A DNA stretch of 55,528 nt from a virus (IMGVR_UViG_3300032236_001351:1-55528); one strand, 5' to 3'; shown: positions 1-55,528, counted from the stretch's first letter. The notes: a model not told the origin generated them from the sequence alone. A program made the numbers and translations.

Positions 1-297
1 AAAATCAAAAAATTTAGTACTGGTCAATCGATCACCTTCAAACATTACATTTGATGACGTTTCGCCAACAAATTTGATTGCTTCTGGCATAACTGCCATT
101 GACAATCTATCAGTACCCGCAAAAACTTCTCCTTCTTCGTATTTCCCTATAATATGAAGATCCAATTCTTTAGAATATTTTGTGTTTACCAACTTTACAG
201 GTTCTTGATCTTCCCAATTATAAAAATCCATAAAATTACGAACAATAGTAGTTTTACCTACTCCCGGTTCCCCGATCACACAAATAACTTTTCTCAT
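1..297 (-). CDS. P-loop nucleotide/DNA kinase (5-hmU DNA kinase-like), N-terminal part; runs off the left edge
   Basis: Not in the ORF track. Manual translation from ATG at 297 gives MRKVICVIGEPGVGKTT...GEVFAGTDRLSMAVMP...VMFEGDRL: Walker A plus GTDxLS and FEGDR motifs. ATGA overlap with the upstream aGPT-Pplase gene. Confidence 0.75.
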   Translation of the reverse strand, partial: MRKVICVIGEPGVGKTTIVRNFMDFYNWEDQEPVKLVNTKYSKELDLHIIGKYEEGEVFAGTDRLSMAVMPEAIKFVGETSSNVMFEGDRLTSTKFFDF

Positions 298-1313
298 AAA
301 AATGCCTCAAATCCAACTTTCAATTCTTCTTCATCAGCAAATAGCCATTCCATTCTTGATATCTTTTTTGAGTTAATAAATTCTGGGTATTTACCAACGT
401 TTATCATCGTCTTACCACTCAAACGACTATCTAAACATTCATTTCTTGCTTGCCAAAGAACATTCCAATCAATACCATTCCAAGAATCTTTTTCTACTTG
501 AATAATTTCTTCAGATTGTCTGTCTAGATAATATCCAAGGTATCTTCCGTGTTTTTCTCTGAATATTTTCTTAAAAGAACACAAAACAGTTTCCATAGTG
601 AATTCATTTATATCATTAATTAGATCTGGAAATCTATCCTTCATCTCATTCAATATTTCTTGCGCAGAAGATTCTAAATTTTGATATTCAGAAGAGGTTA
701 GCTTTTCATTGTATTTTTCATCCATTCCTAGAGCAAGAAGTAATCCATTTCTATGACTTTTTGATCCAGAATAATCTTTTAACATCAATGATGTTGGACT
801 TATTGGAAGATTTACAGTAGAATATAATTGTTGTAAATAAAACCACACAGAATATCTACCAAATCTATGAAAATTATTCAAAGTAAAATTCCATATATTA
901 TCGAAACTAGATTTTTCATTATCTAATAATAAACCAAAAAAGAAATCTTTTTGTAGTCTATTTCCGATAATGTTTTTATAACATACAAACTTTTCTGGTA
1001 ATTTACCTTTTTCATACTTCATATCAACTTGATATCGAAGTCTTTTATAGTTATTATCATTCCACCAATTAAGTCTATCAAATGTAACCAACTCATAATC
1101 TGGAAATTCATTCATTAGAATCCAGGAAGTCGGTAATTGATAGGTATTACCATATAACCAAGCAAACCAATATTTTTGTTCTATATTGTGCTCATATCTT
1201 CTATTAATATAATTGGCTAACCAAACGGCAGGATCACAATCTTTAAAAGTCAATGACCAAGCATACCAACGAATGAATAATTCTCTTCTATTGTTCTTGT
1301 TGCTGTAATCCAT
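294..1313 (-). CDS. alpha-glutamyl/putrescinyl thymine pyrophosphorylase clade 2-like (amino acid:DNA transferase)
   Basis: DCDP, WFAWLYG, FGRYSVWFYLQ, S-H-RNGL, ETVLCSFKK and RYLGYYLDR motifs of the HhH-glycosylase-fold aGPT-Pplase2 family; adjacent to a P-loop kinase. Confidence 0.75.
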   Translation of the reverse strand: MDYSNKNNRRELFIRWYAWSLTFKDCDPAVWLANYINRRYEHNIEQKYWFAWLYGNTYQLPTSWILMNEFPDYELVTFDRLNWWNDNNYKRLRYQVDMKYEKGKLPEKFVCYKNIIGNRLQKDFFFGLLLDNEKSSFDNIWNFTLNNFHRFGRYSVWFYLQQLYSTVNLPISPTSLMLKDYSGSKSHRNGLLLALGMDEKYNEKLTSSEYQNLESSAQEILNEMKDRFPDLINDINEFTMETVLCSFKKIFREKHGRYLGYYLDRQSEEIIQVEKDSWNGIDWNVLWQARNECLDSRLSGKTMINVGKYPEFINSKKISRMEWLFADEEELKVGFEAFL

Positions 1314-1734
1314 CGATAAAGACCTTTAAAGATTCTTCCAACATGATAATAACCCTCTTATGCAGTTCATTACCTTTAGCAAAATTAGGATCGGGAATTT
1401 TAGGAATTCCAATTAAACTACTCAATCGAACAGATTTAGTCAAAACAATACTACCAAATTTTTCTTCCAATTTATCTCTATTAGAATCGTCCATGTAAAA
1501 AATTACATCTGCCCAATCTATCAATTCCTGTGATACTGGAGTAGATCTGATTCCTTCATTCGGATAACCCATTTCACTGAGAGCATCTCTCATTTTTTTT
1601 GCGGTTATTTCATTGCCTTTAGTGTCTTTTAAAGCAGCTGATTTAATCATCCAAGTAGGTTTGATTGTTTTAAGAATTATTTCCCCAGCAGCACTTCTGT
1701 TTATATTACCATGACAAACAAATAAAATATTCAT
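1288..1734 (-). CDS. low-molecular-weight phosphotyrosine phosphatase / ArsC-fold phosphatase
   Basis: N-terminal P-loop LFVCHGNINRS (Cx5R), WADVIFYMD, and general-acid IPDP. Confidence 0.85.
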   Translation of the reverse strand: MNILFVCHGNINRSAAGEIILKTIKPTWMIKSAALKDTKGNEITAKKMRDALSEMGYPNEGIRSTPVSQELIDWADVIFYMDDSNRDKLEEKFGSIVLTKSVRLSSLIGIPKIPDPNFAKGNELHKRVIIMLEESLKVFIDGLQQQEQ

Positions 1735-2702
1735 AATCCTTTAGCTTTACATTCAAGCATATATGGATATACCATTTTTGCAGTAACTTCTTCAACATTG
1801 TCTATATCAATTAATTCTCTTAATCCAGATAACCTTTTTTCTATTGTTCCTTTATTGTTAGTATCGAAATTAGTCCATTGATAAATCTGTTCACATTCAA
1901 AATCATACGGAGCAAATTTAGGAAAAGTATATTGGTATGAATCATTCATATAAAATTCATTCGGTGAAATTTCATCATCCATAAGAGCATAATATAAAAA
2001 ATTCTTACACCACGTAATACATGATTCCATTTCCTTCATATCCAGAGTTCCAGGAAAATGCCTAAATTCTATTGTATTTGTTTCTTCCCACATTTGCCTA
2101 AGATTTATCCCAGCCCTTGGACTAAAATACCACATTCTACCTTTATCAGTCAATGGAGCATGTTCTTCATAAAATTCTTGAGTGGTTTTCGCTTCCAACA
2201 TACAAAGAACTCTATTTAATGGGAGCTTAAATTGATGAGATTTCTTCCTTCTTTTCATTCTCTTCATTTCCCATTCATATACTTCTGGAATAAGAATATT
2301 TTTATTTGGCACAGGAATAGTTTCTGTTATATCAAAAGCCTGTTGTTGGTAAGTATGTATATAATTCAATAATTTCTTACAATATGACAGATTATCACTT
2401 AATCCAGGAACTCTGATATGTATATGTAGATTACTTCTATAATTAATGAGAGGTGAAGGTGTTAGGATTTTATTAATCTCAGATATATGATCTATTTGTT
2501 CTTCAATACTAAATGTTGGTTTAGTATTGATTTCTCCACCATATTTGTATAATTTACCATCAGGATCGTTTGCAATTCCTGTTGAACTTACACAAGTATT
2601 GTCTTTATTATTCCAAGATGCTCCTTCTGGTAATTTACAAAAACGATATGAGTTACCGTATTCCAATTCAACTCCATAAGACCATCCATCACATGAAATC
2701 AT
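1731..2702 (-). CDS. putative amidoligase (COOH-NH2 ligase, Amidoligase_2-like)
   Basis: YGVELEY, GGEINT, LHIHI and TIEFRHFPGT motifs; near a class II GATase gene. Confidence 0.75.
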   Translation of the reverse strand: MISCDGWSYGVELEYGNSYRFCKLPEGASWNNKDNTCVSSTGIANDPDGKLYKYGGEINTKPTFSIEEQIDHISEINKILTPSPLINYRSNLHIHIRVPGLSDNLSYCKKLLNYIHTYQQQAFDITETIPVPNKNILIPEVYEWEMKRMKRRKKSHQFKLPLNRVLCMLEAKTTQEFYEEHAPLTDKGRMWYFSPRAGINLRQMWEETNTIEFRHFPGTLDMKEMESCITWCKNFLYYALMDDEISPNEFYMNDSYQYTFPKFAPYDFECEQIYQWTNFDTNNKGTIEKRLSGLRELIDIDNVEEVTAKMVYPYMLECKAKGL

Positions 2703-3471
2703 CTAATCCCCCACTAACCACATTTTCATCATACGCTTTTTTGAAAGCTATTCTCATCTTCAAATCAACTATCAAATTTTGGTTTTTAGCACCAGTTTCT
2801 TCTTTCAGTGTAATATATTTTGGGTGCAGTTTCTGAAGATTATACATAGCTTGTTTATTTTTAACCCCATCTCTATTCAATGAACATCCACCATCTGCAT
2901 TAGCTTGTCTTTCTTTTGCAATATATTTACCAGATATTCTTAACCGTTTTCCCGATTCTAAAATAGACAAAGGAACATGAAAATCTTCAAAATAATCAAG
3001 AGTATCAAATCTAATATTATTACTAATTAAATAGTCTCTATTTAAAAAATGAGTAGCATATGGTTTTCCATAATAATATTCTTCTAAATTTTTATGGCTC
3101 ATGAACGTACTGGATTGAGTACAATAAACATCTCCTTCTTTCAACCAAGATTCCATCAAATCAAGATATTCTCTTATATCTTTTAATTTAATTGTTTTAG
3201 TTAAGTTTTCTGAATCCCTTTCATAAAAAGTCAAATCATCATCCATCATACCAACCAGATTAGATTTACTATTTTCAACTATAAACTGTCTCGTTTTAGA
3301 AATGCTTCCCATACAATATTCAGGAACATCTATCCTATTTTCCCATTCATGTTCTTCATTTTTTGGGCAAACTAAAAACACTCTAGACTTCCATTCTTCA
3401 GGTATAGATTTTAATGTTATTTGGTTGTTTTCTCTACCCAACGTAGGAATATACACTAATAGATCATTCAT
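2689..3471 (-). CDS. GT-A glycosyltransferase, TET/JBP-associated (TAGT-like) DNA glycosyltransferase
   Basis: IPTLGR start, MMDDDL (DxD), FEDF, and ADGGCS...R motif; in the same operon as a TET/JBP dioxygenase. Confidence 0.7.
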   Translation of the reverse strand: MNDLLVYIPTLGRENNQITLKSIPEEWKSRVFLVCPKNEEHEWENRIDVPEYCMGSISKTRQFIVENSKSNLVGMMDDDLTFYERDSENLTKTIKLKDIREYLDLMESWLKEGDVYCTQSSTFMSHKNLEEYYYGKPYATHFLNRDYLISNNIRFDTLDYFEDFHVPLSILESGKRLRISGKYIAKERQANADGGCSLNRDGVKNKQAMYNLQKLHPKYITLKEETGAKNQNLIVDLKMRIAFKKAYDENVVSGGLDDFM

Positions 3472-4147
3472 TTTGTAAATCCAATTCTTTAGTATTTGCT
3501 TCTTGGTCAGTTAAACAAAAATCATAATATGTTTTATATGTAAAGGGTTCGATTTCATTAATATCAATCAACCCAGAACGTTTAAGTATATCAGATGAAG
3601 AAGAAACTAGTAATCCATTTTCGATAAATGAATAATACAAAGGTCTTTTTCCATTTCTATAAAATCTTAAAGTTTTATTTGTTTTTAATTCACATACTGA
3701 CAATGAAGAATCTTCCCAAACCTCGAAAATATCTTTTTCGTCACTTATTGTATGTAATAATAATTCAGTATCATTCTTACTGTTACATTCATATCCATAT
3801 AAAGACTTCCAATTATCATATAATTCTTGTGTAATAACACCATTATGAACTACTGATAATTTGCCATCAGATATTGGCTGATTGTATAATAAATCTGAAG
3901 TTGAATATCTACAATGACCAATCAAATATAAATTACCATCTTCATTGATGCAATTATGTAATTCATCTAAAAATTTGAATTTATCAGCTGGTACTGACTC
4001 TTTTATAGTATGAATGGTATTTCCTTTAATATATGAAAGTCCTGTTGAATGCATTCCTCTTATTTTAGATTCAATAAAAATAATCTTTATCCTATCTAAA
4101 TCATCAAAAGATGGACTTCTAAGAAAAGCTCCTATTACAGCACACAT
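3464..4147 (-). CDS. class II (Ntn) glutamine amidotransferase
   Basis: N-terminal nucleophile MC, RG-H-TG, GHCRYST, NQP, HNG, NDTE, RPL. Confidence 0.9.
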   Translation of the reverse strand: MCAVIGAFLRSPSFDDLDRIKIIFIESKIRGMHSTGLSYIKGNTIHTIKESVPADKFKFLDELHNCINEDGNLYLIGHCRYSTSDLLYNQPISDGKLSVVHNGVITQELYDNWKSLYGYECNSKNDTELLLHTISDEKDIFEVWEDSSLSVCELKTNKTLRFYRNGKRPLYYSFIENGLLVSSSSDILKRSGLIDINEIEPFTYKTYYDFCLTDQEANTKELDLQNE

Positions 4148-5496
4148 TAAAAGAATTCATCCATAGAAAAAGTTTTTTGTACACTTTCTGGGTGGTACTT
4201 TAATAGCATATCATAACCAAGATTCTTTTCTACATATTCGTACCATTCTTCAGATTTATACCATCCTGGAGATACTCCATTCCACATAGGCTTCCATAAT
4301 GGATGATCTTTATTCAGTCGTCTTTCTTCAATAAAATTATGCCGACAATCTTCATACACCTTTTCTCCAAGATTTAACATATTTTCTCTAAAATAACACA
4401 CAACAGAATATCTTTCAGCACCTTCATCAAGAATAATTGGTGTATTACCATGAATACCACCATGATTATTAATCAACAACAAATCAGAAGGTCTGATATT
4501 AATAGCTACTCTATATTCTGGCAATACCAAAAGTCCACCAGAATAATTCTTTCCATCATTTAATACTGTTAAATTGGAAAAACCTTTATGAAGATCGCCA
4601 CTATCACGATGAGCAGCAGTTTGAAAGCTTCTATTTACTGTAATTGTAGTAAAAACGGTATCAGGAACATGAAATTCTGGATCGATCTTTTCAATACAAG
4701 ATTTCTGAAAAGCCCATCTTTTGGGGAGTAACTCAGAAAAAGCTTTAGAAAGTTTTTGTAAAAGAGGAAAAGCTAATTTAAATTTATCAAAATTTTGTTC
4801 AGTATATGCTGTAGCTCTTCCGTAAGGAATTCTATCATACCTCCCATACCAACCGGCAACACCAGACACAGAAGAAGCTGCATAGTCAGTTTTTGACATG
4901 TATTCCTTTTCAACTCTTTCTGCTTCTTTTTTCTGTTCTTCTGGTGGAAGTTTCTTGGTTTCATTTACCCATCGATCAAATTCAAATTCATCTTTTTTCA
5001 TTTTAGAAGAAATCCAAGCATACCCTCTGAAATCAGATAGCATATCAATATTTTCATATTTCTTGTAAATCTGGTCTACAGGATCTTCTCCAAACAGATT
5101 TGAATTAGGAGATGAAAATTGTTTCAGAATTTCTCGTTGGAGTGGAGTTATCCATTCTCTATCAGGATCTGTTTCGCCTTTAGGTCCTGCGGCCAATCCA
5201 CGATTAAAAGAAATTTTAGCTGCTCCCTTCAACCCTTCAAGAGCATTCTTTTGTTCATCATCAGAAAAGAAATTTTTGCGGAGAATAAAAATAACAGATT
5301 CTTCATCAATACCTTTAGGACAATTCGAACAATCTTTAGATACACAAGAGCCGATTTCTTCTATACCACATGTAGGTACTCCGAAAAAATTACAATCTTC
5401 ATCAATGACATAATCATAATGACTTTCATTCAAAAATTGACCTAGAAGATGTTCACAATCTAATTTTTCATTTGCTACAATAGTTTTAACCATCAT
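4147..5496 (-). CDS. TET/JBP-family 2-oxoglutarate/Fe(II) dioxygenase (5-methylpyrimidine oxidase)
   Basis: FTTITVN...TAAHRDSGD (HxD), GGLLVLPEY, HGNTP (distal His), RYSVVCYFRE (2OG-binding Arg). Confidence 0.85.
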   Translation of the reverse strand: MMVKTIVANEKLDCEHLLGQFLNESHYDYVIDEDCNFFGVPTCGIEEIGSCVSKDCSNCPKGIDEESVIFILRKNFFSDDEQKNALEGLKGAAKISFNRGLAAGPKGETDPDREWITPLQREILKQFSSPNSNLFGEDPVDQIYKKYENIDMLSDFRGYAWISSKMKKDEFEFDRWVNETKKLPPEEQKKEAERVEKEYMSKTDYAASSVSGVAGWYGRYDRIPYGRATAYTEQNFDKFKLAFPLLQKLSKAFSELLPKRWAFQKSCIEKIDPEFHVPDTVFTTITVNRSFQTAAHRDSGDLHKGFSNLTVLNDGKNYSGGLLVLPEYRVAINIRPSDLLLINNHGGIHGNTPIILDEGAERYSVVCYFRENMLNLGEKVYEDCRHNFIEERRLNKDHPLWKPMWNGVSPGWYKSEEWYEYVEKNLGYDMLLKYHPESVQKTFSMDEFF

Positions 5497-5504
5497 CGTC
5501 CCAT

Positions 5505-5512
5505 TATAAATA
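5505..5512 (+). promoter_or_regulatory. T4-type late promoter TATAAATA (for gp3)
   Basis: Exact gp55 consensus 22 nt before the ATG at 5535. Confidence 0.75.
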
Positions 5513-5534
5513 TTTGTATTTAGCAGATTATAAT

Positions 5535-6065
5535 ATGTCAGCTCTCACAAGAAATCCAGCGGTTACAAGTCCTCTTCAACCGACAAAATTTCAACTTCTT
5601 TTTCCTAGAATTAATACTGTATCATATTTTTGCCAAAAAGTCAATATTCCGGGTGTTTCAACTACTGCCCCATATCAACCTACTCCTTTTGCTAACATCC
5701 CAAGGCCAGGAGATAAATTAAAGTTTAATGAATTTAGTGTCGATTTTATCGTTGATGAAGAAATGTGGAACTGGCAAATCATTTATGATTGGCTTAGAGG
5801 TTTAACATTTCCATGTAGCTTTGAAGAATATAAAAATTTAAATAGACAATCGATTTATACTTTGCATTCTGAGCGTCCACAAGAGTCAGAAGGATATCTT
5901 AATATTCTTTCTGGCATAAATGTTCCGAAACTAAGGTTAAGTTTTGAAAATATGTTCCCAATTTCTTTATCTGATGTTTGGATGGACACAACTTCTAGTG
6001 CAGAAACCGTATTAGTGGCAACATGTACGTTTAAATATCATATATATAATATCGAACGATTGTAA
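5535..6065 (+). CDS. gp3: tail completion / sheath stabiliser protein (T4 gp3-like)
   Basis: FCQKVNIPGVS, PGDKL, FIVDEEMWNW-IYDWL and FENMFPISLS; usual position before uvsY. Start moved from the TTG at 5514 to the ATG at 5535. Confidence 0.8.
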   Translation: MSALTRNPAVTSPLQPTKFQLLFPRINTVSYFCQKVNIPGVSTTAPYQPTPFANIPRPGDKLKFNEFSVDFIVDEEMWNWQIIYDWLRGLTFPCSFEEYKNLNRQSIYTLHSERPQESEGYLNILSGINVPKLRLSFENMFPISLSDVWMDTTSSAETVLVATCTFKYHIYNIERL

Positions 6066-6080
6066 TGGAGACTTTATATT

Positions 6081-6518
6081 ATGTATAAACTTGACGAAAT
6101 TTTAACAGAATGGAACGAAGATTCAAATATCAATGACACTCAAATCAGCACTGAAATACTAAAAATCCCAAAAATCCACGCAAAATATTTGAAAATTCTT
6201 AATGATCATAAAATGGCTGCAATAAAAGCCAAGTTTGAATATGACAAAATGAAAACTATTAAAACAGAATATTATCTTGGACATTTAGACCAAGAAACTC
6301 TGGAACAATATGGATGGGAACAATTTGATATTAAAGTTAGTAAAGGTGGTGCTGAAAGATATTTGAATTCTGATGAACAATTGATCAAATTACTTCAAAA
6401 ACGATCTTATCATGAACAAGCGATTTCTGTCTGTGAATCTATCATGAAAGAATTAAATAACAGAACATGGCAACTAAAATGTCATACAGACTATATGAAA
6501 TTCCTCAATGGTAGTTAA
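6081..6518 (+). CDS. uvsY: recombination mediator UvsY
   Basis: KIPKIHAKYL, EYYLG and LNNRTWQLK motifs; synteny gp3-uvsY-uvsW. Confidence 0.85.
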   Translation: MYKLDEILTEWNEDSNINDTQISTEILKIPKIHAKYLKILNDHKMAAIKAKFEYDKMKTIKTEYYLGHLDQETLEQYGWEQFDIKVSKGGAERYLNSDEQLIKLLQKRSYHEQAISVCESIMKELNNRTWQLKCHTDYMKFLNGS

Positions 6519-6530
6519 ATGGTTGATATT

Positions 6531-6571
6531 TATAAATATATGTAGATCACGGAACCGACATTCCCATCTAC
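6531..6571 (+). promoter_or_regulatory. late promoter TATAAATA followed by a stem-loop, upstream of a homing endonuclease
   Basis: TATAAATA at 6531-6538; GTAGAT(6542-47)/ATCTAC(6566-71) and GGAA(6551-54)/TTCC(6561-64) pairings. Confidence 0.65.
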
Positions 6572-6604
6572 TCTAAACATTTTTAACATAATCAGGAAAT
6601 TAAA

Positions 6605-7603
6605 ATGTCCAGCAAAAATATTTATACCATATATAGATTTACTAATAATAAAAACAATAAAGTTTATATAGGTAAAACTTCAAATTTCAGAGAAAGAATT
6701 AATAGTCATAAATTTAATTATAAAAATGGAGATACCGTATTTTATAAAGCATTAAGAAAACATGGTTGGGGGTCTTTTTGTATAGATATAATATATCAAA
6801 CGAAAAACCACGAACATTGTTTAGAAATGGAAACATATTTTATATATGAATATAATAGTTATATATCATTTGAAAATTCCAACGGGTATAATATGACTTT
6901 GGGTGGAGAGGGTTCATTGGGAGCAAATACAAAAACATACAACTTTTATGATATCTATGGCAATTATTATACAATCACCAATTTATATCAATTTTGCACA
7001 GAAAAGAATATAAGCAGTAAAGTTATGTATGATTTAGCTAACGGAAAACGACTAAAATATGATATATATATTTCCGCTTTAAAAGAAAAAAGGAAATTTA
7101 AAACATTTAAATTATACGATACGATAAAACAAGAGATAATAGAAATAACTGATCTTTCAGAATTTTGCGAAAAAAATGGTTATAATAAAGTAAATATGAT
7201 GAGATTAGTCACCAATGGGGTTAATCATTACGATATTTTTAAAAATATCAATAAAATTGATTATATTCCTATGGAGGAAAGAAAGTATTCATTTATTTTT
7301 AAAGGCCAAATAATAACTATAATAAATTTAAAGGATTATTGTGAACAAAATAATTTATCATATACTAAAATGAACGATTTATACAGAGGAAAGTGTAAAT
7401 CTCATGGAGATTATATTAATAATTATCCAGATTATATCCCCCCAAACAAAAGAATATTAAAATTGATTTCTCCATCCGGAGAAATATTAGAGATTAATAA
7501 TATTAAAAAATTTTGTATAGAAAATGGATTATCAGATTTATGTATCCAAGCCCTAAAGTCTAAAAAACAAAAACAACATAAAGGATACAGGTTATATGAG
7601 TGA
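6605..7603 (+). CDS. free-standing GIY-YIG homing endonuclease (Seg-like) with four C-terminal DNA-binding repeats
   Basis: TIY...VYIGKT, catalytic R and E, NGYNMTLGGEG; four repeats of I-x-NLxxFCxxNxL; inserted between uvsY and uvsW. Confidence 0.85.
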   Translation: MSSKNIYTIYRFTNNKNNKVYIGKTSNFRERINSHKFNYKNGDTVFYKALRKHGWGSFCIDIIYQTKNHEHCLEMETYFIYEYNSYISFENSNGYNMTLGGEGSLGANTKTYNFYDIYGNYYTITNLYQFCTEKNISSKVMYDLANGKRLKYDIYISALKEKRKFKTFKLYDTIKQEIIEITDLSEFCEKNGYNKVNMMRLVTNGVNHYDIFKNINKIDYIPMEERKYSFIFKGQIITIINLKDYCEQNNLSYTKMNDLYRGKCKSHGDYINNYPDYIPPNKRILKLISPSGEILEINNIKKFCIENGLSDLCIQALKSKKQKQHKGYRLYE

Positions 7604-9101
7604 TCTATATATTGAAAAAATCGATGAAACATATATAAAAATAACAGCCGAAGAGTATATCCTCAGAGAACTTCAAGATAGATTTACATTTTATGCGGAT
7701 GGATATAAGTTCCAGAAAAAATTCCAACAGCGCCTTTGGGATGGTAAAATCAGGATGCTAAGAATTGTATCTAGAGGTACTGGATTGATTTATCTAGGAC
7801 TTCTTCATCAAATAATTTCTATTGCTAAAAATTCAAGTTACTCCATTGAATTAGATTCAAATTTAAAATATCAAAACGTTCCTTCAGAAGAATCACTTAA
7901 AAATTATTTAAAAAATCTTAAACCCGCAAGTAAAGGACAGGAACTGACCCCAAGAACCTATCAAGAAACGGGATTTATTGATGCTATCAGAAGAAAAAGA
8001 CAACTCCTTCTTTCAGTAACAGCATCAGGAAAAAGTCTGATAATTTATTCTATCATAAAATATCTGTATGATCAAGGTTTAAATGGCTTAATCATAGTCC
8101 CTAATGTAACTCTAGCTCATCAGTTATTTAACGATTTTGATGACTATTCTTCCGTAAATCAATGGAATGTTTATGATGATGTACATAAGATATTCTCCGG
8201 CCAAGAAAAAGTAACTGATAAATCTGTTACTATATCTACTTGGCAGAGTCTGATGAACATTAAGACAAAATCTTTTTTTGAATCATATGATTACGTCATT
8301 ATTGATGAAGCCCATGGTATCAAGGGAACTGAACTTACAAAAATTTTAGAAAAATGTTCTAATGCCAGTTACAGAATCGGATTAACCGGAACTACTGATA
8401 ATTGTAAGGCCAATATTAATACTATAATAGGATTGACCGGAGAAGTCAATAGATTAAATACAACAACAGAACTGATAGATAAAGGAGAGATTGCTAAGTT
8501 TGGTATCCAGTGTCTTGTACTAAAATATGATCAAGAAACTTCTAAATTATTAAAAAAAGCAAAATATCAGGATGAAATTAATTACCTGATAAGTAATCAG
8601 AAACGAAATAATTTTATTAAAAACCTAGCATTATCAACTAATACAAATACGATTGTTCTTTTTCAGTATGTAGAAAAACATGGTCAGGTTTTATATGATC
8701 TCATTAAAAATTCAAAAAAACTTGATCCTGATAGAAAAGTATTTTTCATTCATGGGGGAGTTGAAGGTGAAGAAAGAGAAAAAATCAGACAGCTTCTTGA
8801 GACTGAAACTAATGCAATTGTGCTGGCTTCTGTACAAATAATGGGAACCGGAACGTCAATTAAGAACCTGCATAATATTATTTTTGCTATTAATGGTAAA
8901 TCATCAATAAGAATTCTTCAGTCGATTGGTAGGGCATTAAGGTTACATCAAAGTAAACAATCAGCTGTGATTTATGATATTGTAGATGATTTATCTTATA
9001 AAGAAAACAAAAATCATACTTTAAATCATTTTCTAGAAAGAATCAAGATTTATTCTAAAGAAAATTTTAACTTCAAGATTAAAAAAATAGATTTTAATTA
9101 A
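7596..9101 (+). CDS. uvsW: SF2 DNA helicase UvsW
   Basis: WDGKIR, TASGKS, DEAH, GLTGT, LQSIGRALR, YDIVDDL. Confidence 0.95.
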   Translation: MSDLYIEKIDETYIKITAEEYILRELQDRFTFYADGYKFQKKFQQRLWDGKIRMLRIVSRGTGLIYLGLLHQIISIAKNSSYSIELDSNLKYQNVPSEESLKNYLKNLKPASKGQELTPRTYQETGFIDAIRRKRQLLLSVTASGKSLIIYSIIKYLYDQGLNGLIIVPNVTLAHQLFNDFDDYSSVNQWNVYDDVHKIFSGQEKVTDKSVTISTWQSLMNIKTKSFFESYDYVIIDEAHGIKGTELTKILEKCSNASYRIGLTGTTDNCKANINTIIGLTGEVNRLNTTTELIDKGEIAKFGIQCLVLKYDQETSKLLKKAKYQDEINYLISNQKRNNFIKNLALSTNTNTIVLFQYVEKHGQVLYDLIKNSKKLDPDRKVFFIHGGVEGEEREKIRQLLETETNAIVLASVQIMGTGTSIKNLHNIIFAINGKSSIRILQSIGRALRLHQSKQSAVIYDIVDDLSYKENKNHTLNHFLERIKIYSKENFNFKIKKIDFN

Positions 9102-9849
9102 ATTTCATTTGCTGGATTTTAGCCTGTACATCCAAAGGGGGCGCAGGGGGGGGGGTGTTGGTTGGTTGGTTGTACCTCGCTCCGCTCGGTATTAGCTCCT
9201 CACTTCGTTCGTCGCTAATGTATCTATTTGTAGGATTAGTGGAGGTAGGGTTAAGGTCTAGTGGATGCCAGTAGTTGCTCAGTGGATTCTGGTGAGCACC
9301 AGTGCCCCCCTTGATGGTTTCTAAAGAAACTGCAACCGGGGGTTCGACTACAAAAACATTTTAATTAAAATATGGAATATATATAATTTCAGGACACTTT
9401 AATCCCGACCTGCGGATTGTAGAGGAAGGAATCCAACCCCATGTTTTAAGATAACACTTAAAACGCTTCACAGAATAGTAACTGTTTGGAGTCCAATGAT
9501 CACTTTTTTAAATACTAATCAAAAGATCCAACTTCAGAACTAGAATAGGTTTAGTTCTTGCACCAGCATTAGGAGGCTATGTAATCTATTTTTAAATTCT
9601 TACAGCGTATGACAATTTAATTAACAACTTAAAACATAATTTTTTACTATATTTGTTATTCTTTAGACAACAAAAAATACAAAAAGTTCATTCTATCTGA
9701 TAATATTTTTTTATGACCAACTTAAAACAATCTTATACAACTACTTATAAAAAATTAAATTCTTAAAACAGCATTTTCCAGTATATTTTCTTATTGAGAT
9801 TCAGTATATCTTATATATTATTTAGATATATTCTATATATATTCTTAAG

Positions 9850-9904
9850 TGTATCATCAAGGGGGTACATACTTAGTGTCTCAAAGAGTCAAGTGAAAGT
9901 CAAG
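9850..9904 (-). repeat. 55-bp dispersed repeat, copy 1; contains a leftward sigma70-like promoter
   Basis: 52/55 identical to 44294-44348. The minus strand reads TTGACT-N17-GACACT with a TG extended -10. Confidence 0.85.
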
Positions 9905-9937
9905 GACTTTTTAAAAAAATATTTATTTTAAATAATA

Positions 9938-9966
9938 CTTTACTTCTGAACCTTTAGTGCTATACT
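9938..9966 (+). promoter_or_regulatory. T4 early-like/sigma70 promoter for the gp55-47-46 operon
   Basis: CTTTAC-N17-TATACT with TG at the extended -10 position and an A/T-rich upstream tract. Confidence 0.6.
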
Positions 9967-10002
9967 TAATATTAAGGGATAGAATAATAACATGAGGATC
10001 TA

Positions 10003-10542
10003 ATGAAACCCGCTAATAATTATATCGACAATGTTGAATTTACAAGACAGCTAATAGAACATAAGAATAGAATACTTGAAGCCGAACGTCTGGGTCTTCC
10101 TAAACCAAGAGCCAACAACTATATAGGCGATTGCTTCCTTAAGATAGCTAACAATTTAGCTAAACGTCCTAATTTCTTTTCATACTCATATAAAGATGAA
10201 ATGATATCCGATGCGATTGAAAATTGCATTTTATATTACGAAAACTTTGATCCTGATAAATCCAATAAACCTTTTGCGTATTTCACCAAAATTTGTTGGT
10301 ATGCTTTTGTTCGTCGTATAGCCAAGGAGAAGAAACAACAGTACGTAAAATATAAAGCCAGTGAAAGTTTTGGTGTACTTGGCGAGGAGGAGATGGAAGA
10401 ACTTGATGATGCAACTAGAGCGCAGATTCAGATTTATGATAATATGTATGAATTTATTTCTACATACGAAGAAAAAAATCTAACAAAGAAAGAGCCTGTT
10501 AAGGAAGTTGCTAAAGGGGTTGAGAAATTTTTCGATGAGTAA
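10003..10542 (+). CDS. gp55: late transcription sigma factor
   Basis: NYIDN, YIGDCFLKIA, PNF-SYSYKDEMISDAIENC, NFDP, PFAYFT, RRIAKEKKQ. Confidence 0.95.
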   Translation: MKPANNYIDNVEFTRQLIEHKNRILEAERLGLPKPRANNYIGDCFLKIANNLAKRPNFFSYSYKDEMISDAIENCILYYENFDPDKSNKPFAYFTKICWYAFVRRIAKEKKQQYVKYKASESFGVLGEEEMEELDDATRAQIQIYDNMYEFISTYEEKNLTKKEPVKEVAKGVEKFFDE

Positions 10543-11605
10543 GATTGTTATCCTTGGTGATACCCACTTTTCATATAAATCTGGATCCAGATTATTTTCA
10601 GATTATTTTGAAAAATTTTATACTAATGTTTTCTTTCCTTATCTCAAAGAGAATGACATCACGACCGTTATCCAAACCGGGGATTTAAATGACGAAAGAC
10701 GTGCTGTAAATAATGTTGGAATTTTCGAAGCCAGAAGATATTTCTTCGATAAGCTTTCTGAAGAAAATATTACAATGTATGTTCCTTTAGGAAATCATGA
10801 TATTGCATATAAAGATACCCTGAAGGTCAATTCTCCTTCATTGTTGTATAAGGATTATACAAATATTCATATTATTGATTCTCCAAGAACCATCGAAATT
10901 TTCGAAAAAAATGTTTGTTTCATTCCTTGGATCTGTAGAGAAAACGAAGAATCTGCTTTAAATGAACTTAAAAATAGTAGATCAAATATTTGTGTTGGTC
11001 ATTTTGAAATTTCTGGTTTTGCAATGTATAAGGGGATTATGAGTCATGGAGGTATGGATTCTTCCTTATTTGATCGTTTTGAGTATGTCTTCAGTGGACA
11101 TTATCATCACAGGTCAACCAAGCGTAATATTCATTACGTTGGCACTCCATATGAAATGACCTGGTCTGATTATGGTGATCCAAAAGGTTTTTATGTTTTT
11201 GATTTGAAAACACAGGAAATCGAATTCATTAAAAATCCATACAAAATGTATCATAAGATTTTCTATGATGATACAGATGAGCAAGGTGTAAATAATCAAA
11301 TTGAAGAATTTACTGAACTTGGGTTAAATTCGACTTATGTTAAATTGGTAATACAAAATAAAAATAATGTTTATCTTTATGATAAGTTCTTTGAGAGTTT
11401 GGAAAAACAAGAACCTTTCGATGTTAATGTTATTGAAGATATGCAGGATGTTTTTACTGAAGAATTGATTGAAATTGATGAAAGTGAAGATACTTTAACT
11501 ACTATTTACAAATTCGTTGATATAGCAAATAATGATGAATTTGATAATAATAGAGTGAAAAAGATTCTTGGTGAATTATATTCTGAAGCAATGGCGATTA
11601 AGTAA
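10535..11605 (+). CDS. gp47: recombination endonuclease subunit (Mre11/SbcD-like)
   Basis: GDTH, GD-D-R, GNHD, GHF and SGHYH phosphoesterase motifs; ATG at 10535. Confidence 0.93.
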   Translation: MSKIVILGDTHFSYKSGSRLFSDYFEKFYTNVFFPYLKENDITTVIQTGDLNDERRAVNNVGIFEARRYFFDKLSEENITMYVPLGNHDIAYKDTLKVNSPSLLYKDYTNIHIIDSPRTIEIFEKNVCFIPWICRENEESALNELKNSRSNICVGHFEISGFAMYKGIMSHGGMDSSLFDRFEYVFSGHYHHRSTKRNIHYVGTPYEMTWSDYGDPKGFYVFDLKTQEIEFIKNPYKMYHKIFYDDTDEQGVNNQIEEFTELGLNSTYVKLVIQNKNNVYLYDKFFESLEKQEPFDVNVIEDMQDVFTEELIEIDESEDTLTTIYKFVDIANNDEFDNNRVKKILGELYSEAMAIK

Positions 11606-13326
11606 TGTATATTAAGTTTTTGAAAGTTCGAATGAAGAATTTCTTCTCAGTAGGAAATAGTTTTCTTGAGATTAATCTTGATTCACATAAAACCACATTA
11701 TCGAGTGGTACAAACGGTAGTGGAAAAAGTTCTTCTATAGTTGATTCTGTTGTTTTTGCTTTATTTGGAAAACCATTCAGAAAGACCAATAAACCAAATA
11801 TTATCAATTCTATCAATAAAGGAAATCTTGTAGTTGAATTAGAATTTGAAATTGGATCTAAGTTTTTTAAGATTGTTCGTGGATTGAAGCCTAATATTTT
11901 TGAAATTTACAGCGATGGTATTTTGTTAAATCAAGATGCCAGTTCTAGAGATTATCAAGAATATCTTGAAAAGAATATCCTTAGAGTCAACTATAAATCT
12001 TTTACTAATGTAGTGGTTCTTGGTTCTGCAAGTTATAATCCATTTATGCAAATGTCCGCTGCAGACAGAAGAACTATAGTGGAAGACCTTCTCGATATTC
12101 AAATATTTTCCTCTATGAACCTTTTGGTTAAAGATAAATTATCCAAGTTAAAAGAAGAAGAAAAAGAAGTTAATTATCAATTTGAATTGGTTAAAGAAAA
12201 GATCAAACTTCAAAAAGAAAATATACAAAATCAAAAAAGAAATAATGATGAGCTAATCAATAAAAAACTTGATGAAATTAAGTCTAATGAAGAAAGAATT
12301 TTTCAAATGACTTCTGAATCTGAATTATTGACAGATCTAGTTGATATCCTTAAAGCTGAAATTAATGATAAAGATGTAGTAGAAAGTAAGAGAAAGAATC
12401 TTATTACAATAGAAGGTAAGATAGAAGGAAATTTAAAAAAGATTAAAACCGAATCTACTTTTTATGAAAGTAATGATTCTTGTCCAACATGTAAACAAAA
12501 TATTGATTCACAGTTCAAAGATAGTAAGATTGATTCCATTAAAAGAAAGGAAAAAGAACTTAATGATGGATTAAAAAAACTTGAAGAAGAATATGAAAAA
12601 TTGAAGATTAGATTAGAAGAAATCGAATCCGTCAGTAAAACTATTATAGATAAACAATCTGAAATTATAAGAATCAATGCCTCAGTAAAAGAAATAGAAA
12701 GAGTCATACAAAAAGAAAATAATTTCATCAATGAAATAAAATCTAAAAATGTTGTCGTTGATGATGTTGAATTGAAAAAGTTATTGAAAGAATATAAGGA
12801 TTGTGATTCTAAACTCAAAGAAGTGGCCGATGAAAAATCTTATTATGAATATTCGGCTACATTATTAAAGGATGGGGGAATTAAAACTAGAATTATAAAA
12901 CAATATATTCCTGTTTTAAATAAGTTAATTAATTTATACTTGACTAAATTGAATTTCTTCGTAAACTTTAATATAAATGAGAATTTTGAAGAAGAGATTA
13001 AAAGTAGACATAGAGATGCATATGTGTATAACAATTTCTCCGAAGGAGAAAAGACCAAAATTGATTTATCTATTCTCTTTGCTTTTAGGCAGATAGCTAA
13101 GATGAAGAATTCTGTTAGCACCAATCTTCTCCTTATGGATGAAATTATGGGAGGAAGTCTCGATAAAGATAGTGTTGATCGATTTATTGATTTAATATCT
13201 GGACTTGATGATGAGATGAGAATTTTTATCATTGGTCATAATGAAGGAATGGAAGAGAATTTCGATAGAATTTTGAAATTTGAAAAGAAAAAGAATTTTG
13301 CTAGAATGACAGAGGTTATAGTATGA
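11605..13326 (+). CDS. gp46: recombination ATPase subunit (Rad50/SbcC-like)
   Basis: Walker A GTNGSGKS, CPTC zinc hook, coiled coils, FSEGEK signature, LMDE Walker B. Confidence 0.95.
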   Translation: MYIKFLKVRMKNFFSVGNSFLEINLDSHKTTLSSGTNGSGKSSSIVDSVVFALFGKPFRKTNKPNIINSINKGNLVVELEFEIGSKFFKIVRGLKPNIFEIYSDGILLNQDASSRDYQEYLEKNILRVNYKSFTNVVVLGSASYNPFMQMSAADRRTIVEDLLDIQIFSSMNLLVKDKLSKLKEEEKEVNYQFELVKEKIKLQKENIQNQKRNNDELINKKLDEIKSNEERIFQMTSESELLTDLVDILKAEINDKDVVESKRKNLITIEGKIEGNLKKIKTESTFYESNDSCPTCKQNIDSQFKDSKIDSIKRKEKELNDGLKKLEEEYEKLKIRLEEIESVSKTIIDKQSEIIRINASVKEIERVIQKENNFINEIKSKNVVVDDVELKKLLKEYKDCDSKLKEVADEKSYYEYSATLLKDGGIKTRIIKQYIPVLNKLINLYLTKLNFFVNFNINENFEEEIKSRHRDAYVYNNFSEGEKTKIDLSILFAFRQIAKMKNSVSTNLLLMDEIMGGSLDKDSVDRFIDLISGLDDEMRIFIIGHNEGMEENFDRILKFEKKKNFARMTEVIV

Positions 13327-13931
13327 GTGATGTGATTACAATTGATACCGGATTGAATACAAATCAATCTATTAGTTATAAATACGAACCTTATGAATTG
13401 GTTTATGAAGGAGAACCAATTCTAAAGGAATACATTGATAAATTTGATTTTGAAAATAATGATATTGATATCAAAGAGTTATGTGGACGTATGAAAAAAA
13501 CACTTGAAGTTGAAAGAGGATTTGGATTAGCTGCTCCTCAATGTGGACTTCGGGTTCGTATGTTTGTCATGGGTGCTGAAGGAGATTACAGTGCAATGTT
13601 TAATCCCACCATAACTTGGTCTTCGGAAAACACCACCCATATGGAAGAAGGGTGTTTATCATTCAGTTATCTTACAGTTTCAATTACACGACCAGAAAGG
13701 ATTAAGGTTAAATTTCAAGATGAAACTGGAATTGAACATGAAATTGAATTTTCTGGTCTTACTGCTAGAATTATCCAACATGAAATTGATCATCTTAATG
13801 GTATTACTTTTGATACTATAGCCAAACCTTTAGCGTTAAAAGCCGGAAAAACAAGAAGAGAAAAGAAACTGAGTCAATACGCAAAAAGAATGAAAAATCT
13901 GAGGAAATACGTCAATGCTAAAACCAGCTGA
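13323..13931 (+). CDS. def: peptide deformylase
   Basis: GLAAPQ, EGCLS, QHEIDHLNG. Confidence 0.95.
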   Translation: MSDVITIDTGLNTNQSISYKYEPYELVYEGEPILKEYIDKFDFENNDIDIKELCGRMKKTLEVERGFGLAAPQCGLRVRMFVMGAEGDYSAMFNPTITWSSENTTHMEEGCLSFSYLTVSITRPERIKVKFQDETGIEHEIEFSGLTARIIQHEIDHLNGITFDTIAKPLALKAGKTRREKKLSQYAKRMKNLRKYVNAKTS

Positions 13932-15237
13932 TATTATTGTTGAATTGGAATCTGATAATAGTAGACTTTTTAAAGAGTCTATTATTATTCGTGAGATGGA
14001 ATCTAATAATGAAGAATTCTTTAAGGGTGTTAATTTAGCCTTCAATAAAAGAATTACTTTTGGAGTTAATGAAAAAACTGTTCCTAACGATTGTAATAAT
14101 TCTGATAGTGATAATATTTCCAATGAACAATTTTACACATTAGTACAGGATTTAATTGATAGAAAGATTACTGGTAATGCAGCAAAGGATCTTTTGATTC
14201 ATATTGCTGTTAATACTTCTAAACATACATGGAATAATTGGTTCAGACGAATCTTATTAAAGGATTTAAAGTGTGGAGTCGATGTAAAGACAATTAATAA
14301 TTGTGCCAAGAAAAATTCAAAAACGCAATTTTCTGTTCCTGTGTTTTCATGTCAACTTGCTCACAATTCAACTGATCATCAAACTAAGATGGTAGGAGAG
14401 AAAATCATAGAATTAAAGTTGGACGGAAGCAGAGTAATTTCTATACTTTATCCAGATGGTAGAGTTAGTCAATTTACTAGAAATGGAAAAGAATTATTAA
14501 ATTTTACTAAAATTAGAGAACAATTAAGTAAAGCTACTCTTGATTTACCATTAATTCCTATGGTATTTGATGGAGAAGTGATGAGTAATTCTTTTCAGGA
14601 CTTGATGAAACAACTTCATCGTAAGGATAATGTTCAAACTGATGATGCTGTATTATATCTTTTTGATATGGTCACTTTAGATGATTTTGAATCCGGTATT
14701 TCCTATACTAAACAAACTGTAAGAAGTAAAGAATTATCCGATTGGTATAATAGTAATAAAGAAGTATTAAGTAATATTCAAGTATTAGATCAAGAAGTCG
14801 TTGACTTATCTACTGATGAAGGGCAAAATAGATATAAGGAAATTAATAAAGCAGCTATTGATGGTGGTTATGAAGGATTATTGATTAAAGATCCTGATGC
14901 GCCGTATGAAGTAAAACGTTCAGTAGCTTGGTTAAAATCTAAACCGTTTATTTCGGTAGATCTTAAAATTATAGATATTCAAGAAGGAACAGATAAGTAC
15001 GAAGGAATGTTAGGCGCTTTTATCTGTGCAGGCATTGAAGATGGTAAAGAAATTAATGTTAATGTAGGATCTGGTTTTACTGATAAACAAAGAATTGAAT
15101 ATTGGAATACCGATGTGGTGGGAAGAATTGCTGAAGTTAAGGCTGATGCAATTACTCAAAATCAAAACGGAACCTATTCTTTACGCTTTCCTGTTTTCAT
15201 GCGATTACGTGGATTTGAGGCTGGAGAAAAAATTTAA
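13915..15237 (+). CDS. gp30: ATP-dependent DNA ligase
   Basis: KLDGSR, FDGE, LFD, EGLLIK, VGSGF, SLRFPVF. Confidence 0.92.
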   Translation: MLKPADIIVELESDNSRLFKESIIIREMESNNEEFFKGVNLAFNKRITFGVNEKTVPNDCNNSDSDNISNEQFYTLVQDLIDRKITGNAAKDLLIHIAVNTSKHTWNNWFRRILLKDLKCGVDVKTINNCAKKNSKTQFSVPVFSCQLAHNSTDHQTKMVGEKIIELKLDGSRVISILYPDGRVSQFTRNGKELLNFTKIREQLSKATLDLPLIPMVFDGEVMSNSFQDLMKQLHRKDNVQTDDAVLYLFDMVTLDDFESGISYTKQTVRSKELSDWYNSNKEVLSNIQVLDQEVVDLSTDEGQNRYKEINKAAIDGGYEGLLIKDPDAPYEVKRSVAWLKSKPFISVDLKIIDIQEGTDKYEGMLGAFICAGIEDGKEINVNVGSGFTDKQRIEYWNTDVVGRIAEVKADAITQNQNGTYSLRFPVFMRLRGFEAGEKI

Positions 15238-15252
15238 TAAATGGAATAAAAC

Positions 15253-16332
15253 ATGAATTGGACTAAACAAGAATGTATTAATGCATTAAAGGATTTATCT
15301 GAATTATATCCAGATGTCATTATTACTAGAGATTTTTTTAGACAAAATTCAGATTGTCCTGAATATTGGTGGACTCGATATTTTGGAACATTTTCTGAAT
15401 TTAAACAACATTGTGGATTAACAAAAACACGAGAACAGAATAAATTACTAAATCAAGTAGCTAAACATGCTTCTAAAGATTCATTAAGAAAGCTTAATGA
15501 AGAAAAGTCTGGTTATTCTGAAAAGTATCTTCGTCCTGATAGTAAACGATTTCAAACAATTGTTACTATAACTGATACTCATGATATTAGCCTTGATCCT
15601 TTCACGAGAAGAGTATATTTAGATACTTTAAAAAGGATTCAACCTGAAGTTATTGTATTCGGTGGTGATAATTTCGATCTTCCAGAATTCAGTAAATATT
15701 TTAATGATCCAAGAAATTATAATCTAATCGAACGTATTACTTGTGTTCATGAATTTCTAAGAGATATTAGAGAAATTGTTCCTGATGCGGAATTTAATTG
15801 GGTAGCTGGAAATCATGAATGCAGGCTAGTAAAATATCTTTCCGAAGCAAGTCCAAACATCATGGTACTATTATCGGATCTTCATGGCTTTACTGTATCC
15901 AAACTACTTGGACTGGATGAATTTGAAATTAATTACATTTCTAGAGAAGATTTAACTGTATTTAGTGAAACCGACCTTAAAAAGGAAATTGGTAAGAATT
16001 ATCTTGTTAAATTTGATTCCATTCTTTTCCACCATTATCCAGATGGAAAAAACTATGGTCTTCCTGGAGTTAATGGCCACCATCATGCTCATAGATGTGA
16101 AACTCTTCATAATCTGAATTTCGGTGCTTACGAATGGCATCAATTAGGTTCTGGTCATATTAGAAGAGCAAACTATTGTGAAGCACAAAGATGGTCAACT
16201 GGATTCATGATCAGTCATCATGATATATATAATAGAACTACTGTTTTTGAATACGTAGATACTACCAAGGATTTTACTATTGTTGGAGGTAAGTGGTATT
16301 CAAGAACTGAAGATGAAATTTATAAATTATAA
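15253..16332 (+). CDS. calcineurin-like metallophosphoesterase with an N-terminal helical (endonuclease-associated repeat-like) domain
   Basis: TDTH, GGDNFD, GNHE, HH, GHHH; N-terminus WTKQECINAL...YFGTFSEF...GL. Confidence 0.75.
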   Translation: MNWTKQECINALKDLSELYPDVIITRDFFRQNSDCPEYWWTRYFGTFSEFKQHCGLTKTREQNKLLNQVAKHASKDSLRKLNEEKSGYSEKYLRPDSKRFQTIVTITDTHDISLDPFTRRVYLDTLKRIQPEVIVFGGDNFDLPEFSKYFNDPRNYNLIERITCVHEFLRDIREIVPDAEFNWVAGNHECRLVKYLSEASPNIMVLLSDLHGFTVSKLLGLDEFEINYISREDLTVFSETDLKKEIGKNYLVKFDSILFHHYPDGKNYGLPGVNGHHHAHRCETLHNLNFGAYEWHQLGSGHIRRANYCEAQRWSTGFMISHHDIYNRTTVFEYVDTTKDFTIVGGKWYSRTEDEIYKL

Positions 16333-16349
16333 AAAGAGGTGAATATATA

Positions 16350-17147
16350 ATGCAAATTCAAATTACAAGAGAAGAGCTGGCTAAGAAGAAACTTTTTATC
16401 GGAATGCCAACTTATGGTGGGATGATGACAACCCTAACTGCTAAGTCATTAATAGATTTAAATTCATTAATGGCACAGTATGGTGTTGAGGTGAAGTTCA
16501 GTTTTTTGATGAATGAAAGTTTGATTCAAAGAGCCAGAAACTATATCACTGACGAATTCCTAAATCGCTCAGATTGTACTCATATGATGTTTATTGATGC
16601 GGATATTGTGTTTAATCCGCAAGATATTATTTCTATGCTTGCTCTTGATAAGGAAATTATCGGTGGACCATATCCGAAGAAAAGCCTTGATTGGAAGCAG
16701 CTTAATAAGGCATTAAAGAAGAACGCAGAACTTCCTGTTTCTGAGTATGAAAAGCTGACTGGATCTATTGTATTTAATCCAGTTGGAGGTACAAGTAAGT
16801 TTAGTATTACTGAACCTCTTGAAATTATGGACCTAGGAACTGGATTCATGATGATTAAGCGTGAAGTATTCGAAAAATATCAAGAAGCTTACCCTGAAAA
16901 GATGTATAAACCGGATCATGTTGGTCAGGCTCATTTTGATGGTACTAGGGAAATTTGTGCATTCTTTGATTGTGTGATTGATCCAGATTCCAAGCGTTAT
17001 TTATCTGAGGACTACTTCTTTACCCAACAATGTAGGAAGATTGGTATTAAGACTTGGCTTGCTCCATGGATTAATCTTGGACATATGGGATCTTATGTAT
17101 TCCAAGGCAGTCTTCCTGCTGTGGCTCAATACATAGGTGAATTGTAA
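16350..17147 (+). CDS. GT-A fold glycosyltransferase-like protein
   Basis: NESLIQRARN, MFIDADI, GTGFMMIKR, LSEDYFF, LGHMG. Confidence 0.7.
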   Translation: MQIQITREELAKKKLFIGMPTYGGMMTTLTAKSLIDLNSLMAQYGVEVKFSFLMNESLIQRARNYITDEFLNRSDCTHMMFIDADIVFNPQDIISMLALDKEIIGGPYPKKSLDWKQLNKALKKNAELPVSEYEKLTGSIVFNPVGGTSKFSITEPLEIMDLGTGFMMIKREVFEKYQEAYPEKMYKPDHVGQAHFDGTREICAFFDCVIDPDSKRYLSEDYFFTQQCRKIGIKTWLAPWINLGHMGSYVFQGSLPAVAQYIGEL

Positions 17148-17166
17148 GTTATTGATTTATAACGAA

Positions 17167-17190
17167 AAAGGAGGATTTATCCCTCCTTTA
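17167..17190 (+). terminator. possible intrinsic terminator
   Basis: AAAGGAGG/CCTCCTTT stem, weak U-tract. Confidence 0.4.
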
Positions 17191-17204
17191 TTTAAGGAAG
17201 TGAC

Positions 17205-17483
17205 ATGGTAAAAGAAAAGTTTTCTCATTATTATAAAAAAGTTCCTGGTCAATACATTGATGTTTATCGTGTACTGCAATTATTTGAAGTAACTGACCCA
17301 TGTATTCAGCACGCAGTTAAGAAACTTTTGGTTGCTGGATCTAGAGGAGTTAAAGATATTAATAAGGATATCCAAGAAGCTATTGATTCTTTGGATCGAT
17401 GGAAGGAAATGAGGAACGAAGAAATAGGATCAGAAGTTAAATCTGAAACTAAAGTATTTGAAAAACCTCAATATAAGAGTTGA
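17205..17483 (+). CDS. conserved phage protein (possibly DUF3310-like)
   Basis: HYYK..IDVYRVL..F.VTDPCIQHAVKKLL..G.RG.KD; RBS AAGGAAG. Confidence 0.6.
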   Translation: MVKEKFSHYYKKVPGQYIDVYRVLQLFEVTDPCIQHAVKKLLVAGSRGVKDINKDIQEAIDSLDRWKEMRNEEIGSEVKSETKVFEKPQYKS

Positions 17484-17537
17484 TTTATAAGTTATACTAT
17501 TATATTATAGTATTTTGATTATTAAAAAAGGTGAAAA

Positions 17538-18218
17538 ATGAAGTTAAGTGATCGTACAATATCAGTATTAAAGAATTTCTCTAATATTAATCCTAGTATT
17601 GCCTTTAAGCAAGGAAATGTAATTTCTACAGTATCTCCTGTAAAGAATATTCTAGCAGATTCCATTGTAGAAGAAACCTTCCCTCAAGATTTTTGTATTT
17701 ATGATTTGAATAATTTTTTGAGTCTCGTTAGTCTTTTTAAAGATGGAGCAGATTTGGAATTTGATGAAAATCATGTTTCTATTATTGGTATGGGTGGTCG
17801 TAGTAAGATTAAGTACCGTTTTACTAATCCTTCTATGATTGTTGCTGCCCCTGATAAGCGTCCAAATCTTCCTTCTGTTGATGTTACGTTTTCATTGACC
17901 GAAAAAGATTTTACATGGCTTATCAGAACTGCTCATGTTCTTGGTTCTCCAAATGTAGCAATTGAAAGTGATGGGACCACTGTTAATTTAATTACTTTTG
18001 ATATTGCAGATGATTCTGCCCATAGTAATTCTTTATCTTTAGAAAATGTTGATCCACACGGACATTCATTCAAACTTATTTTCAAAACTGAAAATCTAAA
18101 GATTATTCCCGGTGAATATGTTGTTGAAATTTGTTCTAAAGGAATTTCAAAGTTTAGTGATAATAATAATGGGTTAACATATTTCATCACTCTTGAAACT
18201 TCATCAACTTATAATTAA
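17538..18218 (+). CDS. gp45: DNA polymerase sliding clamp
   Basis: MKLSDRTISVLKNFSNINPSI, FCIYDLNNFL; synteny with gp44/62. Confidence 0.95.
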   Translation: MKLSDRTISVLKNFSNINPSIAFKQGNVISTVSPVKNILADSIVEETFPQDFCIYDLNNFLSLVSLFKDGADLEFDENHVSIIGMGGRSKIKYRFTNPSMIVAAPDKRPNLPSVDVTFSLTEKDFTWLIRTAHVLGSPNVAIESDGTTVNLITFDIADDSAHSNSLSLENVDPHGHSFKLIFKTENLKIIPGEYVVEICSKGISKFSDNNNGLTYFITLETSSTYN

Positions 18219-18229
18219 GGAGAAATATA

Positions 18230-18511
18230 ATGAGTAAGACAGTAGCTTCAACTTTTGGAACTTTTGATGAAGAACAGTTAAAGGTTCTAAAGTCTGGATT
18301 AAAAGAACTTTCTGATGTATTTACTATGCAAGAATCGCAGAAGGAAGTAGTGAAGGAAATTGTTAGTAATCTAAATGAAGAATTGAATATTCCAAAAAAG
18401 ATTATTTCAAAGCTTGCTAAGACTTACCATAAAAGGAATTTTGAATCCGTTTCTATGGAAAATGAAGAATTTGAACTTTTATATTCTGGAATTATTGAAG
18501 AAAATACTTGA
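18230..18511 (+). CDS. dsbA: double-stranded DNA-binding protein (T4 DsbA-like)
   Basis: Helical 93 aa with IPKKIISKLAKTYHKRNF...EEFELLY; strong RBS AAGGAG. Confidence 0.6.
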   Translation: MSKTVASTFGTFDEEQLKVLKSGLKELSDVFTMQESQKEVVKEIVSNLNEELNIPKKIISKLAKTYHKRNFESVSMENEEFELLYSGIIEENT

Positions 18512-18520
18512 TTTGTTTAA

Positions 18521-18534
18521 GGCCAAGGATGGCC
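18521..18534 (+). promoter_or_regulatory. GGA-loop hairpin matching a CsrA/RsmA site
   Basis: GGCCA-AGGA-TGGCC: CARGGAUG with GGA in the loop, 17 nt upstream of the gp44 ATG. Confidence 0.35.
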
Positions 18535-18551
18535 ATTGATGAGATTATATT

Positions 18552-19490
18552 ATGATTAATGATGAATTTATTTGGGCCGAGAAGTATAGGCCAAAAAGAA
18601 TCGAAGAATGTATTTTACCACAATCCACAAAGGAACTTTTCCAGTCGTATATAGATAATAAGAACATCCCTAATCTTTTATTATCGGGACAACATGGTAG
18701 TGGTAAAACTACTTCTGCCATAGCTATGTGTAATGAGATTGGATGTGATTATCTATTCATTAATGGTAGTTCTGAGAATGGCGTTGACGTTTTTCGTAAT
18801 AAGATAACAAATTATGCTTCTTCAGTTTCTATATCTGGTGGTAAAAAGATTATTATACTCGATGAGGCAGAAAGATTATCCGCTAATGCAATGGATGCTA
18901 TGAAAGCTGGGGTAGAAGCTTTTTATAAGAATTGTACTTTTATCATGACTACTAATCATAGGAATCGCATTCCTGGTCCTATTTTGTCTAGATTTACTGA
19001 AGTAGAATTTTCGATTACAAAAAACGAAAAGAAGACCTTGATAATGCAATTTTTTAAGAGAATTTGTACGATTCTAACTAAGGAAAATATTGAATATGAT
19101 AAGGAAGTTCTTGCTGTTCTTATTAATAAGTTTTTTCCTGATTATCGTAAATCATTAGTTGAATTACAGAGATATTCTATTAATGGTAAAATTGATTCTG
19201 GAATTCTTTCACAGGTTGGTGATATTCAACTCAAAGACCTTATTAAGTTTTTAAAAGAAAAAGATTATACAAAGACAAGAAGTTGGGTAGTAAGTAATCT
19301 CGACAGTGATCCCAATACTATTTACAGAAAGATTTATGATGGGTTATATGATTTCTTAAAACCATCATCTATTCCTAACATCATTTTGATCATGGCTCGA
19401 TACCAATACCAAACAAGTTTTGTTGTTGATCCTGAAATCCAATTATTATCTTTTCTCACAGAAGTAATGTTGGAAGGAGATTTTCTGTGA
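18552..19490 (+). CDS. gp44: clamp loader large subunit
   Basis: WAEKYRP, GQHGSGKT, LDEAE, ILSRF, FPDYRK. Confidence 0.95.
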   Translation: MINDEFIWAEKYRPKRIEECILPQSTKELFQSYIDNKNIPNLLLSGQHGSGKTTSAIAMCNEIGCDYLFINGSSENGVDVFRNKITNYASSVSISGGKKIIILDEAERLSANAMDAMKAGVEAFYKNCTFIMTTNHRNRIPGPILSRFTEVEFSITKNEKKTLIMQFFKRICTILTKENIEYDKEVLAVLINKFFPDYRKSLVELQRYSINGKIDSGILSQVGDIQLKDLIKFLKEKDYTKTRSWVVSNLDSDPNTIYRKIYDGLYDFLKPSSIPNIILIMARYQYQTSFVVDPEIQLLSFLTEVMLEGDFL

Positions 19491-19885
19491 GCTTGGATTT
19501 ATTTAAGGAATTACTTCCTTCGATATTACAAACGAAAGAATATATTCTAACAGAAGAAAATCAAAATGATTATAATCCATTTGTGGTTAATAAAGCATTG
19601 ACACAACATATGGATACTCTATATCATGCTAAAATGATGAATATGAATAGTCATTTAGATAATAAGATCCAATATGATTATTTGTTCCATGCTGTAAGAG
19701 GATATAAAAGACCTTATCAGAAATGGATTAAGAATGAAAATAATAAAGACCTTAAGCTCGTAATGGAGTATTATAATTGTTCATCTGATAAAGCAAAAAC
19801 ATTTTTATCAGTCTTAACACAAGATCAACTTAAGATTCTTGAAAAAAGAATGGATAAAGGTGGAAATCCTGGAAATACTAAATAG
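19487..19885 (+). CDS. gp62: clamp loader small subunit
   Basis: YNPFVVNKAL, QYDYL, EYYNCS..KA, DKGG; GTGA overlap with gp44. Confidence 0.9.
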   Translation: MSLDLFKELLPSILQTKEYILTEENQNDYNPFVVNKALTQHMDTLYHAKMMNMNSHLDNKIQYDYLFHAVRGYKRPYQKWIKNENNKDLKLVMEYYNCSSDKAKTFLSVLTQDQLKILEKRMDKGGNPGNTK

Positions 19886-19919
19886 TTGTAATAATAACCA
19901 AAATTTGGAGTTTTTAATT

Positions 19920-20327
19920 ATGACTGATAATGATGTATTCAAAGGATATGGGATTCGTGTTACCTTAGCTGATGAAGATAGTTTTCTTTTAATAAAAGAA
20001 ACCTTAACTAGGATTGGAATCTCTTCAAAGAAAGATAAGATTCTTTATCCAAGTTGTTATCTCCTTCATAAAAGAGGAGAATATGCTATTATGCATTTCA
20101 AGGAACTCTTTTCTTTGGATGGTAAATATTCAGACATTTCTGAAAATGATATCGCCAGAAGAAATACTATTGCCTTGCTTCTTGAAGATTGGGATTTATT
20201 GGATATTGTAGATAAGAAAAGTATTGAAGTTAATACTGTGGAGATGAACCAGATTAAGATTTTATCTTATAAAGATAAAGAACATTATGAGATTCATCAC
20301 AAATATAGTATTGGTAGTAAAAAGTAA
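19920..20327 (+). CDS. regA: translational repressor RegA
   Basis: FLLIKETLTRIGI, SCYLLHKRG, HFKELF.LDG, RRNTIA.LL.DW; ATG at 19920 after GGAG. Confidence 0.95.
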   Translation: MTDNDVFKGYGIRVTLADEDSFLLIKETLTRIGISSKKDKILYPSCYLLHKRGEYAIMHFKELFSLDGKYSDISENDIARRNTIALLLEDWDLLDIVDKKSIEVNTVEMNQIKILSYKDKEHYEIHHKYSIGSKK

Positions 20328-20378
20328 TCCATCGGGGTGGGTCTTGTTTTTTTAATTACAAGTAAAAGAAATTAATTC

Positions 20379-20404
20379 AAAGGGGGTTTACCCCCTTTAT
20401 TTTT
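20379..20404 (+). terminator. intrinsic terminator
   Basis: AAAGGGGGT-TT-ACCCCCTTT followed by ATTTTT. Confidence 0.7.
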
Positions 20405-20445
20405 GTCTTGATATATTATATAATATATTTTTGGGAGATAAAATT

Positions 20446-20640
20446 ATGAAAAATTTGAACAAGAAAACCGAAAAGATCGTTAAGGTTAAGAGTATCTTTA
20501 ATAATGATTTTTATTATTCATCTGAATCATTTCCAACAAAGACCATCGATGGTGAATTATTTGTTGGAGTTAAAAAGAATAAAAATGATAATGAAACTTT
20601 CTTTATGAAGAAAGATAATCTGGAGATTTGTAATGACTGA
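20446..20640 (+). CDS. hypothetical protein
   Basis: ATG after GGAG; overlaps the next gene. Confidence 0.6.
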   Translation: MKNLNKKTEKIVKVKSIFNNDFYYSSESFPTKTIDGELFVGVKKNKNDNETFFMKKDNLEICND

Positions 20641-20986
20641 TGTAAAGGTTAAATATGTTCGAAATGAACAAAAGAGGATTGCATTAACACTTGTTACTTC
20701 TCTTGAACGTAGACAAGATGGTAATTTAGTTAAGTGTGGTTGGGCATTTGCATCTAATCATGATGTATTCAAAAAGAAGGAAGGTAGAGAATTAGCAACT
20801 GAAAGAATGAATTCAGATGATGTTGATTATAGTTATTCTTTTTTTATTGATGAACCGACTCATTATGGAATTACTGATCAGGCTCTTCGGATTGTAGAAA
20901 ATAATATAAAAACTCCAAGAAAATATAAGGAAGAAATTGCTGAATATCTTTGGTGGTTAAATTGGTATAAAAATAATGAAATCTAA
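20633..20986 (+). CDS. hypothetical protein
   Basis: Coupled ORF; D.F.KKEGR..A..R motif seen in small phage proteins. Confidence 0.65.
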   Translation: MTDVKVKYVRNEQKRIALTLVTSLERRQDGNLVKCGWAFASNHDVFKKKEGRELATERMNSDDVDYSYSFFIDEPTHYGITDQALRIVENNIKTPRKYKEEIAEYLWWLNWYKNNEI

Positions 20987-21458
20987 AATGATTAATTATT
21001 ATATGGATATCGCTTTGCGAACTGCTCAACTTTCTTATGCAGAAAAGTTGAAAGTTGGAGCGATCCTAGTTAAAGATGATAAGATTATCAGCCATAGTTG
21101 GAATGGTAGTCCAAGAAATTGGGATAATGTTTGTGAAGATAAAATATATGTTGAAAAATTACATAATCCTTATTTAAACGAGATTATCCTTGAGGATGAA
21201 AATGGATTTTTCTATTTGAAGACCAAACCTGAAGTTACACATGCAGAAGAAGCTATGTTGATGAAGGTAGCTTCTTCAATGGAATCTACGGAAGGTTCTG
21301 TGCTATTCTGTACACATTCTTGTTGCATAAATTGTGCTAAGTTGATCTACGGAGCCAAGATCAATGAATTTTATTATCAAAATGAATACAGAAGTCAAGA
21401 AGGTATTGAATTCCTAAAAAAATGTGGAATTAAGGTTGAGAGAATTCCTCCTAAATAA
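20976..21458 (+). CDS. cd: dCMP deaminase
   Basis: KVGAILV, WNG, HAE, THSCCINCAK. Confidence 0.88.
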   Translation: MKSKMINYYMDIALRTAQLSYAEKLKVGAILVKDDKIISHSWNGSPRNWDNVCEDKIYVEKLHNPYLNEIILEDENGFFYLKTKPEVTHAEEAMLMKVASSMESTEGSVLFCTHSCCINCAKLIYGAKINEFYYQNEYRSQEGIEFLKKCGIKVERIPPK

Positions 21459-21487
21459 TTCTTTGTGTCTTACTTTAGGGGAATAAA

Positions 21488-21847
21488 ATGACCGAAAATA
21501 GTTGGGGATATCATCTAATTCTTGATGTAAAAGGTTGTGATTTAAATAAATCCAAAGATCCCATTTACATTTCTGATTTTGTTAAGGAACTTGTTAAACG
21601 TATTGATATGGTTCCTTTTGGAGAACCTCACGTCCTTCATTTTGGCGAAGGAGAGTTGACTGGGTGGACTGTATTACAATTTATTCAAACGTCAAATATT
21701 GTTGGTCACTTCATAGATTCTAACGGTGATTTGTATTTTGATGTTTTTTCTTGTAGATCATTTGAAAAACAAATTGTTTTAGATATGTTGGAAGAATATT
21801 TCTCTCCAGAGAATATTAAACATGAATTTTTAATTAGACAAGCATGA
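21488..21847 (+). CDS. speD: pyruvoyl-dependent S-adenosylmethionine decarboxylase-like proenzyme
   Basis: WGYHLILD..GC, G.T..QFIQTSNI.GHF, YFDVFSC; self-cleavage serine in TSN. Confidence 0.75.
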   Translation: MTENSWGYHLILDVKGCDLNKSKDPIYISDFVKELVKRIDMVPFGEPHVLHFGEGELTGWTVLQFIQTSNIVGHFIDSNGDLYFDVFSCRSFEKQIVLDMLEEYFSPENIKHEFLIRQA

Positions 21848-21854
21848 GGTTATT

Positions 21855-22163
21855 ATGAGTGAAAAGATTAAGTGTGTTAGGTTGGTTACGGGTGAAGATA
21901 TCATTTGTGAATTAGTTGATAATGGTGAAACGTATATTTTCAGTAATCCAATTCAGTTAGGAATGGTCCCTTCGCAAACAACTGGACAGCCAACTTTTGG
22001 ATTTGTTCCATTCCCTGTTTATGGTAAGGATAGAAAGGATTTTTCTTTAGAAATTTCTAAGAGTCATGTAGTTTTCGTTACTGAAGCTGTCGATGAATTT
22101 ATTGATAGATATCGTTCCATGAATACTGGTATTGTTACTCCTCCAAAGGGTCTTATTATTTAA
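21855..22163 (+). CDS. conserved T4-like protein upstream of gp43 (Sm-like fold)
   Basis: VRLVTGEDII...NP...GIVTP pattern; usual position before the polymerase. Confidence 0.65.
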   Translation: MSEKIKCVRLVTGEDIICELVDNGETYIFSNPIQLGMVPSQTTGQPTFGFVPFPVYGKDRKDFSLEISKSHVVFVTEAVDEFIDRYRSMNTGIVTPPKGLII

Positions 22164-22178
22164 GACCCGGAGGGAGTG

Positions 22179-24767
22179 ATGAGTGACTTTTATTTGAGTG
22201 CCAAAGTATTTGGTGATTCAATTCTATATCGAGGAATACGGAATGGTAAGAAGATTAGTACCAAAATTCCGTATTCCCCCTCCATATTTGTTCCTACAAA
22301 TCAAGAATCTCAGTATAAAACCATTTATGGTGAAAACTTAAAAAAAATTAAACCCGGATCAATCAAAGAAACAAAAGAATATGTCAAAAAGTATGAAGCC
22401 GTAGAGAACTTTAAAATCTATGGTAATACTAAGTTTGAATATTGTTTAATTTCTGATTTATTCCCAGATAAAGTTGAATGGGATATAGAAAAGATTAGAA
22501 TTGGTATTGTTGATATCGAAGTAAATTCTGATCCAGAAATGGGGGGATTTGCTAAAGCAGATGATCCTTTCCAACCAATTACTTCTATTGCTTATAAAAT
22601 TTATGGTAGAAATGAATGCTATCTTTTTGGTTTATATGATTTCGATTGTCCAGAAGGAGTAAAGTATTATAAGTGTAGAGATGAATACGATCTTTGCGCT
22701 AGATTTTTAGATGTTTGGAGTGAAAATTATCCAGATATTTTGTCTGGATGGAATGTTCAATCATTCGATGTTCCGTATCTTGTGAATAGGTTTAAAAGAA
22801 TATTGGGTGATAAGGAAACGAAGAGGCTTTCTCCTTGGGGAATTCTTAGAGATAAAGTAACAAAAACATTCAATAAGAAGCTTAACCGCTACATCGAAGA
22901 TATAACATATACCATATATGGAGTATCAACCCTCGATTATATTATTCTATATAAGAAATACCAGAAGGATGGTGGATCTCAAGAATCGTATAAGTTAGAT
23001 TTTATTGCTGAACATGAGATTCAAGAAAAGAAAGTCGAATATGATGGTTCTCTTCATAAACTGTATATTGAAGATAAACAGAAGTTTTATGAATATAATA
23101 TTCAAGACGTTGTTCTAATTGAAAAATTAAATGATAAATGTCGTTTGTTTGAATTAGGATTGACGATGGCATATGACACAAAAACTAATCATGAAGATAT
23201 TTTCATGCAAACTGTAATGTGGGATGCATTAACTTATGATTATCTAAAAAAGAAGAATATCCAAGTTCCTCCGAATGTAATTGAAGAGGATAAAAAATAT
23301 GAAGGAGCTTATGTTAAACCTCCTTTGACTGGATTCTTTAAATGGATTTCTACTCTTGATGCTACCAGTCTATATCCATCTATCATGATGACAAAAAATA
23401 TTTCTCCAGAAACTATCATTCCAGTAGAACGGTATACTCCAGAGATGCGTAGTATTTTAAGTCAAGGAGTTGGAGTAGAATCACTTCTTAACAAGAAAGT
23501 TAATCTCGATGCACTAAAGGATCAAAATATTACAATCACTCCTAATAATCAATTTTTCACAAGAGAGTTTACTGGATTTGTTCCGGAAATGATCGAAAAA
23601 ATGTTTAATGAAAGAAAGGAATATAAAAAGAAAAAATTGATAGCTGAAAAAGAATATGAATCTATTTGCAAGAAATTGAAAGAAAAGGATGACCCAGAAT
23701 TAAAGGAAACAGCTAGACTTCTAAATCTCGAAGTAGTGAAATATGATAATCTTCAAAATGCAAAGAAGCTTTGTTTAAATTCTTGTTATGGTGCATTTGG
23801 TTCGAAATATTTCAGATTCTTTGATGTTAGAATCGCAGAAGCAATTACTCTCGATGGACAATTAGCAAATCGATGGACTGAAAAGAATATCAATAGATAT
23901 GTAAATGATATAACAAAAAAGAATTCAGATACTGTATTAGCCATGGATACTGATTCAGTTTTGTTTACATTGCAGGATATTATAGAAAAGGTTTGTCCAA
24001 AAGATTATACAACTGAACAAAAAATTAATTTTATTGTTAAATTAGTTGAAAAGAAGATTCAACCAGAAGTGGATTCATTTTGTGCTGAATTAATGGATTA
24101 TACTAATGCATATAAACAAGCGATATCATATAAACTAGAAAAGATTTGTTCTGCTGGAATTTTTGTTGCTAAGAAACGATATGCATTAAATGTTTTTTAT
24201 AATGAAGGTGTTGTATATTCTAGTCCTAAAATTAAAGTAACTGGATTAGAAGTTGTAAAATCATCAACTCCTGCTGTTATAAGAGATACTCTAAAGGAAT
24301 GTATTAAATTAATTCTTGATGAAAAGCAAGATGAGATGATTTCATTTTTAGAAGAGTTCAAGAAATATTTCATGACTTTAAATGTTGAAAAAGTTGCTTT
24401 TCCAAGAGGAGTAAATGGCCTAGACAAATATTACAGTTCATCTTCGATATATGCAGAAAAGACCCCCATGCATGTCAGGGCAAGTTTATTATTTAATCAT
24501 CATCTTGAACAATACAAGATTGATTCAGTATATGAGCAAATCAAAGACGGTGATAAAATTAAATATTGTTACTTAAGATTACCTAATCCCATAAAAGAAA
24601 ATGTTATTGCATTTCCTGATAAATTACCGAAGGAATTCAATCTACAGCAATATATTGATTATGAGAAGATGTGGAGTAAATCTTTTGTGGAACCACTTTC
24701 ATCATTAACAACATTGGTTGGATGGGACATGGAAAAGAAGAATAGTATTGATGATTTTTTTAATTAA
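22179..24767 (+). CDS. gp43: family B DNA polymerase
   Basis: Exo DIE, GWNV..FD, YNIQD; pol LDATSLYPS, KLCLNSCYG, MDTDS, KKRY. No intein or intron visible. Confidence 0.98.
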   Translation: MSDFYLSAKVFGDSILYRGIRNGKKISTKIPYSPSIFVPTNQESQYKTIYGENLKKIKPGSIKETKEYVKKYEAVENFKIYGNTKFEYCLISDLFPDKVEWDIEKIRIGIVDIEVNSDPEMGGFAKADDPFQPITSIAYKIYGRNECYLFGLYDFDCPEGVKYYKCRDEYDLCARFLDVWSENYPDILSGWNVQSFDVPYLVNRFKRILGDKETKRLSPWGILRDKVTKTFNKKLNRYIEDITYTIYGVSTLDYIILYKKYQKDGGSQESYKLDFIAEHEIQEKKVEYDGSLHKLYIEDKQKFYEYNIQDVVLIEKLNDKCRLFELGLTMAYDTKTNHEDIFMQTVMWDALTYDYLKKKNIQVPPNVIEEDKKYEGAYVKPPLTGFFKWISTLDATSLYPSIMMTKNISPETIIPVERYTPEMRSILSQGVGVESLLNKKVNLDALKDQNITITPNNQFFTREFTGFVPEMIEKMFNERKEYKKKKLIAEKEYESICKKLKEKDDPELKETARLLNLEVVKYDNLQNAKKLCLNSCYGAFGSKYFRFFDVRIAEAITLDGQLANRWTEKNINRYVNDITKKNSDTVLAMDTDSVLFTLQDIIEKVCPKDYTTEQKINFIVKLVEKKIQPEVDSFCAELMDYTNAYKQAISYKLEKICSAGIFVAKKRYALNVFYNEGVVYSSPKIKVTGLEVVKSSTPAVIRDTLKECIKLILDEKQDEMISFLEEFKKYFMTLNVEKVAFPRGVNGLDKYYSSSSIYAEKTPMHVRASLLFNHHLEQYKIDSVYEQIKDGDKIKYCYLRLPNPIKENVIAFPDKLPKEFNLQQYIDYEKMWSKSFVEPLSSLTTLVGWDMEKKNSIDDFFN

Positions 24768-24775
24768 GGAATATT

Positions 24776-25189
24776 ATGAGTAAGAAGAAAAATTTGATTG
24801 AAAGTTGGTCGGTATTTGGGGTTAGACAAATCGGTATATCTATGATTAGATATGAAGATGATGAAGGTGGATGTTTTTATAATCCACATATTACCTTCTT
24901 TCTTGAAGATGGTAAAGAATATGATAGTATCGCTGAAATGAAAGTCGTTACTTTAGTTCATGATATTATGATGGATTGTCCATTATGTTTAACAATCAAT
25001 ATGGTTGATATGTATTCAACTTTATATCATGATGCCGGTTTTGCAAAATCTGTTATAATATTAGATGAAGAGTATAATGAAATCGATGTTCTTGATATTG
25101 ATGAAGTTATGGAACATATAACTGAAATGGAAGATTCATCTGAAAATGAGGAGGATGTTGTTATTCCAAAGAACAGAGTATTGCATTGA
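24776..25189 (+). CDS. hypothetical acidic protein
   Basis: ORF with RBS AAGGA. Confidence 0.65.
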   Translation: MSKKKNLIESWSVFGVRQIGISMIRYEDDEGGCFYNPHITFFLEDGKEYDSIAEMKVVTLVHDIMMDCPLCLTINMVDMYSTLYHDAGFAKSVIILDEEYNEIDVLDIDEVMEHITEMEDSSENEEDVVIPKNRVLH

Positions 25190-25221
25190 TATAAATATAT
25201 TAGTCAGATTTGGACCTGACT
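25190..25221 (+). promoter_or_regulatory. late promoter TATAAATA plus short stem-loop
   Basis: TATAAATA at 25190-97; AGTCAG(25202-07)/CTGACT(25216-21). Confidence 0.6.
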
Positions 25222-25255
25222 CAAAATACGATAAATCCTATTTTAAAGAGAATAT

Positions 25256-26242
25256 ATGAATAGAGAAAAAAATAAAGCCCTTCCAGTATTAACGTTCAAG
25301 TTAATGCTAAAACAACACTGGGAAACAGGAATAAATTATCTATGTATAACAAAAAGAGATAATTGGTATGATTATACTGGTTCCGGTTCAAGATGGAAAA
25401 TTCTTTTAAATGCCCATGAAAGTGAAATATTAACACATTTGTTATTTACCACTGATTCATTGGAGGAATTTACTATAGCTTGTGAATATTACAGCAATTT
25501 ATTTGATGTAGTTAATAATGAAGATTTTGCTAATGTCGTTCCTGAATTGGGATATGAAGGAAATCAAGGAAATCTTCCTGAATGGTGGAAGACCGCTTCA
25601 GAAGAAGATAAAGTAGAAACTAGGAAAAAGATAAAAAATTCTAGAGAAAAAACTTGCTTGGAAAAGTATGGTGAAACAAATACCTTGCGATTAGCAAGGG
25701 AATGTTTGAACGAGTATGTTTTTGAAACATATGGTGTAGAAAATATCATGCAAGTACAAGAATTTGCTGACAAATGTAGAGAATCTGCTATAGAAACCTT
25801 GTTGGAAAAATATGGTGTTGATCATAATATGAAAATACCTGATGTAGCACTAAAGGTCGCAGAGTCTAGAAAACGGAGTCTTTTTGAAAAATATGGTGTT
25901 GAATATTATCTTCAAGTTGACGGAGTTGCTGAACAAGTAAAAAATAAAAGGGAAAATACCATGATGCGTAAATATGGAGTTCCCAACATTTCTATGGTTC
26001 CAGAACATAAAGAAACTGTAGGTAAATTAATAAGTGATGCTCTTCAGAAAAGAAAAGAAGAGACTTGCGAATTCTGTGATTTTGTTAGTAAAAATATTCA
26101 GCAGCACACCATTAGATGTAAATTTAATCCAAATAAGGTTGAAGAGGAAAAGGTTGAATGTCCGTGGTGTACTATTATTGTTGATAAACGTAATGCTGGT
26201 AGATGGCATTTTGATAATTGTAAATTTAAAAAGGTAGATTAA
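25256..26242 (+). CDS. putative homing endonuclease (divergent GIY-YIG-like N-terminus, five KYG repeats, C-terminal zinc ribbons)
   Basis: KQH..TG..YL..T...Y.GSG..W; repeats LEKYGET, FETYGVE, LEKYGVD, FEKYGVE, MRKYGVP; CEFC..H..C and CPWC...RWHFDNCK. Confidence 0.65.
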   Translation: MNREKNKALPVLTFKLMLKQHWETGINYLCITKRDNWYDYTGSGSRWKILLNAHESEILTHLLFTTDSLEEFTIACEYYSNLFDVVNNEDFANVVPELGYEGNQGNLPEWWKTASEEDKVETRKKIKNSREKTCLEKYGETNTLRLARECLNEYVFETYGVENIMQVQEFADKCRESAIETLLEKYGVDHNMKIPDVALKVAESRKRSLFEKYGVEYYLQVDGVAEQVKNKRENTMMRKYGVPNISMVPEHKETVGKLISDALQKRKEETCEFCDFVSKNIQQHTIRCKFNPNKVEEEKVECPWCTIIVDKRNAGRWHFDNCKFKKVD

Positions 26243-26243
26243 A

Positions 26244-27323
26244 ATGAGTAAATTGTTAGAAAAACTTATTAAAAACAGTCCAACTAAACATACTTCAGTT
26301 CTTTCTGAATCGGTAATGTTCAAAGATAAAGATATTATCCCAACGGAAATTCCAATTGTTAATTTAGCATTTTCTGGTGAATTAGATGGAGGTATCAGTT
26401 CTGGATTAACACTTTTGGCTGGACCTTCAAAGGTTTTCAAGACAAATTTAGCATTAGTTTGTGTGAAAGCATTTATGGACAAATATGAAGATGGGGTTTG
26501 TATCCTTTATGATTCAGAAGGAGGAGCAACTCCCGATTATCTAAATTCATTGGGAGTTGATTCTAATAGAGTTATCCATGTTCCAATTGAGCATATAGAA
26601 ATGCTGAAGTTTGATATTGTCAAGCAATTGAAGGAAATTGATAGAACTGATAAAGTTATCATTGTTATCGATTCCATCGGAAACACCGCCAGCCTAAAGG
26701 AACTCGAAGATGCTATGAATGAAAAGAGTGTTGCTGAAATGCAACGTGCGAAAAGCATCAAAGGTCTTTTCAGAATGATTACACCATCTCTTGTTTCCAA
26801 GGATGTTCCTTGTATTGCTATTTGTCATACCTATCAAGAAATGGGTCTTTATCCTAAACAAATAATTTCGGGAGGTCTTGGTTTAATTTATTCTGCAAAT
26901 CAAGCATTTATCATTGGAAAAGCGCAGGATAAAGATGGAAATGAGCTTTCTGGGTTCAATTTTACATTAAATGTTGAAAAATCTAGATTTGTAAGAGAAA
27001 AATCAAAATTTACTTTTAGTGTTAATTTTGATAAAGGTATTAATAATTGGTCTGGTATTTTAGATCTTGCTCTTGAGTCTGGTGATTGTGTTAAACCTAA
27101 TATGGGTTGGTATCAATTAGTGGATAATGAAACTGGAGAATTGATTGGAAATAAAGTTAGAGCAAAAGATACAGAATGTGGAGAATTTCTTGGAGTGATT
27201 ATGAAGAGAAGGGCCTTTCATGAATTTGTTTCTAAAAAGTTTAAACTAGCAACTGGAACTCTTTTAAAAGACGAAGATATTGAAAAAGAATTTGATGACG
27301 TTGAGGATGAAAATGATGAATGA
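26244..27323 (+). CDS. uvsX: RecA-like recombinase UvsX
   Basis: AGPSKVFKT, YDSEGG, IDSIGN.AS.KE, RAK..K.LFR, KSRFV.EKS. Confidence 0.95.
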   Translation: MSKLLEKLIKNSPTKHTSVLSESVMFKDKDIIPTEIPIVNLAFSGELDGGISSGLTLLAGPSKVFKTNLALVCVKAFMDKYEDGVCILYDSEGGATPDYLNSLGVDSNRVIHVPIEHIEMLKFDIVKQLKEIDRTDKVIIVIDSIGNTASLKELEDAMNEKSVAEMQRAKSIKGLFRMITPSLVSKDVPCIAICHTYQEMGLYPKQIISGGLGLIYSANQAFIIGKAQDKDGNELSGFNFTLNVEKSRFVREKSKFTFSVNFDKGINNWSGILDLALESGDCVKPNMGWYQLVDNETGELIGNKVRAKDTECGEFLGVIMKRRAFHEFVSKKFKLATGTLLKDEDIEKEFDDVEDENDE

Positions 27324-27609
27324 ATCAAGATATGATTTGGTTGAAGGAACAGATTACGAATTTATTTACTCTGAAGAAGATCCAGAAGCAACTGTAAAGT
27401 TGCTCTCTGGAGAATATTCTGATGTTTGTATTAAATTTTCTAATGTTTCTGTTAAAGAAGATGATGGAGAAGCTTATTTGAATTTTAATTTTGATATTAT
27501 TGATGCAAATGGTTCCTTATTCCTTGAAGAAAATTTAGATTTTAAAAATTACATGGGAGATATATTGACTTCTATTATCTGGAAGAATATTATAGATAAT
27601 AAAGAATAG
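27316..27609 (+). CDS. hypothetical protein (position of T4 gp40)
   Basis: Acidic ORF between uvsX and gp41; start uncertain (27313 or 27316). Confidence 0.6.
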   Translation: MNESRYDLVEGTDYEFIYSEEDPEATVKLLSGEYSDVCIKFSNVSVKEDDGEAYLNFNFDIIDANGSLFLEENLDFKNYMGDILTSIIWKNIIDNKE

Positions 27610-27621
27610 AAAGAGGTAATA

Positions 27622-28998
27622 ATGAGAATTGAACATGTTATTTTGAAATCTTTAATATTTAATGAGGATTATACGAGAAAAGTATTACCTTTTTTAAAAG
27701 ATGAATATTTTGGAGATAGAATAGAGAAGTTGGTATTTAAAGAAATAGAATCTTATATTACAAAGTATAATTCTACTCCAACATACGAATCTTTAGTTAT
27801 TGAAGTTAATAATAAGAATATTACCGAAGATGAATTTAAAGGTTCTATTGAACTTTTAGATGAATTGAATCAAAATAAGAATGAAAGAAGTAAAGAAGAT
27901 TGGTTAATTAATGAAACCGAAAGATTCTGTCAGGATAAAGCTATTCTTAATGGAGTAAGAGAAGCTATTTCTATTCTTGATGGTAAGAGTAAAACTCATG
28001 AAAAAGGTGCTATTCCTGATATTTTAACTAAAGCATTGGCTGTTAGTTTTGATAATAACATTGGTCATGATTATATTGATGATTTTGAATCTAGATATGA
28101 TTTTTATCACAGGAAAGAAGAAAAGATTCCTTTTGATTTGGATTACTTTAATAAAATCACTAAAGGTGGTCTTCCAAAAAAGAGCTTGAATATTATTTTG
28201 GCTGGTCCTGGTGTTGGAAAATCTTTGTTAATGTGTCATCATGCTGCTTCTTGTTTGACACAAGGTAAAAATGTATTATACATTACGATGGAAATGGCAG
28301 AACAAAGAATAGCTGAAAGAATTGATGCTAATTTGTTGAATGTTACTGTCGATGATATTCAAACACTCAGTAGAGAAGATTATTCGAGAAGAGTAGGTAA
28401 ATTAAAAACAGGTAATATAGGTAAATTGATAATTAAAGAATATCCTACTGCTACTGCTGGAGCCAATCATTTCAGAGCATTATTAAATGAATTAAATCTG
28501 AAGAAAAACTTTGTTCCAGATATTCTTATTATTGATTATATGAATATTTGTTCATCATCTAGATTAAAAATGGGAGCAAGCGTAAATTCATATACATTTG
28601 TTAAAAGTATTGCTGAAGAACTAAGAGGATTGGCTGTGGAATTTGATGTTCCTTTGTTGACAGCTTCCCAACTTACACGTAGTGGAGCATCAAGTTCCGA
28701 TCCTAATATGGATGATGTTTCTGAATCTTTTGGTGTTGCAGCAACTGCTGATTTAATGTTCGCCTTGATTTCCACCGAAGAACTCGAACAATTGAATCAA
28801 TTGATGGTTAAACAGATAAAGAATAGATACTATGATCCAACAAAGAATAAGAGATTCGTTATCGGTGTAGATAGAGCGAAAATGAAATTATATGATGCTG
28901 AAATGTCTGCCCAACAAGGAATAATAGATTCCGGTCAACCAGAATCAGATTCAAAACAAAAATTCAATAAGAAATCATTTGACGAATTCAAGTTTTAG
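27622..28998 (+). CDS. gp41: replicative DnaB-like helicase
   Basis: AGPGVGKS, ITMEM, IDY, IAEELRGLA, SESFG, KNRY. Confidence 0.96.
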   Translation: MRIEHVILKSLIFNEDYTRKVLPFLKDEYFGDRIEKLVFKEIESYITKYNSTPTYESLVIEVNNKNITEDEFKGSIELLDELNQNKNERSKEDWLINETERFCQDKAILNGVREAISILDGKSKTHEKGAIPDILTKALAVSFDNNIGHDYIDDFESRYDFYHRKEEKIPFDLDYFNKITKGGLPKKSLNIILAGPGVGKSLLMCHHAASCLTQGKNVLYITMEMAEQRIAERIDANLLNVTVDDIQTLSREDYSRRVGKLKTGNIGKLIIKEYPTATAGANHFRALLNELNLKKNFVPDILIIDYMNICSSSRLKMGASVNSYTFVKSIAEELRGLAVEFDVPLLTASQLTRSGASSSDPNMDDVSESFGVAATADLMFALISTEELEQLNQLMVKQIKNRYYDPTKNKRFVIGVDRAKMKLYDAEMSAQQGIIDSGQPESDSKQKFNKKSFDEFKF

Positions 28999-29010
28999 TT
29001 ATATACTAAA

Positions 29011-29430
29011 ATGATGAATATAGATTTAAATATTATTGAAAATTTAAAAATACTAACAAGAACGTCAACCCATCCTTCGGTTTGGGTTGCTTCTTGTTTG
29101 GTTCACAGAAATAAGATCGTATCATATGGAATAAATTGCATGAAATCTCATCCATACCAAAAGAAATACGGTAGAAACGAGGATGCTATTTATTTTCATG
29201 CAGAAACATCGGCAATTTATACTGCAGATAAGAAAATGGGATTTGATAAATTTGAGAATTCAACCTTGTATGTTTGTAGAATGAAGTATGAATCTACTGA
29301 AAAACGTTCATTGATTACAGGATTAGCTAAACCGTGTTCTGGATGTATGCGATGCATAAAGGATTATGGAATTAAATCTGTAATATATACGATGGATGAT
29401 ATTAATGATTATGGAGTTATGGTACTATGA
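29011..29430 (+). CDS. zinc-dependent cytidine/deoxycytidylate deaminase-fold protein
   Basis: HAE and KPCSGC motifs, GI..VIYT. Confidence 0.8.
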   Translation: MMNIDLNIIENLKILTRTSTHPSVWVASCLVHRNKIVSYGINCMKSHPYQKKYGRNEDAIYFHAETSAIYTADKKMGFDKFENSTLYVCRMKYESTEKRSLITGLAKPCSGCMRCIKDYGIKSVIYTMDDINDYGVMVL

Positions 29431-30173
29431 AGCAAGCGGCTATTATTATTCCAACTACTGGAAATCCAAAAGTCGGTAAAGCAATTGAATCTGCGTTAAA
29501 CCAAACCTATAAGAATACTAAAGTCTATGTTGTGGTTGATGGCGCTACATTTGCCTCCAAGACTATTGATATAATTAGTGAAAATAATCTGTGGGAGGAA
29601 AATGTCCTTCCAGATAATCAAAATTTGATATTTCAGGTTATTGATGAAAATACTGGAGCAAATGGAGAGAATGGACACAGAATCTTTGCAGCTATGTCAT
29701 TTTTATCTAGCGCTGATTACATGTTCTTTTTAGATCAAGACTGTTGGATTGATGATAATCATGTTGAATCTTGCATCAAACTAATCGAAGATAATAATTT
29801 AGATTGGTGTTATTCTTTAAGAAAAATCATGTCTGAAGATGAAAAATTTATATGTAATGATGTGTCAGAAAGTGTTGGAAAATATAACGTTCTTTTCGAT
29901 TATAAATTGGTTGATACAAATTGCTATTGTATTAAAAGAGAAATAGCTATGTTGACTGTCCCATATTTTGTTGGAAAGTTTGGGCACGATAGGAGATTAT
30001 ATTCTGTATTAGAAAATAATTTCAAAAATTTTGAAACTACTGGATTATTTACTACCAATTATAGACTTGGTGGAGATAATAATTTAAGTGGAGAGTTTTT
30101 TAAACAAAATAATCAAAGTGCTATAGAAAGATATAAAACAATGTATAATAAAGAGTTTCCTTGGAGTAATTGA
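29427..30173 (+). CDS. family 2 glycosyltransferase
   Basis: IIPTTG, AIESALNQTY, VVVDG, FLDQD, VDTNCY. Confidence 0.85.
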   Translation: MKQAAIIIPTTGNPKVGKAIESALNQTYKNTKVYVVVDGATFASKTIDIISENNLWEENVLPDNQNLIFQVIDENTGANGENGHRIFAAMSFLSSADYMFFLDQDCWIDDNHVESCIKLIEDNNLDWCYSLRKIMSEDEKFICNDVSESVGKYNVLFDYKLVDTNCYCIKREIAMLTVPYFVGKFGHDRRLYSVLENNFKNFETTGLFTTNYRLGGDNNLSGEFFKQNNQSAIERYKTMYNKEFPWSN

Positions 30174-30556
30174 TGAGTAAGTATGAATTGAAAGGTGAAA
30201 TCAAGAAAGTAACCTATAAAAAGAATAAGATGGTAGTTGAAGGTGATTTGGAAGTTTCAGATGGTTATCATCATTTTGATGAATTATATGCTCATAGGAT
30301 TATTCTGTTTATTTCTTTAATGAAGTCTTATAAGGATATTTCTTGGAAGTCTAGATTACATAGCGATGGAACTTCGATTAAAGATTGGTTTATTGCTGGG
30401 ATGAGTCTTCCTGATGGTGATGTTACGTATCATATTCCCGATAGATTTTGGAGTTTGCTTGATTCCATTGAGCATAAAGAAAAAGCCCCTGAATGGGATG
30501 GTCATACCTCTGATGATGTTATTCGGAGACTTAATAATTGGAGCATAACATTATGA
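30173..30556 (+). CDS. conserved phage protein (WDGH-motif)
   Basis: SDGYH.FDELY.HR, WKS.LH.DG, TYH, WDGHT. Confidence 0.65.
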   Translation: MSKYELKGEIKKVTYKKNKMVVEGDLEVSDGYHHFDELYAHRIILFISLMKSYKDISWKSRLHSDGTSIKDWFIAGMSLPDGDVTYHIPDRFWSLLDSIEHKEKAPEWDGHTSDDVIRRLNNWSITL

Positions 30557-31302
30557 ATATTTTATATTTTGTTTTTTCTTGGAAAGGACAATATGAAAAC
30601 GCTAAAGAATGGGAAATGAAACTTCTTCCTTATGGTAAAGTAGTTGTTATTAATTCTGATGATGATAATGAGGAAATAGGTTGGGTTAATATTGGAAATG
30701 AATGTTACTTTTCGGACCAATTCAAAAAAGCATTAGAAATCTATCAAGAAAATACAGATATTGATGCTATTTGTCATATACAAGCAGATGCATCTTTTGA
30801 TGATTTTGGTAAGATAATTGAATCAGCCAAGATTACTTTTGGTGAATATCATTGGGGTGTTTATGCTCCTCATGTGGATGATACTTTTTATACCTCCGAC
30901 AGAACAGACGTATTTGATTTAAAAGATGGTTTGGCAGTTGTTGCTACTACAGATAATACATGTTGGTTTATTCATAAGGATATGATTAATACTATGATTG
31001 AGAATATCCATCTAATGGAAGGAAATCATCTTGGTTGGGGTTGGGATTTATTGATTTGTTCTTTTGCTCATTTAAAAGAAAGAAAAGTCATCAGAGATTA
31101 TAATTTTATCATTGATCATCCGGCTTCTACTGGGTATATGAAAGATCAGGCAGAACAAGAAATGCAGGATATGTTTATTAAATGTGGTAATGATCTTAAA
31201 GAAGTGATTTACTATATTAAAATGCAACCAAAGACACTGACTAAGTATTACAATATTAAAAATGATGTTATTGTTTATGATACTTCAAGAGGATTGCTTT
31301 GA
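30553..31302 (+). CDS. putative glycosyltransferase (GT-A-like)
   Basis: HIQAD, TD..CW, GWGWD, H motifs; inside the glycosylation island. Confidence 0.5.
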   Translation: MNILYFVFSWKGQYENAKEWEMKLLPYGKVVVINSDDDNEEIGWVNIGNECYFSDQFKKALEIYQENTDIDAICHIQADASFDDFGKIIESAKITFGEYHWGVYAPHVDDTFYTSDRTDVFDLKDGLAVVATTDNTCWFIHKDMINTMIENIHLMEGNHLGWGWDLLICSFAHLKERKVIRDYNFIIDHPASTGYMKDQAEQEMQDMFIKCGNDLKEVIYYIKMQPKTLTKYYNIKNDVIVYDTSRGLL

Positions 31303-32165
31303 AAATTTGTTATCTTGATTTTTGGCCTGGCTTTGATATTAAGAGTAATTGGTTTAATCTTGTATTCAGAGAATTTTTTAATGATATTGAAATAGAATTT
31401 TCCAATGATGCAACTGATGCCGATATTATCATGGCATCTAGTTTCGGACAGGAAAAAATCAAAACAAAAGATCTCAAGTCAATAAAAATATTCTACACTG
31501 GAGAAAATGAAAGACCAGATCTTTCTTGGGCTGATTATTCCATGAGTTTTGATTTTGACACCTATGGAGGAAAGAATTTAAGGCTTCCTCATTGGTTACT
31601 TTATGTTAATTGGTGGAATGAACCTAACTTTTCTCATGCTCAAATTTCACTAGACCAATTAAATCGTGTATGGGATCCAGAAGAGATTTGGAATCGAGAA
31701 GGGTTCTGCTCTATCATGATTGGAAATCCAGTTCCAAACAGATTAGAAGTTGCTAAATTGATTGATTCTAATTTTGGTTCAGTCCATGCCTATGGAAAAG
31801 TTTTTGGAAATCCTTATCATGGAGACAAAGTTAAACTTCTTGAAAATTATAAATTTAATATTTGTTTTGAAAACTCCATTACTGACGGTTATGTGACCGA
31901 AAAGTTTCTTCAGGCTAAAGTGGCTGGATGTATTCCAATATATTATGGACATTCCTCTGTATCAAAAGATTTCAATCATATGTGTGCAATAAATTATGTA
32001 GATAATGAAGATATGGAAGCTTTTATGTCTCAAATGTATTTTTTTAAAGACAAAGATAAATTTATTCTGAAAGCTAAAGAACCCCTATTCCATGTAAAGC
32101 CTAATTTAGATTTTCTATATGCATTTTTGAAGGTTGTTTTTAATGGAAAGTTTACAAAAAATTAA
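31299..32165 (+). CDS. GT10 alpha-1,3-fucosyltransferase-like protein
   Basis: FYTGEN, and the GT10 motif YKFNICFENS...GYVTEK...AGCIPIYYG. Confidence 0.88.
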   Translation: MKICYLDFWPGFDIKSNWFNLVFREFFNDIEIEFSNDATDADIIMASSFGQEKIKTKDLKSIKIFYTGENERPDLSWADYSMSFDFDTYGGKNLRLPHWLLYVNWWNEPNFSHAQISLDQLNRVWDPEEIWNREGFCSIMIGNPVPNRLEVAKLIDSNFGSVHAYGKVFGNPYHGDKVKLLENYKFNICFENSITDGYVTEKFLQAKVAGCIPIYYGHSSVSKDFNHMCAINYVDNEDMEAFMSQMYFFKDKDKFILKAKEPLFHVKPNLDFLYAFLKVVFNGKFTKN

Positions 32166-33033
32166 TAATAAAATTATAGGTTCGTTTCAAAAGAACGAAC
32201 CTTTTTCTTTGATAAGAGTTGGTAATACTGAAGGATATTTTATTCAGTCTATCCACAACAAAATAGAACCTAAAGCTGAGTTTTTTAATTGGTTATATGC
32301 AACAGCTGGTGTTTGGCCAGTCGATATGAATTTCCTTTCTGGTCCTTGGTACGATGTAAATATTCAAGGTATGAAGAACGCAGATTATCTTGGATTCGTT
32401 GATATTTCTGGTGAAATTAATCGTGACCATAATTTCATGAATAATTTCAAAGGAGAGAAGTTTTCTGGTCTTGAACAAATTGAAATACTTGATCCAGGTC
32501 TACTTCTTAATAAAGACAAAATTATTGATCCTTGGACAAAATCTTTGAAAGATAAAAAAGTTTTAGTTGTATCAAGCCATAAAAATACCATAGAACACCA
32601 ATGGAATAGAATCGATTCTGTATGGATGGATCATAAAGAAAAAATTGTTCCTTTCGATTTGATTGGAGTTGTTCGATCTCCATTTAATCCTTTTGTTGAT
32701 GATAGACAATATCCTAATTGTAATTCTTGGTATGATTCTCTCCAAGCTATGAAAAAAGAGATCGATAATTATGATTATGATGTTCTTTTGGTTGGTGCTG
32801 GTGCATATTCTCCTGCCTTGGCAGACCATGCCAAAAGAAATAATAAAATAGGAATTACTCTCTGTGGAGCAATTCAGATATTTTTTGGTATATTAGGTTC
32901 CAGATGGGTTGTTAATCAGCATCATTATTCATTTTGGAATAGCCTATATAATGAATATTGGACTTATCCGCTAGAATCGGATTTACCGACAAACAAAAAC
33001 AATTTTGAAATTTTTGAAAAAGCTTATTGGTGA
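32143..33033 (+). CDS. GT-D fold-like putative glycosyltransferase
   Basis: [43 protein letters not shown]. Confidence 0.6.
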
Positions 33034-33038
33034 TTATT

Positions 33039-34055
33039 ATGAAAAAAGCGTTAATATGGGGTGTGGGTGGACAAGATGGATCATATCTTGCGGAATTTCT
33101 TTTAGAAAATGGATATGAAGTTCATGGGGTAAAGCGAAGAAGTTCTTCATATAATACTTCTAGAATAGACCATATTTTTGGTGATCCAAATTTCCATTTA
33201 CACTATGGAGATGTAACAGATTCTCTTAATGTTACTGCTCTTATTCAACAAATCAAACCAGATGAAATTTATAATCTGGCTGCTCAATCTCATGTTAAAG
33301 TTTCATTTGAAATTCCAGAATATACTGGAAATGTGGATGCCCTCGGAACTCTTCGGATTCTGGAATCTATTCGTCTTCTAGGTATTGAAGATAAAGTAAA
33401 ATTTTACCAAGCATCCACTTCTGAATTATATGGACTTGTTCAAGAAGTTCCTCAGAGTGAAACTACTCCTTTCTATCCAAGAAGTCCTTATGGTGTAGCA
33501 AAATTAGCCGGTTTCTGGTACGTTAAGAATTATCGAGAAGCCTATAACATTTTTGCATGTAATGGAATATTGTTTAACCATGAATCTCCAAGAAGAGGAG
33601 AAACATTTGTTACACAAAAAATCGTTCTTGGGTTGAATGATTTATTCAAAAAGAAATCTAAAATTCTTACCCTCGGTAATTTGAATTCTCTTCGCGATTG
33701 GGGACATGCATCTGATTATGTTAGAGCAATGCATTTAATGCTTCAGCATGATGTTGCTGATGATTTTGTTGTTTCTACTGGAGTCCAATATTCAGTTAGA
33801 CAATTTGTGGAATCTTGTGCTCCTTATTTTGGATTAAATATTGAATGGCAAGGTGAAGGTCTTAATGAAATTGGTGTCGATAGAACTACTGGAAAGACAA
33901 TTGTTAAAATTGATCCGAAGTATTTTAGACCAACAGAAGTAGAAACTCTTCTTGGTGATCCAACCAAAATTAAAACTGTTTTAGGATGGAAGCCTGAATA
34001 TTCATTTGAGGCATTAGTTGATGACATGTGTACGGCTGTGAGGAATAAAAAATGA
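33039..34055 (+). CDS. gmd: GDP-mannose 4,6-dehydratase
   Basis: [47 protein letters not shown]. Confidence 0.97.
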
Positions 34056-34753
34056 ATAAAATTATTTCGATGAGCGTATGGGGTGATAACCCCAGATATA
34101 TTATCGGTGCAAAGCGTCAAATCGAACTCGCTAAAAAATATTATCCTGATTGGAAAATTAGAATTTATACTGATAACATTCTAAATTTTGAGGATCAATC
34201 TGGTATTGAATTGTGTTTTGGTGATTCTGGAATATATGGGATGTTCTGGAGATTTTTGCCTATGTTCGAAGATCCAACTAATATTGTAATGGTTCGTGAT
34301 GCTGATAGTAGAATCACTATTAGAGAAGCAAGAGCTATTAATGAATGGTTGGAATCTGATAAAAACTTCCATGTTTTTAGAGATCATGATGCACACTTTG
34401 AATTTCCAATTATAGGATGTGCGTTTGCTTATAAAGGATGCTTTGGTACTGACCTCGAAGATTTCATGATCAAGTATGCTACTGATAATAAATTTTACCT
34501 AAGTGATCAATTTTTCCTCCGAGATTATATTTGGCCATTAGTAAAAAATAGTTGTATGGTTCATTCTATGAATGATGAAGGATGGTTCAAAGAAACACGA
34601 AACAAATTAAGGAATCGATATTCATTCTGTGGTAACGGTTATGATGAAAATGATATGCCATTATATGCGCCCTCATTACAAGAAATGTCTAATTTCGATC
34701 CTAAATGGGTTGCAGATGAATATAAATTTGACGAAGGGTTGGTAGATGAATAA
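34052..34753 (+). CDS. putative glycosyltransferase-like protein
   Basis: [30 protein letters not shown]. Confidence 0.55.
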
Positions 34754-35582
34754 AAGTTTTTATATTGTTCCTGTTCATAATAAAGAAGAATTAATTAAAA
34801 GTGTTTTAGAAGGAATTGTTGATAACCATCAACGTAATGATGATGAGTTAAATATCATTTGTATTTTGGATGGATGTATAGATAAAACTGAAAGTATCAT
34901 AACAGATTTCATGAGGAATTTCATAACATATGAAATTGGTAATTTTTATATCCTTTTCCAAGAGGATGTTCATGAAATCAAATGTTTAAATTTTGGATTA
35001 CAGTATATTAAAAATAATCTGAATCCACAACCAAACGATTTAATATTCATGGTTCAAGATGATGTTATTATTGAAGAAAAAGGAATTAATGTAGCATTTC
35101 GACGTTTATTCGAAGATAGAAAAGATCTTGGATATGTTTCAATGAGACTTGGAGTTTCGTTACATGTTTCTAATGGTGAAATTAAAGAAAATAGATATAT
35201 GGAATCTGAATTTGGTCATTGGAATCAATTAAACTGGAAATTCCATTCTACTGTAGATTATGGTGTTTTTGTAGAATCAGAAATTGCGATAAGAAGCCCC
35301 ACTTGTACTCAATGGAAAAGATTTGAAGAATGTGGATTTTTCGATGAAAATCTTGCTCCGTGTGGATATGATTGTCATGATTTTAGTATCAGAATGAATA
35401 AAGCTGGTTATACTAATGGTATTTTTGCTTTGAAATTTAAAAGTGATGTTAATTGGGGTACAATGAGATCAGATAAACCCTCAAATTTCAATGATAAAAT
35501 TTCCCCTATATATGAGAGGAACAGAAAATATGTTGCCTCTAAACATAGTGATTATTTTGGAGTTATTGATGGAAAAGAATGA
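34746..35582 (+). CDS. family 2 glycosyltransferase
   Basis: VPVHN, LDGCID, VQDD, GFFDE, D.HD. Confidence 0.8.
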   Translation: MNKSFYIVPVHNKEELIKSVLEGIVDNHQRNDDELNIICILDGCIDKTESIITDFMRNFITYEIGNFYILFQEDVHEIKCLNFGLQYIKNNLNPQPNDLIFMVQDDVIIEEKGINVAFRRLFEDRKDLGYVSMRLGVSLHVSNGEIKENRYMESEFGHWNQLNWKFHSTVDYGVFVESEIAIRSPTCTQWKRFEECGFFDENLAPCGYDCHDFSIRMNKAGYTNGIFALKFKSDVNWGTMRSDKPSNFNDKISPIYERNRKYVASKHSDYFGVIDGKE

Positions 35583-36507
35583 TAAAATTTATGTTGCTGG
35601 ACATACAGGATTAGTTGGTTCAGCTATTGTCAGAGAATTGCAAAAACAAGGTTATAGCAATATTATCACCAAGACAAGGCTTGGGCTCGATCTTACGAAT
35701 CAACAAGAAGTAGAAGATTTCTTTAAAGAATTTAAACCGAAGTTTGTATTCTTAGCTGCTGCTAAAGTCGGTGGAATAAATTATAATAAGACATATCCAG
35801 CAGATTTTATTACAGAAAACCTTTTGATTCAAACTAATGTAATCAAAAGTGCATATGAAAATGGCTGTGAAAAGTTGTTATTTCTTGGTTCAGCATGTGT
35901 ATATCCCAAAGTAACAGAGCAACCTATTAAAGAAGAATATTTAATGACTGCTCCGCTTGAACCTACTAATAATGCTTATGCGATAGCAAAGATTGCTGGC
36001 ATGACAATGTGTCAGAAATATAAGCAACAATATGGCTTTAATTGTATTAGTGTAATGCCAACAAATCTATACGGGATTAATGATAGATTCAATATAGAAA
36101 ATGGTCATGTGATTCCTGGACTTATTAATAAGTTTGTGAGCGCAAAAGAAAACAATGATTCTTCTATTACTTGCTGGGGTGATGGTTCTCCCACTAGAGA
36201 ATTCATGTTCTCTGACGATTTAGCAGATGCTTGTGTTTTTCTTATGAACAATTACGATTCTGAAGAAATTATCAACGTGAGTATAGAAAATGAAATCACA
36301 ATGAAAGAATTATCTGAAAAGCTTAAACAACTTGTTGATTTTAAAGGGGAAATTATTTGGGACACAACTAAACCAAATGGAACACCTCGTCGTGCAGTAT
36401 GTAATGAAAAATTATATTCTCTTGGGTGGCGTCCAAAGTATGAACTGGATGAAGGTTTAAAGATTACTATTGATTGGTATATGAATAATAGGGAGTCGTG
36501 CAAATGA
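35569..36507 (+). CDS. fcl: GDP-L-fucose synthase family epimerase/reductase (Fcl; may act as the colitose synthase ColC)
   Basis: GHTGLVG, AAKVGGI, GSACVYP, YAIAK, PTNLYG, HVIP, WGDG.P.REF. Confidence 0.9.
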   Translation: MEKNDKIYVAGHTGLVGSAIVRELQKQGYSNIITKTRLGLDLTNQQEVEDFFKEFKPKFVFLAAAKVGGINYNKTYPADFITENLLIQTNVIKSAYENGCEKLLFLGSACVYPKVTEQPIKEEYLMTAPLEPTNNAYAIAKIAGMTMCQKYKQQYGFNCISVMPTNLYGINDRFNIENGHVIPGLINKFVSAKENNDSSITCWGDGSPTREFMFSDDLADACVFLMNNYDSEEIINVSIENEITMKELSEKLKQLVDFKGEIIWDTTKPNGTPRRAVCNEKLYSLGWRPKYELDEGLKITIDWYMNNRESCK

Positions 36508-37676
36508 AGTGGCGTCTTATGGAGGATGCCATTACCTTCTCTGATAGAGTTAAAATGGCTACTTTTGCTTTGACAGCAAAACAATTTACTAATGGTCCTA
36601 AAGTTCGTGAATTTGAAAAGGAATGGAGTAAATGGTTAGGATGTGAGTATTCTTTATTTGTTTCTTCTGGGAGTACTGCTAATTTTCTTTTAGTTGCAGC
36701 TGCTATTGAATATTATGGTTTAAAAAAAGGAGATAAAGTTCTTCTTCCTGCTTGTACATGGATGACAAACGTTGCTCCAATTATTCAGTTGGGACTAGAA
36801 CCTATTTTTTGTGATATTCAGTTATCTGATTTTAGTTTTGATGAAAATGAATTAAAAAGAATCGCCAAAAAACATAAAGATATTAAATTAATTTTCGTTA
36901 CTCATTTATTGGGGTTTTCTTCAAAGAGCAGAATTAACGGAACACTCAAAGATCTTTTTCCTAAAGCACACATCATGGATGATATATGTGAATCTCATGG
37001 TTGTAAATTTGAAAATGGAAATAAGGTTGGATCAGATAATTCGAGTATTGGATCTACTTTTAGTTGCTATTTTGGTCATCATCTCACAGCAATAGAGGGT
37101 GGATTTGTTTCTACTAATAATCCAGAATTATATGATTTAATGAAGATGAAGCGTAGTCATGGAATGGCTAGAGAATCCGTAAATTATGAACACTACGCAG
37201 AATTCTATCCATACGTAGATAAACAATTTCTTTTTGTTACTGATGGTTATAATTTCCGAAATACTGAAATTAGTGCTGCTCTTGGGTTATCACAACTTAA
37301 AAGGCTGGATAAAAATATTGAGATTAGAAATAATAATTTCAAAGAATTTTGTGATATAAGAGATGATTTTTCTCACTTATTCATGCCAGTAGAGTTTACT
37401 GACACAGCTAGTAATTTTTGTTTTCCATTCATTTGTTTAAATGGAGATATTAAGAATAGACTTCAAAAAGCTTTTATTGATAATGGAGTTGAATATCGTC
37501 CGATTGTTTCTGGAAATTTATTGAGACAACCATTCCTTAAAGATTATAAGATGGAAACAAAACGAAATGTTACTAATGCCAATATCATTCATGACTTTGG
37601 TCTTTATATTGGTAACAGTCAATTTGTTGGAAAAAAACATATGAATTTATTAAGTGAAATTTTGGATAACCTATGA
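36504..37676 (+). CDS. colD: PLP-dependent sugar 3-dehydratase, ColD/E1 type (DegT/DnrJ family)
   Basis: SSGSTAN, DDICESHG, TFSCYFGHHLTAIEGG with His where aminotransferases have the Schiff-base Lys, GYNFR, RPIVSGN. Confidence 0.7.
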   Translation: MKWRLMEDAITFSDRVKMATFALTAKQFTNGPKVREFEKEWSKWLGCEYSLFVSSGSTANFLLVAAAIEYYGLKKGDKVLLPACTWMTNVAPIIQLGLEPIFCDIQLSDFSFDENELKRIAKKHKDIKLIFVTHLLGFSSKSRINGTLKDLFPKAHIMDDICESHGCKFENGNKVGSDNSSIGSTFSCYFGHHLTAIEGGFVSTNNPELYDLMKMKRSHGMARESVNYEHYAEFYPYVDKQFLFVTDGYNFRNTEISAALGLSQLKRLDKNIEIRNNNFKEFCDIRDDFSHLFMPVEFTDTASNFCFPFICLNGDIKNRLQKAFIDNGVEYRPIVSGNLLRQPFLKDYKMETKRNVTNANIIHDFGLYIGNSQFVGKKHMNLLSEILDNL

Positions 37677-38455
37677 ACAATATGAAAGAATATTCAGTGG
37701 TATTTGTTGGACCAGTAAGAAATTGTGGTAAATATCTTAAAGACGTATTTAAAAATATCGAAAGAATTGGTGGACTATTTAAATCATATTCTTGTGTATT
37801 TGTTGAATCAGATTCATCAGATAACAGCTTAGAAATTCTAGAAGAATATTCTAAGAAAAATGACAATGTTTATGTAGCAAGTTTAGGTGATTTGGAACCA
37901 AGAATTAAATCAAGAACTGTTAGAATTGCTACAGCAAGAAACTGTGCTATTCAAATATGTGAAGAAAAAGGATTACTTGATACACATGATTTTTATATTC
38001 AAATGTGTGTTGATGATGTAATGGCCCAGGAAATGGATCTAGAAGGAATTAAAAGTTGTTTCAAGCATGATTTATCCATTTGGGATGTGATGACATCTAA
38101 TCAAAATACATATTATGATCTCTGGACTCTTCGTAAAAAAGGATGGGTAGATTACGATTGTTGGTATGAGGTTCAGGCTAGACCAGATTATATGTCTTTC
38201 GAAGATGCAAAGAACATATTTGTTCAGTCAAGATTTATTAAGATTCCAAAGGATTATGGATTAATTGAAGTGGATTCTGCTCATGGAGGATTCTCTATTT
38301 ACAAATCTTCAATTGTAAAAGGTTGTCGATATAGAGGTTATAATGAGAAAAATAATTTTGAAGAATCTGATATTATTTCCTTCTGTGAAGGAGTTAAGGC
38401 CAAAGGGGGAAGAATTTACATCAATTCTGAGTTAATTAATATTAAGGATAACTAA
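37673..38455 (+). CDS. putative glycosyltransferase (GT-A)
   Basis: ESDSSD, RIATARN, YYDLWTLR, V.SAHGG..IYK. Confidence 0.65.
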   Translation: MNNMKEYSVVFVGPVRNCGKYLKDVFKNIERIGGLFKSYSCVFVESDSSDNSLEILEEYSKKNDNVYVASLGDLEPRIKSRTVRIATARNCAIQICEEKGLLDTHDFYIQMCVDDVMAQEMDLEGIKSCFKHDLSIWDVMTSNQNTYYDLWTLRKKGWVDYDCWYEVQARPDYMSFEDAKNIFVQSRFIKIPKDYGLIEVDSAHGGFSIYKSSIVKGCRYRGYNEKNNFEESDIISFCEGVKAKGGRIYINSELINIKDN

Positions 38456-38458
38456 AAG

Positions 38459-38492
38459 CATAAATACTATTATTGTCAAAATAATAGTATTT
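38459..38492 (+). promoter_or_regulatory. late promoter variant CATAAATA overlapped by a 13-bp inverted repeat
   Basis: AAATACTATTATT-GTCAA-AATAATAGTATTT (38462-38492). Confidence 0.5.
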
Positions 38493-38500
38493 TTCTATAA

Positions 38501-39547
38501 ATGAGTAATGTTATATTTCTAATTGGTGGGCCAGGATCTGGCAAAGATTTAATTATTAAAGAATTAAATAACAACTATGTTCTAAAGGAATATAATTTAG
38601 AGCAGGTTAAACATATCTCTTCGTTGGATGAGGATTGTATTATCTCATCCAACGCTTATAAACTTGATGATATTTTATCAGCACATAATTCATTAGCTGA
38701 AAGTCATAATATTTCAGCTATTTACGTTGATGTCACTGATGACGTTTCTAAAGAAAGATTATCATCAAGAAATCTAAATGAAGATGTTCGTATAGAACGA
38801 TTAGTTGAATCTAAACTCAATATTACTACGTTCGAAGAGACTTTTAAATCGATACATTATGTCGATAATAGTTTCGAAAAAGGATCTAATGAAATAAACA
38901 AACAAATTGCAGATCTTATTGAGTCTTATTCTGATACTTTTCTATCAAGTAAGAGAAGTAAAGGATTGGAATCAGCAAAAAGGAACAGAGTTCTTTATAA
39001 AAAGAAAATTCAAGCTGATACTAAAGCAAGTATAACGATGACTCCTCCTCAACTGGATAAACAAACTAAAGATTTTATGGATATAAAGTTGAGAAAAAAA
39101 CTTGGACATAATCTGAAAAAGGTAGAGGAAGATCAAGATTATTCGAATTTCAAGAACGACAAAGAAACAAAAAAACAAAAGAAGATTTCAAGAACAGATT
39201 TACTTTCAAAAATGATTCCAAAGAAAGGAATTGGTCCTGTGTATGATACCAGAGAAACTGGTGACACTGCATTGATTCATACATACAGTGGTGGAAAGGC
39301 ATTTGAATCTTATGACAATCTAGATGAATTTTTAGATGAGGCCGTAGATTCTCCAAACGCAGCAGATACTGGTTTATTTGGTGCTGTAAATAGTCCAAAT
39401 GTGAACCAGAGTAATGATAAACCTTTATTTGGATATCAAGTTTCGACAAAAAAGAATAAGAACAGAAAAAAGAATTTTGAAACTGATAAAGAAGTTCAAA
39501 AAGAATCGACAATTAAAAAAGTAAAGAAAATACTTTTCAAAGGGTAA
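38501..39547 (+). CDS. hypothetical protein with an N-terminal P-loop kinase-like domain
   Basis: IGGPGSGKD and YVDV...S.ER; Lys-rich C-terminal half. Confidence 0.6.
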   Translation: MSNVIFLIGGPGSGKDLIIKELNNNYVLKEYNLEQVKHISSLDEDCIISSNAYKLDDILSAHNSLAESHNISAIYVDVTDDVSKERLSSRNLNEDVRIERLVESKLNITTFEETFKSIHYVDNSFEKGSNEINKQIADLIESYSDTFLSSKRSKGLESAKRNRVLYKKKIQADTKASITMTPPQLDKQTKDFMDIKLRKKLGHNLKKVEEDQDYSNFKNDKETKKQKKISRTDLLSKMIPKKGIGPVYDTRETGDTALIHTYSGGKAFESYDNLDEFLDEAVDSPNAADTGLFGAVNSPNVNQSNDKPLFGYQVSTKKNKNRKKNFETDKEVQKESTIKKVKKILFKG

Positions 39548-39551
39548 AAGA

Positions 39552-40319
39552 ATGTCTTTAGAAAAAAAGCTGTTAAGTAAAATCATTTCTGAGCAAGAAA
39601 TAGAAGAAATTTTTGAAGAGAGAGAAACCTCTCTTCGAAGATATATTAAAATGATTGGATTAAATTGGAAAAATTTATCACAAGAACAGATTGATAAAAT
39701 TTCTGATTCACAGGCATACAAACAATACAAAGCATTACGTTCAATCAAATACAAACAGCAACAAGCGGGAATTAAGGAAGACATTCCATCTATTGCTCCA
39801 AAGAAATATGAACCAAGCAAACGATACAAATATTCAGATCCAACACATGTTGCTCGTCAAGCTTATTATGCCGGATTAATTAATAAAGGTTATTCAGTAA
39901 TGAAAACACCTCCTTTGTATAAGAGTATTGGTCCAAAGGGGTATAAAGCACGTCCAGTAGGTAAAATTACTTTTGGAAAACTTGGTGTTAGTGCTTCTGG
40001 TCAACCAAAAACAGTAGATACAATAACACGAAGAGAACTAAAAAAGAAAAAAGAATATACTGGTAAAACTGCAAAATACGAAGAGTTTAATGGTCTTCAG
40101 GAAGCTGATTCTATCAAAAAGAAAGCTATTCCTAAGATGACTAACATGAAAGAAGTCAAACCAGAAGATGAAAAACAATGCGAAAAACAATATGAAATTA
40201 CAAAAACATTAACTGGCGAAAAACAAGAAACAAATACCATTCAGATTAATCCTAATATGAAAATAATTAGAAAATCTGATAAAGATAAAGAAGATAAAAA
40301 AGAAAAGAAGAATGATTAA
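39552..40319 (+). CDS. hypothetical basic protein (possible virion internal protein)
   Basis: Lys-rich ORF in the late block. Confidence 0.6.
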   Translation: MSLEKKLLSKIISEQEIEEIFEERETSLRRYIKMIGLNWKNLSQEQIDKISDSQAYKQYKALRSIKYKQQQAGIKEDIPSIAPKKYEPSKRYKYSDPTHVARQAYYAGLINKGYSVMKTPPLYKSIGPKGYKARPVGKITFGKLGVSASGQPKTVDTITRRELKKKKEYTGKTAKYEEFNGLQEADSIKKKAIPKMTNMKEVKPEDEKQCEKQYEITKTLTGEKQETNTIQINPNMKIIRKSDKDKEDKKEKKND

Positions 40320-40803
40320 TTGTTCTATTTTTGTTGATATGGATGGAGTTTTAGTTGATCTGGATGCAGGTCTAAAGAAACTTGACAGATCATATAAAAT
40401 GGAAAATAAAGGACCATTAATTCCAATAGACCTAAAAACAAAAATTCTTAATACCCCAAAGTTTTGGGCTAATTTACCTAAAACTTCTGATTTTGATGAA
40501 CTATGGAATGTTGTTAGTGATTTAAATCCTAAAATTTTGACTGCTAATTCTATTTGGGACTCAAGAGCAAAGCAAGATAAATGGGAATGGGTACAGAAAA
40601 ATTGCGAAATACCTAATTATAATTTTTATTGCGTTTTAAGAAACGAGAAGCAATTATTCGCTAAAACAAATGGCCATCCTAATATTCTAATCGATGATTA
40701 TGATTTAAATTGTGAAGAATGGGAAAAACGAGGTGGAATATCCATTTTACATGAAAATTCCAAAAATACAATTAAACAACTCAAAATTCTTTTAAATATT
40801 TGA
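40312..40803 (+). CDS. HAD-superfamily 5'(3')-deoxyribonucleotidase-like protein
   Basis: FVDMDGVLVD, FW.NLP, ILT, K..W, ILIDD. Confidence 0.85.
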   Translation: MINCSIFVDMDGVLVDLDAGLKKLDRSYKMENKGPLIPIDLKTKILNTPKFWANLPKTSDFDELWNVVSDLNPKILTANSIWDSRAKQDKWEWVQKNCEIPNYNFYCVLRNEKQLFAKTNGHPNILIDDYDLNCEEWEKRGGISILHENSKNTIKQLKILLNI

Positions 40804-40807
40804 TTTT

Positions 40808-40815
40808 TATAAATA
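40808..40815 (+). promoter_or_regulatory. late promoter TATAAATA
   Basis: Exact consensus 45 nt before a structural gene. Confidence 0.75.
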
Positions 40816-40860
40816 ATAAGATATAAGCTTACCCAACAATTCAACTATAGGAAAACGATC

Positions 40861-41679
40861 ATGTCAGCATGGGGAAATACCGATAATCAACTCTCTACTC
40901 CTAAATTTCCGCTCGAAAGGAGAGCTAGAGATTTAGGACAAATTACTGTAAATGCAGCAACTTTAGCTGGTTCAAATACGCTTTTCATTGCTAATGCAAA
41001 TACTATTGGTATTACTACTGGTATGTATGTTAGCGGCAACAACCTCTATTTAAATAGTGCGGTTCCAGGTTTCTTCCTTGGTAATGTAACTGTGGTTTCT
41101 GTTAATTCAAGTGCTGTGGTTCTTTCTACTAATGTATCTGCTAATGTTAATATTGGTGATACCTTTGAGTTTGATACTGCAATTGCTTATCCAGTATCTA
41201 GACATATTGAATATAATTATTATGCTAATACATACCTTGTTGACGCAGGAAGAATTGCTAATGCAACATTTGGTAATGGAACTACTTTTGATAATTCTGT
41301 AGCTCATACTGGTTGGAACAAAGTAACTCATGGAAGGGGTTATGTATATGATATCGCGGTAGGTAACGTTAGTTCAAGTTTAACCTATTCTAATGCATAT
41401 ATCACTTTCAGTGCTCCTACTGGTTCCCCTAATGCAACCGTTGCTAATGGTTATATTACTGCATACGGTAACGTTGTAACAGCAACTTTAACTTCGAATG
41501 GTTCTTCTTATAACGCTATTCCAACTGCAAGTGTTTCTGGTGCTAATAATTCTACATTGACTTTCACTGTTGTTCCTGGTGGAAGATTAGGTAGAATTTC
41601 TGCTGAAACTCTTGTTGCTCTGAGTACACCAAATGTCACTAATGCTAATTCTGGCGGTGTTTACTTCCCAGGTCTATAA
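40861..41679 (+). CDS. virion structural protein (beta-rich, N/T/S/G-rich)
   Basis: MSAWG start, AHTGW, GRLGR..AETLVAL end; late promoter upstream. Confidence 0.7.
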   Translation: MSAWGNTDNQLSTPKFPLERRARDLGQITVNAATLAGSNTLFIANANTIGITTGMYVSGNNLYLNSAVPGFFLGNVTVVSVNSSAVVLSTNVSANVNIGDTFEFDTAIAYPVSRHIEYNYYANTYLVDAGRIANATFGNGTTFDNSVAHTGWNKVTHGRGYVYDIAVGNVSSSLTYSNAYITFSAPTGSPNATVANGYITAYGNVVTATLTSNGSSYNAIPTASVSGANNSTLTFTVVPGGRLGRISAETLVALSTPNVTNANSGGVYFPGL

Positions 41680-41682
41680 TTT

Positions 41683-42078
41683 ATGAAAACTTTTAAACAG
41701 TTTATTACTGAACTCCAAGCTCATGTGCCTGTCGTATCCATCGACAGGCAATATGTCAATATTAATGATCCAGAAACTATCGATGAAATCAATAAGAATT
41801 TGGAAATTGAAATGGCTACTGGTTTTTCTGATGTAAGAAAAGCATTGAATAAGATTCGTAAGATTCTTGATATGTATCAATTAAATCTAGAAAAAACAGA
41901 TACATTACCTTTGGATGGTAAAGGTGGAAAAATCAATCTTCCTGTTAATATAGCGAGGGTTGATGGTGTTACTACTAATGCTAAAATTATCAAAGATGCC
42001 CATAAAGGATTAGTTTTAAATGTCCAATATAAAATGGATAATGGTGTTTATAGGGTAACTGCCGAAGTAGAAAAATAA
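41683..42078 (+). CDS. hypothetical protein with a capsid-targeting-like N-terminus
   Basis: MKTFKQFITE. Confidence 0.6.
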   Translation: MKTFKQFITELQAHVPVVSIDRQYVNINDPETIDEINKNLEIEMATGFSDVRKALNKIRKILDMYQLNLEKTDTLPLDGKGGKINLPVNIARVDGVTTNAKIIKDAHKGLVLNVQYKMDNGVYRVTAEVEK

Positions 42079-42081
42079 TTA

Positions 42082-42468
42082 ATGTTTCGTAATTTGATTG
42101 CTGAAAATTTTATGTTGTATGCGGCGAATAATTATATTTCGCCGCATTATATTGAAGAAGAGTTTTATGAGGATCTGAGAAGATTTAAATATATTAAAGG
42201 ATCTATTCAGAAATATTATTTAAAACATTCCATTAATGACAGACTTGTTTTAAATAATATTATAATGTCATATAACGTTTTTTATCCAGAATCTTGCACA
42301 AGAATGTTATTCTTCAAAATTAATCCAGAACAATATTCTGTGTTAAAAACATTTTTAGTTTATTTAAATTATATGCCTGATGTGGTGAAAGGGATTAATG
42401 GAAATGATATCTATTCCACTGATATCGAAATTCATACAGATTTAGCTAATATTTTAAGGAAAATATGA
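42082..42468 (+). CDS. conserved T4-like hypothetical protein
   Basis: F.LYA..NY, EF.EDL.RFKY.K, RL.LN.II..YNVF, LKTFL.YLNYMP. Confidence 0.7.
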   Translation: MFRNLIAENFMLYAANNYISPHYIEEEFYEDLRRFKYIKGSIQKYYLKHSINDRLVLNNIIMSYNVFYPESCTRMLFFKINPEQYSVLKTFLVYLNYMPDVVKGINGNDIYSTDIEIHTDLANILRKI

Positions 42469-42665
42469 AAACTTATAAAGAATTTGTTGCAGATTTAAAA
42501 GAAGATGGTGTTACTGTTGGTGCTGGAGTAAGTGGTGGTGGTGGTCCAACCAACGTAGTTACTAGCGGTGCTATTGCTGGTGCTCCTCCTGATTCTCCTC
42601 CTGTAAATTTAAAGAAAAAGAAAAAGGTTGTTCTTGCTACTGTCAGAAGAAATCCTCCTAAATGA
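42465..42665 (+). CDS. small internal head protein-like
   Basis: MKTYKEF...LKE, Gly-rich PTN, basic tail. Confidence 0.6.
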   Translation: MKTYKEFVADLKEDGVTVGAGVSGGGGPTNVVTSGAIAGAPPDSPPVNLKKKKKVVLATVRRNPPK

Positions 42666-42898
42666 AACTTGAAGATTTACCTAATGAGTTGAATAAAGTT
42701 TTTAATTTAAATTTTGATTATTATTTCGAAAATAGTAATTTATATTTAAGATTAGCTGGATTAGATTCAAGAAGTTTAAAAGAATATATCAATTACAATT
42801 ATAAGTTAAACGCAATCATTAGACAAAAGAAATGCGTCTCTAGAATAAGAGTAAATAATCAATATATAGAAATAAAGGAAGAAAATGAAAACATTTAA
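42662..42898 (+). CDS. hypothetical protein
   Basis: Coupled ORF. Confidence 0.5.
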   Translation: MKLEDLPNELNKVFNLNFDYYFENSNLYLRLAGLDSRSLKEYINYNYKLNAIIRQKKCVSRIRVNNQYIEIKEENENI

Positions 42899-43298
42899 CG
42901 AATTAAAAGAAGCTTTAACACAAAATAATCTCATGGAAGGTAAAGCTAAAGCTACTGAATTTTTCTCACAGATTTATAGTTCTGTAGTTTCTATGCATTT
43001 CTTCCATCTGACTACAAGTTCATATGCAGCTCATGTTGCTAGTAATGAATTCTATACTGGTCTTCCTCCTCTTCTTGATAAATTGATGGAAACTTTTAGT
43101 GGACGTTATGGTAAGTTGGAAGTACCCCCAAAACTCAAAGTAGTTTCAACGGACGGATTAAGTATTGCCGTAAATCTTCTTCAGTGGGTTGATGCAAATA
43201 GAGCCATGTTATCTGATGATACAGAAATGCAAAACATCATTGATGAAATTACTGGCCTTATTAATTCTACTATTTACAAGTTACGCGAACTAAAATAA
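42885..43298 (+). CDS. ferritin/Dps-like four-helix protein (DUF5856-like)
   Basis: H..H.TT.SYA.H.A..EFY......D...E...GRYG and QNIIDEI...I..T.YKL; N-terminal MKTFNELKE. Confidence 0.7.
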   Translation: MKTFNELKEALTQNNLMEGKAKATEFFSQIYSSVVSMHFFHLTTSSYAAHVASNEFYTGLPPLLDKLMETFSGRYGKLEVPPKLKVVSTDGLSIAVNLLQWVDANRAMLSDDTEMQNIIDEITGLINSTIYKLRELK

Positions 43299-43329
43299 CT
43301 AAATATTTTTATTTTAAGAGGAAAATCCT

Positions 43330-43758
43330 GTGCCTCCTTCAGATCAAAATAAACAGGATATTTGGTCCAAAATCTATGTTATAGAAAGGGAATTGCTAGA
43401 AAAAGAAAAATCCCTAGATAGATTGGATGATTCTCTATTAGAGTTAAATAAAAAAATAGAGCAATTAAAGGATGATTTGAGAAATCTTAGGGTAATTCCG
43501 GATCTTGAAGAAAGGATTAAATATCTGGAAGAACAAGTAGATGCTATTAGGTTAGAACTACCAGAAATACGTTTAATTAAAAAACTGTTCATGGGAATGG
43601 TTGCATTTGTACTTACTGCGTTTTTGGGTTTAATTTGGAACACTGTTGTCATTAAATCTTCACAAGATACATCGATGAAATTGATCAATTCTTCTGAGGA
43701 ACAAATTGGTGATATTGCAAAAAAAGTAATCGATGAATATCAGAAAGGTAAAAAATAA
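43330..43758 (+). CDS. coiled-coil protein with one transmembrane helix
   Basis: Heptad N-terminus, hydrophobic LFMGMVAFVLTAFLGLIW; RBS GAGG, GTG start; CTAAATA at 43299. Confidence 0.65.
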   Translation: MPPSDQNKQDIWSKIYVIERELLEKEKSLDRLDDSLLELNKKIEQLKDDLRNLRVIPDLEERIKYLEEQVDAIRLELPEIRLIKKLFMGMVAFVLTAFLGLIWNTVVIKSSQDTSMKLINSSEEQIGDIAKKVIDEYQKGKK

Positions 43759-44288
43759 TGTCAACTGACAAAAAATGTAATCTCCTGGATCAGATTAAAT
43801 TATTTTCTATTGGTGTAATTCTCGGATGTATTGGAGGTATAATTTGGCAAGAATTATTATCTCCTATACACATAACTCCTAGTATGTCATCTCATGATGA
43901 ATACCATGTTCTTAAATCTGATACCGACGAACGTCTTCTGAAATATATAGAAGGACATTGGAGATCCTCTATTGGTGATCTTCTGATCAACATCAATGAT
44001 AGTGAAATTAATGGTAGTTTCATAGTCATAGAAAATTTATCTAAACCCAGTAAAGAAGAAAAGTATAGAATTGTTGAAGTCAGTAAAGTTGATGGGTTCT
44101 TTGGTATAGTCAGTTTGAAAATTTGTAACATAAACTCAAATTGTAATAATGAAGATAAACTCCCAATTCAAATCAATAAAGTATTTGGTATAGATAAAAC
44201 AATAGCAATTACATATGATACCAGATTATCATATTGTATACCTACTGATAATCAATGTACTAGAGCATTTAAATTAATAGATAATTGA
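43758..44288 (+). CDS. membrane-anchored, Cys-containing hypothetical protein
   Basis: N-terminal hydrophobic FSIGVILGCIGGIIW; two Cys pairs downstream. Confidence 0.6.
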   Translation: MSTDKKCNLLDQIKLFSIGVILGCIGGIIWQELLSPIHITPSMSSHDEYHVLKSDTDERLLKYIEGHWRSSIGDLLININDSEINGSFIVIENLSKPSKEEKYRIVEVSKVDGFFGIVSLKICNINSNCNNEDKLPIQINKVFGIDKTIAITYDTRLSYCIPTDNQCTRAFKLIDN

Positions 44289-44293
44289 TTTAA

Positions 44294-44348
44294 TGTATTA
44301 TCAAAGGGGTACATACTTAGTGTCTCAAAGAGTCAACTGAAAGTCAAG
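44294..44348 (-). repeat. 55-bp dispersed repeat, copy 2; contains a leftward sigma70-like promoter
   Basis: 52/55 identical to 9850-9904. Confidence 0.85.
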
Positions 44349-44360
44349 AACATTTTTCTC

Positions 44361-44389
44361 TTTACTTTTTTAGTAAAATAAAGCATACT
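44361..44389 (+). promoter_or_regulatory. early-like promoter for the primase operon
   Basis: TTTACT-N17-CATACT. Confidence 0.45.
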
Positions 44390-44422
44390 ATATTTTTGAT
44401 AATGTGAAAGTATAGTTTTATT

Positions 44423-45442
44423 ATGAGTTATTATCTTGATGTGAAATATTTGAAGATGGTATCCTTCAGACTAGAAGGATTTACCCAAAAGACAAATGAA
44501 CTCTATAATTGTAGATGCTTCCTTTGTAACGATTCATCAAAAAAGAAATCCAAGAAAAGAGGGTATTTCTTCCGCAAGAATAATGATATGTTTTATCATT
44601 GTCATAATTGTGGAGCTGGAATGACTTTTTATAATTTCCTTGAATATATTGATCCAAGTATAGCAAAAGAATATGCACTGGAAAGATTTGCTCAAGGTGA
44701 GACAGGTCATCATAATTATAAGAAACCGAAAAAGATCACTTCGTCTAAGCCGGTATTCAAAAAGAAGGAACAACTCAACATTCCTTCTATTCAATCTCTT
44801 CCTGAAGATAATATAGCTAGGAAATATGTCGAATCAAGGAAGATTCCAAAAGCAAGACAGTTTGACTTATTTTATGCTGAAGATTTTAAGAAATTTTTAG
44901 ATGAATTTCTTCCCGATCATGGTAAAGTCTTATATGAAAATGACAAGAGACTGGTGATTCCATTTAGAGATAGATTCGGAAAAATAATTGCTTTACAAGG
45001 AAGAACCTTGACTGATTCTAAACTTCGTTATATAACTATTAAAGTGGATGAAAATTCGAATAAAATTTATGGTTTAGATAAGGCAGATCTAAACAAACTT
45101 GTAATGGTTACTGAAGGACCGCTGGATTCAATGTTCCTTGAAAATGGTATTGCTACAGCTGATGCTAATCTTACTTCAGTAAAATCAGTTATAGATAATA
45201 TTAATAATATGGTTTTGGTTTTTGATAGAGAACCAAGAAATTTGTCTCTTATTAAACAAATAGAAAAGGCTATAGACCAAAATTTTAAAGTTTGTTTATT
45301 TCCTGATACATTTGAATATAAGGATATTAATGAAGCGATTATGGATGGGGTTACTTCTGAAGAGATAATGGATATCATAAGTAAGAATACCTTCTCTGAT
45401 CTGAGAGCAAAATTAGAAATTATAACATGGAGAAAATGTTAA
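44423..45442 (+). CDS. gp61: DNA primase
   Basis: Zinc finger CFLC.DS...RG...HCHNC, RLVIPF, QGR, EGPLDS, FDREPRN, KDINE. Confidence 0.95.
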   Translation: MSYYLDVKYLKMVSFRLEGFTQKTNELYNCRCFLCNDSSKKKSKKRGYFFRKNNDMFYHCHNCGAGMTFYNFLEYIDPSIAKEYALERFAQGETGHHNYKKPKKITSSKPVFKKKEQLNIPSIQSLPEDNIARKYVESRKIPKARQFDLFYAEDFKKFLDEFLPDHGKVLYENDKRLVIPFRDRFGKIIALQGRTLTDSKLRYITIKVDENSNKIYGLDKADLNKLVMVTEGPLDSMFLENGIATADANLTSVKSVIDNINNMVLVFDREPRNLSLIKQIEKAIDQNFKVCLFPDTFEYKDINEAIMDGVTSEEIMDIISKNTFSDLRAKLEIITWRKC

Positions 45443-46255
45443 GTGATTGAAGTCAAAATTATATTGGATAGTATCTCCGAAAATGGAGATAGATTAACAA
45501 CTTTTGAATTGAAATACCCAAGATTTATTTTATCAGAATTTAACACACACAGAGTCTTTAGTCGTAATTCTGCTTCAAGTAGAGCAATTCCTGTGAAAAG
45601 AATGATTAAAGACGTTTTATCCGATCCCGTAGATCCGGTTTTTTGGGGAAAGAATAAATCAGGAATGCAGGCTTCAGAAGAACTTTCTGGAATTCGTCTT
45701 TTTTTAAGTAAACTGTTGTGGAAAACAGCTTCGATTTCTGCTATTTTCTTTGCTTATGGGTTAATGTTATTGGGCCTTCATAAACAAATAGCAAATAGAA
45801 TCATTGAACCTTGGATGTGGACTAAGACTATAGTATCTTCTACTGAGTGGGATAACTTTTTTACTTTGAGAGCGCATCCAGATGCTCAACCAGAATTCCA
45901 TTCTTTGGCAAATTTGATGTATGATGCATATTCAAGATCAGTACCAAAAATCTTAAAAATTGGAGAATGGCATTTGCCATATATAGATCATATGGAAAAA
46001 GTTACTTTCGTGAATGAAGATTTGATTAAAATGTCAGTAGCCCGTTGTGCTAGAGTGAGTTATTTGACTCATGATGGAAAAATCCCAGACCTAGATAAAG
46101 ATGCTTCATTATATGAAAAGTTGGTGGGATCAGAGCCTATCCATGCGTCCCCCACAGAGCATCAAGCTACTCCAAATAAAGATTCATCCTTTGATAAAAA
46201 TTTCAAAGGATGGCATCAACATAGAGCTGATATAGAATATAAATTTAAAAAGTGA
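45443..46255 (+). CDS. thyX: flavin-dependent thymidylate synthase
   Basis: EFNTHRVFSRNSASSRAIP, HKQ.ANR, AQPE, ARCARVSY, HASP.EH. Confidence 0.9.
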   Translation: MIEVKIILDSISENGDRLTTFELKYPRFILSEFNTHRVFSRNSASSRAIPVKRMIKDVLSDPVDPVFWGKNKSGMQASEELSGIRLFLSKLLWKTASISAIFFAYGLMLLGLHKQIANRIIEPWMWTKTIVSSTEWDNFFTLRAHPDAQPEFHSLANLMYDAYSRSVPKILKIGEWHLPYIDHMEKVTFVNEDLIKMSVARCARVSYLTHDGKIPDLDKDASLYEKLVGSEPIHASPTEHQATPNKDSSFDKNFKGWHQHRADIEYKFKK

Positions 46256-46260
46256 AAAAT

Positions 46261-46842
46261 ATGATTAATACAAGAGATGATGTTTTACGTTTTATGATTG
46301 CTGGGGATCAAACTGAATATGGTTTTGGTTCTCAATCAGATCTCTATTTGAAATTGATTACGGAAGAAGTAATTCATGAAACATTAAAAGGATTCGATAA
46401 AAACGACATTATAGAAATCGCTGATGGAATTGCTGATAGCATTTGGGTTATTGAGGGTATGGCAATTTCGTTAAAGTTAGATCTTCGTGATATTTGGGAT
46501 GATGTGAATTATATGGGACAATTTTATGATGTTCCACTAGACAAGAACGTAATAGTGAATACGCTAATTCGAGATTATGTTAATGTAAGAGAAAGTTATA
46601 GATTCTCAAATGAACATTTCCTCAAATCTCCCTTAGTTAATTTGATTAATGGTTTAGTACAACTAAGTAAATCTTATAATATTCCTCTTCAGGAAGTCTG
46701 GGATGAAGTTGCTAGAAGTAATTCTAGTAAGATTTCTGAAAATGGAAAAGTAATCAAGAATGAAAATGGTAAGATTATGAAGCCTGACACTTTTAGCCCC
46801 GCAAACGTCAGAGCAATTCTGGAAAAACATAATTTAGTTTAA
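46261..46842 (+). CDS. MazG/PRA-PH-like NTP pyrophosphohydrolase
   Basis: LITEE..E, EIADGIAD, WDEV.RSN.SK, GKIMKP. Confidence 0.8.
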   Translation: MINTRDDVLRFMIAGDQTEYGFGSQSDLYLKLITEEVIHETLKGFDKNDIIEIADGIADSIWVIEGMAISLKLDLRDIWDDVNYMGQFYDVPLDKNVIVNTLIRDYVNVRESYRFSNEHFLKSPLVNLINGLVQLSKSYNIPLQEVWDEVARSNSSKISENGKVIKNENGKIMKPDTFSPANVRAILEKHNLV

Positions 46843-46866
46843 ATACAAAAATAATAAGGAAAGTTT

Positions 46867-48693
46867 ATGGAATATATGGGAATTAATATCGATTTGAGTA
46901 GAGATGACCTTTTTGATTCTCTTGGTATCAAGCGATTAAAAGAATCTTATATGAGAGAAGATGAAGAATCTCCTCAACAAAGATTTGCATTTGTCTCTAA
47001 TGCTTTTTCGTCTAATATTGAACATGCTCAGAGATTATATGATTATTCTTCCAGACATTGGCTTTCTTTCGCTACGCCCATTCTTTCTTATGGGAAGTCA
47101 AAAAACGGTCTTCCTATTTCATGTTTCTTATCCTTCATGCAAGATTCATCTACTGGATTAGTGGATACCCTTTCTGAAGTTAATACTCTATCAATGCTTG
47201 GTGGAGGAGTTGGTATTGGAGTAGATATTCGTTCTGCTGACGATAAGTCTGTTGGAGTTATGCCTCATTTAAAGATTTATGATGCATCTTGTTTAGCATA
47301 TCGTCAGGGAAAGACCCGAAGAGGAAGTTATGCAACTTATCTTAGAATTGATCATCCTGATGTATTGATGTTTCTGGAAATGAGAAAACCTACTGGAGAC
47401 CAGAATATTAAATGTTTGAATCTCCATCATGGAATCATTATCACAGATAAGTTCATGAATATTATTGAACAATGTATGCTAGATCCTAATTTTGATGATA
47501 GTTGGGATCTTTATGATACACATAACCCAACGAATATTAAAGATACAGTATCAGCAAAAGAACTTTGGCAAAAAATCCTTGAGATGAGGATGCAAACCGG
47601 AGAACCTTATATTCTTTTTATTGATACTGCAAATGAAAAGTTGCCAGAATTCCAAAAGAATCTTGGATTAGAAATCAAACAATCTAATATTTGTACAGAA
47701 ATCCTACTTCCCACTAATGAAGAAAGGACTGCGGTTTGTTGTTTGTCTTCAGTAAATCTCCGTTATTATGATGAATATAAAGATAATTATCAATTTTTCA
47801 GAGATATTGCTGAAATGTTGGATAATGTACTCACTAAATTTATCGAAAATGCTCCTGATGCCATAGCTAGAGCAAAATTTTCCGCTATGAGAGAAAGAGC
47901 TATCGGGATTGGTACTCTAGGATTCCATACTTATTTACAACAGAACAATCTTCCTTTCGAATCTGCTATGGCTAAATCTAGAAATATGCAAATTTTTAAG
48001 AATATTCGTGAAAAGTTGGACCAAGTTAATGTTGAATTAGGTGAGGAAAGAGGAAATTGTCCTGATTTTGATGAAGGAATGAATTCCCTTTTGGACAACG
48101 GCCAGAGATTATATAAAAGATTTAGTCATATGGTTTCTATTGCTCCTACTGCTAGCACAAGTTTAATTATGGGTAATATTTCTCCTTCTATTGAACCATA
48201 TAGGGCAAACGCTTATAGACAAGATACCATGTCAGGTTCGCATTTGAATAAAAATCATGTTCTTGATGGGCTGATTAAGAAAAAAATAGAAGAAAATACA
48301 AAATTGAATTATGATGAAATTTGGCTTGATATAGTTACTACAGATGGATCTATCCAACATATGGATATTTTTACACAAGATGAGAAAGATGTATTCAAGA
48401 CTGCTATGGAAATTGATCAACGTTGGGTCGTAGAATTAGCATCAGATAGACAGGTTTACATTGACCAAACTCAATCTGTAAATTTATTTTTTAGGCCAGA
48501 TGCCCATATTAAATATCTTCATGCTATTCATTTTATGGCGTGGAAGTCAAAGCTTCCTACTCTTTATTATTGTAGGTCGGATAGTTTGAAGAAAGCAGAT
48601 AAAGTGTCTAAACAAATTGAAAGGCAGATAATTGAAGAGATTAATCTTCATGACCTAATTAATGGTGATGATTGTATCGCTTGCCACTCATAA
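46867..48693 (+). CDS. nrdA: ribonucleotide reductase class Ia alpha subunit
   Basis: ATP, ISCF, GGGVG, SNICTE, VCCL, APTAS, LYY, C-terminal CIAC. Confidence 0.96.
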   Translation: MEYMGINIDLSRDDLFDSLGIKRLKESYMREDEESPQQRFAFVSNAFSSNIEHAQRLYDYSSRHWLSFATPILSYGKSKNGLPISCFLSFMQDSSTGLVDTLSEVNTLSMLGGGVGIGVDIRSADDKSVGVMPHLKIYDASCLAYRQGKTRRGSYATYLRIDHPDVLMFLEMRKPTGDQNIKCLNLHHGIIITDKFMNIIEQCMLDPNFDDSWDLYDTHNPTNIKDTVSAKELWQKILEMRMQTGEPYILFIDTANEKLPEFQKNLGLEIKQSNICTEILLPTNEERTAVCCLSSVNLRYYDEYKDNYQFFRDIAEMLDNVLTKFIENAPDAIARAKFSAMRERAIGIGTLGFHTYLQQNNLPFESAMAKSRNMQIFKNIREKLDQVNVELGEERGNCPDFDEGMNSLLDNGQRLYKRFSHMVSIAPTASTSLIMGNISPSIEPYRANAYRQDTMSGSHLNKNHVLDGLIKKKIEENTKLNYDEIWLDIVTTDGSIQHMDIFTQDEKDVFKTAMEIDQRWVVELASDRQVYIDQTQSVNLFFRPDAHIKYLHAIHFMAWKSKLPTLYYCRSDSLKKADKVSKQIERQIIEEINLHDLINGDDCIACHS

Positions 48694-48703
48694 GGATAAT
48701 ATT

Positions 48704-49678
48704 ATGGTAAAAAAGAAATTAAAGTTGACTGACCCAAGAACTACATTTAAACCTTTTAGTCATCCTGAGTTTTATGAATATTGGTTAACACATGAAAAAA
48801 TGCACTGGATTCATTCTGAAGTAGAATTAGTTCAGGATATTAAAGATTGGCAGAATAATTTATCCAAAGAAGAAAAATATTTCCTTACTAATATTTTTAG
48901 ATTCTTTACTCAAAGTGATATTGATGTTGCTGGTGGTTATGTCAACAATTATTTACCAATTCTTCGCCAGCCAGAACTTCGTATGATGCTTCTCGGATTT
49001 GCTTCCAGAGAAGCCGTTCATATTGCTGCTTATTCGCATCTTATTGAAACTCTGGGTATGCCTGAGTCAACCTATAGTGAATTTCTTGAATATGAAGCTA
49101 TGAAAAATAAGCATGAATATATCGAATCATTTGTTGGTTTGGATAATAAACATATAGCACAACAAATAGCTTTATTTTCTGCCTTTACTGAAGGTATGCA
49201 ATTGTTTAGTTCTTTTGTTATGCTTCTGAATTTTCCAAGAAGAGGGAAGATGAAAGGAATGGGTCAAATCATTTCTTGGTCAATTTTGGATGAACAACTC
49301 CATTGTGAGGCGATGATCAAAGTATTTCGTATTTTTATTGAAGAAAATAGAGATATATGGAAAGATGATTTGAAATCCGAATTATATACTATTGCTGAAA
49401 AAATGGTTGAATTGGAAGATTCTTTTATTGATGCTTGTTATGAAATGGGAGAATGTGAAGGGCTTGATATTGATGATCTCAAGAAATATATTAGATATAT
49501 TTGTGATCGTAGATTAATTTCCATGGGACTAAAAGGAGTTTTTAAGGTTAAGAAGAATCCACTGCCTTGGGTTGATGAAATGATTTCTGCTCCACAACAT
49601 ACTAATTTCTTTGAAAATAGGGCTACTGCTTATGCTAAAGGAGCACTGAGTGGATCTTGGAGTGATGTTTGGGCTTAA
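48704..49678 (+). CDS. nrdB: ribonucleotide reductase class Ia beta subunit
   Basis: FFTQSD, EAVHIAAY, EGMQLFSSF, DEQLH, NFFENR; ATG at 48704. Confidence 0.95.
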   Translation: MVKKKLKLTDPRTTFKPFSHPEFYEYWLTHEKMHWIHSEVELVQDIKDWQNNLSKEEKYFLTNIFRFFTQSDIDVAGGYVNNYLPILRQPELRMMLLGFASREAVHIAAYSHLIETLGMPESTYSEFLEYEAMKNKHEYIESFVGLDNKHIAQQIALFSAFTEGMQLFSSFVMLLNFPRRGKMKGMGQIISWSILDEQLHCEAMIKVFRIFIEENRDIWKDDLKSELYTIAEKMVELEDSFIDACYEMGECEGLDIDDLKKYIRYICDRRLISMGLKGVFKVKKNPLPWVDEMISAPQHTNFFENRATAYAKGALSGSWSDVWA

Positions 49679-49679
49679 T

Positions 49680-50063
49680 ATGAAAACAGTAGCATTTATA
49701 CGAGGTAAATTTGATCCTATTTGTACAAAACATCTTGAAATTTTCTCGGAATTAAGAGAAAAATATGATTTTATTAGTGTTTTGATTGAATCTGATGAAA
49801 ATGAATTTCCTATATTGAATTTAAGTGGAAGAATTAAAGTTCTAAATAGTTTGAATGTTGTCGATGATGTTTCTGTATATTGTATATTTAATCTTAAGTG
49901 TCTGGAAGAGAAATACAAACATAATATAAAGGATTATACTTTATTATCTGATGGAGAACTATATATGGAACAACCTGCAAAAATTGAATTTGTATATTTA
50001 ATGGAAGAAAATTATATTAAAAACGGAGAAATTAATGAAGAAAAAGATAAACATTATATGTGA
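49680..50063 (+). CDS. degenerate cytidylyltransferase-like protein
   Basis: G.FDP...H, P....R..VL.SL..VDDV; HIGH motif altered. Confidence 0.5.
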   Translation: MKTVAFIRGKFDPICTKHLEIFSELREKYDFISVLIESDENEFPILNLSGRIKVLNSLNVVDDVSVYCIFNLKCLEEKYKHNIKDYTLLSDGELYMEQPAKIEFVYLMEENYIKNGEINEEKDKHYM

Positions 50064-50226
50064 TGAATGTGAATCTGAGTTTGATCTAAATTTTAATGAG
50101 AAATTTGTGAAAGATTACGAAGAAATTTACTGTCCTTTCTGTAAAGAAGTGATCGAATCATCTGATGAAAAAGAAGAAGACGATGATGAAGGTCCAATTC
50201 AGATGGACATGTGGGAAGAAGAGTGA
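50035..50226 (+). CDS. small zinc-ribbon protein
   Basis: CDEC...CPFC with an acidic tail. Confidence 0.7.
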   Translation: MKKKINIICDECESEFDLNFNEKFVKDYEEIYCPFCKEVIESSDEKEEDDDEGPIQMDMWEEE

Positions 50227-50624
50227 GTCCTTGGACTTACGAAGGTGAAATTTTTACAGATCCACAAAATGCTTGGGGATTTGTATATGAAATTATTGAT
50301 TTAACCAATAATAAGCGTTATATTGGAAAAAAGCAGTTTCTATTTAAGAGAACAAAAACAGTCAAAGGAAAAAGAAAAAGAACTTTGGTTGAATCTGATT
50401 GGCAATCGTATTTCGGTTCCAGTGATACCCTAAAAGAAGAAATATTAACAAAAGGGATTGATAATTTTGAAAGAAAAATACTTAGAATCTGTTATTCCAA
50501 ATCTGAATGTAGTTATTGGGAAGCAAAATATCAATTTGAATATGACGTATTACTAAAACCAGATGAATTTTACAACGAATGGATTAGTTGTAAAGTAAGT
50601 AGAAGACATTTGGTAAAAAAGTAG
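50223..50624 (+). CDS. denA: GIY-YIG endonuclease (T4 endonuclease II / DenA-like)
   Basis: GFVY...RYIGKK, ESDW..Y.GS, E..Q, FYN; single domain, located after nrdB. Confidence 0.65.
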   Translation: MSPWTYEGEIFTDPQNAWGFVYEIIDLTNNKRYIGKKQFLFKRTKTVKGKRKRTLVESDWQSYFGSSDTLKEEILTKGIDNFERKILRICYSKSECSYWEAKYQFEYDVLLKPDEFYNEWISCKVSRRHLVKK

Positions 50625-50659
50625 TTTACTTTATTGGCTGTTTATTATATTATTAAATT

Positions 50660-51019
50660 ATGGAAATAACTATTCGTGAAATTATTGATGATAAAAGGAT
50701 TGATGGTATCTGCTTTAGTCCGTTAGAGGCTGATGGAGATGTTGCCTTCAGTGGATTCTCTTATGAAAAAAAGAGTAAATATGAAAAAAGCAGTATTGGA
50801 AACAGGTATCATATCCTTTTATATAAAATTTGTGATGAAGGATTTGTTGAAAAGTTAGATTTATTCGAAGCAACTTTAACTGATCCTACAATTTATATTA
50901 AACATATAATTGATTGTGGTTTTTATGGGATTGTATTTAGAAAGACAAAGAAATCTCAAAAAATTGCAAACGATCTGCATAAAAAATATAAGATGTTAGA
51001 AAATGAGCAGAGTAACTAA
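50660..51019 (+). CDS. hypothetical protein
   Basis: ORF coupled to the next gene. Confidence 0.6.
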   Translation: MEITIREIIDDKRIDGICFSPLEADGDVAFSGFSYEKKSKYEKSSIGNRYHILLYKICDEGFVEKLDLFEATLTDPTIYIKHIIDCGFYGIVFRKTKKSQKIANDLHKKYKMLENEQSN

Positions 51020-52091
51020 CCTTGAATACAAATATGTTGGTGGAGAACCAGATTGGAGCAAACCAACTACAACATTAATTAATGCCCTTTCCTGGTATTC
51101 TAATCAATGTGGTCCTAAAGAATCCAAAAAATATACACTAGATTATCTTAAAAAGAATAATTACAGTAAAAATATTATTGAAAAGATTTCATCGGTTGAT
51201 GAGTGGAAATTCAAAAATTTAGGTTTTTGTTGTAGAGTGATAATGAATGGTGCTATTCTTGAGGAAACGCAATTAAATTGGATTCATAGTAAAATTGATG
51301 AATTATCTAACTATAATGAATCTGATGAAAAGGTTTCTGAATTTGATAAGCCAAAAGAAACAGTAACTATTCAAGATAGAATCTATATTCAGTGTAATAA
51401 TTTTATATCTGAACTCGAAGATTTTGTTGATCAATTTGTCAAAACCAAGACTAAGATTGATTTTAATCCGTATGATTGGTTCATTAAGAATGAAATTAAA
51501 GCTGTTCATGCGAAACATATCATTGATCATTTCACACCATTAATTGAAGAATTGAAATTAGTTATTTCAAAAAAAGATGATGATCTTGTTGAGGGTTATT
51601 CAAATTTCAAAAAGACTGAATTGAAAAATTATTATGACTTAGTTCAATCTATACTTGACGATTGTTCAAAAATCATAGATAATAAGAAAATAACCAAAAA
51701 ACCAAGAAAGAAGAAAGCTGTTTCTCTTGACAAAAAGGTTGCTAAAGTTCAGTATAAGAAAGATGATAAAGACTTCAAGTTGGTGTCTATCAATCCAGTT
51801 GATATTATTGGATCAAAACAATTAGTAGTTTTTAATACCAAGACTAAAAAATTAGGAATTTATATTAGTAAAGATGATTCTGGTTTTTCGATTAAGGGTA
51901 CTACTCTCGAAAATTTCGATGATTTATTATCTGTAAGTAAGACTTTAAGAAAACCTCTTGATGTTCTCCCCTTGGTTTCAAAAGCAAAGAAAACAGAACT
52001 TAAAAAGATCATGAATGGAATTAATGCTAAAGATTCTCCTTTGAATGGTAGAATTAATTCCGATACAATTTTGATAAAAGTTATAAAATAG
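51003..52091 (+). CDS. conserved T4-like hypothetical protein
   Basis: G.EP.W, DL.EGYS, S.NP..I.G...L.VFNTK, KGTT, KTLRKP, NGRIN. Confidence 0.7.
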   Translation: MSRVTNLEYKYVGGEPDWSKPTTTLINALSWYSNQCGPKESKKYTLDYLKKNNYSKNIIEKISSVDEWKFKNLGFCCRVIMNGAILEETQLNWIHSKIDELSNYNESDEKVSEFDKPKETVTIQDRIYIQCNNFISELEDFVDQFVKTKTKIDFNPYDWFIKNEIKAVHAKHIIDHFTPLIEELKLVISKKDDDLVEGYSNFKKTELKNYYDLVQSILDDCSKIIDNKKITKKPRKKKAVSLDKKVAKVQYKKDDKDFKLVSINPVDIIGSKQLVVFNTKTKKLGIYISKDDSGFSIKGTTLENFDDLLSVSKTLRKPLDVLPLVSKAKKTELKKIMNGINAKDSPLNGRINSDTILIKVIK

Positions 52092-52098
52092 GTACAAT

Positions 52099-52941
52099 AT
52101 GACCGTTTTAATTGATTCCAACCAGTTATTCATTTCTGGAATCATGGCAAATCTCTCACCAAGAGATACATTAGAAGAAAATTTAGTAAAACATATTATT
52201 TTAAATACTCTTCGTTCTAATGTGAAAAAATTTAAAGAATATGGTGAAGTAGTTATTTGTTGTGACAGTAAAAAATACTGGAGAAAGGAAGTATTTCCAC
52301 ACTATAAAGCACACAGAGCAAAAGATAGAGAAAAATCCGATTGGGATTGGAATACAATCTTTAAAGTTATTAATTCTCTCAAGACTGATTTGAAAGATCA
52401 CTTTCCATACAGAGTAGTTGAAGTTGAAGGTGCTGAAGCAGATGATGTTATTGGAACCTTAACTCCAAGATTATCTTCATTTGAAAATGTATTAATCCTG
52501 AGCAGTGACAAAGATTTTGTTCAACTTCAGAAATATAAGAATGTTAAGCAATATAATCCGATGTTAGGAGTTTATGTTACTTCAGCAGATCCTATATCTG
52601 ATCTTAAAGAAAAGATCATCAAAGGAGATCGTGGAGACGGTCTTCCGTCCGTTGCCAATGGTGATACTGTCTTGGTTGAAGGTATTAGACAAAAACCAAT
52701 TTCTGCTAAAAAGTTACAACATTGGATGGAATCTGATGTTAAGACTGTAATGGACGAAGAAACTTATCGAAATTATCTTAGAAATGATCTTTTAATTAAT
52801 TTTGATAACATTCCAGAACAACTTCGTCAATCTATTGTTGATGAATATGATTCTGTGAAAGGTAATTCAAAACAAAAGCTATATAACTACTTGGTAAGTA
52901 ATAAAATGGTTTCATTACTTGAAGTTATTGATGAATTTTAG
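52099..52941 (+). CDS. rnh: T4 RNase H (5'-3' exonuclease/flap endonuclease)
   Basis: LID, CCD...YWR....YK..R, EADD, SSDKDF.QL, GDRGDG. Confidence 0.93.
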   Translation: MTVLIDSNQLFISGIMANLSPRDTLEENLVKHIILNTLRSNVKKFKEYGEVVICCDSKKYWRKEVFPHYKAHRAKDREKSDWDWNTIFKVINSLKTDLKDHFPYRVVEVEGAEADDVIGTLTPRLSSFENVLILSSDKDFVQLQKYKNVKQYNPMLGVYVTSADPISDLKEKIIKGDRGDGLPSVANGDTVLVEGIRQKPISAKKLQHWMESDVKTVMDEETYRNYLRNDLLINFDNIPEQLRQSIVDEYDSVKGNSKQKLYNYLVSNKMVSLLEVIDEF

Positions 52942-52949
52942 AGAAAAAT

Positions 52950-53399
52950 ATGAAAAGATTCGCATATGAAATTTTAGAGAAGATTGAAAATGCTTCATCT
53001 AAAGACGAAAAGAAAAAGATTTTAGCTGAAAATGATGCTCCTTGGTTCAGAACATATCTTAAATGTGCTTTTGATCCAGATATTCAATTTTATGCTGATA
53101 AATTCCCAGATCAATACAAAGAACCAAAGGATGTTCTTCCTGGAATTAGTTATTCTGATATTCAATCTGAAATTAAAAGAGTATACTTATTCCAAAAAGG
53201 AAATCCAACTGCGGATAATTTGACTGAATCTAAAAGGAATATTCTATTAGTTCAGATGTTAGAATCATTTGAACCAAAAGAAGCTGTTGCATTTTATAAG
53301 ATGCTAAACAAAGACCTTAAAACCAAAGGTTTAACGTATAAACTTGTAGAGGAAATTTTTCCAGGACTGTTACCACAAAAAAATGAGCAAAAAGACTAA
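52950..53399 (+). CDS. conserved T4-like hypothetical protein
   Basis: EIL, L..AFDP, L..SKR....QMLE...P.EA, GLT..LV.E.FPGL; usual position after rnh. Confidence 0.7.
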   Translation: MKRFAYEILEKIENASSKDEKKKILAENDAPWFRTYLKCAFDPDIQFYADKFPDQYKEPKDVLPGISYSDIQSEIKRVYLFQKGNPTADNLTESKRNILLVQMLESFEPKEAVAFYKMLNKDLKTKGLTYKLVEEIFPGLLPQKNEQKD

Positions 53400-53520
53400 A
53401 CTCAAAGATTTTGATCCAATCGAATCTAAGAAGAGAAAGAAAAACAAGGAAATCGATACTAAATTTGATCCTTCCCGTAAAAACAAGAAATATTTTTTAA
53501 AGACCCATGAATACATCTAA
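53383..53520 (+). CDS. small basic hypothetical protein (45 aa)
   Basis: Manual translation MSKKTKLKDFDPIESKKRKK...; fills the gap and overlaps both neighbours. Confidence 0.45.
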   Translation: MSKKTKLKDFDPIESKKRKKNKEIDTKFDPSRKNKKYFLKTHEYI

Positions 53521-53701
53521 AGTAATTTTTGAATCTCTAAATTCCAAACCATTTTCTTATGGCGAAGCACTTTCTGTCATTCTAGAAAATAACGGAAAAC
53601 CAATCTCATCAATGCCAGAAGAAGATTTCGTATTTCCTGATAATTCAGTTATTCGATTGACCAATGAATCCGTTCGAATCGTTGGATTACTACAAGAATG
53701 A
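53507..53701 (+). CDS. hypothetical protein
   Basis: Coupled ORF. Confidence 0.5.
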   Translation: MNTSKVIFESLNSKPFSYGEALSVILENNGKPISSMPEEDFVFPDNSVIRLTNESVRIVGLLQE

Positions 53702-53853
53702 AATATCTACTTGATTTATGTCTTGTTATTGGTTGGATTGCAGGAGTTTATGTGATCCAATCAATACCCCTCAAGATGCTTGCCTTCATTTTCCCTCCAT
53801 ATGCATGGTATGAATTTGTTGGCGCAATAATCACAAAATACAATCTACTTTGA
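53698..53853 (+). CDS. small membrane protein (51 aa)
   Basis: Manual translation MKYLLDLCLVIGWIAGV...FIFPPYAWY...; ATGA overlap. Confidence 0.55.
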   Translation: MKYLLDLCLVIGWIAGVYVIQSIPLKMLAFIFPPYAWYEFVGAIITKYNLL

Positions 53854-53910
53854 TTGTTTGTGTCAATCCGTCAGTTCAATCTGACATTTTTTAACTTTAG
53901 GAGAAATATA

Positions 53911-54315
53911 ATGAGTAAAATCATTTCTATTATTTTTGCAGTTGCTTTTGTAACTGGTTGTTCAACTGTTTCTGGTTATAAGCCAACTGTTAATGAACGC
54001 GCATATACAAAAGCAGTTAGTCAAGAAAAGATTTCAAGTGATCTTGATTACTGTAAGGGTCTTGCTGCTGAAACGGCTGGTTGGACAAAAGAAACAGTCG
54101 GAGATGTTCTCGTAGCTTCTTCTGGTGCAGCTGCTGTTGGTGCATTATCTGGTGCTTTGATTCCTGGTGCTGTATCGGCTGGAACAGGCGCTGTTGTTGG
54201 TGCTCCAATTGGAGCTGTAGTAGGTCTTTATTATGGTCTATATGAGGCAGATGAAACCTATAAACGTTCATATAATAGTTGTATGAGCCAGCTTGGTCAT
54301 CCTGTAGTTTGGTAA
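53911..54315 (+). CDS. glycine-zipper lipoprotein
   Basis: RBS AGGAG, signal peptide with lipobox VTGC, GxxxG repeats, C...C pair. Confidence 0.8.
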   Translation: MSKIISIIFAVAFVTGCSTVSGYKPTVNERAYTKAVSQEKISSDLDYCKGLAAETAGWTKETVGDVLVASSGAAAVGALSGALIPGAVSAGTGAVVGAPIGAVVGLYYGLYEADETYKRSYNSCMSQLGHPVVW

Positions 54316-54326
54316 TATAATCAAAT

Positions 54327-54348
54327 AAGGGACTTCGGTCCCTTTTTT
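54327..54348 (+). terminator. intrinsic terminator with a cUUCGg loop
   Basis: AAGGGAC-TTCG-GTCCCTT-TTTT. Confidence 0.9.
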
Positions 54349-54362
54349 AATACACTAAATTT

Positions 54363-54370
54363 TATAAATA
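54363..54370 (+). promoter_or_regulatory. late promoter TATAAATA
   Basis: Exact consensus 31 nt before the ATG at 54402. Confidence 0.75.
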
Positions 54371-54401
54371 CTTTTATTTAATCAAATAAGGTATTATTAA
54401 T

Positions 54402-55343
54402 ATGCAATCTTATAAACAATATGTTCTAAGTCTTATTTCCGAAGAAGTTGAACTTCTGGATGAATCTCATAAGAAGTTTGCTGAAGAAATGTCTCAAGAT
54501 GAAATGAATGATTTTGTTGATAAACACGTTGAAAAAACTGATGGTTTATCTGCATCTGAAACTCCTGATAAGTGGAAATCTCATTATCCAAATGCTCCAA
54601 GAATGGAACAAAAACATCTTGATGCCGTACTTGGTCATATTGCCGAAAGAATCGATAGTCATCCCCATGCAGTAAAAATTGCTCATCATCATAATGGATG
54701 GGTTGCTTCTAGGGCTGGAAAACAACAGAGACATCATACGAAGGAACTGGCAGCTGCATTAATGTCATCTCCTCATAGAAATCTTGGCTCCAAGGCTCAT
54801 AGAGAATATGCTGAACCACAAGGAAACGCAATAGTTCATTCTATTAGAACTGGTGAAAGTAATCAAAGTGAATTCAAAGTTCCTACTGCTAGAAAAGCAG
54901 ATGAAATTGGTGGTGGTTATAATCCAAGAAAGAAACCTTCTTCAGCAGTTCCTACTACCGATGACTCTTCCTATACTGTAGGAAAACAACCTTCATCTGA
55001 AGAAAAACCAAAAGCAAAAAAGATTATACAAAAGAAAGCACAAAAGAAGGTAACACCTGCTTCTCCAGTTGAACCAGTAAAGGCAGCTACAAAGCCTATT
55101 ACTAAGAAATCTAGTTCTTCTGAATTATCTTCAGAAGAAGTTCATCCTTCTAAAACCGATTGGGATAATGCTGATAAAGTAACCCATATTAAGAAAGGTG
55201 GAAAGGTTGTTGGTGCTGTTGTTTCAACTGGAAAAACCCACGCATCCTACAAAGTAAAAGGTAGAGATTTTGATTCAATGAAACCCGATCACGCTTCCCA
55301 TGAAGATGCTATTAAACATGCTATGAGTCAATTGTCCAAATAA
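54402..55343 (+). CDS. late His/Lys-rich protein, probable internal head protein
   Basis: Own late promoter and terminator; MQSYKQY...LISEE start; low-complexity K/S/P linker. Confidence 0.6.
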   Translation: MQSYKQYVLSLISEEVELLDESHKKFAEEMSQDEMNDFVDKHVEKTDGLSASETPDKWKSHYPNAPRMEQKHLDAVLGHIAERIDSHPHAVKIAHHHNGWVASRAGKQQRHHTKELAAALMSSPHRNLGSKAHREYAEPQGNAIVHSIRTGESNQSEFKVPTARKADEIGGGYNPRKKPSSAVPTTDDSSYTVGKQPSSEEKPKAKKIIQKKAQKKVTPASPVEPVKAATKPITKKSSSSELSSEEVHPSKTDWDNADKVTHIKKGGKVVGAVVSTGKTHASYKVKGRDFDSMKPDHASHEDAIKHAMSQLSK

Positions 55344-55362
55344 CTAAAAATCTCATAAAAAG

Positions 55363-55390
55363 AAAAGCCAGCTTAATTGCTGGCTTTTTT
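55363..55390 (+). terminator. intrinsic terminator
   Basis: AAAAGCCAGC-TTAATT-GCTGGCTTTTTT. Confidence 0.88.
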
Positions 55391-55461
55391 GTCCAGTAAC
55401 AACCCCTAGACATCCCAACAATAACTGAACCATATCATTTACTCAGGTACGCAACAACCCC

Positions 55462-55490
55462 TTGACAAACACCCCAATATAACATATAAT
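55462..55490 (+). promoter_or_regulatory. consensus sigma70 promoter
   Basis: TTGACA-N17-TATAAT, perfect match. Confidence 0.85.
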
Positions 55491-55528
55491 AACAAAACAC
55501 TGGATCTATACAGCAAACTTGTTACTCC

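Follow-up and report, generated by a model that had tools for sequence, protein, structure and literature searches.

The window, the whole 55,528-nucleotide stretch that was analysed, is an entire viral contig and holds about 32% of the genome by estimate. Seven minus-strand ORFs, each overlapping the next (by 4, 26, 4, 14, 8 and 1 nt from left to right), occupy positions 1-5496. Across the window, all other ORFs of at least 120 aa are on the plus strand, apart from those nested in a longer plus-strand ORF, and the sign of the GC skew switches at about 6 kb. This layout agrees with the coordinates and the opposite orientation given in an earlier note on this DNA. The same genes recur in the same order in other viral contigs, so the operon is not a chance arrangement. 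The earlier note also had the operon running past the left edge. The leftmost ORF is indeed open at the contig end, but the window is the whole contig and there is no sequence further left. The suggestion of more tailoring genes there is not borne out in the closest relative (L002), where about 80 more kinase codons are followed by no tailoring gene. The proposed family assignments of all seven products reach the curated Pfam cut-offs, the kinase exactly at its cut-off.

The first gene of the operon (4147..5496, minus strand, as are all the coordinates that follow) encodes a TET/JBP 5-methylpyrimidine dioxygenase of 449 aa. It scores 74.6 bits against PF12851 in a Pfam profile search (cut-off 34.9) and matches phrog_24024 at 3e-154. 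The catalytic domain spans approximately aa 244-371 and is preceded by a 243-aa N-terminal region for which the Pfam search returned no family. Across 17 homologues, residues H296, D298, H345, H349 and R362 do not vary, and by reading of the alignment they appear to supply the HxD...H iron triad and the 2OG-binding Arg. The AF2 model (pLDDT 71.8) has NgTET1 (E 9.1e-7, TMt 0.48), CcTet, TET2 and CMD1 as its top Foldseek matches, which confirms, at the level of a predicted structure, a TET-type double-stranded beta-helix fold. Full-length homologues that share the N-terminal region are present in two cultured T4-like phages, Caulobacter phage Cr30 (47.6% identity) and Stenotrophomonas phage DLP6 (46%). 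Both carry the annotation 'SNF2 DNA repair protein'.

At the other end of the operon, a P-loop kinase gene (Ploopntkinase3, PF18751; 1..297) runs off the left end of the contig, leaving its first 99 codons. The fragment scores 27.0 bits against PF18751 (cut-off 27) and contains the Walker A motif GEPGVGKT. Its full-length orthologue in L002 (89% identical, 179 aa), the final gene of the module there, scores 39.9 bits. Assignment to the 5-hmdU DNA kinase family PF18748 (HMUDK_HMUD1) was rejected, as that family is not among the matches of the kinase at E ≤ 0.01; gp54 of phage M6 matches it at 65.1 bits, and BLASTP found no similarity between the window's kinase and M6 gp54. The adjoining gene (294..1313) encodes a 339-aa amino acid:DNA transferase (AADT, PF18724; formerly aGPT-Pplase clade 2) with 70.4 bits against a cut-off of 26.2. 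Its C245 is invariant and E241 nearly so, and both align with the motif of M6 gp51 and Det7 gp175. In the characterised pathways the kinase acts before the AADT, which works through the exocyclic methylene, requires the Cys and the Glu, and transfers glycine, serine or putrescine (Lee 2021, PMC8989533). At E ≤ 1e-5 a profile of the AADT subclade found here collects 1502 proteins; among these, the 120 best listed are all 57-62% identical to the window's AADT.

Between these ends lie a low molecular weight (LMW) phosphatase, an amidoligase, a glycosyltransferase and a glutamine amidotransferase. The 148-aa phosphatase (PF01451; 1288..1734; 53.8 bits, cut-off 23.2) has C7, R13, S14, D115 and P116 invariant in 19 sequences, and fits the CX5R(S/T) loop and the Asp-Pro general-acid loop. 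With a single Cys, the sequence lacks the redox cysteines of the ArsC type. The 323-aa product of 1731..2702 is an Amidoligase_2 protein (PF12224, 28.4 bits, cut-off 22). Foldseek alone gives only weak matches to its AF2 model (pLDDT 88.9; best E 1.1e-3). The VIA-align comparison has GS, GCL, PafA or Dop enzymes in each of its top 19 rows (Z from 10.4 down to 5.3). The first, 1tt4_A (Z 10.4), aligns 228 residues at an rmsd of 4.6; the best other fold reaches Z 4.3. The model thus confirms a predicted GS/GCL-type (glutamine synthetase, glutamate-cysteine ligase) fold for this carboxylate-amine ligase. In contigs that show both genes the phosphatase adjoins the amidoligase downstream; in L063 a 2OG-Fe(II) oxygenase lies between them.

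The 260-aa glycosyltransferase (2689..3471) is of the TET-associated GT-A type (TAGT; PF20691, 34.2 bits, cut-off 27.5; phrog_842, 8.5e-31). A neighbourhood search for the seven-gene set recovered a colinear, one-strand core of six genes, TET, GATase, amidoligase, LMW phosphatase, AADT and kinase, in 30 of 40 related viral contigs. The TAGT is present in only three of 41 contigs, namely the window, L002 and L079; elsewhere its position holds a GT-B glycosyltransferase or a 2OG-Fe(II) oxygenase (as in L055), or is empty. The glycosyltransferase occupies a variable slot of a conserved six-gene core.

The remaining gene (3464..4147) encodes a stand-alone class II (Ntn) GATase of 227 aa with 45.3 bits against GATase_6 (cut-off 27). 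Among NCBIfam models it comes closest to those for the N-terminal domains of AsnB, PurF and GlmS. A fused synthase or acceptor domain was rejected, the matches spanning glutaminase domains only. All 24 sequences compared share C2, R80-Y-S-T83, H101-N-G103 and N125-D126-x-E128; from PurF, GlmS and AsnB we take these to be the N-terminal Cys nucleophile and the glutamine-binding motifs.

Several observations tie the GATase to the AADT. An AADT accompanies the GATase at every GATase locus that is not cut off at a contig end, and one AADT subclade always co-occurs with the 227-aa GATase, whether or not an amidoligase is present. AADTs beside a GATase are 46-86% identical to the window's copy, whereas those without one are 24-34% identical. 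Eight GATase loci have a GNAT and an AADT and lack an amidoligase, and a profile search of four GATase/GNAT contigs of up to 133 kb found no amidoligase match. The GATase and AADT are predicted to form a complex with an ipSAE of 0.89 in three runs (best control 0.00), at least 97% contact agreement between runs, and a partner pLDDT of at least 91. In calibration the mark was reached by 58 of 80 solved complexes and by two of 110 mismatched pairs. A search by sequence found no solved AADT homologue; the prediction is therefore not recall of a known complex. The predicted contact patch on the AADT comprises residues 39-45, 67-80 and 279-285. Fourteen of 25 interface positions are invariant among 24 GATase-associated AADTs, and in nine AADTs without a GATase 18% of the positions are identical to the window, a pattern not fully independent of the complex prediction, as structure predictors favour conserved patches for interfaces. 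As modelled, the complex thus appears to sit on a conserved patch specific to the subclade. A natural fusion of GATase_6 and ADDT domains also exists (P0124, 588 aa). Fusions do not single out the AADT, because the GATase is also fused to an amidoligase-like domain in P0121 (C-terminal part 27% identical to the window's amidoligase, E 6e-19) and to a GNAT in P0122 and probably P0123.

These features suggest, with a probability of about 0.7 for the core pathway in this copy, that the operon carries out post-replicative thymidine hypermodification in a T4-like marine phage. Most likely it oxidises thymine in the phage's own DNA and then builds a side chain bearing nitrogen and sugar. The dioxygenase would convert thymine in DNA to 5-hydroxymethyluracil (5hmU), the kinase would phosphorylate the hydroxymethyl group, and the Cys245/Glu241 pair of the AADT would expel the phosphate and join a nitrogen nucleophile to the 5-methylene, steps that are established for the enzyme families and extrapolated to this copy. 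The likely purpose is to shield phage DNA from host nucleases. A more specific reading of the whole sequence of steps can be proposed only tentatively, at somewhat less than even odds. The 227-aa glutaminase may dock on the AADT and feed it glutamine-derived ammonia, so that the first adduct would be 5-aminomethyl-dU instead of an amino-acid adduct. The amine would then be acylated, with ATP, by the GS/PafA-fold amidoligase, whose place a GNAT acyltransferase would take in sister cassettes. The LMW phosphatase could act on the acyl donor or on residual 5-phosphomethyl-dU, removing a phosphate, and the TAGT could sugar remaining 5hmU or a side-chain hydroxyl.

That the dioxygenase supplies the hydroxymethyl handle after replication, as had been proposed, is most likely. 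The suggested check for a C5-methyltransferase, extended to two further families, found no match to PF00145 (C5-methyltransferase), PF00303 (Thymidylat_synt) or PF02195 (ParB_N), neither in the window nor in five related contigs with an estimated completeness of 16-74%; for ParB there is none at E ≤ 1 in the window or at E ≤ 0.1 in the five relatives. PF02195 is also without a match in the complete genomes of Cr30 and DLP6. Weighing against the proposed pathway, Cr30 does encode a Thymidylat_synt homologue, and the window's kinase falls outside the characterised family PF18748. A ParB-dependent subclass of phage T-dioxygenases, as described in the available part of O'Toole 2026 (PMC13229309), was rejected, since the co-localised ParB homologue is missing here. 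With about 32% of the genome in the window, a methyltransferase, ParB or hydroxymethylase may lie elsewhere in the genome. If a methyltransferase were encoded in the unsequenced two thirds, the dioxygenase could instead act on 5-methylcytosine and the module would hypermodify cytosine. Clade A and B phage TETs do oxidise 5mC, and phosphorylation of 5hmC by kinases has been suggested, both according to the available text of Burke 2021 (PMC8256090). This reading is nevertheless very improbable given the lack of a PF00145 match in the contigs just named and the tie of the AADT and kinase families to 5hmU chemistry (Lee 2021, PMC8989533). A C5-methyltransferase accompanies only 6% of mined 5mYOX pathways, as reported in the accessible part of O'Toole 2026 (PMC13229309), which also argues against it.

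Two other readings accept thymine as the substrate and differ in what is built on it. The AADT could attach a whole amino acid by its amine, in keeping with the substrates of characterised AADTs (Lee 2021, PMC8989533); the amidoligase would then activate the free carboxylate by making an acyl phosphate, the intermediate used by members of the GS/GCL/PafA fold, and ammonia from the GATase would give a carboxamide, or the ligase would extend the chain with a second amine. Such a working pair of GATase and amidoligase, the one named in the earlier note, is in line with the fusion P0121 and with the cultured phages tf and RIO-1, which have a longer GAT-II beside Amidoligase_2 and lack an AADT. It survives as one option only, and an unlikely one, against the eight loci that keep GATase, AADT and GNAT without an amidoligase, the predicted docking on a patch specific to the GATase-associated subclade, and the fusion P0124. 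The module might also yield two end products, with the TAGT glycosylating some 5hmU in the manner of base J, the kinase and AADT converting other sites, and the phosphatase merely returning unreacted 5-phosphomethyl-dU to 5hmU. The virus group also has loci with TET and TAGT alone (L012, L014 and L027), cultured phages have TAGT relatives with the annotation hydroxymethyl-base glucosyltransferase, and the TAGT is optional. This division of labour is conceivable, if less than probable: the alternative occupants of the slot, a 2OG-Fe(II) oxygenase or a GT-B, look like side-chain tailoring, and the phosphatase follows the amidoligase and not the glycosyltransferase.

Parts of the pathway resemble known systems. 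Pseudomonas phages M6 and PaMx11 and Salmonella phage ViI make 5-NedU, 5-AcNmdU and 5-NeOmdU, and as in the window a kinase comes first and an AADT with an essential Cys/Glu pair next. Unlike the window's module, they start from 5hmU supplied by a dUMP hydroxymethylase and rely on PLP decarboxylase, radical SAM or FAD enzymes, and their AADTs accept glycine or serine without a GATase partner. Neither a PLP decarboxylase nor a radical SAM isomerase nor an FAD oxidoreductase was matched among the seven window proteins. The acetylation of 5-aminomethyl-dU by an acetyltransferase in PaMx11 (Lee 2021, PMC8989533) parallels the GNAT of the sister cassettes. Base J synthesis (JBP1/2 and a glucosyltransferase) and phage TET+GT glycosylation of 5hmC share the pairing of TET/JBP with a glycosyltransferase, but the window has five more enzymes and its glycosyltransferase is dispensable in most relatives. 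LUZ24-like phages, tf and RIO-1 have clusters of GAT-II, Amidoligase_2, COOH-NH2 ligase, ATP-grasp and GGCT, in which a class II GATase homologue (25-30% identical) likewise lies near Amidoligase_2; these GATases are 420-531 aa long, compared with 227 aa, and the annotated neighbourhoods lack TET, AADT and kinase. Cr30 shares the AADT (ADDT match, E 1.3e-52); its cassette has an inositol-1-phosphate synthase and a weak TAGT-like gene, and lacks the GATase, amidoligase and phosphatase.

The joining of the TET/JBP and kinase/AADT routes, inferred in the earlier note, is already in the literature. Lee 2021 (NAR, PMC8989533; Figure 2 sequences 22-25) described TET_JBP-initiated thymidine hypermodification clusters in metaviromes and noted amidoligase and glutaminotransferase domains associated with them, whose function was not known; the window's module differs from those clusters in lacking ParB and in having Ploopntkinase3 rather than HMUDK. 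The available text of Burke 2021 (PMC8256090) places TET together with a P-loop kinase and aG/PT-PPlase, and that of O'Toole 2026 (PNAS, PMC13229309) demonstrates that phage T-dioxygenases are active and associates one subclass with GATases, P-loop kinases and AADTs. The main texts of Lee 2021 and O'Toole 2026, as available, do not mention the LMW phosphatase or describe a GATase-AADT coupling, and their figures or supplements may already draw the cassette. No characterised product of the full gene set was found in the literature searched, as the earlier note had held. The kind of pathway is thus published; what is new is the six-gene core, the variable TAGT slot, the link between the GATase and an AADT subclade, the predicted complex and the fusion.

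Returning to the glutaminase-fed route, we consider it possible, though still doubtful, that the 227-aa glutaminase and its AADT subclade act together as a glutamine-dependent DNA amidotransferase of two components, which would place a primary amine on the thymine 5-methyl (5-aminomethyl-dU) directly on the polymer. The side chain then built on this amine would be acylated and in some cases glycosylated, through the GS/PafA-type ligase, the phosphatase and, optionally, a glycosyltransferase or a hydroxylase, and it would match no described base. If so, glutamine-dependent DNA amidotransferases would be common in T4-like environmental phages, as the 1502 proteins collected by the subclade profile (E ≤ 1e-5) indicate.

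The operon consists of seven minus-strand ORFs, each overlapping the next. From the left end of the contig, they encode a kinase fragment (positions 1-297; 99 aa, open at that end), an amino acid:DNA transferase (AADT; 294-1313), a low-molecular-weight (LMW) phosphatase (1288-1734), an amidoligase (1731-2702), a TET-associated glycosyltransferase (TAGT; 2689-3471), a stand-alone class II glutaminase (GAT; 3464-4147), and a TET/JBP dioxygenase (4147-5496). Successive overlaps are 4, 26, 4, 14, 8 and 1 nt. All remaining ORFs of at least 120 aa in the window, nested ones excluded, are on the plus strand, and the sign of the GC skew switches at about 6 kb. The ORF listing thus bears out the arrangement described in the earlier note. 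The operon is real and its annotation is correct. The gap of about 38 nt between the dioxygenase start and a tail-tube-like gene contains TATAAATA (window:5506-5513, plus strand), which we take to be the T4 late-promoter consensus.

The window is a complete viral contig of 55.5 kb with an estimated completeness of 32%. Its closest relative, contig L002, has all seven genes in unchanged order, with 61-89% amino-acid identity. The gene set had been expected to continue past the left edge; this holds for the kinase, which is completed in L002 (179 aa), and not for further genes, as the kinase is the terminal gene of the module and an AmoC gene is next. This gene (ammonia/methane monooxygenase subunit C; PF04896, 398 bits; L002:15822-16589, plus strand) is followed by NMNAT-NUDIX, RlaP and a putative NAMPT-like ORF (L002:18235-19251, 19248-20141, 20122-20787). 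These are unusual cargo for a T4-like phage with a gp55 sigma factor and a peptide deformylase.

Pfam upholds all seven of the original family assignments. The dioxygenase matches Tet_JBP (74.6 bits, cut-off 34.9), the glutaminase GATase_6 (45.3, cut-off 27), the glycosyltransferase TAGT (34.2, cut-off 27.5), the ligase Amidoligase_2 (28.4, cut-off 22), the phosphatase LMWPc (53.8, cut-off 23.2), and the AADT the ADDT family (70.4, cut-off 26.2). The kinase fragment scores 27.0 bits against Ploopntkinase3, at the cut-off of 27, and its full-length L002 orthologue scores 39.9. Membership of the characterised 5-hmdU DNA kinase family was rejected for the window kinase, which does not match PF18748; phage M6 gp54 matches that profile at 65.1 bits, and BLASTP detects no similarity between the two kinases. 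M6 gp54 (L034:16686-17249) is an experimentally shown 5-hmdU DNA kinase publicly annotated as "terminase small subunit", as is phrog_800, which the window kinase matches. Mislabelled entries also include Cr30 gp114 and gp129 (L031) and DLP6 AAY80_030 (L032), the dioxygenases of both phages going under the name "SNF2 DNA repair protein". The 19% "terminase" co-occurrence given in a passage of O'Toole 2026 (PMC13229309) may partly stem from kinase mislabelling.

Active-site residues are conserved in the dioxygenase (H296, D298, H345, H349 and R362; 17 sequences), the GAT (C2, R80-T83, H101-N-G103 and D126; 24 sequences), and the phosphatase (C7, R13, S14, D115 and P116; 19 sequences). In the AADT, C245 is invariant and E241 nearly so; both align with M6 gp51 and Det7 gp175, and the text of Lee 2021 (PMC8989533) reports this Cys and Glu to be essential. 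Structure prediction agrees with the family calls of the dioxygenase and the amidoligase. The dioxygenase model (pLDDT 71.8) best matches NgTET1, CcTet and TET2. Its N-terminal 243 aa match no Pfam family and are modelled with mixed confidence; about half of the 17 aligned homologues share its Cys-rich insert with four Cys (aa 43-59), which is deleted from the remainder. The amidoligase model (pLDDT 88.9) gives weak Foldseek matches (best E 1.1e-3). Its top 19 VIA-align matches are all glutamine synthetase, glutamate-cysteine ligase, PafA or Dop (Z from 10.4 down to 5.3; next fold 4.3). The amidoligase profile finds two matches among PDB sequences, both at chance level.

The cassette is a widespread six-gene core, of which the window holds a rare, glycosyltransferase-bearing version. 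Amidoligase and phosphatase searches yielded 40 distinct contigs (41 including the window). Dioxygenase, GAT, amidoligase, phosphatase, AADT and kinase are colinear on one strand in 30 of the 40. The cassette is cut by contig ends in nine of the other ten; in the last, L048, genes for a ribonucleotide reductase and a SegE endonuclease stand upstream of GAT where the dioxygenase would be. Only the window, L002 and L079 have TAGT, 3 contigs of 41. Elsewhere a GT-B glycosyltransferase (L038, L066, L082) or a 2OG-Fe(II) oxygenase (L055) lies between GAT and amidoligase, or this slot is empty; Pfam identifies no family for c31 or for the slot genes of L047, L059 and L068. The phosphatase always follows the amidoligase in the contigs compared; in L063 a 2OG-Fe(II) oxygenase lies between the two.

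Other cassettes of the lineage sit between a conserved dioxygenase and kinase. Variants comprise GT-B, AADT and inositol-1-phosphate synthase; an N6/N4 methyltransferase and AADT; only a divergent AADT (L010; its kinase and the window's share 95% identity); GAT, the acyltransferase GNAT and AADT; GAT, amidoligase, GNAT and AADT; TET and TAGT only; and TET alone. The N6_N4 DNA methylase-family gene between dioxygenase and AADT (L006:8381-9070, and L007, same cluster) may encode an enzyme that methylates DNA or one that methylates the appended group. A tblastn search of cultured phages with the GNAT, seeking a relative like PaMx11 gp48, gave no match.

Passages of Lee 2021 describe contigs in which TET_JBP replaces the dUMP hydroxymethylase beside 5-HMUDK and aGPT-Pplase2, and note amidoligase and glutaminotransferase domains whose function is unknown. 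Burke 2021 (PMC8256090) likewise records a P-loop kinase and aG/PT-PPlase in TET contigs, and O'Toole 2026 demonstrates phage T-dioxygenases and ties a ParB-dependent subclass to GATases, kinases and AADTs. The central inference of the earlier note, that a TET route is joined to a kinase/AADT route, is therefore already published. Within the main texts, the word "phosphatase" is found in none of Burke 2021, O'Toole 2026 or Pyle 2023, and in Lee 2021 it turns up in a methods context only. No characterisation of the GATase or amidoligase step was found in the literature searched. The kind of pathway is published; the product of this cassette is uncharacterised.

Judged from incomplete genomes, the pathway most likely starts with oxidation of thymine on the polymer, because profile searches for C5-methyltransferase, thymidylate-synthase-family and ParB_N proteins gave no match in the window. 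The same three profiles find none in five related contigs that are 16-74% complete. A Thymidylat_synt homologue is present in Cr30, and ParB is found in neither Cr30 nor DLP6. By analogy with the characterised families, oxidation would be followed by phosphorylation and then by displacement of the phosphate.

Two partners for GAT were compared, AADT and the amidoligase. Tentatively, with a probability of about 0.4, GAT passes ammonia to AADT, giving 5-aminomethyl-dU. The classical pairing, in which GAT works with the amidoligase, is somewhat less likely. Both judgements come from weighing the evidence on the GAT partner. Among related loci, GAT never occurs without AADT where both flanks are visible, and GAT-adjacent AADTs form their own subclade, 46-86% identical to that of the window (other AADTs, 24-34%). 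Eight loci have GAT and GNAT without amidoligase, which argues against the classical pairing; the amidoligase profile has no match in four of these contigs. In phages tf and RIO-1, however, a GAT-II longer than that of the window adjoins Amidoligase_2 without AADT, and in fusion protein P0121 a glutaminase is joined to an amidoligase-like domain, both of which favour the ligase as partner. On the other side, fusion P0124 (588 aa) naturally combines GATase_6 with ADDT, its AADT part being 41% identical to the window's. Glutaminase fusions with GNAT also occur (P0122, probably P0123; one of the two is without a Pfam hit). Each of the four fusions is represented by 1-3 member sequences, from short contigs. 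The best 120 of 1502 matches to the AADT profile are all single-domain (338-355 aa) and uninformative on fusions.

A GAT-AADT complex is also predicted, which speaks against the ligase. Its ipSAE is 0.89 in three runs (best control 0.00), with at least 97% of contacts in agreement and partner pLDDT of at least 91; in calibration the mark was reached by 58 of 80 solved complexes and 2 of 110 mismatched pairs. The AADT profile has no matches among PDB sequences, so there is no solved relative by sequence. The predicted contact face of GAT (residues 1, 28-33, 81-83 and 103-109) lies in segments containing the invariant active-site motifs. Of 25 predicted AADT interface positions, 14 do not vary within the GAT-associated subclade. 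Its four most distant members have an identity to the window of 0.70 at the interface versus 0.47 elsewhere, a value attained by only 7 of 2000 random position sets, in a check that is partly circular; nine AADTs without GAT have an interface identity of 0.18. GNAT and amidoligase, both amine-acylating enzymes, stand in for each other across cassettes, and the PaMx11 pathway, as described in a passage of Lee 2021, ends with acetylation of 5-aminomethyl-dU. Both fit transfer of ammonia to AADT. Candidate substrates of the phosphatase would be a phosphorylated acyl donor or left-over 5-phosphomethyl-dU, and the sugar acceptor could be 5hmU or the side chain. The modelled GAT-AADT coupling is a new, testable prediction.

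PHROGs in the window include the tail-tube-like protein, UvsY, a GIY-YIG homing endonuclease, a UvsW-like helicase, gp55 late sigma factor, gp47/gp46, peptide deformylase, DNA ligase and gp43 polymerase. Such neighbouring genes are characteristic of T4-like myophages that infect bacteria. The endonuclease gene (phrog_314; window:6605-7603, plus strand), between the UvsY and helicase genes, is a singleton cluster missing from that site in all related loci. The 449-aa dioxygenase has homologues over its full length in the cultured phages Cr30 (Caulobacter; 47.6%), DLP6 (Stenotrophomonas; 46%), C48C1 and S-CBWM1, in which it carries the "SNF2 DNA repair protein" label. Near-identical DNA in cultured phages was sought and rejected, the only match being 523 nt at 64.8% to Cr30. 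Cr30 gp121-gp129 (L031:2209-8682) include the dioxygenase, an AADT (ADDT, E 1.3e-52), a weak TAGT-like gene and inositol-1-phosphate synthase, corresponding to the L004-type cassette. Among the papers listed by a literature search, none concerns DNA modification in Cr30.

Thymidine hypermodifications shield phage DNA from restriction and CRISPR nucleases, and the enzymes that make them are DNA-labelling tools. The unusual long dioxygenase is shared by the cultured phages Cr30 and DLP6, which would allow work on the first step in a living system. The cassette series in one virus lineage amounts to a natural set of gene dropouts: TET by itself; TET plus glycosyltransferase; TET plus AADT and kinase; then the addition of GAT and GNAT, of GAT, amidoligase and phosphatase, and of a sugar transferase or hydroxylase. 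The cassette offers a concrete and cheap test of whether glutamine, via a docked glutaminase, is the nitrogen donor for AADT.
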